Origin: Neoechinorhynchus agilis
Lineage: Eukaryota; Animalia; Acanthocephala
Assembly: GCA_051530055.1 (NCBI GenBank)
Contig: CM121342.1
Location: 282,797 to 346,796, forward strand
Length of the DNA: 64,000 bases
Reading direction: 5' to 3'
The notes beneath the pieces were generated by a model that worked only from the letters and a program-made list of their open reading frames with translations, was not told the origin of the DNA and searched no databases. Shown here in pieces: positions 1-64,000 of this stretch. Numbering within the stretch: the stretch's first letter is position 1; each line of letters begins with the position of its first letter. Position numbers and translations under genes: made by a program.

Positions 1-41
1 ACTAGAAGTGTTATTTAGAAGTCTTTACCCGGTAAATATTC

Positions 42-150
42 TTTATTAAATATGTTTTGAACTTCGTCGGAGTTCATCATCAGTCATTTCACCTCTCGTT
101 TTTTTAGAATTGATGATGAACCCGATGAGGTTCGAAACGTCTCTAATAAA
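42..150. ncRNA. Divergent (outward-facing) pair of minimal hammerhead-ribozyme-like motifs, each followed by AATAAA
   Basis: Plus strand 104-150: TTAGA a TTGATGA T GAACC cgatga GGTTC GAAA CG TC TCTAA, with AATAAA at 145-150. Minus strand 89-42: CTGATGA T GAACT ccgacga AGTTC AAAA CA TA TTT AATAAA (G12 to A, degenerate). Mirrored at about 5990-6098. Confidence 0.65.
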
Positions 151-320
151 TAATCATTTACAGAATGAATACTTCTAAATCCTCACATATCGACATTTTG
201 ATTTGATTACTTTTCTGTTTTTACGATGCACAGTTAATAACCATTTCCATTTAATGGATAAAAATATATTATAATAGCGTGAATCGCTACTTGATTTTCC
301 AGGCCCATGTCTCAATTTTA

Positions 321-516
321 ATTTGAAAAATACGGCCTAGAGTTTATTTATCTGCCCAGCTTTCGCCGTTTTACGGCTTCAATTGGACAATTGTTAAAGT
401 GTTTTATTCGCGTTTAAATGTCAAAAATAAAACACTTTAACAATTGTCCAATTGAAGCCGTAAAACGGCGAAAGCTGGGCAAAAAATAAATAAACTCTAG
501 GTCGTATTTGTCAAAT
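321..516. repeat. Foldback palindrome whose arms are eroded hammerhead modules
   Basis: Arms of about 85-90 bp around a short loop. The right arm reads TGTC CAATTGAA GCCG taaaa CGGC GAAA GC TG GGCA..AATAAA (445-490), the same geometry as the PLE hammerhead at 11927-11965 but with a mutated core. Mirrored at about 5625-5820. Confidence 0.85.
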
Positions 517-571
517 TAAATTAAAATTAAGGATAAGAATATATGCAAAGCTCATATTTTAAGAACTGAGG

Positions 572-615
572 TTTATTTGTATTTTTCACTAAAACCTCGT
601 CATCATCAAGGTATG
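572..615 (-). ncRNA. Degenerate hammerhead-like module plus AATAAA
   Basis: The copy in the right arm (5531-5568) reads TTGATGA T G ACGA ggttt TCGT GAAA AATAC A AATAAA. This copy has TAGT instead of TCGT. Confidence 0.4.
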
Positions 616-690
616 TTGAATACTCAAGTTTTATTTAGGACGAAAATTATATACAAGTGAGAACGTCTTTAGCCCATTTGAGAAATAAAA

Positions 691-1263
691 ATGCAGAACA
701 ATGGTATTCTCGCACAATACAAAAAAAATGAAGGGACAATATATGCAGTAATGTTTTATTGCTGTGGTTGTTGTATCACAGGAATAATAAATGGACTAAT
801 TTGCTTCATCGCAAGAGGACAATTCGCTGTTTTACTAACGACTATAAATTCCACTAATTTCGCCGTAACTCATCTCACTGTCAATTCAATGACCTCATTT
901 CTACAAATCGCAACTATAACGAATATACTCGTTGCGATATTCAATTTCCTTTACGTGGTTTTCGGACTTGTTGCTTTGATAACTCGGTACAAACTGTATC
1001 CTAAGATTATCGTTGTACTGATCATTATACTGTTTGGACTTCATCTTGCAACTATTATCACCTATGGAGTTGAGTTTGCGTCGTATTTTAAGCAGTTTGG
1101 ACAAATATGTTCAGCGAATGCATTTACGGACGATTCATTGGCAAGTGTATTTTCTGGAATCGGAGTTATTTATGTGATATACTACTTAATCGGATCTATT
1201 TTACCTTTGATGATCCTTTACCACATGGAAAATTTATTGAAATCTTTGGGTCATAGAACTTAA
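691..1263 (+). CDS. Orphan multi-pass (about 4 TM) membrane protein, 190 aa
   Basis: Uninterrupted ATG-to-TAA ORF with four hydrophobic segments. No family recognised. Confidence 0.6.
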   Translation: MQNNGILAQYKKNEGTIYAVMFYCCGCCITGIINGLICFIARGQFAVLLTTINSTNFAVTHLTVNSMTSFLQIATITNILVAIFNFLYVVFGLVALITRYKLYPKIIVVLIIILFGLHLATIITYGVEFASYFKQFGQICSANAFTDDSLASVFSGIGVIYVIYYLIGSILPLMILYHMENLLKSLGHRT

Positions 1264-1899
1264 TTTTAGAAGACAAAACATCTTTTTGATGAATCCAAAG
1301 TTCACTGCGATTTAAACGTATCGGGTCATTTAAACAAAATAAACATTGCGTTTGAAAATTGAACTATTCGAGCTTAATCCGATATTTTAGAGGTACAATC
1401 TCGTGCGAATAAAACATTTATACAACCCTGATAAAGGCACGATATTATGCCAAAATATCGGATTTAATAAATTCATTTAATTTTTACGCCATAAACAAGT
1501 AACATGAGCATTGCATTATTGAACGAATCATAAATGTACCACACTTATAGGTTTTTAGGCATTTGGAATTAAAATTTGATTCTATTTGGCGGATTTTTAG
1601 TCTTGGTAAATAAAGAATTGGAAAGCAACAAATAAAACACAAGAGAGCAAAACTAAATAGATTGTATTTCTAGCCAGAGCATAAATCTACGTTATAAATA
1701 TTTATTTATATAAACACTTATTGATGAGATACCGTAGGAAACAGAAATAAAAATGAAATTTACTATTTTTCGCAATGAACTAGCCAACAAGCGGAACGTC
1801 ACTAATTATGTCTTAAGAGTCCAACGCTGATTTCACGAACATATCTACAATATCAAGAAAGGTTTAAATCTAAATTATTTTATTTATTTTGTTTAAGAA

Positions 1900-1925
1900 G
1901 AGGACCCATGTACCTTTGGGTCCTC
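1900..1925 (+). repeat. Recurrent stem-loop GAGGACCCA-tgtacctt-TGGGTCCTC
   Basis: 9-bp perfect stem. Variants at 13702-13723, 43515-43538 and (reverse strand) 58232-58256. Confidence 0.7.
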
Positions 1926-1937
1926 GTAGTCACTTCA

Positions 1938-2041
1938 GAGTTGATGACAGATCAGGAGTGGATGATGGATCCGGAGTTGATGACGGATCAGGAGTGGATG
2001 ACGTATCCGGTGTGGATGACGGATCCGCAGTGGATGACGGT
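1938..2041. repeat. 18-bp minisatellite, about 5.5 copies (gatgacggatccggagtg consensus)
   Basis: Units start at 1943, 1961, 1979, 1997, 2015 and 2033. A related two-unit stretch occurs in reverse orientation at about 18294-18338. Confidence 0.9.
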
Positions 2042-2447
2042 CGACGACGACGAGAGAAGACGACCACTCACGCTCATCTGAGCCGGCTGACTTCAAAAAA
2101 GACCATTTTGCTCACTGTGAGTCCTGCTAATTATATTGAAGTACTCTCGCTTTGCTTTAAAACGTTAATCTTTTGATCATAAGGAGATAAAACGTGAAAA
2201 CGCTTCAATTGAGACTGAGATTCATAAAAAAATTTACATGAATTGATCAAAAAATATGAAATTTATCAATTATCAATTTCAAGGTTCTTCAATCGCTCAA
2301 TATTCTCGAGGAAAAGGCGAAAACGTAAATTTTAAGAAGATAAAACGTGAAACCCCTTCAATTGATATTGAAATCAATAAAAAAAAGTTTGCATTAATCG
2401 ATCAGAAAGGATATTTTTTAATGATCGTATAAAATCTCCATAGTCTC

Positions 2448-3761
<1,314 letters not shown>

Positions 3762-4226
3762 GGAGATTTCGTAGCTAAATGGAGAATGAGTTTTAAGTTT
3801 TGAGGGGGGGGATTTAAAAGTGTAACAAACATTTTATGAGTAAGTCTTTGGGTACGTGAAAAAATGAGTTCAACGATTTAAGTTAAATAAAAGGAATCTC
3901 ATTCAATCTATCGAAGATCATTCGCGGGTGTAGTTGATAAATAACCGCAAAATAATAACATGTCTAACCAACGAGAATGCCACCCTGAACGAAATAAAAA
4001 CATTGATTTCAACACAATGCAATTTGAAGACGTTTAGCGATGAAGATGAAGGACATAAATTAAGTGCTTTTCTTACAAAAATGGCACCTTAACAAAAATC
4101 GCGGTTGTAATTTCGCGGTAGACGGAATCCACTGTCAACACAAAAACAGGAAAGAACGGAATACAAAATAAGAAATCCGTCTTATTGTTATTTAAGTGAA
4201 AGTCGATGGAGGTACTCTTCAACCAC

Positions 4227-4959
4227 TGTAAAGAAATTATTCATTATAGTTTCAGTTTCAATTAGCGATGTTTAATTCAGAAAAATATATTTATCTTGAA
4301 AATTTTCGGTCTTTTCGTTGGACTTCTTCAGTCAATTGATTGTAAGTTTTTAAATATCCGACAAAAACTGACTGAAGAAGGCCAACGAAAAGGCCGAAAA
4401 TTTTCAAGATAAATCTATTTTCTAAAATAAACATCGCTACTTGAAACTGAAACTAAAAGTATACATTGTAAAGAAATTATTCATTATAGTTTCAGTTTCA
4501 ATTAGCGATGTTTGATTCAGAAAAATAGATTTATCTTGAAAATTTTCGGTCTTTTCGTTGGTCTTTTCTTTAGTCAATTGATTGTAAGTTTTTAAATATC
4601 CGACAAAAACTGACTGAAGAAGGCCAACGAAAAGGCCGAAAATTTTCAAGATAAATCTATTTTCTAAAATAAACATCGCTACTTGAAACTGAAACTAAAA
4701 GTATACATTGTAAAGAAATTATTCATTATAGTTTCAGTTTCAATTAGCGATGTTTGATTCAGAAAAATTGATTTATCTTGAAAATTTTCGGCCTTTTCGT
4801 TGGCTTTCTTCAGTCAATTGTGTTGCAAGTTTGTCACTTCAGCGTCAACGTACGAAACAATTGACTGAAGAATACCAACGAAGAAGCAGAAAATTTTCAA
4901 GATAAATCTATTTTCTGAATCAAACATCGCTAATTGAAACTCTCCAACCATTGTAAAGA
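4227..4959. repeat. Tandem array of three ~240-bp palindromic units, each arm carrying a hammerhead-like core
   Basis: Units start at 4227, 4467 and 4709. Each is a hairpin with arms of about 88 bp. Plus-strand cores at 4369-4406 and 4611-4648 read TGA CTGAAGA A GGCC aacgaaaa GGCC GAAA AT TT TCA. A near-intact minus-strand core lies at 4778-4817. Confidence 0.9.
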
Positions 4960-5430
4960 TGTTATCTATAGATTGTTGTTTTCCATCAGACGAATTAAAG
5001 AAAATAAGTAATTCTGAAGAAATCCCACGCGCGTAGAGGGCAAAATATTAAAATAAAATTATTTTCTTCAAACGTTTCGGATAATCGTGAATATGAAGAA
5101 AATATTTAACTAGCGTCTAAAATGAAGATTTAATGTTTTAATTGGATTTGGAGCAATCATATTCCGCCCCTCGCCCCGGTTAAAACACATATTTTTTAGT
5201 TATATTTCGTAAGAAAAAGCCTCACCTCATCCTTCATTGGTTTTTCAATTCAATAAAAATTCTCTCACGTTTAATAAAGACAAAAAAAAGTATTTACAAA
5301 CATTCACACCACCGCCCTGGATCACTCAGCTGCCATCCTGGTGTAACGGTCGAAAGGACGGATGCAGCGTTTCCCCGTGTTTTGTAGGAGGAATGCTCCT
5401 GATCTCGAATCTTCAGTGATTCGTCGGCGC

Positions 5431-6139
5431 GAATACCATTGTTCTGCATTTTGATTTTCCAAATGGGCTAAAGACGTTCTCACTTGTATATAATTTTCGT
5501 CCTAAATAAAACTTGAGTATTCAGCATACCTTGATGATGACGAGGTTTTCGTGAAAAATACAAATAAACCTCAGTTCTTAAAATATGAGCTTTGCATATA
5601 TTCTTATCCTTAATTTTAATTTAATTTGACAAATACGACCTAGAGTTTATTTATTTTTTGCCCAGCTTTCGCCGTTTTACGGCTTCAATTGGACAATTGT
5701 TAAAGTGTTTTATTTTTGACATTTAAACGCGAATAAAACACTTTAACAATTGTCCAATTGAAGCCGTAAAACGGCGAAAGCTGGGCAGATAAATAAACTC
5801 TAGGCCGTATTTTTCAAATTAAAATTGAGACATGGGCCTGGAAAATCAAGTAGCGATTCACGCTATTATAATATATTTTTATCCATTAAATGGAAATGGT
5901 TATTAACTGTGCATCGTAAAAACAGAAAAGTAATCAAATCAAAATGTCGATATGTGAGGATTTAGAAGTATTCATTCTGTAAATGATTATTTATTAGAGA
6001 CGTTTCGAACCTCATCGGGTTCATCATCAATTCTAAAAAAACGAGAGGTGAAATGACTGATGATGAACTCCGACGAAGTTCAAAACATATTTAATAAAGA
6101 ATATTTACCGGGTAAAGACTTCTAAATAACACTTCTAGT
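5431..6139. repeat. Right arm of the long inverted repeat
   Basis: Reverse complement of 1-709. Includes the first codons of the 190-aa ORF, the foldback and the hammerhead-like modules. Confidence 0.95.
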
Positions 6140-6909
6140 GATAAAATTGATTAGCGGAAATAATTGGAAGAAGGAAAAACCATGATTGAAGGTTTAGTTA
6201 CTATTTCTCCTATAAAATATATAAAGTAATACTTTACGGTGATGTAACTCTTAATTTAAATGCGCAGCGAATGCGGAGATTAAACGATTTGCGCTGCTAT
6301 CACGGCAAAAGAGAACTAAAATACCATTCAACAAACATGGTCAAAGGTTTTGATCTCAGTAATATAAAATAAGTGTTTTATCCAGGGGATTATGATCGCC
6401 ACAATTTAAACTTCTTATATTTATTAATTTCTCGAATCTGAAAGTGAAAATTGATGCGGAGTTTGAATTGTGTCGATTAGTGCTATATTTCCAACGAGGA
6501 AGGCTCACCTCATTCGGTTAATAAAACATTTTCTATCCTTTTGGAGTCCAACTTTATCATCATGGAGGATTTTCTCTCTCGATGATTAGTTTCTTTAATG
6601 CTACACAATTAAGCTTACACCAAAAATGATCGTATCTATAGATGCAAAATCCACTGAGAAGTATTTAAAACCTTTTCCGGACTTCATTATTAATTTCCTA
6701 CGTTAATCGTTCGAATTCATTTGAGTCAAAAAATGATATGAATAACATACCCACGCGTCTCTTTACGTTGTTCATGAACCCATCGTAGCCGAGTTATTTG
6801 AAGCTTTGTTTTGTGAATGAATCACATATGAGTGATAAAATGCATTCATGTGTTTAAAGCACTCTTAAATGCTTCGCTCCTACGATTTTGTGCTTCTGCA
6901 AGACCTAAA

Positions 6910-7549
6910 ATGGGTGAAAGATTCTTGGAGAATAAATATCAATGGTTATTCCAATTCTTTGACACCGATGGTAACGGATATCTTGAACGTAAAGATTTTG
7001 AAGCACGAGCTGTTCGAGCCTGCCAGGCAGTTGAAAAAGCTTTCAGCGGTCAGCAAAGCGCAAACGAACTTAAACATCACATGCCCCGAATCCAACAAGC
7101 CCAATATCAAGCTTATAACCGTCTTTTCGATATTCTTAGTGAAAGGATCACTCAGGGAAATCGATACGTAACTAAAGATAACTGGCATGCATTTTGTATG
7201 GTAAGTTAAAAAAATTAACTGTGGTTAGCTAAATTATCACACTTAAAAGACGGTCCGAAACGAAATTAGAAGAACCGGAGAAATGCCCCATTGGTTCCAT
7301 GATCTCCTTGTCTACTATTTCCAAAACGTCCTCGACTTTAATCACAACGGCGGCATTGATTTCTATGAGATGACTTTTATGGGTGATGCTCCACTTGATG
7401 TCACTTGGTATTGTTACGACAAGCTAACGGATTCAAATAAAATCAAACTAGACCAGAATCGCTTTCTCGACATGACTAAACGGTACATGTCTGTAGAAGA
7501 TCCGAATTGCAAAAGCAGATACATGTTCGGTTATATTGAGGGTGGATAA
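6910..7549 (+). CDS. EF-hand calcium-binding protein, sarcoplasmic calcium-binding protein/calexcitin-like, 2 exons
   Basis: EF-hand loops FDTDGNGYLERKDF and LDFNHNGGIDFYE. The GT-AG intron 7201-7249 (49 bp) joins the two ORFs in frame (HAFCM|TVRNEIRRTGEMPHWF). C-terminus ...YMFG. Confidence 0.85.
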
Positions 7550-7718
7550 TAAGATCCACTAGAACTTTAAAACATTAAATTTAATTTGATCGCAAGTGCC
7601 AATGTCTACAGTATTTATCAAAAGTCGGCGCGAACTACTTGAGTTCATCAATCTCATGACAGTAGGAGATTTTTATACTCAATTAAGAGCATTAATATTA
7701 ACGTATAAAACATAATTC

Positions 7719-7775
7719 TAACCCAGCCATCGGGACGATCTGATGCCGGTCCCAAGCCCGGATAAATGGGGCGGG
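7719..7775 (+). ncRNA. Twister ribozyme (P1-type core) at the 5' end of an RTE element
   Basis: TAACCCAGCC [ATCGG-gacgat-CTGAT] GCCGGTCCCAAGCCCGGATAAA TGGG GCGGG. The 22-nt core matches the rice twister core as recalled, and P2 CCCA/TGGG is compensatory. GAGGG reads GCGGG here, and the 5' strand of P1 is absent. Confidence 0.8.
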
Positions 7776-8340
7776 TTGATGACAGGAAGGGCAGCCGGCC
7801 GTAAAACTTGCTTCAAATTCAAAACCATCTTAGAGCAGTACCAAATAAATGACAACACGACGAGCAGATGATCCGCTCGGCATTTGTGAAAAAGTTAACA
7901 AATGGGCGAAAAACCATTGTGCGAGTGGGGGGCTACATTGAATGTGGGGACGATGACAGGCAAGTCAATGGAAGTAGTGAGAATGATGAAAACGAGACGA
8001 ATTTCAATTCTATGTTTGTAGGAACTACTATGGAAAGGATCGAATGCTCGAGAATTAGGGGAAGGTTTTAAATTATAGTGGATCATGTAATGGTAGAAAC
8101 GGGGTGGGAAAATTGAATTAGATGAGAAATACAAAGATACAGTGTTGGAAATTACGAGATTCACTGATAGAATGTTTGGCGATGAGAATGGATCTTGGTG
8201 CTCAGAACTTGACGATTATCTCTTGCTACGCTCCGCAGGTTTGCCGTCTTCAACAAGAGAATGATGAATTCTGGAATGGACCTGATAACACTGATAAGTA
8301 ATCTTATGAATACTTTACAATCATTTGCATCGAGTTGAAT
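7720..8340 (+). mobile_element. RTE-clade non-LTR retrotransposon, degenerate 5' fragment (APE N-terminus)
   Basis: Reading through stops gives ATLNVGTMTGKSMEVVRMMKTRRISILCL*ELLWKGSNARELGEGFKL, then VLEITRFTDRM and CYAPQVCRLQQENDEFWN, typical of the RTE endonuclease. Confidence 0.8.
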
Positions 8341-9426
8341 CGGAGTTTGATATAGGTACTCATTTATTCGTAAGTCATCTTATTAAAAATGGGGAAAACA
8401 GTTGAAATAGTACATAATTCTACTTGTTGATTTTTAAAGGCTTTATAATAAGGTCGTCTCGAAATACTCTGATCAAGAGCTTATTTCTCACATTAATAAC
8501 GAAACGTCAAACGTATAGAGACGATCCTAAGATTCTTAAAGAGTCCAAAACTCCTTGGTAACGAGCACGAAAAGTTACAATGGAAAGATAAAATCGCAGA
8601 TTTTCAAACCGCAAAAAAGAAGCATAATCGGGCCTAATTTGTTTTCGTCCTAGTGAATCTCTCTATTTCAGAGATAGAATGAAATTGCATTTTAAAGCAT
8701 TTGTTAGAAAAGCAAAAACAACTCTTTAAAAATTAACAACGAAAACAAACTTAGTTGTCAATAGTATTCTTAATAAATGTTTGCTGGCATGCATTACGAT
8801 ATTTTAAAAGACTAGATCACACAAATCAGAATGTTTCCCTGAGATTTTAAAGTTTACTGTATGTCAAAAACTAATAGCACTCCATTTTGTCGGCAAGCGC
8901 ATCGGGAAACTAACCAGGGCGATGTGATTAAAATTGACACTGCAAAATGATAGGAAAATATCCATTCAAAAACCTCAGTGAAAAACGATCTTTCTTGATT
9001 ATTTATCCGACTGAATATAAATCTAAGAAAGCTATATTAATTTCATTTAAATTACGCTCTAAAAATCGTTCAATAAAAATCGGTGCTAAAACTAGAAACA
9101 TTTCAATCAATTTTCTATTTGGTTTAAAGGAGAAATGCATTTAAAGTATCTCCCGCATTAGCGTCAGAAATGCCAAAATGTTGAAATATTTTACTATTTC
9201 AGTGAATATTCCTTAAAATAACATTATTATGAAAAATGTTTCTCGTATCTTCTATTTTTTGGCAAAGAAAGCTGTGAATTGAAAAGACACATAGCGATGA
9301 AATCAATGAATGAAGATGAAAGAGTGAACTAAAGATTTTAAAAACGAATCTTTACACTCGTTACCCTTCTCTCGATGGATAATTAAAGACAACTATTCAT
9401 TACCAAAATAGACGAATGATCAGTGA

Positions 9427-10268
9427 TCACTTTTTTGAACCTTCGATCTTCTTATGCTGTTCGTCTTCTTTAAGCTGAGCGACATAAGGAGCCTCAAGGA
9501 CGAGTTTTTCTCCACTGAAATGCGATGTGAGATGTTCAACGTCCGTTCCTGGTGGAAGAGTGACTTGTTTGTAATAGTAAGATCTCGAGAATCCTTGTTT
9601 TCCATCCTCTGACTGTTGTGTAGAATGTTCAGCTTTCACGACCAACTCATTATCTTTAAGAGACACCTGCACGTCATTTGGTTTAAATGAACTCACGTCC
9701 ACGTTCATTTCAATCTTCTTTTTCTCGTCTGGAGTATCCACGACTTTTGGGAAGAAATTGCTTTAAAGAATTCGTCAAAATCAAAGAGGCCAACTTGTCC
9801 ATGGCCGCCGGACGGTTTTACGTCGCGCTCTTCCATTTTCAGAGGAATCTCCACAACAAGAACGCCTCCACCGGTCACGAAACTCGTCATCTGATCGGCG
9901 ATTGCATTCTTTGGAACCTCAAACGACTTTTGGAACTCACGGGAATCGAAATCTCCAGTTTTATTGCATTTATCATGCCTTCGAGCACTGACAACCAGCC
10001 GTCCGTTTATGATTTCCGTCTTCAAATCCTTTTTATCGAATCCCTGGACATTCAGAGTAACTCGAAACTTCTCTGGTCTTGGACGTCTTCGTCCGTGGAC
10101 ATCGAGAAGAGTTGGAGGCTCATTAATCCAAAAGATGCTCGGACGCACTGATGGACGAAGGGAAAGATCGTAGTCGTCAAATGGATCGAACAGGTCCAAC
10201 GCGGGACCGAACAGATTGTCAAAGTCGAAGAAGTTGCGGCGCTAGTGCGAGATTGGAAATGGAGACAT
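9427..10268 (-). pseudogene. Small heat-shock protein with two alpha-crystallin domains (p40-like), apparently disabled
   Basis: MSPFPISH*RRNFFDFDNLFGPALDLFDPFDD has a TAG at codon 9 (10242-10244). Domain 1: KFRVTLNVQGF...FQKSFEVPKNA...GVLVVEIP. A 1-bp frameshift lies near 9762. Domain 2: MNVDVSSFKP...SYYYKQVTLPPGTD...LVLEAP. Confidence 0.8.
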
Positions 10269-11039
10269 TCTGAAAGTTTGATGGAGAAACCGTTAGTATT
10301 TGTCTCGTTTTATACTAAAGCTTTAAATTCTAGTTTCTCCCTAAAAAGAGTCTAAACAAATTCTAGATGGTTAATCGGCGCATAAATTGTTTCCTAGAAA
10401 GCGTTAAGAACGTCCCTTGAAAACTGCGCGAGGCGAAAATGGAAAACGTTTTTTTTGAAGTCTCCTAAAATGCTCACTGGTCCAAGATTAAAAGTCAGGT
10501 ATTTAGCGATGCCGAGTGTTTGGCTTCTCGTTTAAATTCTAACTAATAAAAAACTGCAAATTTACAAAACAAGAAAAGTTCCCATAGCGAATGCCTAACA
10601 GTCATTTTTTGGAACAGTTTCAACGATTAGACGTGTTCTAATGCTCATTGACGAAACTGAAAAAATTTCATAGTGAGCCGCAGAATTAAACTTTACGTAT
10701 TATTCATATCGTTTAATGGTTTTAAAATGTTGTGGCGATCGATAAAAGCGTTTACAACATCGTCGTAAAGTGTCATTTTTACTGGGAATTTCTTACAAAC
10801 CAAGGGAGTACTTGAGGCTTTCCACTATAGCGATTAAAATCGGTTAACTCCATTTCCGAGAGTTTAGAAGAAAGTTGATTTTACAGTTGAAAATCGATTG
10901 AAACTCGTGTCTTTTTCACCTATGAAGTCCTTTGGTGATGAATTTAACTTTTTGTGAAGTTGGGGATTTAGGTAGTCGTGAAAGAGTGAGATCCATACTT
11001 GGCTTGTAAGGTAGAACCTCATTGTTTCATAGATGAGAT

Positions 11040-11980
11040 GATTGATTCTTTTTACGCCATCGAAAGCCATGCAGGAAGTCGATTGTGATGCACCGAGATT
11101 CTCACCATCCTTGGGCGATGAAAGCGGCGATATACGCTGGTATGCATAAATCGGCAACCACCTGCTCATCGTCGTGGGACGCGAAGCGTGGAGCGGTGGA
11201 AGCAGTAAACAAGATCTTCGCGGACAACGGATATTCGACAGAGGAGATCGAAGGATTCCAGCGAGAAGTGGAAAATAGAATTAGACGAGACGCTGGACCC
11301 ATGAGGGAACGAAAGGACGATAGGCCGATCCTACGAATTCCGTACGTGAGTGAAATGTTCACGAAGAGAGTTAAAGTACTGCTCAGGCAAGCAGGGTTGA
11401 ATGTGCGTATTGTGCACAGAGGGTGTAGAACGCTGCGGAGGATGCTGACGAGAACGAGGCATCATGAGGATCATCAGGAATGCCCTCGGTCGTGCCTAAT
11501 GTGCAGATACGCAGCAGGTGCGAGGATGGACGAGGAGCGTCAGCAAGCCATTGATCGTGACTGGAAGATGTGCGATCAGAGCAGTGTGGTCTACGAGATC
11601 CGGTGTGAACGGTGTCGGATTGACCGTGGCCACTTGGTCACGTACGTGGGAAAAACAGAAAGGCCACTTCGCCAAAGAGTGGCCGAGCATGTACGAAACT
11701 CCTTGATCCACCCGGATGGAACAGTTCAGCTGTCCACGCGCATAATGTACAAAGCGCAGGATCCCGTCGAACTGTCGATAGCGGAAGCGCTGATCATATC
11801 CCGAGAGACCCGGGATCGTGAGGACTCTAGCGGGCATCGGTCGGTAGGACACTCATTAACCAGAAGGATGAGTTGTCTGCCGTCATGAATCTCATGTGAA
11901 ACTCCACTCCACTCGCATTGTAGATTACACCCTGAAGAAGCCGTTGGACGGCGAAAGCTAGGTGTTTCAATAAAAGCTCT
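11040..11980 (+). mobile_element. Penelope-like element, 5'-truncated (thumb/linker + GIY-YIG) with 3' hammerhead
   Basis: ORF 11085-11888: HRDSHHPWAMK, LRIPYV, VYEIRCERC, YVGKTERPLRQRVAEH. Confidence 0.9.
11927..11965 (+). ncRNA. Minimal type I hammerhead ribozyme (PLE-type)
   Basis: ACACC CTGAAGA A GCCG ttgga CGGC GAAA GC TA GGTGT: 5-bp stem I, 4-bp stem II, palindromic AGCT stem III, intact core, with AATAAA shortly downstream. Confidence 0.9.
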
Positions 11981-12129
11981 TTCAGTCGGATTGTCAATCA
12001 AACAATCATCAATAGATAAAACATGCGGCTGAACAACCAAGCAGCGCTTAGTAATCTTAGTAATCAGATTAGTTTGATATATATTTAAACTTTCCTATTT
12101 TTTTTGTTGTGCGCATCAAATTCCAAGAA

Positions 12130-12560
12130 ACATTCTTATTACTTAATATTTCGTGGACAAAATCCACCTCTTCAGACATCTACAAGATTGGTTTGTCGGG
12201 TCTTCTTTTTGCAAAAACCAGCCTGTTAGAAAAGGGACGACATTGGCTGCTTTCTGCAAAAAGAACACGGCGAAAATACCTACATGCGGAGTCTACGAAA
12301 TAGGATGTTCGGAATGTGATAAAAAGTATATTGGACAGACGAAGCAAGGTCTGAGCAAACGCATCCAACAGCACAAATACGTGCATAGGCGTTTTGATCG
12401 ATCTTCTGCAATATTGAACCACGAGCGTTAAGGAAATGAAAGCAATGGAAAATCGAATATTAAAACCGAAGTTGATGCAGGTTGAAATCGAATTCTTCAG
12501 AATATCGAATTTCCCAGTTCTTAAGATCACAACGGAGCTGACTTGGCATAAAGGTAAACT
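12130..12560 (+). mobile_element. Second PLE GIY-YIG fragment
   Basis: CGVYEIGCSECDKKYIGQTKQGLSKRIQQH, with stops downstream. Confidence 0.85.
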
Positions 12561-12599
12561 GATTTATTGAGTAAATAATAATTAATTTTGGTTAATTAG

Positions 12600-13050
12600 G
12601 AGATAGCGAAATCTGAGCATTTTCTCCAAAACCACATTCGATCATATAGAAGTGGATCGCCTATGTCTGTACCAGAATGGTAGTCTAATTCATTAACTTG
12701 GAAGGCTTCTTCATCTGGGAAATATTTCAGCGGAGGAACAAGCGTCTCAGAAAACTCTTCTGATGATTTCTTTACCTCGGCGAATGGATTAACTGCAAGA
12801 TTCGCTTTTAAAATACTTAAATTTAAATAATTGAATTATACTTAATAGAAATCGATCATTTCTTACACGCTGCGCTGCAGACACTTTGGTCGTATTTCAG
12901 TGAATCCATCATCAAACAATCTCAGAATATTCGTGCCGATAATATACGTCGCTGTTTGGGAGACTACAAATGCTAAGATCGAGGAAAGGCAGCTTCCTAT
13001 CGCCAAATAAAATGGGTAGCAAAAACGATGGTCCTCCTCGTTGATGTAGA
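12600..13050 (-). CDS. Probable 3' exons of a membrane-protein gene (claudin/PMP22-like last helix, uncertain)
   Basis: FYLAIGSCLSSILAFVVS hydrophobic helix in ORF 12863-13087, an AT-rich putative intron near 12810-12865, then a stop-free frame ANLAVNPFAEVKK...DPLLYDRMW. Confidence 0.35.
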
Positions 13051-13200
13051 AAACAAACAATCCGATTCCCACTTGTTGACAGGTCACTTAGTACGAAGAT
13101 CGAGAATATTTACAATAGTAGGCGACACTTACAAGATATTTGTCCAAAGACCGAAGAAACTTGATGCCACTAGATCCGAACTTGTCATTGGGATGGAAAA

Positions 13201-13357
13201 TGAGACACGGCCATGAGAAAAGCCGCAGTTTCGCAATGAGGAAACGCCGCGAGTGTGGTCGCGACCACTGAGGGCAGAGAGATGCCTCTTCTTTGTGGAC
13301 GGTGGTGATTGTTTAAACGTTTTGTTGTTGTGTGTGTAAATGAAAGAGTTGCTTACA
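13201..13357 (+). mobile_element. Possible short LTR relic
   Basis: TG...ACA-bounded segment preceded by purine-rich gggatggaaaa. The terminal inverted repeat is imperfect. Confidence 0.25.
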
Positions 13358-14130
13358 AAAAATAATTCATCTTTAATTTTAATTCGTAAACGCTGTACAA
13401 GCTAAATGTAACTTATAATCTTTTTTTATCGCGATGTTTAGGTTTTGGTTCCGATACGTGGACGCCAATATTAAATTATATATTCTCAATTACTAGCGAT
13501 TATTTACTATTTCGCAAAATTCATTCAGCTCCATGTTCAACTTTTCTTAATAAACACTGTTAATCTCTTAGACAATGCTCGCTGTGAGCAAAGTTTTCAG
13601 GGACGTTGGAAAAATGGAACTTCCGGTAATACAACGTTTTAATCTATTTTTAAAACTACAAATGCGTTAATAATACGTTTATTTGTTACTTAACAAGAAT
13701 TGGACCAATGAACCTTTGGGTCCTCATCAACACTCGAACATTCAAAACATTTTAAACTTAGCTTCTTTTTCAACGCTTTAAATTTCACGTAGCTTGAAAA
13801 CTTTCTGTAACTTTAAAATCGCAAAACTGCCTGCAAAATTCATTGGATTGAATTTTTATCAGAGATAAAGTCGACAGCCGATCTGTAAACAAGGGAGATC
13901 TGAATTCACCGCCTATGCTCGATAAAAAGCATATTGATTATTAGTATTCAAAATCGAAATTTCAATGATGTTAGATTCTCAAAGAAGGACGTGCACCTAT
14001 TTAATGTATAGACTCGTTTGAGATACGTACACCAAAGGTTCGCATTCTATGTTCATCTATACTGTTGAAAAGTTTGTTTGCGGGTTGTTTGCCAGCTTTC
14101 ATTCACAGTGCATTATGCTTTACAATTTAT

Positions 14131-14466
14131 TTAAAGTCCTCGATCATATAAGTATACAATTATAAGAATTATGATGAGAATTAGAATAATCGTCGGGATT
14201 ACAATCTTGATGATTTTGTTTCCACTTTGATATTCGATTTCATTCACGAATGTTACCTCTTTCGTTTCGATCTTCTGCTTGTCATGTTGTTTGTATATTG
14301 CTATACCGTTGACTTCTTTGGAATCAATGGGCGTGTAATTTGTTTGGTAAAATGCACCAGTGTCAAATGCCCAATTATTGTCAGGCTTTGCTAAACCGCA
14401 ATTCAATCGTATTTTAGTTAAATGGATACCAACTTGACCCAATGCAAACGAATAGTAGACCAACAA
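14131..14466 (-). CDS. Orphan single-pass membrane protein, probable last exon
   Basis: Stop-free frame ending in the strong hydrophobic helix IVIPTIILILIIILIIVYLY. The 5' structure is unresolved. Confidence 0.45.
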   Translation of the reverse strand: MLVYYSFALGQVGIHLTKIRLNCGLAKPDNNWAFDTGAFYQTNYTPIDSKEVNGIAIYKQHDKQKIETKEVTFVNEIEYQSGNKIIKIVIPTIILILIIILIIVYLYDRGL

Positions 14467-15867
14467 ACAGCGCGACCAACGTGCACATTCAGCGGCGTCT
14501 TCAAGTCTAGTTGGATTTTATACTCAAACCGGTTACACGAAATTTAATATACGTCAAAACAAAAGAAACGGTAAAATACTGTAGCGAGGAAAAGTGCACA
14601 AGAGTGACCATTGAAGAACAGGGATGTGTTGTTATATTTATGGAAATAAAACCTGCTAATATTAGATTTTTTCCAACCTTTTGTTCGATAAACCGCGATA
14701 CAAGAGGCACCTCGTTTAAACTTAAACCTTGTCAGTTTGAATGTATCACTCTATTAATTTTTCCATTGTCAACGAGCGCAGTAGACCATAAAAAGACATT
14801 TGTATTACTTAAACGTCTGCCTTTCTCAAATTTATACTTAATATGAATCGCTTGAATACGCTATAATATTCTAGGAATCTGCTCACAATTAGACGTACTC
14901 CAGCATTACTTTTTCACAGTAGTTTAAAAACCAGTAAAGTACTAAGCTGAAAAGTTTAATTTTCAAAACAGTGTCATTTTTATTTTGGACTGCTCAAATC
15001 ATTCATTTACTGGTCGTAGTAGATGCGTCAATTTTTGACCCCGATCATGTAAAAGTTAATGTTACCTAAGCCTTTAAGATTTCAACCATGAATTCTACAG
15101 GTCATTTTCTCGTTGTCTACACCGAAAATACTTCTTCAGCCTACTAATACAAATTGGAGACATGACAAAGTTTCTATATTTCAGTTTGAATTGAACTTAA
15201 CTTTATCTTCACTTTCAAGATCCCTGAGCCTCATTGATTTTCGACTTATAATAACAACACGTTTTATTGTTCAAAGTAGAGGAATTAAGTACCCCTGTGT
15301 CCTCGTGAGCACTCGAGTTAAGGAAAAGTTTGCTAGGTTGGGTTTTTCCTCTGGTTCATTTCGGGTAAATATTGGGCAGTATAAAAGAGGAGCGGAGGCA
15401 GAAGAAGGATGAAAGGAAGTGGGATTGCGAGTGTTTTGCTCCTGTTAAAAGGGGAATAAAATGTTGTACAAATTGTGGTGGCAAGGTTGAGAGGCGTTTT
15501 TATTCTTTGTTGAAAATTTATGAAGGCGTTCGGTGAGCGGGGGAAAATCAACTGTGCAAATTTTGACGACAAATGCGACAGTCAAGAAAACGCAAATATT
15601 TTCGTCCAGTAGTTCTTCAAAATACAAATCGAGGGCTTTTCATCTAATGGTTAGCGCTTAAGCCTATATGAACGACATGAAATTCCAATGTCAATTTTTC
15701 GATACGTGCAATAACATTAGTGAACTTCTTTGATCGTCGTGGAATGAGAAGGGTTTATCGTACACTTATCGTCAAAATTATTACACGGCTTAAAAACGGC
15801 GAATCTTTTAACTTCTTAAAGGTATTCATTTGGTTTTATTATACTTTTTAAGATAAATTTTCCTTTT

Positions 15868-16266
15868 TTATTGGTTCCGTGATATCCTTTCGCAGGGCGA
15901 AAATAACAGATCAGTTTTCCTACCTGATGGCGGCATTTTGTTAAAATCCTTACGCTTTATGTTTCGGATAAACATAATGATCTTGATAAAAATCAGACAT
16001 TGGACCAATTCCAATAAAAGAAGAATTATTGTGACCAAGAGTACAAATAGTATAATCAAGACAATTTTCCACTTCAGTTTTCCAAAATGATCAATATTGT
16101 CTAAAAGATCGTAAAGAGGATCGTCGTAATTCAATTGGTCATACAAGTTCTTATTTCTTTCCCTTGTTGCGTTCCTTGGGACATTGAAATCCTTCGGTGT
16201 TAAAATCGGAAATGACGATATATAAAAATAAAATAAAAATAGCAAAAAAAATGTGTTTGAAATCAT
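15868..16266 (-). CDS. Orphan type I membrane protein, 132 aa
   Basis: Signal-peptide-like N-terminus (MISNTFFLLFLFYFYISS), TM segment IVLIILFVLLVTIILLLLELV, basic tail. Confidence 0.55.
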   Translation of the reverse strand: MISNTFFLLFLFYFYISSFPILTPKDFNVPRNATRERNKNLYDQLNYDDPLYDLLDNIDHFGKLKWKIVLIILFVLLVTIILLLLELVQCLIFIKIIMFIRNIKRKDFNKMPPSGRKTDLLFSPCERISRNQ

Positions 16267-16659
16267 CTAATTTCATTTTAAGTACACTAGCATTTTATTT
16301 ATGTCAATTGTTCCATGGCAACAGTTATATTATAATAATAATTATGACGTTATCGTTACGGAACAAACATATTCTTGTGACGTCAACGAATCACACCGAC
16401 TATCCCAAGTTCGCCGCAACAGCATTCGCCCGCCGCGTCATGGATCGATTACTGCTCAGTTTGCTCGAGGATGCTTCACCTTACCAAAAGTGGTCTAATT
16501 AGAGTTCATGGTTCAACTTCCTCTCGATGTGGAGAATCGAATCGCAAATCTAACGTCCAACCTACCACTTCATTGACTGCAAACAGAAAAAAATTTATTC
16601 GTCAAAGGCAAACCATGGATCGACCGCTGTCGCTGAATAACCAAAGCAACATTCTATAG

Positions 16660-17830
16660 TTAAGTATCCGTTTTTTTTATTTGAGGTCACAATCCGATCC
16701 ACTGCATGAATTTGTTTGCCCAGTCTGCTGAGGAAATCCACTCAAAGGGCAATCTCGACAGGATTTTCAAGAATACACAGCGGAATTTTAGGCGTTGTTC
16801 TGGAGGCCTTCCTCTGGAATAAAAAACTAGGCCTGAAATAGCCCAAGAGCACCATATTACTTTGCATATCTTGGCGCTAAGCCTAATACGAGCGGCACGT
16901 CTCGCCTTAACTCTGGCTGTCTTTAAAAGTTTTTCCATCTTGTGTTTATCGGAGGCGGGCGAAAGGTTATTAGTGAAAGTATAACCTAAAATATCAAGCT
17001 TCTTATAAGCAGGGTCGAAATCTAACCAAAAAAATCCTTGATATAATCCCGGGTGTTCTTCTTACCCACTCGAGATTTAGATTTGATTAAAAATTTCGTC
17101 TTCTTTTCATTCAAAGAGAGACCCATTTGAGGTAGGTGGGATTTTAAAAAGTTCAGCACGGCAGCCAGTTTCGCACGTGCTCTCAAATAATTTAACTCTT
17201 TGATAACTACAGTAGGTCATCGGCGTACATAGTGACGCTACGACAAATCGTACAATTTTTAATCAAAAATTGAGTTGCCAAGCAAAAAAGTATGGGTGAT
17301 AAAGGTGAGCCTTGAGGGACTCCTTTGGATTGATAGAATATAGACCTTGATGGGTCATCTGCAAAGAAAAATCGTTTACATTTCAGGATGTTGTTCACCC
17401 TAGCAATTATATTAAATAGAAAACAAAAAAAATCTTAAACTATTCACCATAAAAGCAATGTCAATATTATCAAAAGCTTTAGAAATATCGAAAGAGATAA
17501 GAATGTTTGTTGACTTGGGGTGACTAAAAAGGTTATCTATTATTTGAGCAATTGCAGTATGAACAGATTTCTCTGGGAGGAAACCATGACAGCGCTCATC
17601 AATATGGTGATGTTTAAAAGAAAAATCCATTATAATTTTGGCCAAAACTCGCTCGTATATGGAAACAAACGAATTCTGAATGGAGATAAGGGTGATCATG
17701 TCGCTGGGGATGCCCCAGATACCACAAATACCATTGTCCTCCCAACTCTTGTATGTTTTTGAATCCTGGACGTTATATCGCTGTGACCTAAAGCTCCAAG
17801 AAGGCTTACCCTGTGAATTCATTCGAAGGA
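16660..17830 (-). mobile_element. APE-type LINE family, degenerate RT + C-terminal fragment
   Basis: IDERCHGF, FDISKAFD, GVPQGSPLSPILF, YADD, ILGYTF, SRGRPPE across frameshifted ORFs. Confidence 0.9.
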
Positions 17831-18175
17831 CCTAGTCCTCAATACCGAGGTTCTCACTCGCACTGGTGTAATCTCCATCGAGAAACATATCATCGATATC
17901 CAACTGCGTTGGAGTGGCCAAGTACGACACTTACTCGTTTATTGCCTTCGCAAAATTGTAATGTTTGCTGAGCTAGAACAAGGTACCCGATCAGACGGAG
18001 GCCAAAAGAAGCGATATAAGAACCAACTAAAGAGATCGTTACAGGCCGCAAACATTCCCCCTACTCGTTCGGAGGCAACTGCTAGTGATCGAAAGCTATG
18101 GGGGTATCGCTGCCGCTATTGCCTTATCAGTCTTGAAATAGAGCCACGACAAACAGCTGAACAACAATGAGAAGC
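17830..18175 (+). mobile_element. RTE-clade 3' fragment
   Basis: NTEVL...QLRWSGQV...IVMFAELEQGTRSDGGQKKRYKNQLKRSL, the typical RTE C-terminus. Confidence 0.8.
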
Positions 18176-18821
18176 TAGGAAACGAAGTAACCTTTAAGCC
18201 GATCGCGACAATGTCCAATTCCGATGCACCATGTGCCGAAAAAAAATTCTCTCCAGAATATGACTTGTCGCCCCTCTCTCTGTCGTCGACCTCTCTCTCG
18301 TCGTTGACCGTCATCCACACCGGATCCGTCATCCACTCAAAACGCCATATTGAATTAGTCGTAATCGGTTTTCAAAATCGTTCTTTATTTTAGGCAGCAA
18401 AACGGAATCCCTTTCCTTCTTATAACGCGAGCTTAAGTATCATTTTTACGGTGATTAGTCAATTGTGAACCACCATCGTATGTAAATGCGACATCATGAC
18501 GCCCAAATAGCAGCCGAGATTTTAATGACGCTTAGTGTTCCAACTTCTATGACTAAAGCACAAATGTTGACTAACTAAAGTGATCCATGACCTAGAAATG
18601 GAAACTGACGAGCAGTCCTAATCAAATTTCGATTTAAACATTTCATTCCTTGTAATTAATTCTTTGAGGATTTGGAAGGAGCAAATGCGAGTTATTCAAG
18701 GAGGTTAAAACATGAATGACCACCCAGATTGAAGCCTTTTATGGATTTACTGTTTTTGTGTGCTAAAATAGGACCTATGTTTGTGCAGACAATATAATAG
18801 ACAATCACCCATGAACTTTAA

Positions 18822-19174
18822 CCCTTTGCACATCGCCAAGCTCATAAAGGAAGTCACTATCATCCTCTGAATCGCTAATATCTGTATCATTAGATGAGTC
18901 TAAACTGCTGTCTTCAAACATCATCCGAGCTGCTTCGTCAGCTGTAAATCGCTTTTTTTACTCGCAATTACGTCTATTTTTAGGAATCAGTTACTTCCGG
19001 TGAGTGGGTGCATTCGTTTTTGACGTCGGACTGCTCCGATAACGATATGCCCCACCGGGTAGGACGTACGATCGTAAGACTTGTATGCTACCAATAAGTC
19101 CCACCGGGTGGGGCATACGATCGGAATGAGAAAATAAAAATGTCCCACCGTGTGGGACAGTCGAGGGAAAAGGG
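18822..19174 (-). mobile_element. Internally deleted piggyBac-type DNA transposon
   Basis: TTAA at 18818-18821 and 19175-19178, CCCTTT/AAAGGG termini, subterminal cccaccg(g/t)g repeats. The minus frame reads KKRFTADEAARMMFEDSSLDSSNDTDISDSEDD, like the acidic piggyBac transposase N-terminus. Confidence 0.75.
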
Positions 19175-19359
19175 TTAAGATCTCGTCGTGTTCGTTTAGC
19201 AATATATCGTCTTCGAGAAGCCTATCATCCAAATGAAGTAACCAATCGACAACCTTACCTAAGAAGTGTAAAAAAGCTGGTTCTTTTGCAAATGATGTTG
19301 AATAAAATCCGCAGTCATGGCAACGAAGCTTAAAAAATTATCCATCGGAGATTAACTAA

Positions 19360-19965
19360 TTGGCAATGCGTGCTATCTTTATTTTTACAGCTACGGTTTT
19401 CCATTTTTGGATTATGTCGTTACCAATAAAGGATGACAACACTTCGAATTATCATTCCACTGTCGAAACTCCGACAAATACAAAATTAAATTCTGATCAA
19501 TTACCAATACACGTTTCACCTCCCATGAATGACTTGACGAATGATAAAAATGACAAACTTGCAGATGGCAATCCTAAATTTGATATTTTAATATTTCTCT
19601 TTTTGTGTTTGTTGATCCTAATACTTATCCTCACCCTTTGCTGTATTTCAAAAAGATCGAGAAATCGAAAGTGCATTGAACAATTGAAAAAGCTTCCGAA
19701 TGAAGAATGGGAAAATGTATATGCGAATTACTCTCCGATAGTTGATGGTGGTTCTTCCAAGGAGTCAAGTAATCTTTATAAGGACGGTAATTTTGTGGCG
19801 CATATTAAACTTTTCTGGCATCCAAAGGAACATTTTACAACCAATGATGAACAGCACAAAGGTCCTGGCAAACTGCTTCTTAGCAAAAGAGAAAACTTCA
19901 CCGAGGTCATTAGATTAGATGACAATACAGTGATCGCAGGAATTTTTTCGTCCAACCGGGATTAA
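19360..19965 (+). CDS. Orphan type I membrane protein, about 200 aa (ATG at 19366)
   Basis: Signal-like N-terminus, S/T/N-rich ectodomain, TM ILIFLFLCLLILILILTLCC, cytoplasmic tail with ENVYANY. Confidence 0.65.
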   Translation: MAMRAIFIFTATVFHFWIMSLPIKDDNTSNYHSTVETPTNTKLNSDQLPIHVSPPMNDLTNDKNDKLADGNPKFDILIFLFLCLLILILILTLCCISKRSRNRKCIEQLKKLPNEEWENVYANYSPIVDGGSSKESSNLYKDGNFVAHIKLFWHPKEHFTTNDEQHKGPGKLLLSKRENFTEVIRLDDNTVIAGIFSSNRD

Positions 19966-20188
19966 TTTTTATTAGATCCTTTAAAATAAACGTTTATTGA
20001 GATTTTTCTTTGATTTAGAGAAAATATCCCGCGAAGGTTTTAAATTCGATGATCCGCCATGCTTTCTATCCTAGACTAACTTTGCAATTACGAACCGCAG
20101 TTTTAAGAAAAGCTTCCCATTAGTTAAAAGTGTTGAAAAGATAATTCATTGTTATTTGTTGATAGGAGAGATAAATAAGATTAAGATT

Positions 20189-20230
20189 TTATTGGATATT
20201 TCGATCCACTATCTCGGATCTTCTTCAGCG
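20189..20230 (-). ncRNA. Hammerhead-like motif, inverted copy
   Basis: Reverse complement of 22038-22079. Confidence 0.7.
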
Positions 20231-20657
20231 ATCTAAAACACATATAACAGGGATTCTCAATTCACACGTCACATAACATCCGGTAGGAGTCGCATCCTTA
20301 ATTTGAAATTATTGCCCTCGAACGTTTCGAACCTATTTATATATAAGGATTCGATGATAATACGTTCGAAACGCCGACCATTGCAAACTAGTGTTGTAGC
20401 GGCACTAAAATCAATAGTGTGACCTGTGTTTTTTGCATGGGCCACCACTGCGGAACTAATATCCGTGTTGCGAACAACTGATGATTTGTGCTCCTTCATC
20501 CGTCGGGTGAAATTGTTGGTCTGCCCCACATAGACCTGTTCACAACCGGAGCACGGAATTTTAGAGACCGCACCAGATGACTGTTGGCCATTCTTGGGAC
20601 ATATCAATCCGTGTAGAGTGCATCCCCTCTTTGTGTATACATTTACTCTCTTGGCCT

Positions 20658-20791
20658 TGTGGCGGCGACTTCCACGTAATGACGGGCAGCCGGAAGAAGT
20701 TTCCTTTCCCCGAATGAAAGCAGGGACAACAAGCATTCACCACAATGTAAAGATAATAAACTTAATCTTCTTCTTACGTGACGCCGCCAAA
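20658..20791 (+). mobile_element. 134-bp solo-LTR-like insertion in the left PLE arm
   Basis: Absent from the right arm. GCCT duplicated at 20654-20657 and 20792-20795. Ends TGTGGCGGCG / CGCCGCCAAA, with an internal AATAAA. Confidence 0.7.
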
Positions 20792-22037
20792 GCCTCACAT
20801 CCTGATTTTATGATGCGCTCCATAGCAAAATAAGAATGATCATCAGGGAATGGCAGTTCAACGTAGATCTCTTCCTTTTTTTGACTTTGTCTCCCCACTC
20901 TCGCAGTTCCTCTCCTGTCTACGAACACTGAATGGAATTTAACTAATAGTGACTGGCGAATGCTATTGCAGTTTTGCACCAGATTCTGCAACTTCCAGTT
21001 CAACGGCATCGACTATGACCAGAAAGATGGAGTAGCCATGGGCAGCCCGTTAGCCCCTGTGCTTGCTGAGCTGTATATGCGGCACTGGAAGGACGAACAT
21101 TCGCCGCCGATACAGGGGGTTAATATCTGGTTCAGATATGTGGACGACACGTTCCTGTTGATCGACCCTTCAGAGACTAATATGAATTGCCTTAAACATG
21201 AACTAAATGGAAGGGACGACAATATTCAGTGGACGATCGAGGAGGAGGACCATGGTAAGTTTCCGTTCCTGGATGTGTGGATATACCGATTAGCCAGTGG
21301 AAACTCCACGACCAGCGTGTACCGAAAGAGAGGTATACCAGTGGGCCTTGTGCCATGGACATCAGCCCAACCTCGCAAATACAAAAAATTTCGAGGATTA
21401 GGTCACTCATCCACCGTGTTCTTACACATTGTAGCAACGCCAAGTTGTGTAACGAGGAGATTGGTTACCTAAAGTACATATCAGGTCTCCATCTTGTCGA
21501 ACCTTCAATGGGGAGACAAAGTCAAAAAAAGGAAGAGATCTACGTTGAACTGCCATTCCCTGATGATCATTCTTATCTTGCTATGGAGCGCATCATAAAA
21601 TCAGGATGTGAGGCCAAGAGAGTAAATGTATACACAAAGAGGGGATGCACTCTACACGGATTGATATGTCCCAAGAATGGCCAACAGTCATCTGGTGCGG
21701 TCTCCAAAATTCCGTGCTCCGGTTGCGAACAGGTCTATGTGGGCAGACCAACAATTTCACCCGACGGATGAAGGAGCACAAATCATCAGTTGTTCGCAAC
21801 ACGGATATTAGTTCCGCAGTGGTGGCCCATGCAAAAAACACAGGGCACACTGTTGATTTTAGTGCCGCTACAACACTAGTTTGCAATGGTCGGCGTTTCG
21901 AACGTATTATCATCGAATCCTTATATATAAATAGGTTCGAAACGTTCGAGGGCAATAATTTCAAATTAAGGATGCGACTCCCACCGGATGTTATGTGACG
22001 TGTGAATTGAGAATCCCTGTTATATGTGTTTTAGATC

Positions 22038-22079
22038 GCTGAAGAAGATCCGAGATAGTGGATCGAAATATCCAATAAA
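22038..22079 (+). ncRNA. Minimal hammerhead-like motif at the PLE 3' end
   Basis: CTGAAGA A GATCC gagatagt GGATC GAAA TA TC C AATAAA. Core intact, ATAT palindromic stem III, stem I weak. Confidence 0.7.
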
Positions 22080-22593
22080 ATCTTAATCTTATTTATCTCT
22101 CCTATCAACAAAAAATTAGTTAAAAGTTTTTTATAAAGTGTTGTCTAAGACTAAGCAATAAATAACATGATAGATCGTTCACGCCGCCAGACTTATGTTT
22201 TGTAGGAGGAATGTTCCTACAGTCGGATGGCAAGTGATTCGTCTGATTCTCTCGGACAATTGCTTGACCATGGCCTACGCCGCGTTACCAAAGGACCCGA
22301 GTGACTCGACGCCTGGTCATTACATTTCCCTCCCTAAAATGCATCAATGCACCGTTAACTTTTATTAGAAAAGCGAGTGAAAGTATTTGTTACTATTTTG
22401 TTTTCTTAATCTTAAATCTTACACGATTTGTGACTTCTAAATTCACTATGGATCTCGTGTTAGCCTGTGTTTAAATATTTGTAACCGTCCTCGAAGCGAA
22501 AGTGAAAGTGTGACGCACCAATTGCTCACGATATTTAAAAACAAAACTTTCATCATTTGAAAGAAGTCACCAATCCTCATTTCATTTTCACCG

Positions 22594-23280
22594 ATGTTTT
22601 CCTTTGAACGCATTTTTTTCGCTGTGATTTATCTTCACCAAATTGCGTTCACCTTATACATTCTAATTCAACGAAAGGCTCGACCGATAGTGTTGCTACT
22701 TTATACTATCCTTCCAGTTCAAATCCTTTTGAATTGGATAGACGCATCTGCAGAAATCAAACCGGCTGAATTAAAGTCCCCAAGATCACATGAATGCAAA
22801 ATCTGCAAGGTTAATATTCAAAAAAGATCGCACCATTGCTTTTTCATTGGTCGCTGCATTGGGCAGGACAATCAAGCTGCATTTATCAAGATGATGTTTT
22901 GGGTTTCGATCGGAATCGCATTTGCAAGTTGGGAACAAATTACATTTCTAATTGACGCGGACATCTTCATTCTAAATATTTATAGTAATATCATCCCGTT
23001 CTTCATATGGTGGAGATGGATCCTCGGAGAAGTCACATTTATGGTTGCACTTGCGAATTCGTCCATAATTGTAAGTTTATTATTATGCGCATTCGCAATT
23101 GTCACGGCTTCAGCTCAATTATTCTTGGTATGGAAGGATCAAACCGAATATGAATTTACTCACGAAATTCCGGGTCCTTTGAGCAACAAACCGATATTGG
23201 CCAGGCTTCGATCAGTGTTCGGTGATAGTTTATTGGAAGGTATAACACTTCCATATTGTACTTTCCGTACTCGGGAATAA
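22594..23280 (+). CDS. DHHC-family palmitoyltransferase-like protein, copy 1 (SHHC variant), 228 aa
   Basis: PRSHECKICKVNIQKRSHHCFFIGRCIGQDN cysteine-rich domain, four TM segments, and DQTEYE resembling the TTxE motif. Intronless. Confidence 0.85.
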   Translation: MFSFERIFFAVIYLHQIAFTLYILIQRKARPIVLLLYTILPVQILLNWIDASAEIKPAELKSPRSHECKICKVNIQKRSHHCFFIGRCIGQDNQAAFIKMMFWVSIGIAFASWEQITFLIDADIFILNIYSNIIPFFIWWRWILGEVTFMVALANSSIIVSLLLCAFAIVTASAQLFLVWKDQTEYEFTHEIPGPLSNKPILARLRSVFGDSLLEGITLPYCTFRTRE

Positions 23281-23299
23281 ATCATTTTATCTGATTGCT

Positions 23300-24350
23300 T
23301 CTATTTAAATGCTTCAAGTTGTTTAATACCTTTCCTACCAGCATAATTGGAACTCAAGACATCATTACGACTGCATCAACTACAAATAAATTTAATGAGT
23401 TCACCTACATTATTTTTAAGCCTTTTAAAAGAGAACTGCTTTCTACTATGCCTAGTCTATGGTTAGTGAAGAAATTTCCGCTATTTGGGCTAATGGTAGG
23501 AAGGATGCTAGGGTTGTTTTAGGTAATGATTTTCCTGCTCCCCACTCTGGCTCTGAGGTTGTAGAAGGTAATATTAAAGTTGGGTTGAAAGATATGGAAG
23601 AGTTGGTTTTTGAGAGTAATGGGTATGCGCCCCACCGTGGTGAATTACCAGACGCGGCGTTTACATATGTATTTCGTTTTCCCAGAAGAAGAGATTATTA
23701 TGTGTTAAAGATTAGTGGAGAAGATTTGGGTGAATTGTCAATACATGATTTGACTAAGATTTATTATGCTAAAAATCTTAAACCTAATAACTATAGTTAC
23801 GATAGAAGATATCAAATTAAAAAGTGCTTCAGTACCAAGTGGGTGGTGTTTATGATATTTTTTGAAGCGGAAGGTATTAAATTATTTGAGGAGCTCCTTC
23901 GTAGCAAAAATATTAAATATAAAAATATATCGCGTAAAGTGGGACCACTTTAGTGTTAAACCCTCTTCCTAACATGTCAAAAGAAGAGTTAGGTTTATTT
24001 CAGAAATTTTTTTCTAATGAAGCCGTATGCTTTACTTGTGTCGGGTTCGTTGGATGAGGTGGACAAAGTTCAGGGAAAATATTTTGGATTTCTAGCATAC
24101 TTTTATCAAATTTGCTTCTCATCAATCAGAATTGATACATGATTAAGTGTTGACTCAGTGCGCGAATTGCTGCAATTGGGGTCACAATAGTTTTCAATGT
24201 TTTAATCAGGTTAAGTGTATGAGATGTGGTGGCCCGCATCACAAAATGAATTGTAGTACTTCTTGCACGATTAAGTGTGCAAATTGTTCAAGTGGGTGAC
24301 ATGAGTAACATTTTTAGTAAAACCTCCGAACAAAACACAAAAACACCCGG
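23300..24350 (+). mobile_element. LINE ORF1 region (5' part of an element split by nested insertions)
   Basis: ORF 23459-23953 is homologous to the N-terminus of ORF 34161-36200. It is followed by knuckles CANCCNWGHNSFQC, CMRCGGPHHKMNC and CANC. Confidence 0.8.
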
Positions 24351-24357
24351 TTTGCTC

Positions 24358-25380
24358 TGTCGCGTTAATAACACGTTGCGCATTAATATCGCTTAGCGAA
24401 TTGTGCGCAATATCGATCATCCATGACATTCGTCCCCTTTTCTTTTTGCTTACGGAAAACATCATAAGGTCTGATGGGCTTCGACCGTATCCGAGTGCTT
24501 CGCCTAGGTTGAAGAACCTTCTCCTCCTTATGATCCCCCCATACATTCTCCTCATTCTTCGCATCCCCAGGATCCTTCAATTCGCTGAGTTCATCCGTCG
24601 TCCTTTCGTGCTCCTCTTGTTGTGACAATTCCACACTACTGAGGCTGTGACGTCGTGCATCCTGTTCCTCGACGGGCTTTTTGTACTCCTGCTTGGAGTA
24701 TTCACTCTCCCTGTGCCTTAAATGATCGGCGTGAGCTTTCTTGATCCCCTGGTCGGTCTCTACTTTGTACGACAGTGGGCCTTTTCTTTCCTGTATCAAC
24801 GCTGGTATCCATCTCTCCTGGCGACCATCGCGGTACTAGACTGCGCTCTTATCATCGAACTCCTCGAATCTTCTGGCCTTTTGGTCGTGGTGACATTTTT
24901 CCATTCTCCGTTTTTACCTCACGGTCTTCGCAGGGCTCCATCCTATCATCATTTGTGACGGTGACTGGCCTGTGAGCGCATGAGGAGTGTTGCGGTAAGC
25001 AAAAGCATCTTTTGGAGGCTATCGATGCCAGCACTTGTTCTGCCTTTCAATGTTCCAACGAATCGCTCAGCCAGTCCGTTGGTCCTCCGGTGATAGAACG
25101 AGCTGCGACAGTGGGTAATTCCATTCTTTCTACAGAACTCTGCGAACTCTCCTGCCACAAATTGATGCCCCTTTATCCGCGACTATCCGTTCTGGTACTC
25201 CCCAGAGACAAATGCTTCCTTTAAACACTCGATTGTGTTTCTGGCATTAAATGAAGGTCGCATCCATACTTCGGGCCATCTAGAAAACGCGTCTATCGCT
25301 GTCAGGTACATCGAGTTGCTGATTGGCCCGTCAAAGTCGAAATGGATCCTCTTCCAACGCTTTGTGACATTCCTTGACAT
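24358..25380 (-). mobile_element. Ty3/gypsy integrase fragment with PPT and 71-bp 3' LTR
   Basis: RIHFDF, TNGLAERFVGTLK, GPLSYKV, RRSTRIRSKPIRPYD. The minus-strand PPT aaaaagaaaaggggacgaa is followed by TGTC...GACA at 24428-24358. Confidence 0.8.
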
Positions 25381-28300
25381 ACTTAGTTAACGCTTTTTAA
25401 TATTAGTTCAGATGACACACACGAACAACGGTCAACACGATGTGTAACATTGATTGCCCACGTCAGCATGCCGCTACTTATCGTATCCTTCCGCCCCTCC
25501 GCAAGTAGACGTCATACGGGAGGGTGGGGCACCTTCTTATTCCCTCACTTCTCCGAAGTGTTGGTGCTTCGATTTCGGGGTCATCACAGTGCTCTTTGTC
25601 TTCTTTCACTTCATCGCCATTTGAGTACATTTTCTCCTTCGGGTAAACATTCCTCTCTTCCTCTGCACCCTCTCCTTGATTTTCCCGCTTAGTATTAATT
25701 ATGGCTTCCCCAGCAATTATATCTTTCCCCTTCTCGTGTCCTTATCTGGTTTGCGTGCGTTCGCTTCATTCCAACCCCGATGTCCACTTCATAGGACACC
25801 GGACCATTCCGTTTAGCAATCGTTGCTTCCTGCCATCTTCCCGTTTGTACATTTCTCCACCATACTGGAAGTCCAACGTCGAAGTTTGTTTCCTTTGCGG
25901 ACCTTCGGTCGTGATACTCTTTGAATTTGTCTGACCTGTGTTCATGATAATTTTTGAGGCAATGCCTCCAATTATCGAAAATCGTCGGAATCCTTCTCCC
26001 GGCCATAGCTTCGGACGGGCTCTTACCGGTGGTCGAGTGCGGGGTATTTCGATACACTTGTAAGAAATCATAAAGATTGGCCTTCTTCAGATCGACTACC
26101 CGTTTCAAAACTCTGTTTTTCATTGTTTGCGCAAATCTTTCGGCAAGCCCATTAGTCTGTGGGTGATATGGGCTCGTTTTGATGTGTTTTATGCAGTTGT
26201 CTTTGCAGAAGTTTTGAAAAACTGCACCGATGAATTGAGGGCCATTATCACTCACTATCTGCTTCGGTAAACCCCATCTAGCGAATACTTCTCTCAATCT
26301 ATCAACTAGTGATTCTGATGTCCACCGCTGTGCCGGAATCACCTCCGGCCACTTACTATGGGCATCCACCAAAACCTTATACAATAATCCGTGAACCGGC
26401 CCTGCAAAGTCGATGTGGATCCTTCCCCATGGTTGGCTAGGATAGTCCCACATTAGCAGCGGTTGTTCCTTCGATCTTGGACGATTCCTTTGGCAGATTC
26501 CCCACCTAGCCACGAATTTACTTATACTCGCATCCAACTGCGGCCACCACACATAATACCGAGCAAAACCCTTCATTGCCGCCTCTCCAGGGTGTCCAAT
26601 ATGAGTGATCCAGAGGACTCGTGTTCTAAGCGACTCGGGAATTATCATGCGCTGTAGCCACATCAGTATTCCGTTTTCGCATGAAATTTCGTTTCGTCTA
26701 TCATAATACATTTTATCGCTTTCAACAACAGTATCGGGTCATCCGAATTTACAATATCGATATATCCTTTGTAACTGCCTATTGAGTGTCGATTCCTTCC
26801 TAATCACCCAAGTCGACAATCCCATTTGATCACTTTTTTCTTCCTTTAAACAGTGTATATTATTGGATGTTCCTATCGGAAAAGTTTTAGCAGGCAACCG
26901 TGACAGAGCATCTGCGTAAATATTCTGTTTTCCGGACACGTGTTTTATTGTGTAATCGTAATTCGTTAGTAACATCGCCCATCTTACCATTCGACCGTTC
27001 GACATTTTGGACAGATCTCTTGCGGGTCCGAATATATATGTTAAAGCCTTATGGTCCGTAAATATTTCGAAATAACGGCCGTATAGGTACATGTGAAAAC
27101 GCCTGACTCCGAATATGATTGATAAAGCTTCCTTATCGGTAGTGTAATAACGAGACTGCGTAGAAAATACCCTAGACACAAACGAAATTGGCAATAGTTC
27201 GTTGTTTTCATCGGTATGGCACAACGCTGCCCCAACCCGTTATTATTCGCATCGCACGCGAGAATGAGGGCTTTGTATGGTGTGTATGGAACCACCGTCT
27301 GTGGTCTCGACAAGATTTCTTTGGCTTTCTGGAAAGCCTTTTCTTCTATGTTCGTCCAAGCGAACCGTTTCTCTTTTCTTGTCAAATCGTGTAATGGTTT
27401 GCAAACATCCTGCAAGTGCGGGAATAATTGCAAGTTATAATTTGCTAATCCCAGCCACGACTTGAGATTTTGTTTCGTAGTTGGACGGGGTGCATCGCTT
27501 ATTGCCCGTGTCCGTTCGTCAGGATCGAATTTTATCTTATAGTGAATCCAAGGTATTCTATATTATCCGTATTAAATGAACACTTCTGCTTAGAGATTGT
27601 GAGTCCAACTTCGCGGAATTTTCTGAACAACTGCTTCAATCTCAAAATATGTGCGTCTACGGAGTCTGAAACGATTATCACGTCGTCCAAGTATGCATGG
27701 AATCCTTTCATGCCTTCGATCGTTGAATCAATGTACTTTTGGAAGATCGAAGGAGCGTTGGAGATCCCGAAGGGCAATCTGGTATATCGAAAAATCCCCA
27801 CGGCGTCGTAATAGTCAGTAAACGTTGAGAGGAGGGATCCACCGGAATTTGTAAATAAGCATTTGTTAAGTCTATTTTAGAAAACACTTTGCCATTTGAA
27901 ATGATATTTAACATATTATCGATGCTGGGCATTTGATACGGCTCTGGATGCAAATATTGATTAATCGTAACTTTGAAATCCGCACATATTCGCAGTTTTC
28001 CACTTGTCTTTCTAACAATAACCATCGGAGTCGCCCATTCGACTATATCGTCACTTGGGTTCACTTTTTCCAAAACGCCCGTATCGCACAATTCTTCTAG
28101 CTGTTCTTTGTCTGCGGCTTCTAATGCAAACGGAATTCGACGGGAAGGCCAACAAATCGGTTTTGCGTTTTCCGGAATAGCAAATTTCGCCGTAAAATTA
28201 TTGACTGCTCGATTGTTGTTAGTGAACACATCATCGAACGCTTTCAGTACGCATATTTCTTCGTTTTCTCCAATTGTGAGGATGTCGACTGCGGGTTGCT

Positions 28301-28705
28301 GAAGTGGTATTCCAACCGCCAGCGCCCATGGTAATTCAAAAAGCGACTTTTCCGCATCGCTGGTCACAACTGCTCGAAGATGTCTGATTTTTTGTTGATA
28401 TCTCACTTGCACCTCACATTCGCCCATCACTTCGACTAAATTGCCTCCAAGCGCTCAAAGTGATTTTGTTGTTCTTAATCGTGGCGATCCTATCATTTTC
28501 CAAACTTCCGAAGTAATAACTGAGATATCAGCACCTGTATCGAATAGCATCCTAACAGGATAACCTTCCAACTTAACTTCCATCATCAGTCTCGTGTTCC
28601 GAAATGTCTAAAGCCGCTCTTCGTACGAAATCGTCCGGTGCATACATCGCGATCATATCTCTGATCCGTTCATTTATAGTCTGGGCATCGGATGCAACAA
28701 TGACC
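25381..28705 (-). mobile_element. Ty3/gypsy element, degenerate PR-RT-RH-INT, 5' end lost
   Basis: LFDTGAD protease, LRICADFK, FSKIDLTNAYLQ, RLPFGISNAPSIFQ, YLDD, LACDA, TDHKAL, NIYADALSRLP, HIGHPG, IHIDFAGP, SDNGPQF, TNGLAER. Confidence 0.95.
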
Positions 28706-29036
28706 ATCATTAAATTTTAGTTTGTCCCTTCTTGTCCGGCTTATTTTTAGGCATAAAGCCAAACCAATTACATCAGAAAAGTGATATAACAACATAGTCT
28801 CTAATGCACGGACCGCTGAAGGGAGGAAACTCACTGATGAGTCCCGTCTCCTGGAGGTATCTGAGGATCCGGAGGAATGTTCAAACTTTTAACCGTGCAT
28901 TAGAGACTATGTGGTTATATCACTTCTCTGATGTAATTGGTTTGGCTTTATGCCTAAAAATAAGCCGGACAAGAAGGGACAAACTAAAATTTAATGATGA
29001 TAACAATACCGGCTAGCCAGCAAAAAAAACTTAAAA
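28706..29036. mobile_element. Short tRNA-promoter element family, copy A (inverted fragment + forward arm)
   Basis: Minus fragment 28706-28811 is joined to a forward arm starting accgctgaaggg at 28812 and ending ...cttaaaa. Homologous to copies B and C. Confidence 0.85.
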
Positions 29037-29039
29037 TTT

Positions 29040-31340
29040 TTTAATGACATAATATTTTATTAATTTCTTATAATGTATCTAGGCCCTTGGTGTTATCGGA
29101 GAATATTTGTTCAGTGAGTAGATTCAATGATTATGACATTATTTGTTTACAAGAAACTGGAGGTGTTAATCTTATCAACAGAGATTCGATATGGTTTGTG
29201 TCATTGCCAAGTGGTGGAGGGGTTATGCATAGAAATATCGGCTTCTCAGGTGGTCTCCAGTCTGTTATTCATGCGAAATTTCGTACTAAGCTTTTATTTC
29301 AAATAAAGCATGAAAATTTTGCTGTGCAAATGTTAGCGATTGAGGGACTGGGTGATGTCAGTCGTCTGGGTGGTCGTTGGATCTTAGCAAATTTATATAT
29401 TGCTCTCAGGAAATTTACGTGGTTTAAAAATAATAGAGGCGTGGTTTAAGGCCTGGAATACGGATATCATTGTGGGTGAATTAAATTCCAATGGAATGAG
29501 TGGTTTCTTACATAGGGAGTAGGAGTATAAATTTTATCTTACTCCCTTTCTCTTTTTTCAAAATTATACCAAATCAATTCACTCCTTTTTGGATGTGTTT
29601 TTATGTAAAAAAAGAATTAAATTTACAAGTGAGAGTGTTGTGCCAGTCTCTAGAGCAGCCTAGGATGGGGCATGATTATATTCCAGTTTGGATTGATGAA
29701 TATTAAATCAAGAGTTGTATGGAATGACGCGGTGAGGTTAGTTAATTTTAATGACTGCATGCGAGCCGACATATGTAAATATTTCATACTCAGGATGGAA
29801 GAGCTGAATAGGATGATTTCTGCATCGACTTCTAGTCATTTAGTGACTTCTGCGCATGAAAGGCGCAATAGACCGTAGAAAATGGCACGTTTACTTTATC
29901 GCTGTGCGATAATTGCGGATTTGCAGGATTTGTAAATGATTCGTTTTTATAAAGAAGTGTTTTACGAAAGTATCAGAAGGGGCAGATTAAGATTAGGCGA
30001 GTCTAGAGCCTTTTCGAAGAATTTTTGGAGTGCAGTACTAAATAGAAAGAGAACGGTTCGGAAAATTAAAAGCATCAGTCTCATATCCCACAGTGATGGA
30101 ACAAATTTTATCGAATCATCGTTTTGATTTATCCGTGAACCTTTCTTTTATTCCTTTGGATAACTATTCCCCTCGATGCGATTGGGGAATTAGAAATTAG
30201 CTTCCAATTGACTGTCAGTTTATCCTAAGATTTTTGACTTGATTTGTGAGGATGTGAAAATTAAGATACTCAACCGTATGCCGGAACGTCTGACCGTTGA
30301 TGACTTATGCAAGGTCAATGTATAGAGGAAGGTCATCATACGTAAAGTCGAAGAAAAGATAAAGCCCCGAGTGATGTCAGGTTCATATCGATTCAAAATC
30401 CTATCATTTCTCTCATGGAGAAAGTAATAAATGACGAATTGTTGGGGATTCTAAGTAGAAAAAAATCTTATCCCTAAATGCTTCATGGTTTTGCGATTGA
30501 GAAGGGAGTGGGGACGTTAATAAATGAGTTATGGGACCTCCAGAAATCGGTGCTGAGAGTTAACAAAATTTTACTACAAGTGGACGTAAATAAGGCGTTC
30601 AATGCTTTTAGCAGAAATTTTATCTATAAGACATTTTTCGACTTGAAGCTGCCTAATAAGCTTCTATGTAGTATTCAGTTCTTTATGGAATCGGAGGCGT
30701 ATTTTTTGGAGGTTTATCCTTTAAAAGGCCATTTTTATTCGAACTTAGGGGTACCGCCGGGTTCGCCGTTGTCCCTTACTTTATTTTTAATTTGTATGAT
30801 CGGTATTCACAATAAACTGAAAACGTTATCCAGTGTGAAAGTTTTATTTTATGCAGATGATATTTTCTTTTTTATTTATCATAAGAAAAGAGAATTTTTA
30901 TGCAATTTAGTGGATTCAGTGCTATGCGAACTGGCTGTTTGTCTAAGGAATGCTAATCTCAGCACTAATAGGAGGAAGACAACACTGGTCCCTCTGACGA
31001 ATTCAAACTCGGCTCGTAAGCTGATGTTTGTTAAATTTTTAGAAGATTCTCGCACACAACTGATGAAAGTTACCAAATGTTCTAGTGCTAGGGATCAATT
31101 TTCATCTGAAGTCGCATCCATCGTAAAAAGGATTCATTGGCTTGGTTTTATGATATGTAACCCGCTAGCGATTTTGAAGAGGCTTCTGGCTTTCGATGAC
31201 TTGAGAGGATGTTCAATGAGGGATAAATGGGTGTACTGTGACATATTGGAACGATTAAATCATGGGAAACGAGGCGACAATCAAATACTAGGATATACAA
31301 TTAAGATATATGTATAAAATTAAATATACTATTAAGAGCC
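29040..31340 (+). mobile_element. LINE APE + RT, continuation of the element at 23300
   Basis: IICLQETGG, ILANLYI, IIVGELNS, MGHDYIPV, QVDVNKAFN, GVPPGSPLSLTLF, YADD, ILGYTI. Confidence 0.9.
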
Positions 31341-31589
31341 ATTTATTTGTTATTGAATATTTTTGTTGTGTAACCATATATATTCCGTATATATATTATG
31401 TACTCCTCAATAAGTTTTTTGTTTTTGGCTGCTAAGTTACTTCGGGCCTGATCTGGAGGCTCAGAGATCGCCAAATTGAAATCGGGAAGGAAGCAACATA
31501 CAACGATGATGATGATGATGATGATAATAAAGAATTGGAACAAGCGAATTGTATGTACATACAGAGCGCGAAATAAAAAATAAATCATC

Positions 31590-32065
31590 ATGCTCGCTGC
31601 ATCCAGTATCGATCCCCGCGTTTTTTATGAACGGCGATCACTGCGTTGTTGTAGCTTCTTTTCTCTGCCGCTTGCGACGTACGGTCTCGTTCTTCCGTTG
31701 ATGAATGCAAGCTTCGCGCTGTCGTTGTTTCTCTTACACGCGCGACGTTGGGTCTCGTCCCCTCTGTGCCTTTGTACGCGCTCGCTACATTGTTGCCTTT
31801 CTGATGCTCGCAACATCGGGTATCGTCCCCTCCGTTGTTTATGAACGCAATCGCTGCGTTGTTGTAGCTTTTCTCTACCGCTTGTGACGTTTGGTCTCGT
31901 TTCTACGTTGATGAACGCAGTTGTTACGTTTTTGAAGTTTCTCTGGTGCTCGCGACGAACATTTTCGTTATATTGGATGATGAACGAGTGCGGTGCCCTA
32001 TTGTTGTTTCTCTGATGCGTGCGACGTACGGTCTCGTACAATGCGTTGTTGAAGGCGAGATTCAC
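31590..32065 (-). repeat. Composite internal repeats with a stop-free frame resembling Helitron N-terminal repeats
   Basis: Repeated atgaacgc...ctgcgttgttgtagctt and ggtctcgt blocks. The translation has RASERQQCSERVQRHRGDET and AF(N/I)N motifs. No Helitron termini were found. Confidence 0.35.
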
Positions 32066-33189
32066 GCTGGGTGCGTCACGCGGATGATGTATTCATTCTG
32101 ACTGATTCAAGCAAATACAACGACTCACGAAATGCAGCATTGAACATTCAAAATAAACACATACAGTAAATAGTCAGGAGAGAGCGAAAATGACAATGGT
32201 GAGATTTCGTTTCTGACGTTATTGTAAAACGCTCAACACAAGGGAAAGTAAGCACTGCACTTTTTTGTAAGCTCAAATTGCCGTCTTTGCAAATCGTTTG
32301 TAAAATCAGTGAAAATTATTGTACCCTAAAACGACTTTACGCCTGTAAAGCAACACTTATTGATTTTCAATGCTTTCTCTACAGTTCTCTGAACACTTTC
32401 GACGATGTAAGTAAAAATAGACGCAAGATAGCAAATAATAGAAACCTTTGCAATCTGCAACGTGTTCTGCGCTTTTAAAGGGCTTAAATTTATTATTTAA
32501 AAATTGATTTAAGATGCCACTTGACTTTATATGTCACACGAAGGCAACGTTATTCACAAATTTCCGGTAGAATGAAAGGAAAATTACTTGAAAGATTTAA
32601 ATTAGAAGGGAACGTCGTCTTTTGTTCTTGCGAAAAGCAGAGAAGGGAAGATGGGAATATAATTACGTGTAATCGATACCTGTTAACTGCGCGTAATGGG
32701 ATTTGAAGAGAACGAAATGATCAATACCGAGGGTTGCTTTGCAGAGTCGAAAAGAAATTAAAAAAATGTCCAAAAACAACAGATTTTTGCTCACATGTTT
32801 TTGCTTCTTCATTGTACTGATGAAAAACCTAAGCGCTCCGCATAATGTTACTTATTCGCTTTATTAGCATTTTCATGGTATCAATATCTTTGTCGGACTT
32901 TGCGGTATCTTATACCACTTTCTCTGTAAATTTTCTTTATTTTTGCTCCATTTCTACTTATCAACTTTTTCTTATATGTATTAATTTAAACTCCTTTTTA
33001 CTTTATTTTTAAACCACGCTGTCTTCTAAACTTCTAAGAAAATTTCTCTGTGGCATCCTTTCGTCTCTCCACCCACGTTCACTCGATCAACTGACCATTT
33101 GGCATTTTCTGATTTCTATTGGCAGCTTTTGCTTTACTATTTCCAATTCTCATTGCAAGATTCACTACAGTCTTTATTTTTAAGTACAA

Positions 33190-33636
33190 GTGAAAATTTC
33201 CGCTTTATACAGAATGATTCGATACGACCCTCGGAATAATGCTCATCGTATTTACGAGCTAGAAGAGGAGACCGCGGACCAGGAACTAGAAAATTTAAGC
33301 GCCGATCACATTTCAGAAATTCGGTTTGATCATGTCATTTCTAGCAATCGCCAGCACAAATTCAATTTTCGTCTTCCATCTTCACCGACAAATATGGTAC
33401 ATTCATTGGAACCGTTTAATAATAAAAAGACGGTTATTAATTCGGCGGAAACTCTGCGATCTACATCCATTGACGATATTATCAAAAAGGGACTTTCCGA
33501 TATCCAAACACGAATCATTCCAGAAATAAGGCTAAACTTTGATCGAAATTGCGACGAATATACAAGGGCAACTATAAATAGCTTTCGGAAAGCTAAACGA
33601 CGACATATGACAAAAAGTAATGCAGTTTCCTTTTAA
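33190..33636 (+). CDS. Probable last exon of an orphan membrane-protein gene
   Basis: 148-codon frame. A 29-bp GT-AG candidate intron near 33182-33210 would join an upstream hydrophobic frame (AFALLFPILIARFTTVFIFK) to MIRYDPRNN. Confidence 0.4.
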   Translation: MKISALYRMIRYDPRNNAHRIYELEEETADQELENLSADHISEIRFDHVISSNRQHKFNFRLPSSPTNMVHSLEPFNNKKTVINSAETLRSTSIDDIIKKGLSDIQTRIIPEIRLNFDRNCDEYTRATINSFRKAKRRHMTKSNAVSF

Positions 33637-33734
33637 GAGATATAAAAATATATTTTGAAACAGAACAAAGCAAATATATTTATACTCGCCGAAGGATTAT
33701 TGTTTGGGTTTTTTACCGGGTAAATATTTTTTAC

Positions 33735-33772
33735 TAAAAACGTTTCGAACCTCGTCGGGTTTGTCATCAGTG
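33735..33772 (-). ncRNA. Solitary hammerhead-like module of the same family as 42-150
   Basis: CTGATGA C AAACC cgacga GGTTC GAAA CG TT, followed by aaaatatttacccggtaaa, as downstream of the module at 6057-6115. Confidence 0.6.
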
Positions 33773-34160
33773 GATGAGCGTCTATTAATAACCAACAAAC
33801 TGGCGCGGATGAAGACCTAAACAATAGTTCTAATCATATACCCTGTTACCTCATATATCGACATATACTCGCAGTTGTGAAAAAATAAAAAAAAATAATG
33901 AAATTTGTTTTGGCCTACCGTGTTCCCTTTTTGTACAATAGTGTAAATGCCATTTATTTTGAATGATTGCATCTGAGAATGCAAGCATAGCTGTATTTTA
34001 ATTTCTGCCGTTTAAAGCCTAATGTTGCCCGAAATCTAAATATATTCTCTAGAAATGTATTTTGTTGCCGGTGAGACGATCAGATAAACCCTATTTCCGA
34101 CATGTCTAGATTAAGGTTTGTTCCTACTATCCCCCTCCCCCTCCGAGTGATTGTGAAGTT

Positions 34161-36200
34161 TTGAATGATTGTGCACAAGTTTCCATAGGGGATCAGATGG
34201 AACATTCTATCGACGCATCAAAGTTTAAGCGTCCTGTTAGGAAAGAGGATTTCGTTATCAAAATTCCCAAAGAAGCCATGGGCACTAACTCCCCCTCCTA
34301 TTTCTCGCGTTATTTCTTCGAGAAGTATTTACTGCCGAATGGTCGTGAGAAATATATGAATTTTTTGATCAAGAGGTTCTCTGTGACCAAATTCCACATC
34401 CTTTTTATTTTTTTCGATGCGGCCGGTAAAGACCTCTTTTCTAAGATGCTAGGGGAGTTAAGCATCCAATCTGTTGACCTATCTCGTAGAGTCACCTTTC
34501 TAATGAGGAATCCTCCTCAAGACTTGGATACTACTGATTTTCACAAAATTGAGGATGAGTTAGGTATAAAACTGGTCAAATATCTGTTTAGACCCAACGC
34601 TAGTTCAGCCTACGCCATCCTATGTTCAGCTACTATCAATGCCGCCGAGAGTCTAGCTAACTCCGGCAGGGGTTTTTTCTCATACTGGGTCACTTTTGAC
34701 CGATACAGGGACTCTATCTATGATTATAATTTGACGATATGTCAGAGGTGTTCGAGATGGGGGCACCACGAATATGACTGTGTCTTCCCCTCCAGATGCA
34801 TCTTTTGTGCAGGTCCTCATCACAAATCATCTTGCTCCAATTCTGATGCTGCTACCTGTGCAAACTGTGGCAAGAATCATCCGGCCTTTGCACGTTCTTG
34901 CAAATTCGCGCAAAAATATTTTGACGATTCCATACCATCGAAGCAGCTTCCTAATTTTCTTACTCCTTGTGTAGTTGATAACTATGTTAACATGCTGTGT
35001 TTTCAAGAAACCGGCTTTTCTAAAATGCTTCTCTTCGATAATTATGATTCTCATGTTCTTCTCCCTCGCTCCACATCAACCAATCAGCACATTGGATTTT
35101 CTGGAGGACTTCAAACATTTATTCTTAAATCGCACTCTTCTAAAATTTTATTTCAAACTAAAAATATTTCTTTTGCAATGCAAATTATTTCTTTTAATAA
35201 TCCCTTATATGGAATCTCATCCCTTTTCTCTCCTACTCTTATCCTTTGCAACTTGTATATTCAACCCAGACACGTGGGTATATTTACTAAATCTTTTATG
35301 CATATCCTCCGTTACTGGAATCCTGACTTTATCGTAGGCGACTTCAATAGTAATTTTTTAAATGCTTTTAGGCCCTTTTTTAAGTATCACAATTTTTTGC
35401 TCCCCAAATTTCCTTCTTTTCATAATGTTAAATCTAATAGACATACCTTCTTGGATGGTGCAATTATTAAAAAGTCAATTCCTATTTTATTTTATCCTGC
35501 TTCCCAACTTCAGTCACAGAGATTGTTAGGGCATGACCTTATCCTTTTTAAATCTAATGGCATCGCTCTTAAGGACACTTTCGTTTTTAATCCTCAAAGC
35601 TTTTCAAAATTTAATAATGATCTCCTTTCTTTTATGAACTCTTCCACTTCATCCTCGTTATCTGACTTTAACAATGCCATTTTATCCTCTGTACATAAAA
35701 ATTTAATTACTAAGTCTGTGATCAAGCGACCTCCTGTTTGTCATGAAGCCAACATATTTTATAAAAATGCTGTTATAGCTGACTTGTATGGTAACGCTCC
35801 CCTTAAAAACTTATTTATGAAAAAATTTTACACAGCTAAGTTTTATCATCAAGTTTCGTTGGACAAAAAGAAGCTGATCTCTCTTAAGTCCTTTGGTAAG
35901 GACTTTTGGTCCTGTATTTTGAAAAGAAGACCGGTCTGTTGGAAGGCAAAAGCATCTAACTGGATAGGGTCTATATCTTATCCTGCAGTAATTGAGTCTA
36001 TTTTGATGGCACATACTCTTAGTGCATGTTCTTCTCCTCCACTTCCCATCTTTAATAAAAAGTCCTTTTCGTGGAATTTTGAAGTTGAAGTTTTTCTGAA
36101 GACCTGTAAATCTAACCCCTCTAAAGCGTATAATATAAATGGCACTTCACCCATAATTTTTAGTTCTATTTCTGATAAGGTAAAATCTATCTTCTTCTAA
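34161..36200 (+). CDS. LINE-derived ORF1-APE fusion ORF without reverse transcriptase, 679 codons (first ATG 34197)
   Basis: Three knuckles (CQRCSRWGHHEYDC, CIFCAGPHHKSSC, CANCGKNHPAFARSC) are followed directly by LCFQETG, NLYIQP, IVGDFN, TFLDGAI, GHD. The ORF stops where RT would begin. Confidence 0.85.
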   Translation: MNDCAQVSIGDQMEHSIDASKFKRPVRKEDFVIKIPKEAMGTNSPSYFSRYFFEKYLLPNGREKYMNFLIKRFSVTKFHILFIFFDAAGKDLFSKMLGELSIQSVDLSRRVTFLMRNPPQDLDTTDFHKIEDELGIKLVKYLFRPNASSAYAILCSATINAAESLANSGRGFFSYWVTFDRYRDSIYDYNLTICQRCSRWGHHEYDCVFPSRCIFCAGPHHKSSCSNSDAATCANCGKNHPAFARSCKFAQKYFDDSIPSKQLPNFLTPCVVDNYVNMLCFQETGFSKMLLFDNYDSHVLLPRSTSTNQHIGFSGGLQTFILKSHSSKILFQTKNISFAMQIISFNNPLYGISSLFSPTLILCNLYIQPRHVGIFTKSFMHILRYWNPDFIVGDFNSNFLNAFRPFFKYHNFLLPKFPSFHNVKSNRHTFLDGAIIKKSIPILFYPASQLQSQRLLGHDLILFKSNGIALKDTFVFNPQSFSKFNNDLLSFMNSSTSSSLSDFNNAILSSVHKNLITKSVIKRPPVCHEANIFYKNAVIADLYGNAPLKNLFMKKFYTAKFYHQVSLDKKKLISLKSFGKDFWSCILKRRPVCWKAKASNWIGSISYPAVIESILMAHTLSACSSPPLPIFNKKSFSWNFEVEVFLKTCKSNPSKAYNINGTSPIIFSSISDKVKSIFF

Positions 36201-36374
36201 TTTCAATTTCCCTAATATCAATTTTAGATCGCATTCCAAGATTTTAAGTGTTGATTTCCCCTGTAAAAATCACAGAATTTTTATAAACTCTTCCTTTAAA
36301 AGTCTTCTGACAAAAACAGATATTTTTTCAAAAGAGGCAAAAGGTTATCAATTTCCCCACCTTTTATTTCTAAA

Positions 36375-36830
36375 GTGTTAAAAATATTTCTAGGGGGTTC
36401 AATATGCTTTTTCGCACGAGGCCGGCCCCCAGAAAACAGACTATCATTTTATCTTACTATGCTGAATAAGCTTAGCAGTATTCTTATTAAAAATAATATT
36501 GATACGGAACCCCTTTTTTCCTTTTTAACAAGAATTTTTTTGTCTAAAATTTGGTTTTATTCTTATTGTTATTCTAGCTGTAAATATTTTAATTACAACT
36601 CCTCAATTCTTAGAATCTTTTTCAATAAACCATCTAGTTTTTTACCCATTAATCAAACTAATATACTTAACAGGAATGAGGTAAGTGATTTTCTCATGTT
36701 ATTCTCTTTTTTACAGGATCAGGACAATAAAAGGATTATTATTACTTAAGAATTAAAAGAAGGGTTTTCGAGGCTGCTGTGAGGGGATTTAAGAGATCGT
36801 CCCACAACTCACAGCCATCTTGGGCCCGAG
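36375..36830 (+). mobile_element. LINE C-terminal remnant and 3' UTR stem-loop
   Basis: FFARGRPPENRL. An extended hairpin ggctg..tgtgag gggat...gtccc..ctcacagcc lies near 36772-36816. Confidence 0.65.
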
Positions 36831-37350
36831 ACATATTAGATCAAGCAAGAAAGAGGAATTAAGAGATTGATTGTGTGTATGTTGTATGAGGCGTGAAATA
36901 ATAATAATTCAAGAACAATTTATAAATGATTGCGATGTAGATGTCTCGCTACAATGGTGGAGGTACTGCTGCGGAGTTTATAAATTCGATGATCTTTCAT
37001 GCTGTCTACCTAAACTACCTTTGCCGTTTCGAACCGCAGTTTTAAGAAAAGATTCACACCAGTTTAAAGGTGGTCATTACATTTCCCTTCCTAAAATGCA
37101 TCAATGCACCGTTAACTTTTATTAGAAAAGCGAGTGAAAGTATTTGTTACTATTTTGTTTTCTTAATCTTAAATCTTACACGATTTGTGACTTCTAAATT
37201 CACTATGGATCTCGTGTTAGCCTGTGTTTAAATATTTGTAACCGTCCTCGAAGCGAAAGTGAAAGTGTGACGCACCAATTGCTCACGATATTTAAAAACA
37301 AAACTTTCATCATTTGAAAGAAGTCACCAATCCTCATTTCATTTTCACCG

Positions 37351-38037
37351 ATGTTTTCCTTTGAACGCATTTTTTTAACTGTATTTTATCTTCACCAAAT
37401 TGTCTTCACCTTTTACATTCTAATTCAACGAAAGGCTCGACCGATAGTGTTGCTACTTTATACTATCCTTCCAGTTCAAATCCTTTTGAATTGGATAGAC
37501 GCATCTGCAGAAATCAAACCGGCTGAATTAAAGTCGCCAAGATCACATGAATGCAAAATCTGCAAGGTTAATATTCAAAAAAGATCGCACCATTGCTTTT
37601 TCATTGGTCGCTGCATTGGGCAGGACAATCAAGCTGCATTTATCAAGATGATGTTTTGGGTTTCGATCGGAATCGCATTTGCAAGTTGGGAACAAATTAC
37701 ATTTCTAATTGACGCGGACATCTTCATTCTAAATATTTATAGTAATATCATCTGGCTCTTCGTATGGTTTAGGTGGATCCTCGGAGAAGTCACATTTATG
37801 GTTGCACTTGCGAATTCGTCCATAACAGTAAGTTTATTGTTATGGGTTTTCACAGTTGTCATGGCTTCACTTCAATTGTTCTTGGTATGGAGAGATCAAA
37901 CCCAATTCGAATGGCAAAACGGAATTCCGGGTCCTTTGAGCAACAAACCGATATTGGCCAGGCTTCGATCAGTTTTCGGTGATCGTTTATTGAGGGGTAT
38001 AACGCTTCCATATTGTACTTTCCGTACTCGGGAATAA
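37351..38037 (+). CDS. DHHC-family palmitoyltransferase-like protein, copy 2 (SHHC variant), 228 aa
   Basis: Paralog of 22594-23280, same length, intact ORF. Confidence 0.85.
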   Translation: MFSFERIFLTVFYLHQIVFTFYILIQRKARPIVLLLYTILPVQILLNWIDASAEIKPAELKSPRSHECKICKVNIQKRSHHCFFIGRCIGQDNQAAFIKMMFWVSIGIAFASWEQITFLIDADIFILNIYSNIIWLFVWFRWILGEVTFMVALANSSITVSLLLWVFTVVMASLQLFLVWRDQTQFEWQNGIPGPLSNKPILARLRSVFGDRLLRGITLPYCTFRTRE

Positions 38038-38059
38038 ATCATTTTATCTGATTGCTCTA

Positions 38060-40200
38060 AGCTCTTACGCAACCTCAAATTGAGCCACGAATCAAGCTTG
38101 GCTCACATTTTCAACATTTTTTTTTCACACATAGACATCCTTACAAATTTCCAAAGAAACAGGCTTCGATCATTAAGCTCCGGGGTCAACGTGCGCAACA
38201 CAAGATTTATTCATCATCTTAAACATGTAGATGGAAGCTTAATACAATCATGAAATCCAACGTTCAATACAGAAAACACAGAAGCTCCTCAACTCTCGGG
38301 CCCATGGAAACGGCAGGGAATCTAGGTGTCGGTGAAAATATTCTACAAAAACAGTCTTTTGTTCTGGGGGCGATCTCTTGAGAAAAATACTAGGCCGGGG
38401 ATACCCCAAGTTTTCCAGATAGCTTGAGCTTGCGATGGATTCAAGCCTAGTTTAAACGCTCGTTTATCCATTTTGTTGCCTAATTTGAGAAGTTTTTCAT
38501 ATTATTAATATCAGTTTTGGGGAACAGATTAACTGTAAACGTGTGCCCTAGAATACGTAAATTAAGAGGTGTGTTGACGTTGTCCGCTCTCGTATCCTTC
38601 AAAGGGTTCATCAGATTATTAAAAAGGATTTAAAATCTTTCCGAAGTCGAGATGAACGAACCTTGGAAATGCACATTGATTTGGATAGATTAAGGGACAA
38701 ATTCACACGTGGTAAAATTGCGTTGAGGTAGTCGATGCATTACAGCTCTGTGGGCAGAAATGACAAAAGTTAAATCATCCGCGTAACAGGTGAGCAAAGC
38801 GCGAATTTTGAAATTCTTAACGATATATTGTGATGTTAATAAAAACAGGATCGGGAAAGTGGTGTTCCTTGTGGGACACCATTGATCGGGTAAAAAAGTG
38901 ATTTCGGATCATTATCCTCATAATAAAAAGACTTGGTAAAACGAATATTGTAAATTCGGGAGATCAAATTGTAAGGAACGCCGAAGAACTCCAAGATTTG
39001 GATTATAAAAGACAGGGAGATCTTATCAAATGCCTGAGATAGGTCAACCGCAAGAATGGCTCTCATAGGTGGAGTGGAGTTCGGAAAAGTCGCGTAGATA
39101 TCACCTAGCGCAGAGTGAACTGATTTTCCTTTTTGAAACCCGTGGCAATTGGCTGATATACAGTTATGCTCGTCGTAAAAGGTGATAAAGGGATTCTGTA
39201 AAGAAATCGGGCGAAGGTTCTTTGGCGTCGTGACTGACTTTTTACCTTTTTTGATAAGAAGAATACGCCGCGCCGCGTTGATATCTCGCCAATCATAAGG
39301 AGAGCAGGAGTGAAAAATTGATATGAGACCTTGTGAGGCAGGACTGAATGGAGTAGTGAGGTAGAAAGTTATATAGTTGTTCCAGGGTATAAATACTTTT
39401 CGTTTTCTGCAGAAAGATGATAGAAACACCTGGTAAGAAGCGAGCTAGCTTGGCAAGATTAGTCGCCCCCCACAGTTCTACTATAACACCCGGAAGTCCC
39501 CGACCATTACCTGAGCCTTCGAATAATCAGAATTTTTTGGTGGTTGCATCTGATGAGAGAGCCGCTGTTCCATTGTTGATAAGCGAGGTTTGAGTGTTGA
39601 TGATCCTGGTATGCTCCATGGTCACTAGTTGTGATGAGACCATCATGCCTTGAGACACATTGGCGCCTAAGCTCCTAGAGGTAGAATCTCTTGAGAAAGA
39701 GGCTGTTTGAGACAAGGAAATGGAAATTGCCGAGACAGTGGGGTCGATGCACGAGCCGAGTGCGTGATATAGCATTAGTCTGTCTTTTTTGAGCCTATGA
39801 CCAATACTTCTTGAACTCAGAACATCCTCTATAGAAAACCGAAAGCTTTTCCGTTGCAGTTGGCGCAGCGCTTGATTGATTTGTTCGGGCAGTGCGCAAA
39901 AACGACATTTGGGAGTAGCCGAGTTAGGGCATTGTTGGGCCCAATGTCCCCCCAGATGTAGCATAGGCTGCACTGTGTAAAAATATAGTTATCTTGATGA
40001 CATCCCGATTTTTGTGTGAAACGTATTTCGCAACAATTGAAGGCACAGTACGTCCTCTCACATCGATCATCTCTTACTTGCCTGGAACCTTCCACCATGG
40101 CTATTGAAATCGGACTGCCTGTTTTGCGTGAATCGAGAAAAAACTTAATTTTCACGTTGAAGAGTTTCTCAAACTCTTCCTTATCTTCACGAGCTAAATT
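38060..40200 (-). mobile_element. LINE copy: ORF1 knuckles, APE mostly deleted, RT, C-terminus; degenerate
   Basis: CSLCYIWGHWAQQC and CANCNG; a VGDF remnant near 39500; NLRPISLQN, AVDLSQAFD, GVPQGTPLS; GLVFFSRDRPQN. Confidence 0.85.
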
Positions 40201-40879
40201 CGGTTAAAGTTCGTTTGCTAAGAATTGCACCTTTTGAGTGACAGGTTCGACCTAATATACTTCACGCGGAAGATTGGAGCTAACGAATTCCTTTAGACTG
40301 GACAGGCAATCGTGGTTCATCAAGTAAACTCTTAAGATTCCGCCATAGTAGGTAACATGGTCGATTCATTTGACATCGTCGTTTTTGAATGAACGCGCCC
40401 ATGGAGCAACGCTATGTTCAATATAAATCAATTTTCTGAGTGAATATCGCTAGGTGAAATTAAATCACTTCTTTAGGCATTATCAGGCTCGATTTAATAG
40501 TGAGGATGTGAGGTCATCTGTTGTTTGGATAAACAAAGTATCCATGCTGAAATCCGATTGAAGATGTCGACTGTTGAGGAATTCTTTATTATTTATAATC
40601 CTCCAACAGGAGCTGATAGCTTGGGTTGCTCTTGAGTTGGAGTGCCCGCTGTGGTTTCCCACTCGCTGACTACGGGCCATATAATCGATTTTAACGACGC
40701 ATATGTGTCGGTACGCAATAGGGAGCAAATACTTTCGAGGGAAACAAGACCGATTTTTTCCCTAAAGTCGAGGATACCTCCTAATAAGACAATGAGGTTG
40801 CCGAATTCCTTTTTAGATACCTGACTGAAGAAGTCCAGTGTGATTGGACGAAATATTTCAATTATTCTTTGATATAATC

Positions 40880-43500
40880 TTTTCCCCGCCGCCACATACT
40901 CATGGATTTTATCTTTAACTCAGTATTAAATTTGACATGAGTAAGTTCAAACGTCTACTGAAAACGGCTAAAGCGAAGGCAATAAGAACACGTGACTTAG
41001 GCGTAGATAATCAAGCCACTAAAACTATTTGGACTGCCTGGGCAGTCTCAGGCTTTGTCTTTTATTCAAGAGGACGTCCCCCTGAGCAAAGACCCAACTT
41101 CGTTAGCACCTTCCTAGAGACTCTGAGGAAGACCCAATTCGATTGGAAACACTCAACGCACTGGGCCGACAATACACTCAATTGGACGAACCTGAACAAA
41201 TAGGATAAAGAACCTCAATTGACAGTACCTATGCCTCTTCTGTACCCAAAGGTTCTCTTTGCGAGTAAATCATCCTAGTTATCAATGCAACTGGCTCATT
41301 CACTTTGTGTATGTTTTTGCAACCTAACTTTGCAGCGGAGGGTGACAAACGGCAACCCAATGTTATAAAGGTTCATTTACTCTCGGAATACAGATTACAT
41401 TTGCTCTCTCTCCCTGTGCGGTATACAGAAGTTAAGCCCTGTAGAAGGATGCCCAACTCAAAGGACCTCTTATCCAGTAGACATCTTCAAACGTAAATCG
41501 GAAGGCCTATTTTGCCTATCCCATTAAAAGTTTGCCACATGTATTAACTATCCAGTTCAATCCGGTAATGCATAAACAATCAATGTTATATTAGACCGTT
41601 ACCCTGTTAGTTCGTTCATTCAAAAACCAGGGCGTAAAAAGGATCAATCATCTCACCTATTATGCTGGAACAATGAAGTTCTACTTAACATTCCAAAAAT
41701 AGCTCTCACGCTCTCGCGACTTCCTAAATTCCAAGCTCCCCGAGGAGATTTTCAGTCTTCACAACTTAACATAGAGCTCAGTTCCTCCCCAACGGACTTT
41801 AGCCGAGTATGAGCCTAGAAGACAGGCAGGAGTTTTAATCGCTTTTCACGTTTAAGATCATGTTTTTTTAAATTCTCCGAAATCGGGTCAAGTGATTTCA
41901 ACCGCTATGGTGGTCGCCTCCAGACAATTTCGAGATGATTCATGTTCGCATCCTTAGCACTTCCATTTTTTGTTACAAGAAACGAAAAGTATTCATAATA
42001 TATCTCAATTTTATAATTTACTACCACATTTCAAACTCCACCGAGTATGATTCTTCTACTACCGTTCCTTTTGGACAGGCCCAAACTGGTGCTCAATTGC
42101 TCTCCCTTTGTTTGGAGGGAATGAAATACATCGAGACGAATTTTTCTGATTAAAAACGGTAGAACATCTGTTAATTATTCCAATAACTTTCGTCCTGTGT
42201 TTGACTAAGCTATATTTATTCCAGTTTTAGTAACTCAAGCATATCCATCCGGGTTATTTTAGCCGTTGGCTTGTCTTAAGAATTTGACAAAATAACTCTT
42301 CATTTTATTATGGAAATTCTAGAATTTTTTGCATTCCTTACAATGTTATCTTTAGAATCTATAATATTTTATTCACGAAATCTTTATATTACGATCATGT
42401 CCCCTCAAAGACGTTATTTTATCCTCTGACTAGTGTACCGCAGTGTTCGCCGCTTTCTCCTATTTTATTTCTACTGCCTTCCAAATACCTAACACAAAAT
42501 TTTAAAATTTATGCCTCACTGACATGCTATGCTAATGACGTAACTTTTGTGATTAAAATTCACAGGGTATTTTCCCTTGTTGTCCGGCTTATTTTTAGGC
42601 ATAAAGCCAAACCAATTACATCGGAGAAGTGATATAACCACATAGTCTCTATAATGCACGGTTAAAAGTTTGTACATTCCTCCGGATCCTCAGATACCTC
42701 CAGGGGGCGGGGCTCATCAGTGAGTTTCCTCCTTTCAGCGGTATTTCATCCCCTTTGATGTGCGTCATCGGTGGTAACGGATTCGAACTACTAGACTCCT
42801 AATCGGGATCACGGGTATTGGTCCACTTGACCACCTCGGCACAACTACGGAATTTCAAACTCAGCCAGTTTTTCGACTCAGGGTGCGCGCTGTATTCTAT
42901 TTGAAGTTTTTTACTGGCAAGCCGGTATTGTTTTCATCATCATTAAATTTTAGTTTTTTCCCTTCTTGTCCGGCTTATTTTTGGGCATTACCCTGAAAGG
43001 AGGAAACTCACTGATGAGTCTTGCCTCCTGGAGGTATCTGAGGAACCGGAGGAATGTACAAACTTTTAACCGTGCATTAGAGACTATGTTGTTATATCAC
43101 TTCTCTGATGTAAATGGTTTGGCTTTATGCCTAAAAATAAGCCGGACAAGAAGGGACAAACTAAAATTTAATGATGATAACAATACCGGCTTGCCAGTAA
43201 AAAACTTAAAATTCACAGGGTAACTAAGATACAACTGACCAAACAATGTATTGATTATCTGACTTTATTTTTATTTAAAATGAGCTTATCCCTAAGTCCA
43301 TCCAAAACACAGTGTATTTCTAGAGGCCGCTCCAATCGGCTTCGTAAAGATCTTATGTTCTTCGTCGATAATCTTATGTCCCAAATTTCAATTCCCTAAC
43401 AATTAATTCCAACGGCCCTCACGATTTGCTATCAAGCCGAAATTGGTACAACAACACAGTCTACATCTTATTATAATATTAACACGTTTATTGAAAATAC
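40880..43500 (+). mobile_element. Mosaic of degenerate LINE fragments (C-terminus, then RT) containing copy B of the short element
   Basis: FYSRGRPPEQR in ORF 40937-41203. CYANDVTFVIKIHRV at about 42525-42570 resumes at 43223. Confidence 0.7.
42570..43222. mobile_element. Short tRNA-promoter element, copy B: inverted + forward arms with a 17-bp target-site duplication
   Basis: TTAAAATTCACAGGGTA at 42553-42569 and 43206-43222. The minus arm 42570-42988 spans more than one unit. The forward arm starts taccctgaaagg at about 42989. Confidence 0.9.
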
Positions 43501-43605
43501 AAAGAAAAGTTAGGAGGGCCCATGTATCTTTGAGTCCTTATAAGCATTCAAGTTCATAATTGTTCAAAAAAAGAAAAGTGTATCCGTTAATATGGGAATA
43601 TGCAG

Positions 43606-43710
43606 TCGAGGGATGCCCGTTCGGGAGGTAATATCTAGTCGGAGGGATGCCCATTCGGGTGAGAACTATCCAGTCGGGGATGGTTCGTTCAGGTGATGAT
43701 GCATCAATTC
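43606..43710 (+). repeat. About three degenerate 34-bp tandem repeats (gagggatgcccgttcggg...agtcg)
   Basis: Visible by eye downstream of the stem-loop at 43515-43538. Confidence 0.65.
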
Positions 43711-44317
43711 ACGTCTTATGCATGCCAGAGTACCGTTGACCAATTAAGAATCTCTCACAATCAAAAGTGCCTATACACTTCCAATGAAACATCAATTACT
43801 TAAGCAAATCGCGAATGAATACATTACATTCAAAGAGTTCTCCTGATTGTTTTACAATGAATAGCAAACAAAAAATCGTAAACGGGATCTTAGTCGTAAG
43901 CTGAAAAATAAATTTTTCTTTCAAAATTAGGCTCGGTTATTTGGAAACAACATTGGAAAGCAAAACTCTTTTTAAATTAAAGCGGATTTCTGTGATTGTT
44001 GATAAGCAACGAGTACTCATTGAATAAAAAGTGTATTATATAGATTTAAAGGAACTAAAAATTAAGTTGATAACTAATGTGTTGTTAGGCGTTCATTGTA
44101 CTTTTGTTTGACAACAGATCGCTGTTACAATTGGCGACGATATCAATCCTTCAATCCAGTCGTATTTCAGCAGCAATCTCGTTCAGTGCATGAATAACCA
44201 TCGTAGCCATCACGGTTCATCACCACTTGCTCTGAGTTCGCAATTAAATGAGAAGGCCAAGGAGCGTATTGAAAAGATGATGCACGACCAATATCTAATG
44301 ATCGACAAGGGGGAAAC

Positions 44318-47296
44318 TGTTGTGGTAGCTGGCATCAGTAGATCCAAAAATCTACTGTCGCCGCACAAAAATGGTTTTTTCAACATAACACGGAAAACGT
44401 TAAAGGAATACCGAAACGGGCTATCCATTGGCTGATAAGTGCTCTTGCACACATGACGGCGTCGGTATTATTTAAAGGAATCGCCTCGGGCCATCGAGTA
44501 TATCGGTCTATCACGGTTAATAAATGAGTGAAACCTTGTGATGCCGGTAGCGGACCTACTAAATCTATATGGATGTGATCAAATCGACGTTGCGGAGGTT
44601 CGAAAGTAGAAAGCGGTGCTCGTATGCGTCTTTGAACCTTAGCCTTTTGACATCCGATGCATGACTGAACCCAGGCACCAACATCCTTTGATAAACCAGG
44701 CCAAACGTATCTTGTTTTAACCAATTTACGGGTTGCTTTGATTCCAGGGTGAGGCAGCTGGTGTACAGCCTCGAAAACTCGTTTCGTCCAAGATATTGGT
44801 ACCAACGGTCTATAACGGCCAGTCGAAATGTCACACAAAATAGTTTGTCCTGTGCCGTTGAAAGGAATTTCTTTCAACTGTAGCGAGGTATTCGCTGAAC
44901 GATATGCCTGGATGTGTTGATCAGACTTTTGATCTTCTGCCATCGCTTCAAACGATATTCCTTCGGAAATACTGGCTAAATAATCAATGCGGAACAATGC
45001 ATCGGCAACTTGGTTGTTTTGTCCACTAATGTGTTCGATATTGGTCGTGAACTCAGATATGTAATTCAAGTGTCGTTGTTGACGGGCTGACCAAGGATCC
45101 GAAACTTTTGACATCGCATAAACTAAAGGTCGATGATCAGTGTTAATCGTAAACGATCGGCTCGACGTAATATCGAAAATGTCGGACAGCGAGATACATG
45201 GCCAGAAGCTCGCGATCGAAGGTGCTGTATCGTTGTTCAGGTTTACGCAGTTGTTTGCTGAAGAATGCCAGCAACTGCCATGAATCGGACACTTTCTGCT
45301 GTAGAACAGCGCTAATAGTGAACTCGGATGCATCTGTACTGATAGAGATTGGTGCGTCGGTCACTGAATGTGAAAGCATCGTTGCGTTTGCTAGAGCGGC
45401 TTCAGTTTTTTCGAATGCTGAAGCCATTTCAACTGTCCAAGAAAAACTTCGTAGATTTGTTTTACCTGAAAGCGCTTGGTAGAGCGCACGCATCAGACGG
45501 GCTGCCGAAGGGATGAAATGATGATAATAATTTACCATACCAACAAATCCTTGCAAAGCTTTGGTGGATGTTGGATGAGGGAAATTGCGAATCGCACCTA
45601 CTTTATCTGGCAATGGTACTGTACCCCGTCCACTTACACGGTGTCCTAGGAAATCGAACTGTTCTACCCCGAACTCACACTTATCTGGGTTCAGAATGAG
45701 GCCGTACTCTGAGAGTCGATCGAACAATGTTCGTAGGTGTTTCCTGTGCTCGGATCGATTTGAACTCGCGATCAGTATATCATGGAAGTAGACGGAACAA
45801 ACCGTATCCATTAACCACTAGAATGTTTGTGCAGCATTTTTCAACCCGAAAGGCATACGAAGAAATTCAAAAGGCCAAAAGGCGTAATAATCGCAGTTTT
45901 TGATGTCTTGTTCCGCCACCCGAATTTGATGATACCCTCGGACGAGGTCTAAATTCGAGAAAATCGTTTTTCCAGCGAGTTTAGCTGAAAAATCTTGCAT
46001 TCGAGGAATCGGATATCTGTCGGGCGTTGGGATATCTTTAGCCTGCGATAATCGCCACAAGGACGCCATCAACCGCCTGATTTGAGTACGAGATGCAACG
46101 GAGACGACCACTGCCTATTTGGGCGTCTAATGATTCCAAGATCCTCCATATTTTTGAATTCGGATTTAGTAATAGCGAGTTTATCGGGCGGGAGAGGTAG
46201 CCGTCTAGCATGGAGTGGTTGTCCTTGTGTCTCAATAATTTGCTCCACTGCATGTTTGGTCGAAACGTTCGAAAAGGTAGGTCTCGTTATATCGGGGAAA
46301 TCTGCGAGAATTTTACTAAATTCGTTGTTCTTAGATCCGAGGAAATCGACGCTGAGGGCTTCGATCGACACAGGAACGGAGACGAATGGTGTCATTGCGA
46401 AAGTTTCTGCACTAACCAGCTACTTATTGCTTACATCGACGAGTAAACCTGAGTGTCGAAGGAAATCAGCGCCTAGGATAGGGTGTTTAACCGCGGCAAG
46501 AGTTAACATCCATTCCGTCTGAGTTGTACAGAAATTCATCTGCAGTAGCGTGTTGCCGAATGTTGGAATTGTTGAACCGTTTGCAGCTGTAAGTGCTCTG
46601 CCAGAGTGTTTGGTCTGCTTATCGAGTGTTGTGGCTGGAAGGACGCTGACTTCGGCACCAGTATTGACTATGAACCGTCGTCCAGTTTGGCGTTCGTTTA
46701 GGAGAAAGATGCTATTGACAGAGGGACCGATCATCATTGCCTCTACTAATGATCGGTCAATTCGTTTTTTGGGTTGGCTTTCAATTTGAAATCCGGCGAT
46801 CGCTTACAAGGTGATCTTCATTTCCTTGAAATCCGATACTGTTACTAGGATTTGCCTGGTCGCAATCTTTTTCTTGATTGAGGACGCTAAAGGCTGCCTT
46901 GATTGCCAAATGTTGTCGGCAGCGCGTGCAAGCTCACGAGGTTCGGTTATTTTTTAATGAACTAGAATAGATCGGATCTCCTCAGGCATGCGTTCAAGAA
47001 ATATTTCGCGGAATAAGAAACATAGTGGGTTGCTTTCGAGGTACGCTAGCATCTCATCCATTAACGCCGTAGGCTTTTCGTCTCCAAGCTCGCTTATGTG
47101 AAGGATTCGATTTGCCCTCTCACCTGGGGGAGCTTCAGAGAAACGGTATTCAAGTTGCTATTCGCTTCTACTGTCGAACCACGGTCGACAGCGTCGGGGT
47201 CACCAATTGTTGTGGTAGCTGGCATCAGTAGAGCGAAAAATCTACTGTCGCCGCACAAAAATGGTTTTTTGCAACATAGCACGGAAAACGTTAACA
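44318..47296 (-). mobile_element. Ty3/gypsy element with about 89-bp LTRs and a tRNA-Trp-type PBS; integrase truncated
   Basis: LTRs at 47208-47296 and 44318-44403. PBS TGGTGACCCCGACG at 47205-47192. VNTGAEVS protease, [52 protein letters not shown]. Ends at ARFGIP. Confidence 0.93.
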
Positions 47297-48109
47297 TGAA
47301 CCTTATGACGTCGTTAATGGTCACTACAAAACTATGTTTTATTTTAAATCTACTTCACTGCTCATTCTATACCTTTATAATATAAATTTTATTCCTCATG
47401 CTAAATGCTGAATAAAATCTTCTTGTTGTTGATATAAAATTTCTTTTTAATCAAATGTTTTCACAACCACATAGCGTTGCAGTGGAGGCCTGCATACGGC
47501 CACTCATAAAGCTACAAATTCCTTCCTCCAAGGAAGCAATCCAACGATTACTTTATCCAGACGGCTCAAGCAGTCGAATCAGCTGATATATTAATCGACC
47601 AATTAAAAAGGAGAACTATGCTTCCAAGATTTCGGCAATATTGCTAGGTGAATTTTATCAAACCATGGCTAAACACAAAGAAAGATTTCAACATAGTAAG
47701 GAGTAAAGCTACTTCATTCTAGAACGGTACATTGAAGACTGTTTTCACAAGCACAAATGAAATGTTGTTATTTGGGTCGCTTGTCGACACCCGAGAGCGA
47801 TAATTAAGAAGAATATATTTCGAATGTTTTTATCAGTCATTGTCAATTCAAATTGTTTGTAAATTTACAACGTAACTTACTTAACAAGCGACTTAAATAA
47901 CAATATATCTATCCACCTGAGTGCAATCTTCAACAAAAATGAAATGAATGGTTTTTAATACTTTGTGAAAAACGATTTGGTACAAACCAGTAACTTTACA
48001 ATCTTTCATAAAAAAGACTACATTTATTGCACATAACATAGGGAGTTCGCACTATCGTCGATTTATCTGTTAATCAAGCTGGATTTGTCAAACAATGTGG
48101 CACCACGGA

Positions 48110-49550
48110 TGGGATTCATGTAGCACGGCTCTCGGAAACAAGACGCGAAGACCTCGGCCAAAGCAAGCTCATGTCCTTCGATTTCAAAAGTTTGTATACG
48201 AACGTTGATAATGAAGCCGTGATCATTACACTAGAAAAAAGGTTGCTCGAAGAAGAAACTCAAATCAATTTATTTGGTATGAAACCGGACGATATTGTTA
48301 TGCTGACGAGACAAGTGCTAACGTGCAACCTTTTTCAATACAATAACCAGTTATATAGGAAAGTCCGTGGCCTCGCAATGGGTAACAGCCTTGCTCCAGT
48401 GTTAGCCTGTTTATATCTAGATGGTCTGGAACGGCAGCGCATCTTTCCACAGTTATCGTCGAGTCAAATTTACCTCCGATACGTGGATGATGTGTTGTTT
48501 TCTTACCGGAAGGATAGTGAGGTTGACACTGTTGAGCGGAATCTGAACTCAATGGATCCTGAGGGAAACATTGAGGTTACTAGAGAACAACCACATGACT
48601 ACCTACCGTTCCTCAACATGATCTTCAGAGTAGACGAACCATCTCAAAGAGCTTGGTATAGGAAGTTATGTAAAAAGGACATTGTCCTACATCGGGTCTC
48701 ACATCACCCATGGGCGATTAAGCAGGCGATTAAGCAGGCGATTCTAGGAGGCATGTTGAGAAATGCTAGATTATGCTCGACAACTAGACAGAGCAGATTA
48801 GATGCAGAGGAACGGATCCGAGGTATTTTCGCAAGCAACGGATATTATACACAAGAAATAGACCGGATGATTGACAGGGTAAACAACCGACGAAATCGAA
48901 ACGATCGTTTTATCGATTTACCACCGTTGAGAATCCCGTATATATCCGAAGATTTCACATGGAACGTGAAGCGAATACTTTTGGAATGCCACGTCAGAGC
49001 TCGGGTTGTGTATATAACCGGTCCTTCCTTAAGAAAACTTCTGATGAGGACTAATCACCACGAGGATCAGGAGAATTGTCCAAAAAAGTGCATTATGTGC
49101 ACTCAATGTCAATTAGACAATGAAGATGGAAGACGAAGACCGAAGGCAGCTTGTATGATGAGCAACGTACTATACCGGATCACATGCGGCAATTGCAAGG
49201 ACCAGAGGAAATCCTGCAGCTACATTGGAAAGACGGAGCGGAGGCTACACCAGCGGGTAACTGAGCATTTTGGTAATGCATGTAACCCGCACGCACCGTC
49301 GTACGCGTCAGCACTGTTGGCCACCCATTTTGCTAACCACCACAATAATGTTAGCCCAGCCTTGGGGGGTGGGGGTTCTCTACAGGGCATCTGATACTGT
49401 AGACCTTTCCATGGTTCGGGGGCACCAACTGATGGGTCACTCAATCTTAAGGATGAATTGTCAGACGGTTTATCTCTTTTCTGACCTTTCAGAGTGATGG
49501 ATAATCCCCGAAGAAGCCGTGAAGCGGCGAAAATTCGGACAAAATAAAAC
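48110..49550 (+). mobile_element. Penelope-like element, 5'-truncated RT + GIY-YIG
   Basis: ORF 48171-49394: MSFDFKSLYTNV, GLAMGNSLAP, RYVDD, LPFLNM, LRIPYI, YRITCGNC, YIGKTERRLHQRVTEH. Confidence 0.95.
49505..49548 (+). ncRNA. Minimal hammerhead-like motif (U4 to C variant) plus AATAAA
   Basis: TCC CCGAAGA A GCCG tgaag CGGC GAAA AT TC GGA, then AATAAA at 49543-49548. Confidence 0.75.
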
Positions 49551-49699
49551 ATCGTACTCGGGAACGTTTTGGAAAAATCTATCTATTTTGATTTATGTAT
49601 AATGAGTGAGAATCTTGCCGTCAAACGCCACTGTGTCTCATAGCTCGCCATTTACGCGACCGCCGGGCATGATATTCTCATTTGGGAACTCAAAAGAAA

Positions 49700-51300
49700 C
49701 ATCCATTTGGCAAGATGATTTAAAATGAGTTCAATGAATGTACGACTGTTCAATTCAGCTACTTTTTTTATTTCACATTTGCAACCCTGGAGCATACATC
49801 AACTTATTGAACGATTTTCTCGCTTCTACTAGTGATGCAATCTTAACTTCTACCTCAATGGTGATAGTTTCCCTAATTAAACCAAGATTACTGTCTCTGT
49901 ACGGAAGAGAACTCTTTAAAGCCAATGTTGTAGGGGATATTTTATCATCGAAATTTTGGTCATCTCTTTACTGGCCATCTAGGGCCCGTTTTCAATTGGA
50001 TCAAAAGAGAAGGAAAGTTCGGTCCATGTCGCTATACTGTTCTGCCTGATGGAAGCAAACTGCCCGTAAAACATTTGTCCCCGTGGATGAAATCTGCAAC
50101 AACATGGATCAAAAGCGCAAGATTCGACGTCGGCTCGCACTATGCAGAACACACGCCAACGATGCGGTCACCACTCGCTCCAACGTTACTTTCATGAGTC
50201 TGAAGGCTCGGAGAGTGGACTTGAGATGGGAAGATTTCATCAAGTGGTTTGCAAAAATTTAGCCTTAAATAACGATTTTTCACCTTGTTTTAAGATGCCC
50301 CGTATATGTGACCATTATCCCACAATGGATGCTGTTAACTTCAACTGAAGAGCAGCAGGCGATGTGCGTCCAATTTGAGTTTAAAACTTTCTCGTTTCGA
50401 TCTATGAGACAGTTTTGGCGAAAAGGATTCTGGCCTTCTGCTGTGAACACCGCATAATCGATGAACGCTGCCACGGCTTCATGCCACACAAATCCGTTCA
50501 CTCACTCATGGCTGAAATCATCGACAATTTTGGCACGAAGAAGACATCAATGAATATCCTGGTGTCCTTTAACATCTCGAAAGCATTTGATAGGATAAGC
50601 ATCGACTTCATTGTCGACATCCTAAAATGCTTCAATCTCCCCTATAATTTTATCGCCCGTGTGAACAATGCACTAAAATCCAAATTTTTCTATTTTCAAG
50701 ATGATCCGTTGCAAAAATATTACTTTCAGGTGAAAGGTGTATTTCAAGGATCTCTTTTATCCCCGATCCCCTTTTGTATCGCCAATCAATATCTAATTCG
50801 TAACTAAAAGCGGTGCTGAATTTTCTTCATTCGCACCTTTTCCAATGGGTTTGTGCTTGAATCATAAAAAAACCAAATTTCTAATGAAATGTACCTCAAC
50901 GCTGGTTAGAGGAGAATCATCGAGTTTGTCTAGGATTTTTTTCGCATGGACGTCTCACCATTTTACACGAATATTGTAGTTCTCGGACATACGCTGACCA
51001 CTAATCTGCTGATCACAGCACATCTGGCTAAATTGAAAAGACTTAAGAATTGCCAAAGTGAAAGCGTTGAGAGCTGACCTTCTTGGGGTTGGCGTGAAAA
51101 CAACCAGAACTATATGGAACACCTGGGCAATATTTAGCATAGCCTTTTACTCAAGAGGACGGCCGCCTGAACTCCGCCACAAATTCTGTTGCACGTTTTT
51201 AAGCTTCCTGGCGAAATTTCCCTTTTTTGGAAAAACTCCTTCGATTGGGCTACCAAATCAAGCAAATAGATAGTACAATATAATACGTAATCCGACTCAC
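49700..51300 (+). mobile_element. LINE copy: linker, RT with YADD region deleted, C-terminus; degenerate
   Basis: LLSLYGREL, KFWSSLYWPSRARFQ, IIDERCHGF, SFNISKAFD, GVFQGSLLSP, FYSRGRPPE. Confidence 0.85.
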
Positions 51301-52199
51301 CTCAATTCTCACCTTTTTCGAATAAATTTCATATGCTCTATCATGCAACCAACTTGTGATATGTATAATTCTGTGATGTTTTCGTAGCCATAAGTTAATC
51401 AGCTGTAGAGGGGTTGCGAAATGCATCACAAAAATTATGAGGGATGCAAATTTCCCCTCTTCTGGCACTCACAGGGTACTAATTGTCACTGTTCATCGAC
51501 ATTCAGTGCATTTCTCCGATAAGCTCACCTTTGAAAGCGTGATAATCATGTAGTTGTACGGATTAAACACCAAATTGTGACAGAACTTTGTTATTGATGG
51601 CTTATATCTTCTAATAATATGAGGGTATCGTTGTAAGTATGGAGATAAACCGTGATATCAATACCTGGGTTGACTTGGCGGGATTTCGCGAGCTTTAACT
51701 CATGCTTCCGCAATATTTGTCTCAAAATGTTTAAGGCTTCGAAGCATTTCAATTTATCTCTTCTTCTTGCGCATACACCATTTATGCTTTATATATTAGA
51801 AGACTACGCACCGACTGCCGATATACTAACTCAAACTTGTGGATTTGGCATTGATTCTAAAAGATATAAATCGAAATATCACTATTATCACTCGAGCTAC
51901 GATGTTCAAATATTTAGGTTCAATAACCAAATGCAATATAGTGGACAAGGAGTCCAGTAGGATGCTTATTAATTTGGCAACAATTTGACAGGTGAAATTA
52001 AACAGCAGCTCGTACTTATTTTTTAAGGATTTACTAACATACGAAACAATTATTCGTAAAGACTTCAATACTAAATTAATCGCCGTTTTAAATTCTATAA
52101 TATATAGAACGTCGTAGTAATCTGAGCAAACTTTTTTGTATATTTAAGTTACGCAAGTAAAAGGACCGCTAAAAGTTTTTCTTTGAACAGCAATTCTCG

Positions 52200-52610
52200 A
52201 ATTGCCGTCTTTGCAAATCTTTTGTAAAATCAGTGAAAATTATTGTACCCTAAAACGACTTTACGCCTGTAAAGCGACACTTATTGATTTTCAATGCTTT
52301 CTCTACAGTTCTCTGAACACTTTCGACGATGTAAGTAAAAATAGACGCAAGATAGCAAATAATAGAAACCTTTGCAATCTGCAACGTGTTCTGCGCTTTT
52401 AAAGGGCTTAAATTTATTATTTAAAAATTGATTTAAGATGCCACTTGACTTAATATGCCCGTCGTCTTTTGTTCTTGCGAAAAACAATGAGATTTATTTT
52501 GAATGATTACATCTGAGAATGCGAGAAAAGCTGTACATTAATTTCAGCCGTTTAAAGCCCCATGTAGACCGAAATCTAAATATATTTTCTAGAATGTCGG
52601 TGAGACCATT
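52200..52610 (+). repeat. Deleted copy of the 32276-34080 segment
   Basis: Near-identical to 32276-32520, then continues with short blocks matching 32595-32630 and 33950-34080. Confidence 0.85.
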
Positions 52611-52689
52611 TTAATGAATGCAAAAATTTGTCGTATTGATAATGTTGTGTTATTCGCTTGGTAATCAATGATGTTAAAAAAGATTTATT

Positions 52690-55370
52690 CGAAATGGGAA
52701 CATCTTGTATAGTCTTGGAGCTGGACCGAGTTATATGATCAGCACAGTCTTCAGAATAGGCTCTATCGAGTTAGTGCAGTCCATTTCAAGCTTTTAGTGG
52801 CCCAGTCAGCAGAATATGCCCAATCAAAGGGCTTAATAAACTCCCGTATGCGCCTTTTTCCAGTCGATGATTTTGATTTAATGAAAAATTTCGTTTTCTA
52901 TTGGTTCAACGCTAGACCCATGTGAGGTAGATATTTCTTTAAAAATTTCAGCACGACAGCAAGTTTTTCTCGTGCTCGTATATAATTTGCCTCCTTAATT
53001 ACAACCGAAAGATCATCGGCATACATAGTATTTGATTTGCAAACATTGGAGTTTTTAACAATATATTGAGTGGCTATGCAAAACAAAATGGGCGATAGAG
53101 GGGATCCTTGTGGTAGCCCTTTCTGCTGATAGAATATGGTTATACAAGGATCATCCGAAAAGTAGAAACTATTAGATTTTAATGTATTATTTACTCTAGC
53201 TATCAGATTAACAGGAAAAAATCTTAAAATATTCATAACAAAATCAATATCAATGTTATCGAATGCTTTGCTTATATAAAAATATATCAAAATGTTCATT
53301 GACCTTTGAAAACTGGTGAAGTTTTCAATTATTTGGGTCATTGCCGTATGTATAGATTTCCCTGGAACAACCCCTTGGCAACGCTCGTCAATTATCTGGT
53401 TTTGTACAGCGAAGTGTAATATTCTCTTGGCCAAAACTCCTTCATATATAGAAACCAATGCATTTTGTATTAAAATTGGTCTGACATCGGTAGCGGACTT
53501 GATGGCACTGTCTTTCTTACATAAAAAAAGTCCGTTTAGCTATGTTAATCTTAGCCCACTCATCGGGGGGAGCTAGTAGCAAATGACATGCCAAAGAATT
53601 AACATTTTTGTCGTTGATTACATTAGTAGCATTGAAACAGGGCGAATGGCCATTATGTGAGTTAAAGTTTCTTGATCCCCACCATATCGAAAAGTCGTCC
53701 AAGGAAATATCTGATCTTCGAGGCTTGATTCTGATGAAAATGGAAGCTTGGGGTATTACACTGGCTCGTTCGCGTGTTCGGCGATGAGCGCATTTACAAC
53801 ATTGTTGCCGCAGCCTTTTTCCATGGATGAAACTTTTTCTTCGAGATTATTTGCCACCAAGGAGAGGAATAATACAATAATGGTCCCATTCTCCTTTTAT
53901 CCTGGGAAATTTGAAAGCGAGCCCGGCAAGGCCAATACAATGAGGCCCAGAATTTTATAGAATCATGATCGCCCCTGGCTTTGGCTTTAGAGTTCCCGCC
54001 CATATAGAGATAAAAGTTTAGGTGTATGCTGTCGATGAGATGGAGTTCTAGCTACCGAGGTCAGTATATTGTCACTGGTCCTCACCAGGAAATAATTTAT
54101 TCCTTCCAAATCCTTGAACGCGATAGTAACGCACATAAAATCGATGAGAGAATTAAAAATTGAAATATTGAGAGCACTTAACTTGAAAATACGCGATAAT
54201 AAATTATTTATACCAAACGCCCAACCCAGAACATCATGACCAGCAATCCTGAAAGGCGCAGACTGGGAGACAAGCCTAGGCTTGAATTGTGAGTTATTTT
54301 TTGCAATGCACAGGTCGATAACCGAGTGTGTCCGTCCATCAGTAAAAGTTGGGTAATCCGGAATAACGAGATTATGTGAGTCTCCCAGATGAAAAATAGC
54401 ATCGATCCATTTATGCGACGGATCGTTAAAATCTCTGAACAAAAAATCAATCCCAGAAGCTAGTAAATTCTTTAAAATAGCTTTGTTGTGTGTCCTATGG
54501 ATTGTTTTGGGGCGTATATAAATATTCCCGAAAATGTGTTTCCTCCCGTTCCACCACAATGAAAATATAGCGTATGATAAGTCCGGAGATGTGTATTCGC
54601 ATAGAAGTAGCGGGTAGAGTCGAGCGTAATTTGGAATTTCGCCAAAACCTATCCGGAAGCCCTTGAGAATTTAGCGAGTGGGGTGGCGTGCAAAAAACGT
54701 GTATTCTCCTCTCCTGGATGAAAATCACGTCATCTCTCCTCACTTCGGATAACAAGCTGAGAACTCCCGAAAGGCCACCAGAATTCCACTGCGCTATTTT
54801 CAGTTCCATTCAGAACTACTCTTAATTAAATTTTGGGTACCTGCCGCACAAACCTGAGTTTGTTCCTCAAGGATTGTTTGTACGAATTCCTCTTCTTCTG
54901 TCCTGTTTATGTCATCCTTATGCTCATCATGATCGAGTCCGTTTGCATGGGGTATGATGTGCTTCTAAGGACACCGGAAGCGCGCTCAATCTCGTCAGTA
55001 GGACATTGAGATGAGCCCTCATTTTTCTTTCCAGTCCCTGGATTGCTGAAGCTATTCGCATATCTACCACCTGCATGACTTTGTCAGAAACCTCTTTGAG
55101 CTTCACTTCCAGTGAGTCTCCTTGACATGGTCCCCATGTCCATTGTTACTCAATATTGTGGCTCATTGGTTGACCATGTGTCGGATGGCTGACATGTTGT
55201 TTCGCAGGATCAGGGTTCTGTGCCCAAAACACGTATCTCTTGAACTTCTCGCAGGATTTAGAGAAAGCACAGACCTTCTTGAAGGCAATTTATACAACGC
55301 TTTGGGCAGTTCGAGGAGCTATGCTCATCCGCGCAGTAGGCACCATTAATCTTTTTCGATGGACATTTCT
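52690..55370 (-). mobile_element. LINE copy: ORF1 end, APE and RT, frameshifted
   Basis: MELKIAQWNSGGL...VIFIQE, GNIYIRP, SVIDLCI, AGHDVL, IIDERCQG, ISKAFD, GLPQGSPLSPILF, YADD. Confidence 0.9.
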
Positions 55371-55793
55371 AAACAATACCGGCTTGCCAGTAAAAACTTA
55401 AAATAGAACACAGCGCTCACCCTGAGTCGAAAAAGTGGTTGAGTTTGACATTTCGTAGTTGTGTCGAGGTGGTCAAGTGGACTAATGCCCGTGATCCCGA
55501 TTAGGGGTCAAGTGGTTCGAATCCGTTACTACCAATGACGCACAACCAAAGTGGATGAAATACCGCTGAAAGGAGGAAACTCACTGATGAGCCCCGCCTC
55601 CTGGAGGTACCTGAGGATCCGGAGGAATGTACAAACTCTTAACCGTGCATTAGAGACTAGGTTGTTATATCACTTCTCTGATGTAATTGGTTTGGCTTTA
55701 TGCCTAAAAATAAGCCAGGCAAGAAGGGATAAACTAAAAATTTAATGATGATAAAAACAATACCGGCTTGCCAGTAAAAACTTAAAATAGAAC
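55371..55793 (+). mobile_element. Short tRNA-promoter element, copy C: one 384-bp unit plus 39-bp terminal redundancy
   Basis: aaacaataccggcttgccagtaaaaacttaaaatagaac at 55371-55409 and 55755-55793. A box TGGTCAAGTGG at 55470-55480, B box GGTTCGAATCC at 55514-55524. Confidence 0.9.
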
Positions 55794-55911
55794 CTTTCCT
55801 ACCAGCATAGTTGGAACTCAATGCATCATTACGACTACATCAACTGCGCATACATTTAATGAGTTCAACTACATTATAGTTAAGCCTTTTAAAAAAGAAC
55901 TGCTTTCTACT
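55794..55911 (+). repeat. About 120-bp dispersed repeat shared with 23329-23447
   Basis: cctttcctaccagcata..tggaactcaa...aagccttttaaaa.agaactgctttctacta is present at both sites. Confidence 0.8.
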
Positions 55912-56862
55912 AAACCGTTAATATCAAATTATTTCTATTGATGGACTGGTATGGTATTTTCGAATTGGTTTACGCCCGCTCCCCGCTGTCATACTCACGC
56001 ACATTTGTCACAATTGCAATGAACATTCACGGCACTTGTCGATGAATCATCTCGTCGTCCGTATATTTTTTACGAGTACACCTTTTAAAGGAAGCGCTCA
56101 AATAATCATGCGTTCCTCGAAGGTCACGATGACAATATTATTGATAAGTGTAACTGTAGCTGTTGAGAACTATACTGAACCAATATAGCACTTGTTCCCG
56201 TGGCTGACGTGCGGCAGATCGAGCTGTGCATCAGGTGGCCTAGTTTAAGATGAAATATATAATAAGATTGTAAAATGCATGGACAAACGACTACTTTAGT
56301 CGGTTAGATTAATTTACAACCTTGATAAATGCACAATATTGTGCCGAAATATAGGATTTTAAAATAAAGTCATTTTAATTTCTTCGCCAGAAAACAATCA
56401 CTATTTAAATACCAGTGCTGTGGATTCTGGTGTAGAATGGTGAAATATCAGACAGGCTAAAATGATATTTTGATTGCTTTGCACATAAAGTAGAATTCTA
56501 TAGAAAGATATGAGTAGATCTTTGAAGAAGACAACCACAAATTTTAATTTTATAGGTTATTTATAAGAATGTTGGCGATAGTCAGAAATGATTAAACTTA
56601 AAGTTTTTGCAAACTTCATATGTTACTTATACGAAATACATATTTAAACTTTTGGTGAACATACACCCGGCCACAACCTATTTGATTTTGATTTATTTGA
56701 CATATTTCGCAAGGTAACCTCGCCTCATCAATCATTGCTTGTAAGCTTTTAAATACTCGTAGTTCAATGAGTCAATATAACCTTTATGTAAGACACCGAA
56801 GTCCGAGCACTGTTAAGAGCTGCTAATCTAGTACGTGAAGAAGTGAGCTAACTACAGAGCAC

Positions 56863-57624
56863 GTGGAGTTCGAACCACTAACTAATGCAACCTCCGAGCT
56901 AAAATGCAGATTCTTCGACTCGTTTCAAAATATTCAGTGCGAAATCTTAATACCTGTTACAATGAAACCGGACAGTATGATAGTCCATGCCCGAAATATG
57001 TTGACTCAAGATTCTATGAGCCATCTCTATAACAACTTCTCTCCAACCTTCGATTTAAACCCTTTCTTTGGGCATGAGGACAATCCTTCGTTGGACGAGG
57101 TTCAAGACTACTCGATATGCGCACTTCTATTGTCGGAATATGCGGATTACTGCAACTCTACCGATTCAATTTTGATTATGCTATGCACCGAATTGAGCAT
57201 TGAGGACAAATTAGAAGTGCAGATTGAGCTAAAGCCTCAGTTCCTTTTTTTTATATATGGCCTCTGTATCTTATTGATTATTCCATTAATACTTCATCAG
57301 CATTACAAGCAAAGGGCAGTAAGAAGACTAAGGTTAGCGATGAGTAAAACTTTTAAGAAGGTCAAAGAGCAAGAAGCCCAATCAAATCTTTCACCAACCG
57401 AACTTTCGGTCGATAGAATATTATCGCGACGTTTCAGATGTGTGAATTGCAATAGTCGAAAGGTAAGATTCAGAAGTATTTCAAGTAGCGGAAGTAGTCA
57501 ATCAGAGGAAGAGGTAAAGCTTATAGATGAAAATAAAGCCATAGAAGATGACGGGGATGTGGATCCGGTCGTTGCGAAGATCTTAGACAAAAATCCGTGG
57601 CCGGAAACCTATGACCGCGAATAA
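56863..57624 (+). CDS. Single-pass membrane protein, long 3' exon (5' exons unresolved)
   Basis: 253-codon stop-free frame. Cys-containing ectodomain, TM FLFFIYGLCILLIIPLILH, basic juxtamembrane segment, C-terminal ILDKNPW. Confidence 0.65.
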   Translation: MEFEPLTNATSELKCRFFDSFQNIQCEILIPVTMKPDSMIVHARNMLTQDSMSHLYNNFSPTFDLNPFFGHEDNPSLDEVQDYSICALLLSEYADYCNSTDSILIMLCTELSIEDKLEVQIELKPQFLFFIYGLCILLIIPLILHQHYKQRAVRRLRLAMSKTFKKVKEQEAQSNLSPTELSVDRILSRRFRCVNCNSRKVRFRSISSSGSSQSEEEVKLIDENKAIEDDGDVDPVVAKILDKNPWPETYDRE

Positions 57625-57922
57625 ATTTGATATTTTTTTGCACGCAGAGGTTTTCACATTGAAAACTAAAACGTTCTATCAAAACTCGTGAATAAATCAA
57701 CTAAGTGAATTAAACGCAATCTTTAAACGAACGTCCAAAATGTGGACTAAACTATTTACTGTAAAAACAATTTATTCTTAATGTTTTTATTTTGACGTAA
57801 CCAAGAGTTTAAATGGTACTTGGATATAAATCGCGAGAGAGTTCAGGCACTTTGAATTCGTGAGCAAATATCTATTTTTGCACACTAATTCGACTCTATC
57901 ACAATGCGGGGTGACTACAATT

Positions 57923-57975
57923 CGTTCATTATCCCAATTCCTTCATTATCCCAATTCGTTCATTATCCCAATTCG
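57923..57975. repeat. 17-bp tandem repeat, three copies (ttcattatcccaattcg)
   Basis: Direct inspection. Confidence 0.85.
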
Positions 57976-59249
57976 TCTCATCCTCCTACCTTTTCCATGC
58001 TGCAAAATCTTCTCGGATATAATGACAGGAAATGAACCTGAATAAAGACTCAACCTCAAAAGCTCTCCTGCAAACAATAACCACCAATCCCAACCAGAAT
58101 GGACATCCCCGACCGGATTTTCGAACTGACGTCCCCCGATCTCACCAAATCTGCATTCCATAGTTTCAATCCAATATTGTTTATCGCTCAAATAACGAGT
58201 ACCCTATCTTCATCAAAAACAATGCCACAAAGAGGACCCAAAAGGTACATGAGTCCAATTCTTGTTATCTAAAAAACAAAATAAACGTGTTATTATTACA
58301 AAGCCATTGCCAATCGCTTAGCAGCAGAATGCTCAAAGTAACTTTAAACAATATATGTGAGTCTATAATAACGCATTGGTTGCTCACGCAGCAACTTCTG
58401 GCCTAGCAATAAACATTTGAGAAGATCACCTTTGAGTTCAATCCGTAATGCTACAGTGGTGATCTATTACTTATGCTTATTTTGAAATGAGAGCTTTGGA
58501 AAAAAATAAGAAGCGATAATTGTAAATCTTGAAATCTGCAGAAAAATGCAAGTTTTTAATATCACATGTTTTTCTCTTCTTTTAAGCATTACCATTCGTA
58601 TTTGGATAGATCATGTGCAAATATTAAGAATATGCCTTCGTACATCAGTGTGAAAAAATCATATTGCGCCTCAGAGTATAAAAGTTCAAGAATTAGGTTT
58701 ATATTCAAATTTTTGAACGAAACGTCCAAATATTACGAGCCAAAATAAGAAAAATTCATATATACTTAAATTTTCATTCCTAATATTTGGGACTGCGCAC
58801 ACATTTTGGCCTACCTTTCATGCTGAAAAAAGGTCGCTTGACACAAAATTCATTTCTTAAAAGCCATCAATTGTCCCAATGACGAGATGTTGGAAAAATG
58901 TAGTTACGGATCGATTCATTTGTACTTCTTTCTTTTTCGGTCTTGAGGAGAGATGGAATGCCGTTATCAGGGTCAATTTCGATTTATAGAGATTAATTAA
59001 GACATTATTTATTTTATTTTATAAGATGCATACAAATAATACACAATGTAAATCAGTTAGTTCAATCCTTCGCATCTCAATTCATTTAGCCTTCTCTCCC
59101 GCATTATTTCCTTCCCAACATCTTATGAAGGCTGATCGTCAAGCCATGAGATTAGGAAGAAAATAACAAAATGTTGTTGAATAACAAAAGAATTATCCCC
59201 ACGGAATAATTCAGCATGGACAACGGCTTTTAAGGTAGCAGGACTTCCT

Positions 59250-62100
59250 TGCTCCTAGCCGAATAAATTTGCAGCAAATAACGAAAGATTTTATAGGAAG
59301 CACATCCAACTAAATGGAATATAATGTAAATAACGAAACAATAAAATAAAAATGGCTCACTAACACTTTTCCTTTGAGTCCGTCTTCTTGATTAATAGTA
59401 GTAGTCTTGAGACGCCATTCGGCACGAGACGTTCTTCTATCATATGTTTGAATTGATTGAATCTTTTCATATTTAAGCTTTTTGGATATAACCATATTTT
59501 TTCAAAGAATGTCTTCCATAGGAACGAGATGAGGGTAGAGATAAAGCTATTGTAAAATTTGTTAAATATTTTCATTAATTTTTTAATACGAAAATTGGCA
59601 AAATTGACTCTCAGTTCCAACAAAACGTCCCGGCCGATAAGGTTTTAACGCACGGAAGCGGTTAGTACAAATCAGTTCCTAATTTTAACATTCTGTTTGC
59701 TAGACTTAATTTTAGATAAAAAGGGTGTTAAGTCTTGTATTTTATAAAGTTCGTCTTTTTTAAGCGGGAAAGTCAATACCCAGGATTCTAGAACTTGTGC
59801 ATATTTTCAATCTCAGGAGATCATCATCAAGCGATAACTCTTTTTTTAACTTTTGATCTAGAAGGCATTCAATTGGTATGGGGGATTGTTTCTGTCTAAA
59901 ATTGAATTTAAACTAGTAGAAAAAATAAGCCCTTTCAACATAATCATTCACGTATATGAAAATGTGATTATTTTTCTTCTTGGACATTAGCTTCATTATC
60001 TTTATCATACCAATCAAGAAAAGGGTAGGAAATAAGGGTGAACCTTGAGGAACATATTTTGAATAAAATTTATTTTTTGCGAGATCAATATCCAGCATAA
60101 AAGATTTGGATTCCATAAGGAATTGAATTGGTCTAGGAATTTTCAGAGATAGATGTCGATCTTTAAAAACGTTATAGATAAAAAGGTCTACCGAGTCAAA
60201 ACCTTTATTTACATTAACCTGCATTAACATTTTATTCACATCATTTATAGATTTATTTAAAAACATCAACTCGTTAAGTAATGAGTTAATTACTCTTCCA
60301 GGTATGAACCCGTGGAAATTGTCAGGAATACGTTTGTGTAATATAAGAGAATTGAATAGATGTTTATTTCATACTTTTTCGAGTAAAGATATTATGGGAT
60401 TTTTGATTAAAATAGAACGAATGTCATTTGGCATTCAATTATACGTTTGGCTTTCGGAATAATGGTTTTTCTTACAATGCTAATTTTACAAAGATCGTTA
60501 AATTATAAGTTTTTTGTAATTTTTCCATAATAATATGCTTGACATTATCATTAACCAAATCAAATACTTTTGGGTGAAAGACAAAGAATTGGTAGCGCTA
60601 GAGGTGTTGAATTTCCAAAAGTCGCGTATATCACTACAATCCCATTTGGAGGATTTATCAGCGCAGGGCAAAAGGGAGGAACAAAAGGATATGCTAGAGA
60701 TGCTGTTGTGAAATATGTTCAACGACTTTAGGATAGGAAATCTTGTCGATCCATCTCGCAGCCTTCATCTTCCAGTCAGTCGATTTCTTATTTAGTAATA
60801 TTTTCCAAAGTTTTAGAACGTTTCCTTTCTTTAATAATCTGTTTTGAAATAAACATATTTGCGAACGTTTTTTGCCATTTTCTTTCTATATTTTCCAGGA
60901 GCTTTTGTTTTTCCATCTTTTTTTTCCATCCTCCTTTAGTCTAACCTCACCCGATACATCTGACTCGACCACTGATCCCAAATTAATTTCAGAATTATAA
61001 TTAACGTTTCCAAAAACCCTTTTCTTCGGGGATGCCTTCAGCTCATCATTTTCCTTTATTAATATATTAATCCTACTATCTTTTACAGCCATGTCTTTTA
61101 CCATCTTTTCTAATTTCATATTAAGATCTTGTAATTGGTTCTCCAAAATTTTATTGTAGGGTATTTCACAGAAAGAGTTATTAAACATTTGCCATTCTGA
61201 ATGAGCAGATGATTCAAATAACCGTGCCATTTTCCATGCGCCTCTCCACAATTGGGACACTTAGGTTTATCCTTGAAATTACAAACCTCTTTTTATGATT
61301 ACCTGAGAAGACAATACACTTTGTTTCTTTATCACATAGAGATGCTGTATGTCCATATTCTGAACAATTCGTGCACTATGATGGCAGGTAATCATGAATC
61401 GACAGTTTGTTTTTTCTTGATTTTGAGAATGAAACTAAGTATGCATGAATACCCATTTGCTTTCCCTCTAATTTACAAATCTTGTCTACCGTTCCGTTCC
61501 CAACAATAACATGGCATAAGGATCTTATCCATTAGCTCTTCATAGATATTTCTTTGGTTTAACAACCCCTAGTAGGTTTCGAAGTTCCTCAAATTCTTAT
61601 TTATTGAAATTTGGTAGTGGGTTAAACTTTAGACACGTTACTTTTCGGGATATATCCGTATATTTTACTTTAATTTCTTTAAGCATTCCCACAAAGAGTT
61701 CAATGCCCTCTGAACTTGTGAAAAATATTAAACAGGCCCATCGAGTATTTATTTGTTTCAAAATATGAAACTCTCTGTGTTTGTTTAAGTTTCTAGAAAC
61801 CATGAAATCCCGAAAATATCTCTTGGCCAAATCATAACTGGAATTATTCATCATATCCTCTCTTTTTATGCGAATACCAAAATTCTCTTTTAACCTTGAG
61901 TCTCGCAATTACATTCTTCGATAAACGATTTTTAAACAACTGAGTATCTAGGTGGTCCATTAACTTTCCTTTTCTTTGTTATTTATGAATTTCTCCACAA
62001 AACCAGAAGGAGCAGAAACTAAACTAACTTTTTCCGCATCACATTCCGTGTCCGTATCCATATCCACACCCCCCCTGTCATCCGGAGGATCAGGGGGTTT
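59250..62100 (-). mobile_element. LINE copy: ORF1, APE deleted, RT, C-terminus; degenerate
   Basis: ORF 61597-61908 is homologous to the ORF1 N-terminal domain. CPNCGEAH knuckle; WKILLNKKSTDWKMKAARWIDKISYP linker; QVNVNKGFD, VPQGSPLFPTLF, YVND. Confidence 0.8.
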
Positions 62101-62139
62101 AGATAATCCAAAAACATTTGAATCGACGCGAGTGCAATT

Positions 62140-62940
62140 TTTAATGAAAAAATTTGCACGCATTAGGCGAGAATTTTTTGGTCGTGTGCAGTAGAAAAAT
62201 TGCCATTTTTTCGAGATGATTAGGGATAAAGAGTGCGTTATTTATCAGAAATAACGCTTCGTGAGCCGAGAGAGCGCTCACTCTATCGCACAGCAACGAA
62301 AGTTTCGGCATGATACGGCCGATCTCAGCTTCCACATTTGAATCAAAGGCGCAACTACATAGGAGGCTGAGTTGCTCCGGAGTCACGAGTTTCAGACCTG
62401 GAGCTACGGCTCCGAACCCATTCATTAGCTCCTAGACTTTGGCAGCGTCTTCAATATTTAATACTAGGAGCTCACACTTTCCAGCATTGAGCTCAATGTC
62501 CATCTTCGAGGTCTCCCTAGTCAACGTCTCCAAAATCGCGCAGTACAATGGAGGGATCACCTCCGAGCGTAGCGTTGTCCAAGTACCAAGCGTTGAAGCT
62601 GGAATAAAGAGAGTGCGATATTGAATTCACTGCAAGGGCGAAAGCGATTGGACCGATGAGATTTCCTTGCTGCACTCCTCTTTCGGACCAAACGAGGTGG
62701 AGAATTAGCAAGGGTCCGCTATTTTGTCCCCCTCGGAGTAGAGACGTATGGAGCGCTTGGCAGCCCGGCACTCACTCTGCTCCAGGATCTCTCGAAGAAA
62801 TTGTGAAAAACGACCGGCGACGCACGAGCAGGTGTATTCCTGCGACAAAATATCTCGCTTGCAATACAACGAGGCAATGCTGCTAGCGTGATAGCGACAG
62901 CTGAGGAAGGAGAGAAGCTCCAGATTTGCGGACAGTGGTG
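62140..62940. mobile_element. CRE-clade non-LTR retrotransposon fragment with a 5' inversion
   Basis: Minus strand about 62710-62140: WSERGVQQGNLIGPIAFAL, AWYLDNATLGG. Plus strand about 62717-62930: PLGVETYGALG...VFLRQNISLAIQRGNAAS (CRE RLE C-terminus). Confidence 0.8.
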
Positions 62941-64000
62941 ATTGCACGTTTTTGACTTTAACAAAAATCACTGCTCAACATTAACGCCCATAACTTCGTT
63001 ATCTTCATTTATTTTTGTCCGATAAGACAAATAAAGGATGAAAGCGACCTGATGATGAGGAATTTACCATACGCGCTGAAGTATTTTCCCCAAAAACGGT
63101 TTGTAGTGGTCTTAAATAATATTTCTGATTTATGAATGGTTTTATTGTTCGGCATGATGGAATTCTTACGAGGGGTTCAACAGTAAATGAAAACGCCCAA
63201 CAAAGCACAAAGTTTTGCCGCTTCTAGAAGCTGGGACTGATTTCAATCTATTAAATTTCTTATCCTACGTATTGAGAAAAGAAGCATAAGAGGTTTCATT
63301 TTCCCTTGTTTTCATCAAAATAAATTTCTGGCCGCAAGCAAGTAAATGCAGCATCCTAAATAATTATTACAGTTGCAGTGCAAAAAAATATGAACATGAC
63401 CCCGCTACTTTTCTTGTGACATGCAGAGATCGTAGTTTTTGATAATCCTGCAAAATATTGGCCCACATCAGGTCAACATTACTGCTGGTCATTTTTCGGA
63501 TCGGAACTTGCAGGATTAAAAACGGCAACTAGTTCATGACGGGTTTTGCAAAGATAATGTTAAAACATATAGAAGGAAAATGGCAAATAACTTAGTCTAG
63601 CGAGGATACGGTTTACACAATACTATATGCTCAAACACCTAACAAAATATAATTCCCAGCAACTTATGATACCACAATCGAATTGCCTGTCAAAATTAAT
63701 AAATATTTTAGGCCCCACGAACTCGATTAGCGCAATATAAGCAAATCTTAAAAATCGAGCCACCACCAACTCATAGTTGCAAGATTAATGTTGTGAGATT
63801 AACTGTACGGTCGCTTTTTTTGGTTTTTTGTCGCCGAAATCTCCCGCTTGAAAATATTTTCGGTCATAGTGAGCATTGTGCTATAATGTCTGGAGGTGCC
63901 CTTGCGCACATCACAAAAATGATCGAAAAATTTCTTGGTTGAAATGAACACAACGATTTTTGTGTCTGTAATGAGATCTCAGGTTATTTATTATTATGAA

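Follow-up and report, generated by a model that had tools for sequence, protein, structure and literature searches.

A window of 64 kb of Neoechinorhynchus agilis DNA, by which we mean the whole stretch of 64,000 nucleotides analysed here, contains a short array of inverted repeats with hammerhead-like motifs on both strands next to the GALE gene. The question that this locus raises is whether the array is a repeat whose RNA processes itself from either strand, as an earlier note on this DNA had proposed, or whether it is what mobile DNA has left behind. That note had described a palindromic tandem array of about 240 bp units, and this was confirmed: Tandem Repeats Finder gave a period of 242 bp at 4227-4941, in 2.9 copies with 92% matches, and together with the families of direct repeats and inverted pairs it placed the whole array, to which no strand can be assigned, at 4227-4959. 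Only the start of a fourth unit is recognisable, about 17-25 nt (17 nt at 4949-4965). Every 242-bp unit consists of two inverted arms of about 94 nt each; the arms 4244-4337 (minus) and 4366-4458 (plus) are 90-93% complementary, and the values among the paired arms of the array are 88-95%. The six hammerhead-like cores claimed on alternating strands are all found in the array, and the order of the arms that carry them is, from left to right, minus1, plus1, minus2, plus2, minus3, and plus3. Each arm, when read from 5' to 3', consists of 3-6 nt, the hammerhead-like motif, and a tail of about 60 nt, and the arms face away from the spacer at which they meet so that their 3' ends point outward. This head-to-head spacer, spacer A, is 28 nt long (4338-4365, and the same at 4580-4607) and joins two arms at their 5'-truncated ends; a different, 40-nt version of it, spacer A', is found at 4820-4855. 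The tail-to-tail spacer B is 25 nt long (4459-4483 and again 4701-4725) and is local to this locus. The array as a whole sits inside the 4.7-kb spacer of a 713-nt inverted duplication whose copies, 1-713 and 5427-6139, are 99% identical.

When the six cores were examined one by one, two were found to be intact, and these are the two plus-strand cores that had been called complete, with predicted cleavage sites that had been correctly placed. Plus1 (4369-4406) is a minimal type-I hammerhead that is intact by our descriptor with predicted cleavage after 4403, and plus2 (4611-4648, plus strand), with predicted cleavage after 4645, is 100% identical to it over the whole arm. Both have the layout UGA / CUGAAGA / A / GGCC-8 nt-GGCC / GAA A-AU-U / U / UCA and carry both catalytic boxes, the bulged A before stem II, the G10.1-C11.1 pair, a one-pair helix III with the palindromic loop AAUU, a UU/U cleavage triplet, and a helix I of 3 bp. 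The CUGANGA and GAAA boxes are kept in five of the six arms and the palindromic AAUU at helix III is kept in all six, but the bulged base with a full stem II (GGCC/GGCC) is found only in plus1 and plus2. The plus arms have a helix I of 3 bp (UGA/UCA), the minus arms one of 4 bp. The other four cores, minus1, minus2, minus3, and plus3, are damaged and no compensating change was found in them. In plus3 (4862-4899, plus strand) stem II is destroyed (TACC / AGCA), in minus1 (4296-4336, minus strand) the boxes are kept and stem II has two of four pairs (GUCC/GACC), and in minus2 (4536-4578, minus strand) both the first core box and stem II are broken; these are the three cores in which stem II damage had been reported earlier. 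The statement that CTGAAGA occurs in every arm holds for five of them and fails in minus2, which reads CTAAAGAAA. Likewise, minus3 (4778-4818, minus strand), which had been considered near-complete, has the helix I TTGA/TCAA that was claimed for it but its stem II is 3 bp long and A.C stands in place of the conserved pair at 10.1-11.1.

That these motifs belong to a real class was indicated by a strict RNAmotif-style descriptor, which asked for the two boxes, the bulged base, G10.1-C11.1, four or more pairs in stem II, three or more in helix I, a palindrome at helix III, and UH. Four sites of the 64-kb window matched it (4372, 4614, 11932, and 40825) and none did in 300 first-order randomised windows, and a looser scan added relatives at 12175(-), 20228(-), 22039(+), and 49508(+), the last of which has C instead of U4. 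Among the copies in the window helix I is UGA/UCA, UCC/GGA, or ACACC/GGUGU, stem II is GGCC, GCCG, GUCCA, GAUCC, or GUGGA, each with its own complement, and the helix III palindrome is AAUU, AGCU, or AUAU. Since the helices covary among these copies, this genome does have such a motif class, and the plus cores of the array are members of it. Searches with Rfam gave no hammerhead match for the whole window at the gathering threshold and none for the array with the hammerhead models (RF00163, clan CL00010) at E<=10 on either 1 kb or 66 nt. A related copy at 40825, used as a control, scored only 13.4 bits (E=1.1, Hammerhead_1), and because of this the Rfam hammerhead models are to be regarded as insensitive to this variant and the Rfam test as uninformative for the array. 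Matches of the long hairpins to plant microRNA-precursor models in Rfam were far below threshold and were discarded as meaningless generic hairpin matches.

The features of the minimal hammerheads of Penelope-like elements (PLEs) have been listed by Cervera and de la Peña (2014, PMC4209133), and plus1 and plus2 have all of them except for the length of helix I. The array shares with that class the CUGANGA/GAAA boxes, the unpaired base before stem II, G10.1-C11.1, the one-pair helix III with palindromic loop AAUU, and the short open helix I, as well as the opposite-strand pairs, the predominance of truncated copies, and probably the location near a PLE 3' end. The earlier assignment to PLE-type minimal hammerheads with a palindromic AAUU stem III is borne out by the descriptor and by this list. 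There are differences too: the Schistosoma families have 7-8 bp in helix II and 4-5 bp in helix I, where the array has 4 bp and 3-4 bp, the opposite-strand pair is repeated in tandem unlike the published pairs, and the array has only one distinct intact core, which is present twice (PMC4209133).

A derivation from PLE ends had also been claimed, and both the hammerhead class and the PLE copies present in the window support it. An open reading frame at 48171-49394 has a YVDD reverse-transcriptase motif and a Cys-rich/GIY-YIG endonuclease region, and the hammerhead at 49508 lies about 115 nt past its stop codon. The sequence AAAATAAAACATCGTACT that follows this hammerhead matches the 18-nt tail motif of the array at 4424-4441 with two indels. 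The likeness of the array to this PLE end at 49529-49558 holds by eye, in layout and in the tail motif, but BLAST of the array against the 49.5-kb PLE end gave no match at E<=1. In BLAST of the arms against the window one solo decayed tail was detected (40414-40459, about 80% identical, E ~1e-5), and the 64-kb window yielded no full-length PLE whose 3' end is a close match. At 20152-22115 there are two 5'-truncated PLE copies placed head-to-head, with arms that are 98-99% complementary, with reverse-transcriptase and GIY-YIG open reading frames, and with identical outward-facing hammerheads (20228/22039) about 75 nt from each end. This pair is built like the array but has a longer body, and it supports a PLE origin more strongly than the 49.5-kb end does. 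The earlier note knew of no description of such a palindromic arrangement, and here the literature says otherwise: PLE insertions typically contain partial tandems and an adjacent inverted 5'-truncated copy, with target duplications that vary in length (Craig et al. 2021, PMC8557442), and pairs of minimal hammerheads on opposite strands 100-700 bp apart have been ascribed to truncated PLEs (PMC4209133, 2014). With complex PLE insertions (Evgen'ev and Arkhipova 2005; PMC8557442) the array has in common 5' truncation, an inverted copy that is head-to-head, tandem copies, and perhaps a target duplication of variable length. It differs from them in that the truncation is extreme, leaving no open reading frame and only the hammerhead and about 60 nt of tail, and in that at least one step in its formation was no insertion but an ordinary tandem duplication of 242 bp.

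This duplication is indicated by the segments 4324-4561 and 4566-4803, which are 99% identical. Because they are so similar, the array must have grown recently from two units to three by a tandem duplication of 242 bp, and minus2 is the junction copy. As identical products of this one recent duplication, the two complete plus cores count as one core that has been duplicated. There are two variants of the tail, alpha in plus1 and plus2 and beta in the other four arms, and over 31 nt the beta tail of plus3 is 100% complementary to those of the minus arms. The presence of both variants means that at least two source copies contributed to the array. Leaving aside plus1 and plus2, the arms are 86-94% alike, and when they were compared with plus1 the 41-nt ribozyme part showed 3-7 differences and the 42-nt tail 4-6. 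Since changes are equally frequent in the two parts, these sequences give no sign of purifying selection on the ribozyme part. We also considered selection for an RNA hairpin, which is unsupported: of the mismatches between paired arms six would be wobble-compatible on one strand, six on the other, and 11 on neither, and there is no wobble bias for either strand.

Transcripts of either strand had been predicted to fold into long hairpins, and the fold calculation agrees. The 242-nt RNA between the predicted plus cleavage sites folds into two long stems with an energy of -107.6 kcal/mol, compared to -38 +/- 3.9 kcal/mol for shuffles (z = -17.8). Each arm has its hammerhead at the inner (5') end and spacer A is the centre of the inversion, and because of this the order of transcription in either direction is antisense tail, antisense core, a loop of 15-40 nt, and then the sense core, so that the complement of each core is made before the core itself. 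For 4227-4415 the minimum-energy fold is -74.8 kcal/mol and that with the hammerhead enforced is -21.9 kcal/mol, a penalty of +52.9 kcal/mol; for two units the penalty is +57.5 kcal/mol, and in both cases the ensemble probability of stem II is 0. When 4340-4415 was folded alone stem II formed, but the 3-bp helix I did not. Since each core comes directly after its own complement, the hairpin is predicted to outcompete the ribozyme fold by more than 50 kcal/mol in the context of the array, on nearest-neighbour energies that ignore tertiary contacts, proteins, and co-transcriptional kinetics. Sequestration of the cores by the long hairpin had been named beforehand as an observation that speaks against self-processing, and it is what was found, by calculation only. 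The hammerheads of this class are poor ribozymes to begin with: as monomers, minimal PLE hammerheads did not cleave to a detectable extent in vitro, and dimers and trimers cleaved weakly and mostly at non-physiological Mg2+ (PMC4209133), which agrees with the earlier statement that dimers cleave better than monomers, though the dimers are weak. The hammerheads, most of which have decayed, would be inherited cargo and not working parts of this locus, and we infer that they do not cleave here.

The number of copies and their expression were examined in one DNA run and three RNA runs from the same organism, all kept as assembled contigs. DNA word depth was 121.5 in the single-copy flanks, whereas the summed depth across the array, a sum which is not a copy number, ranged from 9,900 to 96,500 with its peak at 4315-4415. 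Because of this difference, the arms belong to a high-copy family. The contig over the tail-to-tail junction (4397-4494), an exact match, had a depth of 398, which is about 3-fold that of single copy, and the contig over spacer A' (4792-4915), also an exact match, was at single-copy level with 75.5. These two depths show that the 242-bp unit itself is local and is not a genome-wide family. The check on genome-wide copy number thus gave a divided answer, as the arms are in high copy by DNA depth and the tail-to-tail junction of the unit is at about 3-fold only. Other DNA contigs joined arm sequences of opposite strands, at 4303/4892, 4522/4838, and 4545/4765 and always at about the depth of a single copy, and there were several skips between arm sequences; these variable joints look like independent retro-insertions with variable 5' truncation. 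In a consensus of four DNA contigs (agreement 0.81) the sequence upstream of 4368 was ...TTGTAGAT instead of spacer A. Since this consensus continues differently, the arms of the array are cut off immediately 5' of the ribozyme.

In the RNA runs contigs of the family exist. No back-joints that would mark circles were found in the contigs of the three RNA runs, in which the only joints were GALE introns; assembled contigs drop rare forms and cannot show the ends of RNA molecules, which makes this absence of circles weak evidence. GALE is on the minus strand, with its epimerase domain within 2914-3525 and its start codon at 3761, and the left edge of the array is 466 nt upstream of this start codon, close to the 470 bp claimed. 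Its introns in the RNA contigs, which read CT..AC on the plus strand, are 3519-3567, 3691-3745, and 3775-3830, the last of them optional. Contigs of RNA that are spliced to the exons of GALE define a 5' leader at 3746-4256 on the minus strand, and in all three RNA runs the spliced contigs reach 4255/4256, which is 30 nt inside the array, and then stop where an assembler would break at a repeat. The left edge of the array is therefore transcribed within the GALE leader. Beyond the array (5022-5223) RNA depth was just 0-5.6, and for this reason the long leader probably starts inside the array. The depth of the long leader contig was 10.4 compared to 553 in the coding region in run X4 and 131.8 compared to 538 in run X2, and the mean of 610 for the leader contig in X3 includes the coding region. 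By contig depth, the long leader makes up about 2% of GALE mRNA in X4 and about 25% in X2. It holds seven upstream ATGs.

At the boundaries of the array there is an 18-nt direct repeat on the plus strand, CTTCAACCACTGTAAAGA at 4217-4234 on the left and CTCCAACCATTGTAAAGA at 4941-4958 on the right, the two copies of which match at 16 of 18 positions and are a candidate target-site duplication. Ten of these positions fall outside the periodic unit and eight of the ten match, for which we estimate a chance of about 1 in 1000 in fixed register. A target-site duplication is one possible origin of this repeat. However, the junctions inside the array repeat its final 8-11 nt, and contigs of other loci run on to about 4461-4470, and for these reasons part of it may be the tail of the element. 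The repeat as a whole does not fit a simple story of a single insertion.

A probable explanation that takes in most of these observations is that the array is a decayed cluster of head-to-head PLE tails in which a local duplication took place recently. The arms would be 3' ends of the PLE family with extreme 5' truncation, about 100-120 bp each, every tail bringing with it a minimal hammerhead and the 3' terminal sequence. These tails would have been joined head-to-head, which is the usual pattern of PLE insertion, and tail-to-tail. At least two source variants, alpha and beta, would have contributed, followed by the one recent duplication of 242 bp, to which the pair of identical intact cores would also be due. 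Any transcript, whichever its strand, would form hairpins with stems of some 95 bp in which each core comes after its complement. We infer the origin of the arms by retrotransposition and, of the order of events, no more than that the source variants came first and the 242-bp duplication after them.

Four other explanations have to be weighed against this one. If the array were an active bidirectional repeat of the retrozyme type, dimeric minimal hammerheads would cut units of about 242 nt that then form rods or circles. The two intact plus cores are exactly one unit apart, the palindromic helix III suits dimers, the unit is within the range of 170-400 nt of animal retrozymes (PMC7229834) and folds as a rod, and there is RNA of the family in the contigs. 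Like animal non-LTR retrozymes (Cervera and de la Peña 2020, PMC7229834; Li et al. 2026, bioRxiv 10.64898/2026.07.22.740005), the array is AT-rich and non-coding and is built of tandem units a few hundred bp long, with a type-I hammerhead per unit and a derivation from PLE pseudo-LTRs, and it has a retrozyme-like tandem of 242-bp units with one intact plus core each, in units 1 and 2 only. However, the two intact cores go back to a single one that the 99% identical duplication copied, plus3 and all three minus cores are damaged without compensation, the ribozyme part has no excess of conservation, the complement of each core is transcribed first and sequesters it by more than 50 kcal/mol, helix I is just 3-4 bp, the junction of the unit is at about 3-fold depth only, no joint that goes back was seen in three RNA runs, and minimal PLE hammerheads cleave poorly even as dimers (PMC4209133). 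Animal retrozymes have canonical hammerheads with loop-loop contacts, one polarity, and abundant circles, whereas the array has the minimal variant, is palindromic with cores on both strands, has RNA contigs devoid of circular joints, and has a unit that is not a genome-wide family (PMC7229834). The contacts between loop 1 and loop 2 of the canonical hammerhead are absent from the array, in which helix I is open and has no loop 1. We consider this explanation very unlikely, and the claim of a bidirectional, self-processing, retrozyme-like repeat finds no support in view of the damaged cores, their sequestration, the absence of circular joints, and the local junction. In the Avsunviroidae and retroviroid-like repeats an ambisense arm is found in which the plus hammerhead pairs with the complement of the minus hammerhead, and the array resembles it in having a quasi-palindromic stem that pairs hammerheads of opposite strands. 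Viroid hammerheads are intact and active in both polarities and viroids replicate from RNA to RNA, for which the array offers no parallel. It is equally hard to believe that palindromic hammerhead units in tandem are, instead of insertion scars duplicated by chance, a distinct and recurrent class of product in this genome, either ambisense foldback retrozymes or the outcome of reverse transcription of PLE tails in the manner of a rolling hairpin, with RNAs processed from either strand.

An explanation that is unlikely, if somewhat less so, is that the locus has been exapted, with the palindromes of PLE tails serving as an alternative start or leader for GALE and perhaps also as a source of hairpin RNA for small RNAs against PLEs. 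In its favor are the spliced minus-strand GALE contigs that enter the array in three RNA runs, the fall from 131.8 in the X2 leader to 0-5.6 beyond the array that suggests starts within it, and the stems themselves, which are long and near-perfect duplexes. Yet the long leader is variable and mostly a minor form, all leader contigs end where the repeat begins, the mismatches between arms have no strand-specific wobble bias, and seven upstream ATGs in a leader are more like noise than design. A foldback DNA transposon of the MITE type that was amplified in tandem, with hammerhead-like strings that are incidental, would account for the palindromic units and for the 11-nt direct repeat CAYTGTAAAGA at every unit boundary, and there is another foldback element in the window (348-486 and 5654-5792). 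But the inverted repeat is not terminal, the outer 8-12 nt of the units being different, and since it stops short of the unit ends we rejected the MITE reading. The inner breakpoints at other loci are variable, as expected from 5' truncation in retro-insertion, the motif matches a covarying class of PLE hammerheads that is absent from randomised sequence, and the window contains a coding PLE pair that is built in the same way; a foldback transposon is thus highly improbable. Finally, a collapsed or chimeric palindromic repeat could have arisen in the assembly, given that tandem and inverted PLE insertions are known to trouble assemblies (PMC8557442) and that the junction depth of 398 is about 3.3-fold while two copies are assembled, by which the real array may be one unit longer. 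Against this, short contigs over the left boundary (2800-4254), the tail-to-tail junction (4397-4494), spacer A' (4792-4915), and the right boundary (4922-5308), from a DNA run that is maybe of the same sample as the assembly, match with zero differences, and there is hardly any likelihood that the array as such is an artefact.

The decayed cluster of PLE tails is then the reading that we prefer, and the array is best read as an ordinary scar of mobile DNA and not as a new self-cutting RNA machine. It is one more example of how PLEs litter an invertebrate genome with truncated head-to-head ends that bear minimal hammerheads, and it shows that such PLE scars seed small tandem arrays. It also calls for caution: where several cores of a palindromic repeat look intact, they can all be copies of one that survived, and they can be thermodynamically locked. 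At this locus the scar lies next to a housekeeping gene, GALE, that has an alternative leader running into the array.

In minus arm 1, the leftmost arm of the hammerhead-bearing array (4227-4959), a C-to-A change found in no other arm gives rise to a TATA-like string, ATAAATATATTT, on the minus strand at 4283-4292. This string is located about 30 nt upstream of the stop at 4256 of the spliced RNA contigs of the leader of GALE, the neighboring minus-strand gene, and its position relative to that stop may be a coincidence because the contigs end at the start of the repeat anyway.

GALE and the array together are contained in the 4.7-kb spacer of a 713-nt inverted duplication, the arms of which (1-713 and 5427-6139) are 99% complementary, the left one extending past the start of the window. 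The DNA depth of the 713-nt arm is about 2-fold, which fits two real copies. Inside each arm there is a small foldback element, at 348-486 and 5654-5792, respectively, that carries a degenerate hammerhead-like string. To the right of the array, 5224-5425 is a very high-copy repeat whose summed DNA word depth reaches up to 218,000 compared to 121.5 for single-copy DNA, and it is abundant in the RNA contigs as well. The shared core of this repeat is at about 5301-5371, and CTGAAGA ... GAAA strings are present on its minus strand.

The tail sequence of the array also occurs as a solo decayed copy, about 80% identical, at 40414-40459. No intact hammerhead was found upstream of it; about 400 nt downstream, at 40825-40862, is an intact minimal hammerhead with the helix I, UGA/UCA, that is shared with the array and with AUAU as helix III. 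At 11932-12175 two convergent minimal hammerheads that differ in sequence are separated by about 190 nt of DNA that lacks an inverted repeat, and these are probably two unrelated tails of Penelope-like elements (PLEs).

At 20152-22115 two 5'-truncated PLE copies, with reverse transcriptase (YVDD) and GIY-YIG ORFs, are joined head-to-head, their arms being 98-99% complementary, and this pair carries identical, outward-facing minimal hammerheads at 20228 (minus strand) and 22039 (plus strand). At 48171-49560 a Penelope-like ORF of 407 aa, with YVDD and a Cys-rich/GIY-YIG region, is followed by a minimal hammerhead in which the first box is CCGAAGA, C replacing U4, and helices I and II are intact and covarying. 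Finally, the minus-strand ORF fragments at 44380-45811, in which domains of a reverse transcriptase, an RNase H, and an integrase are present, look like a broken LTR-retrotransposon pol gene.
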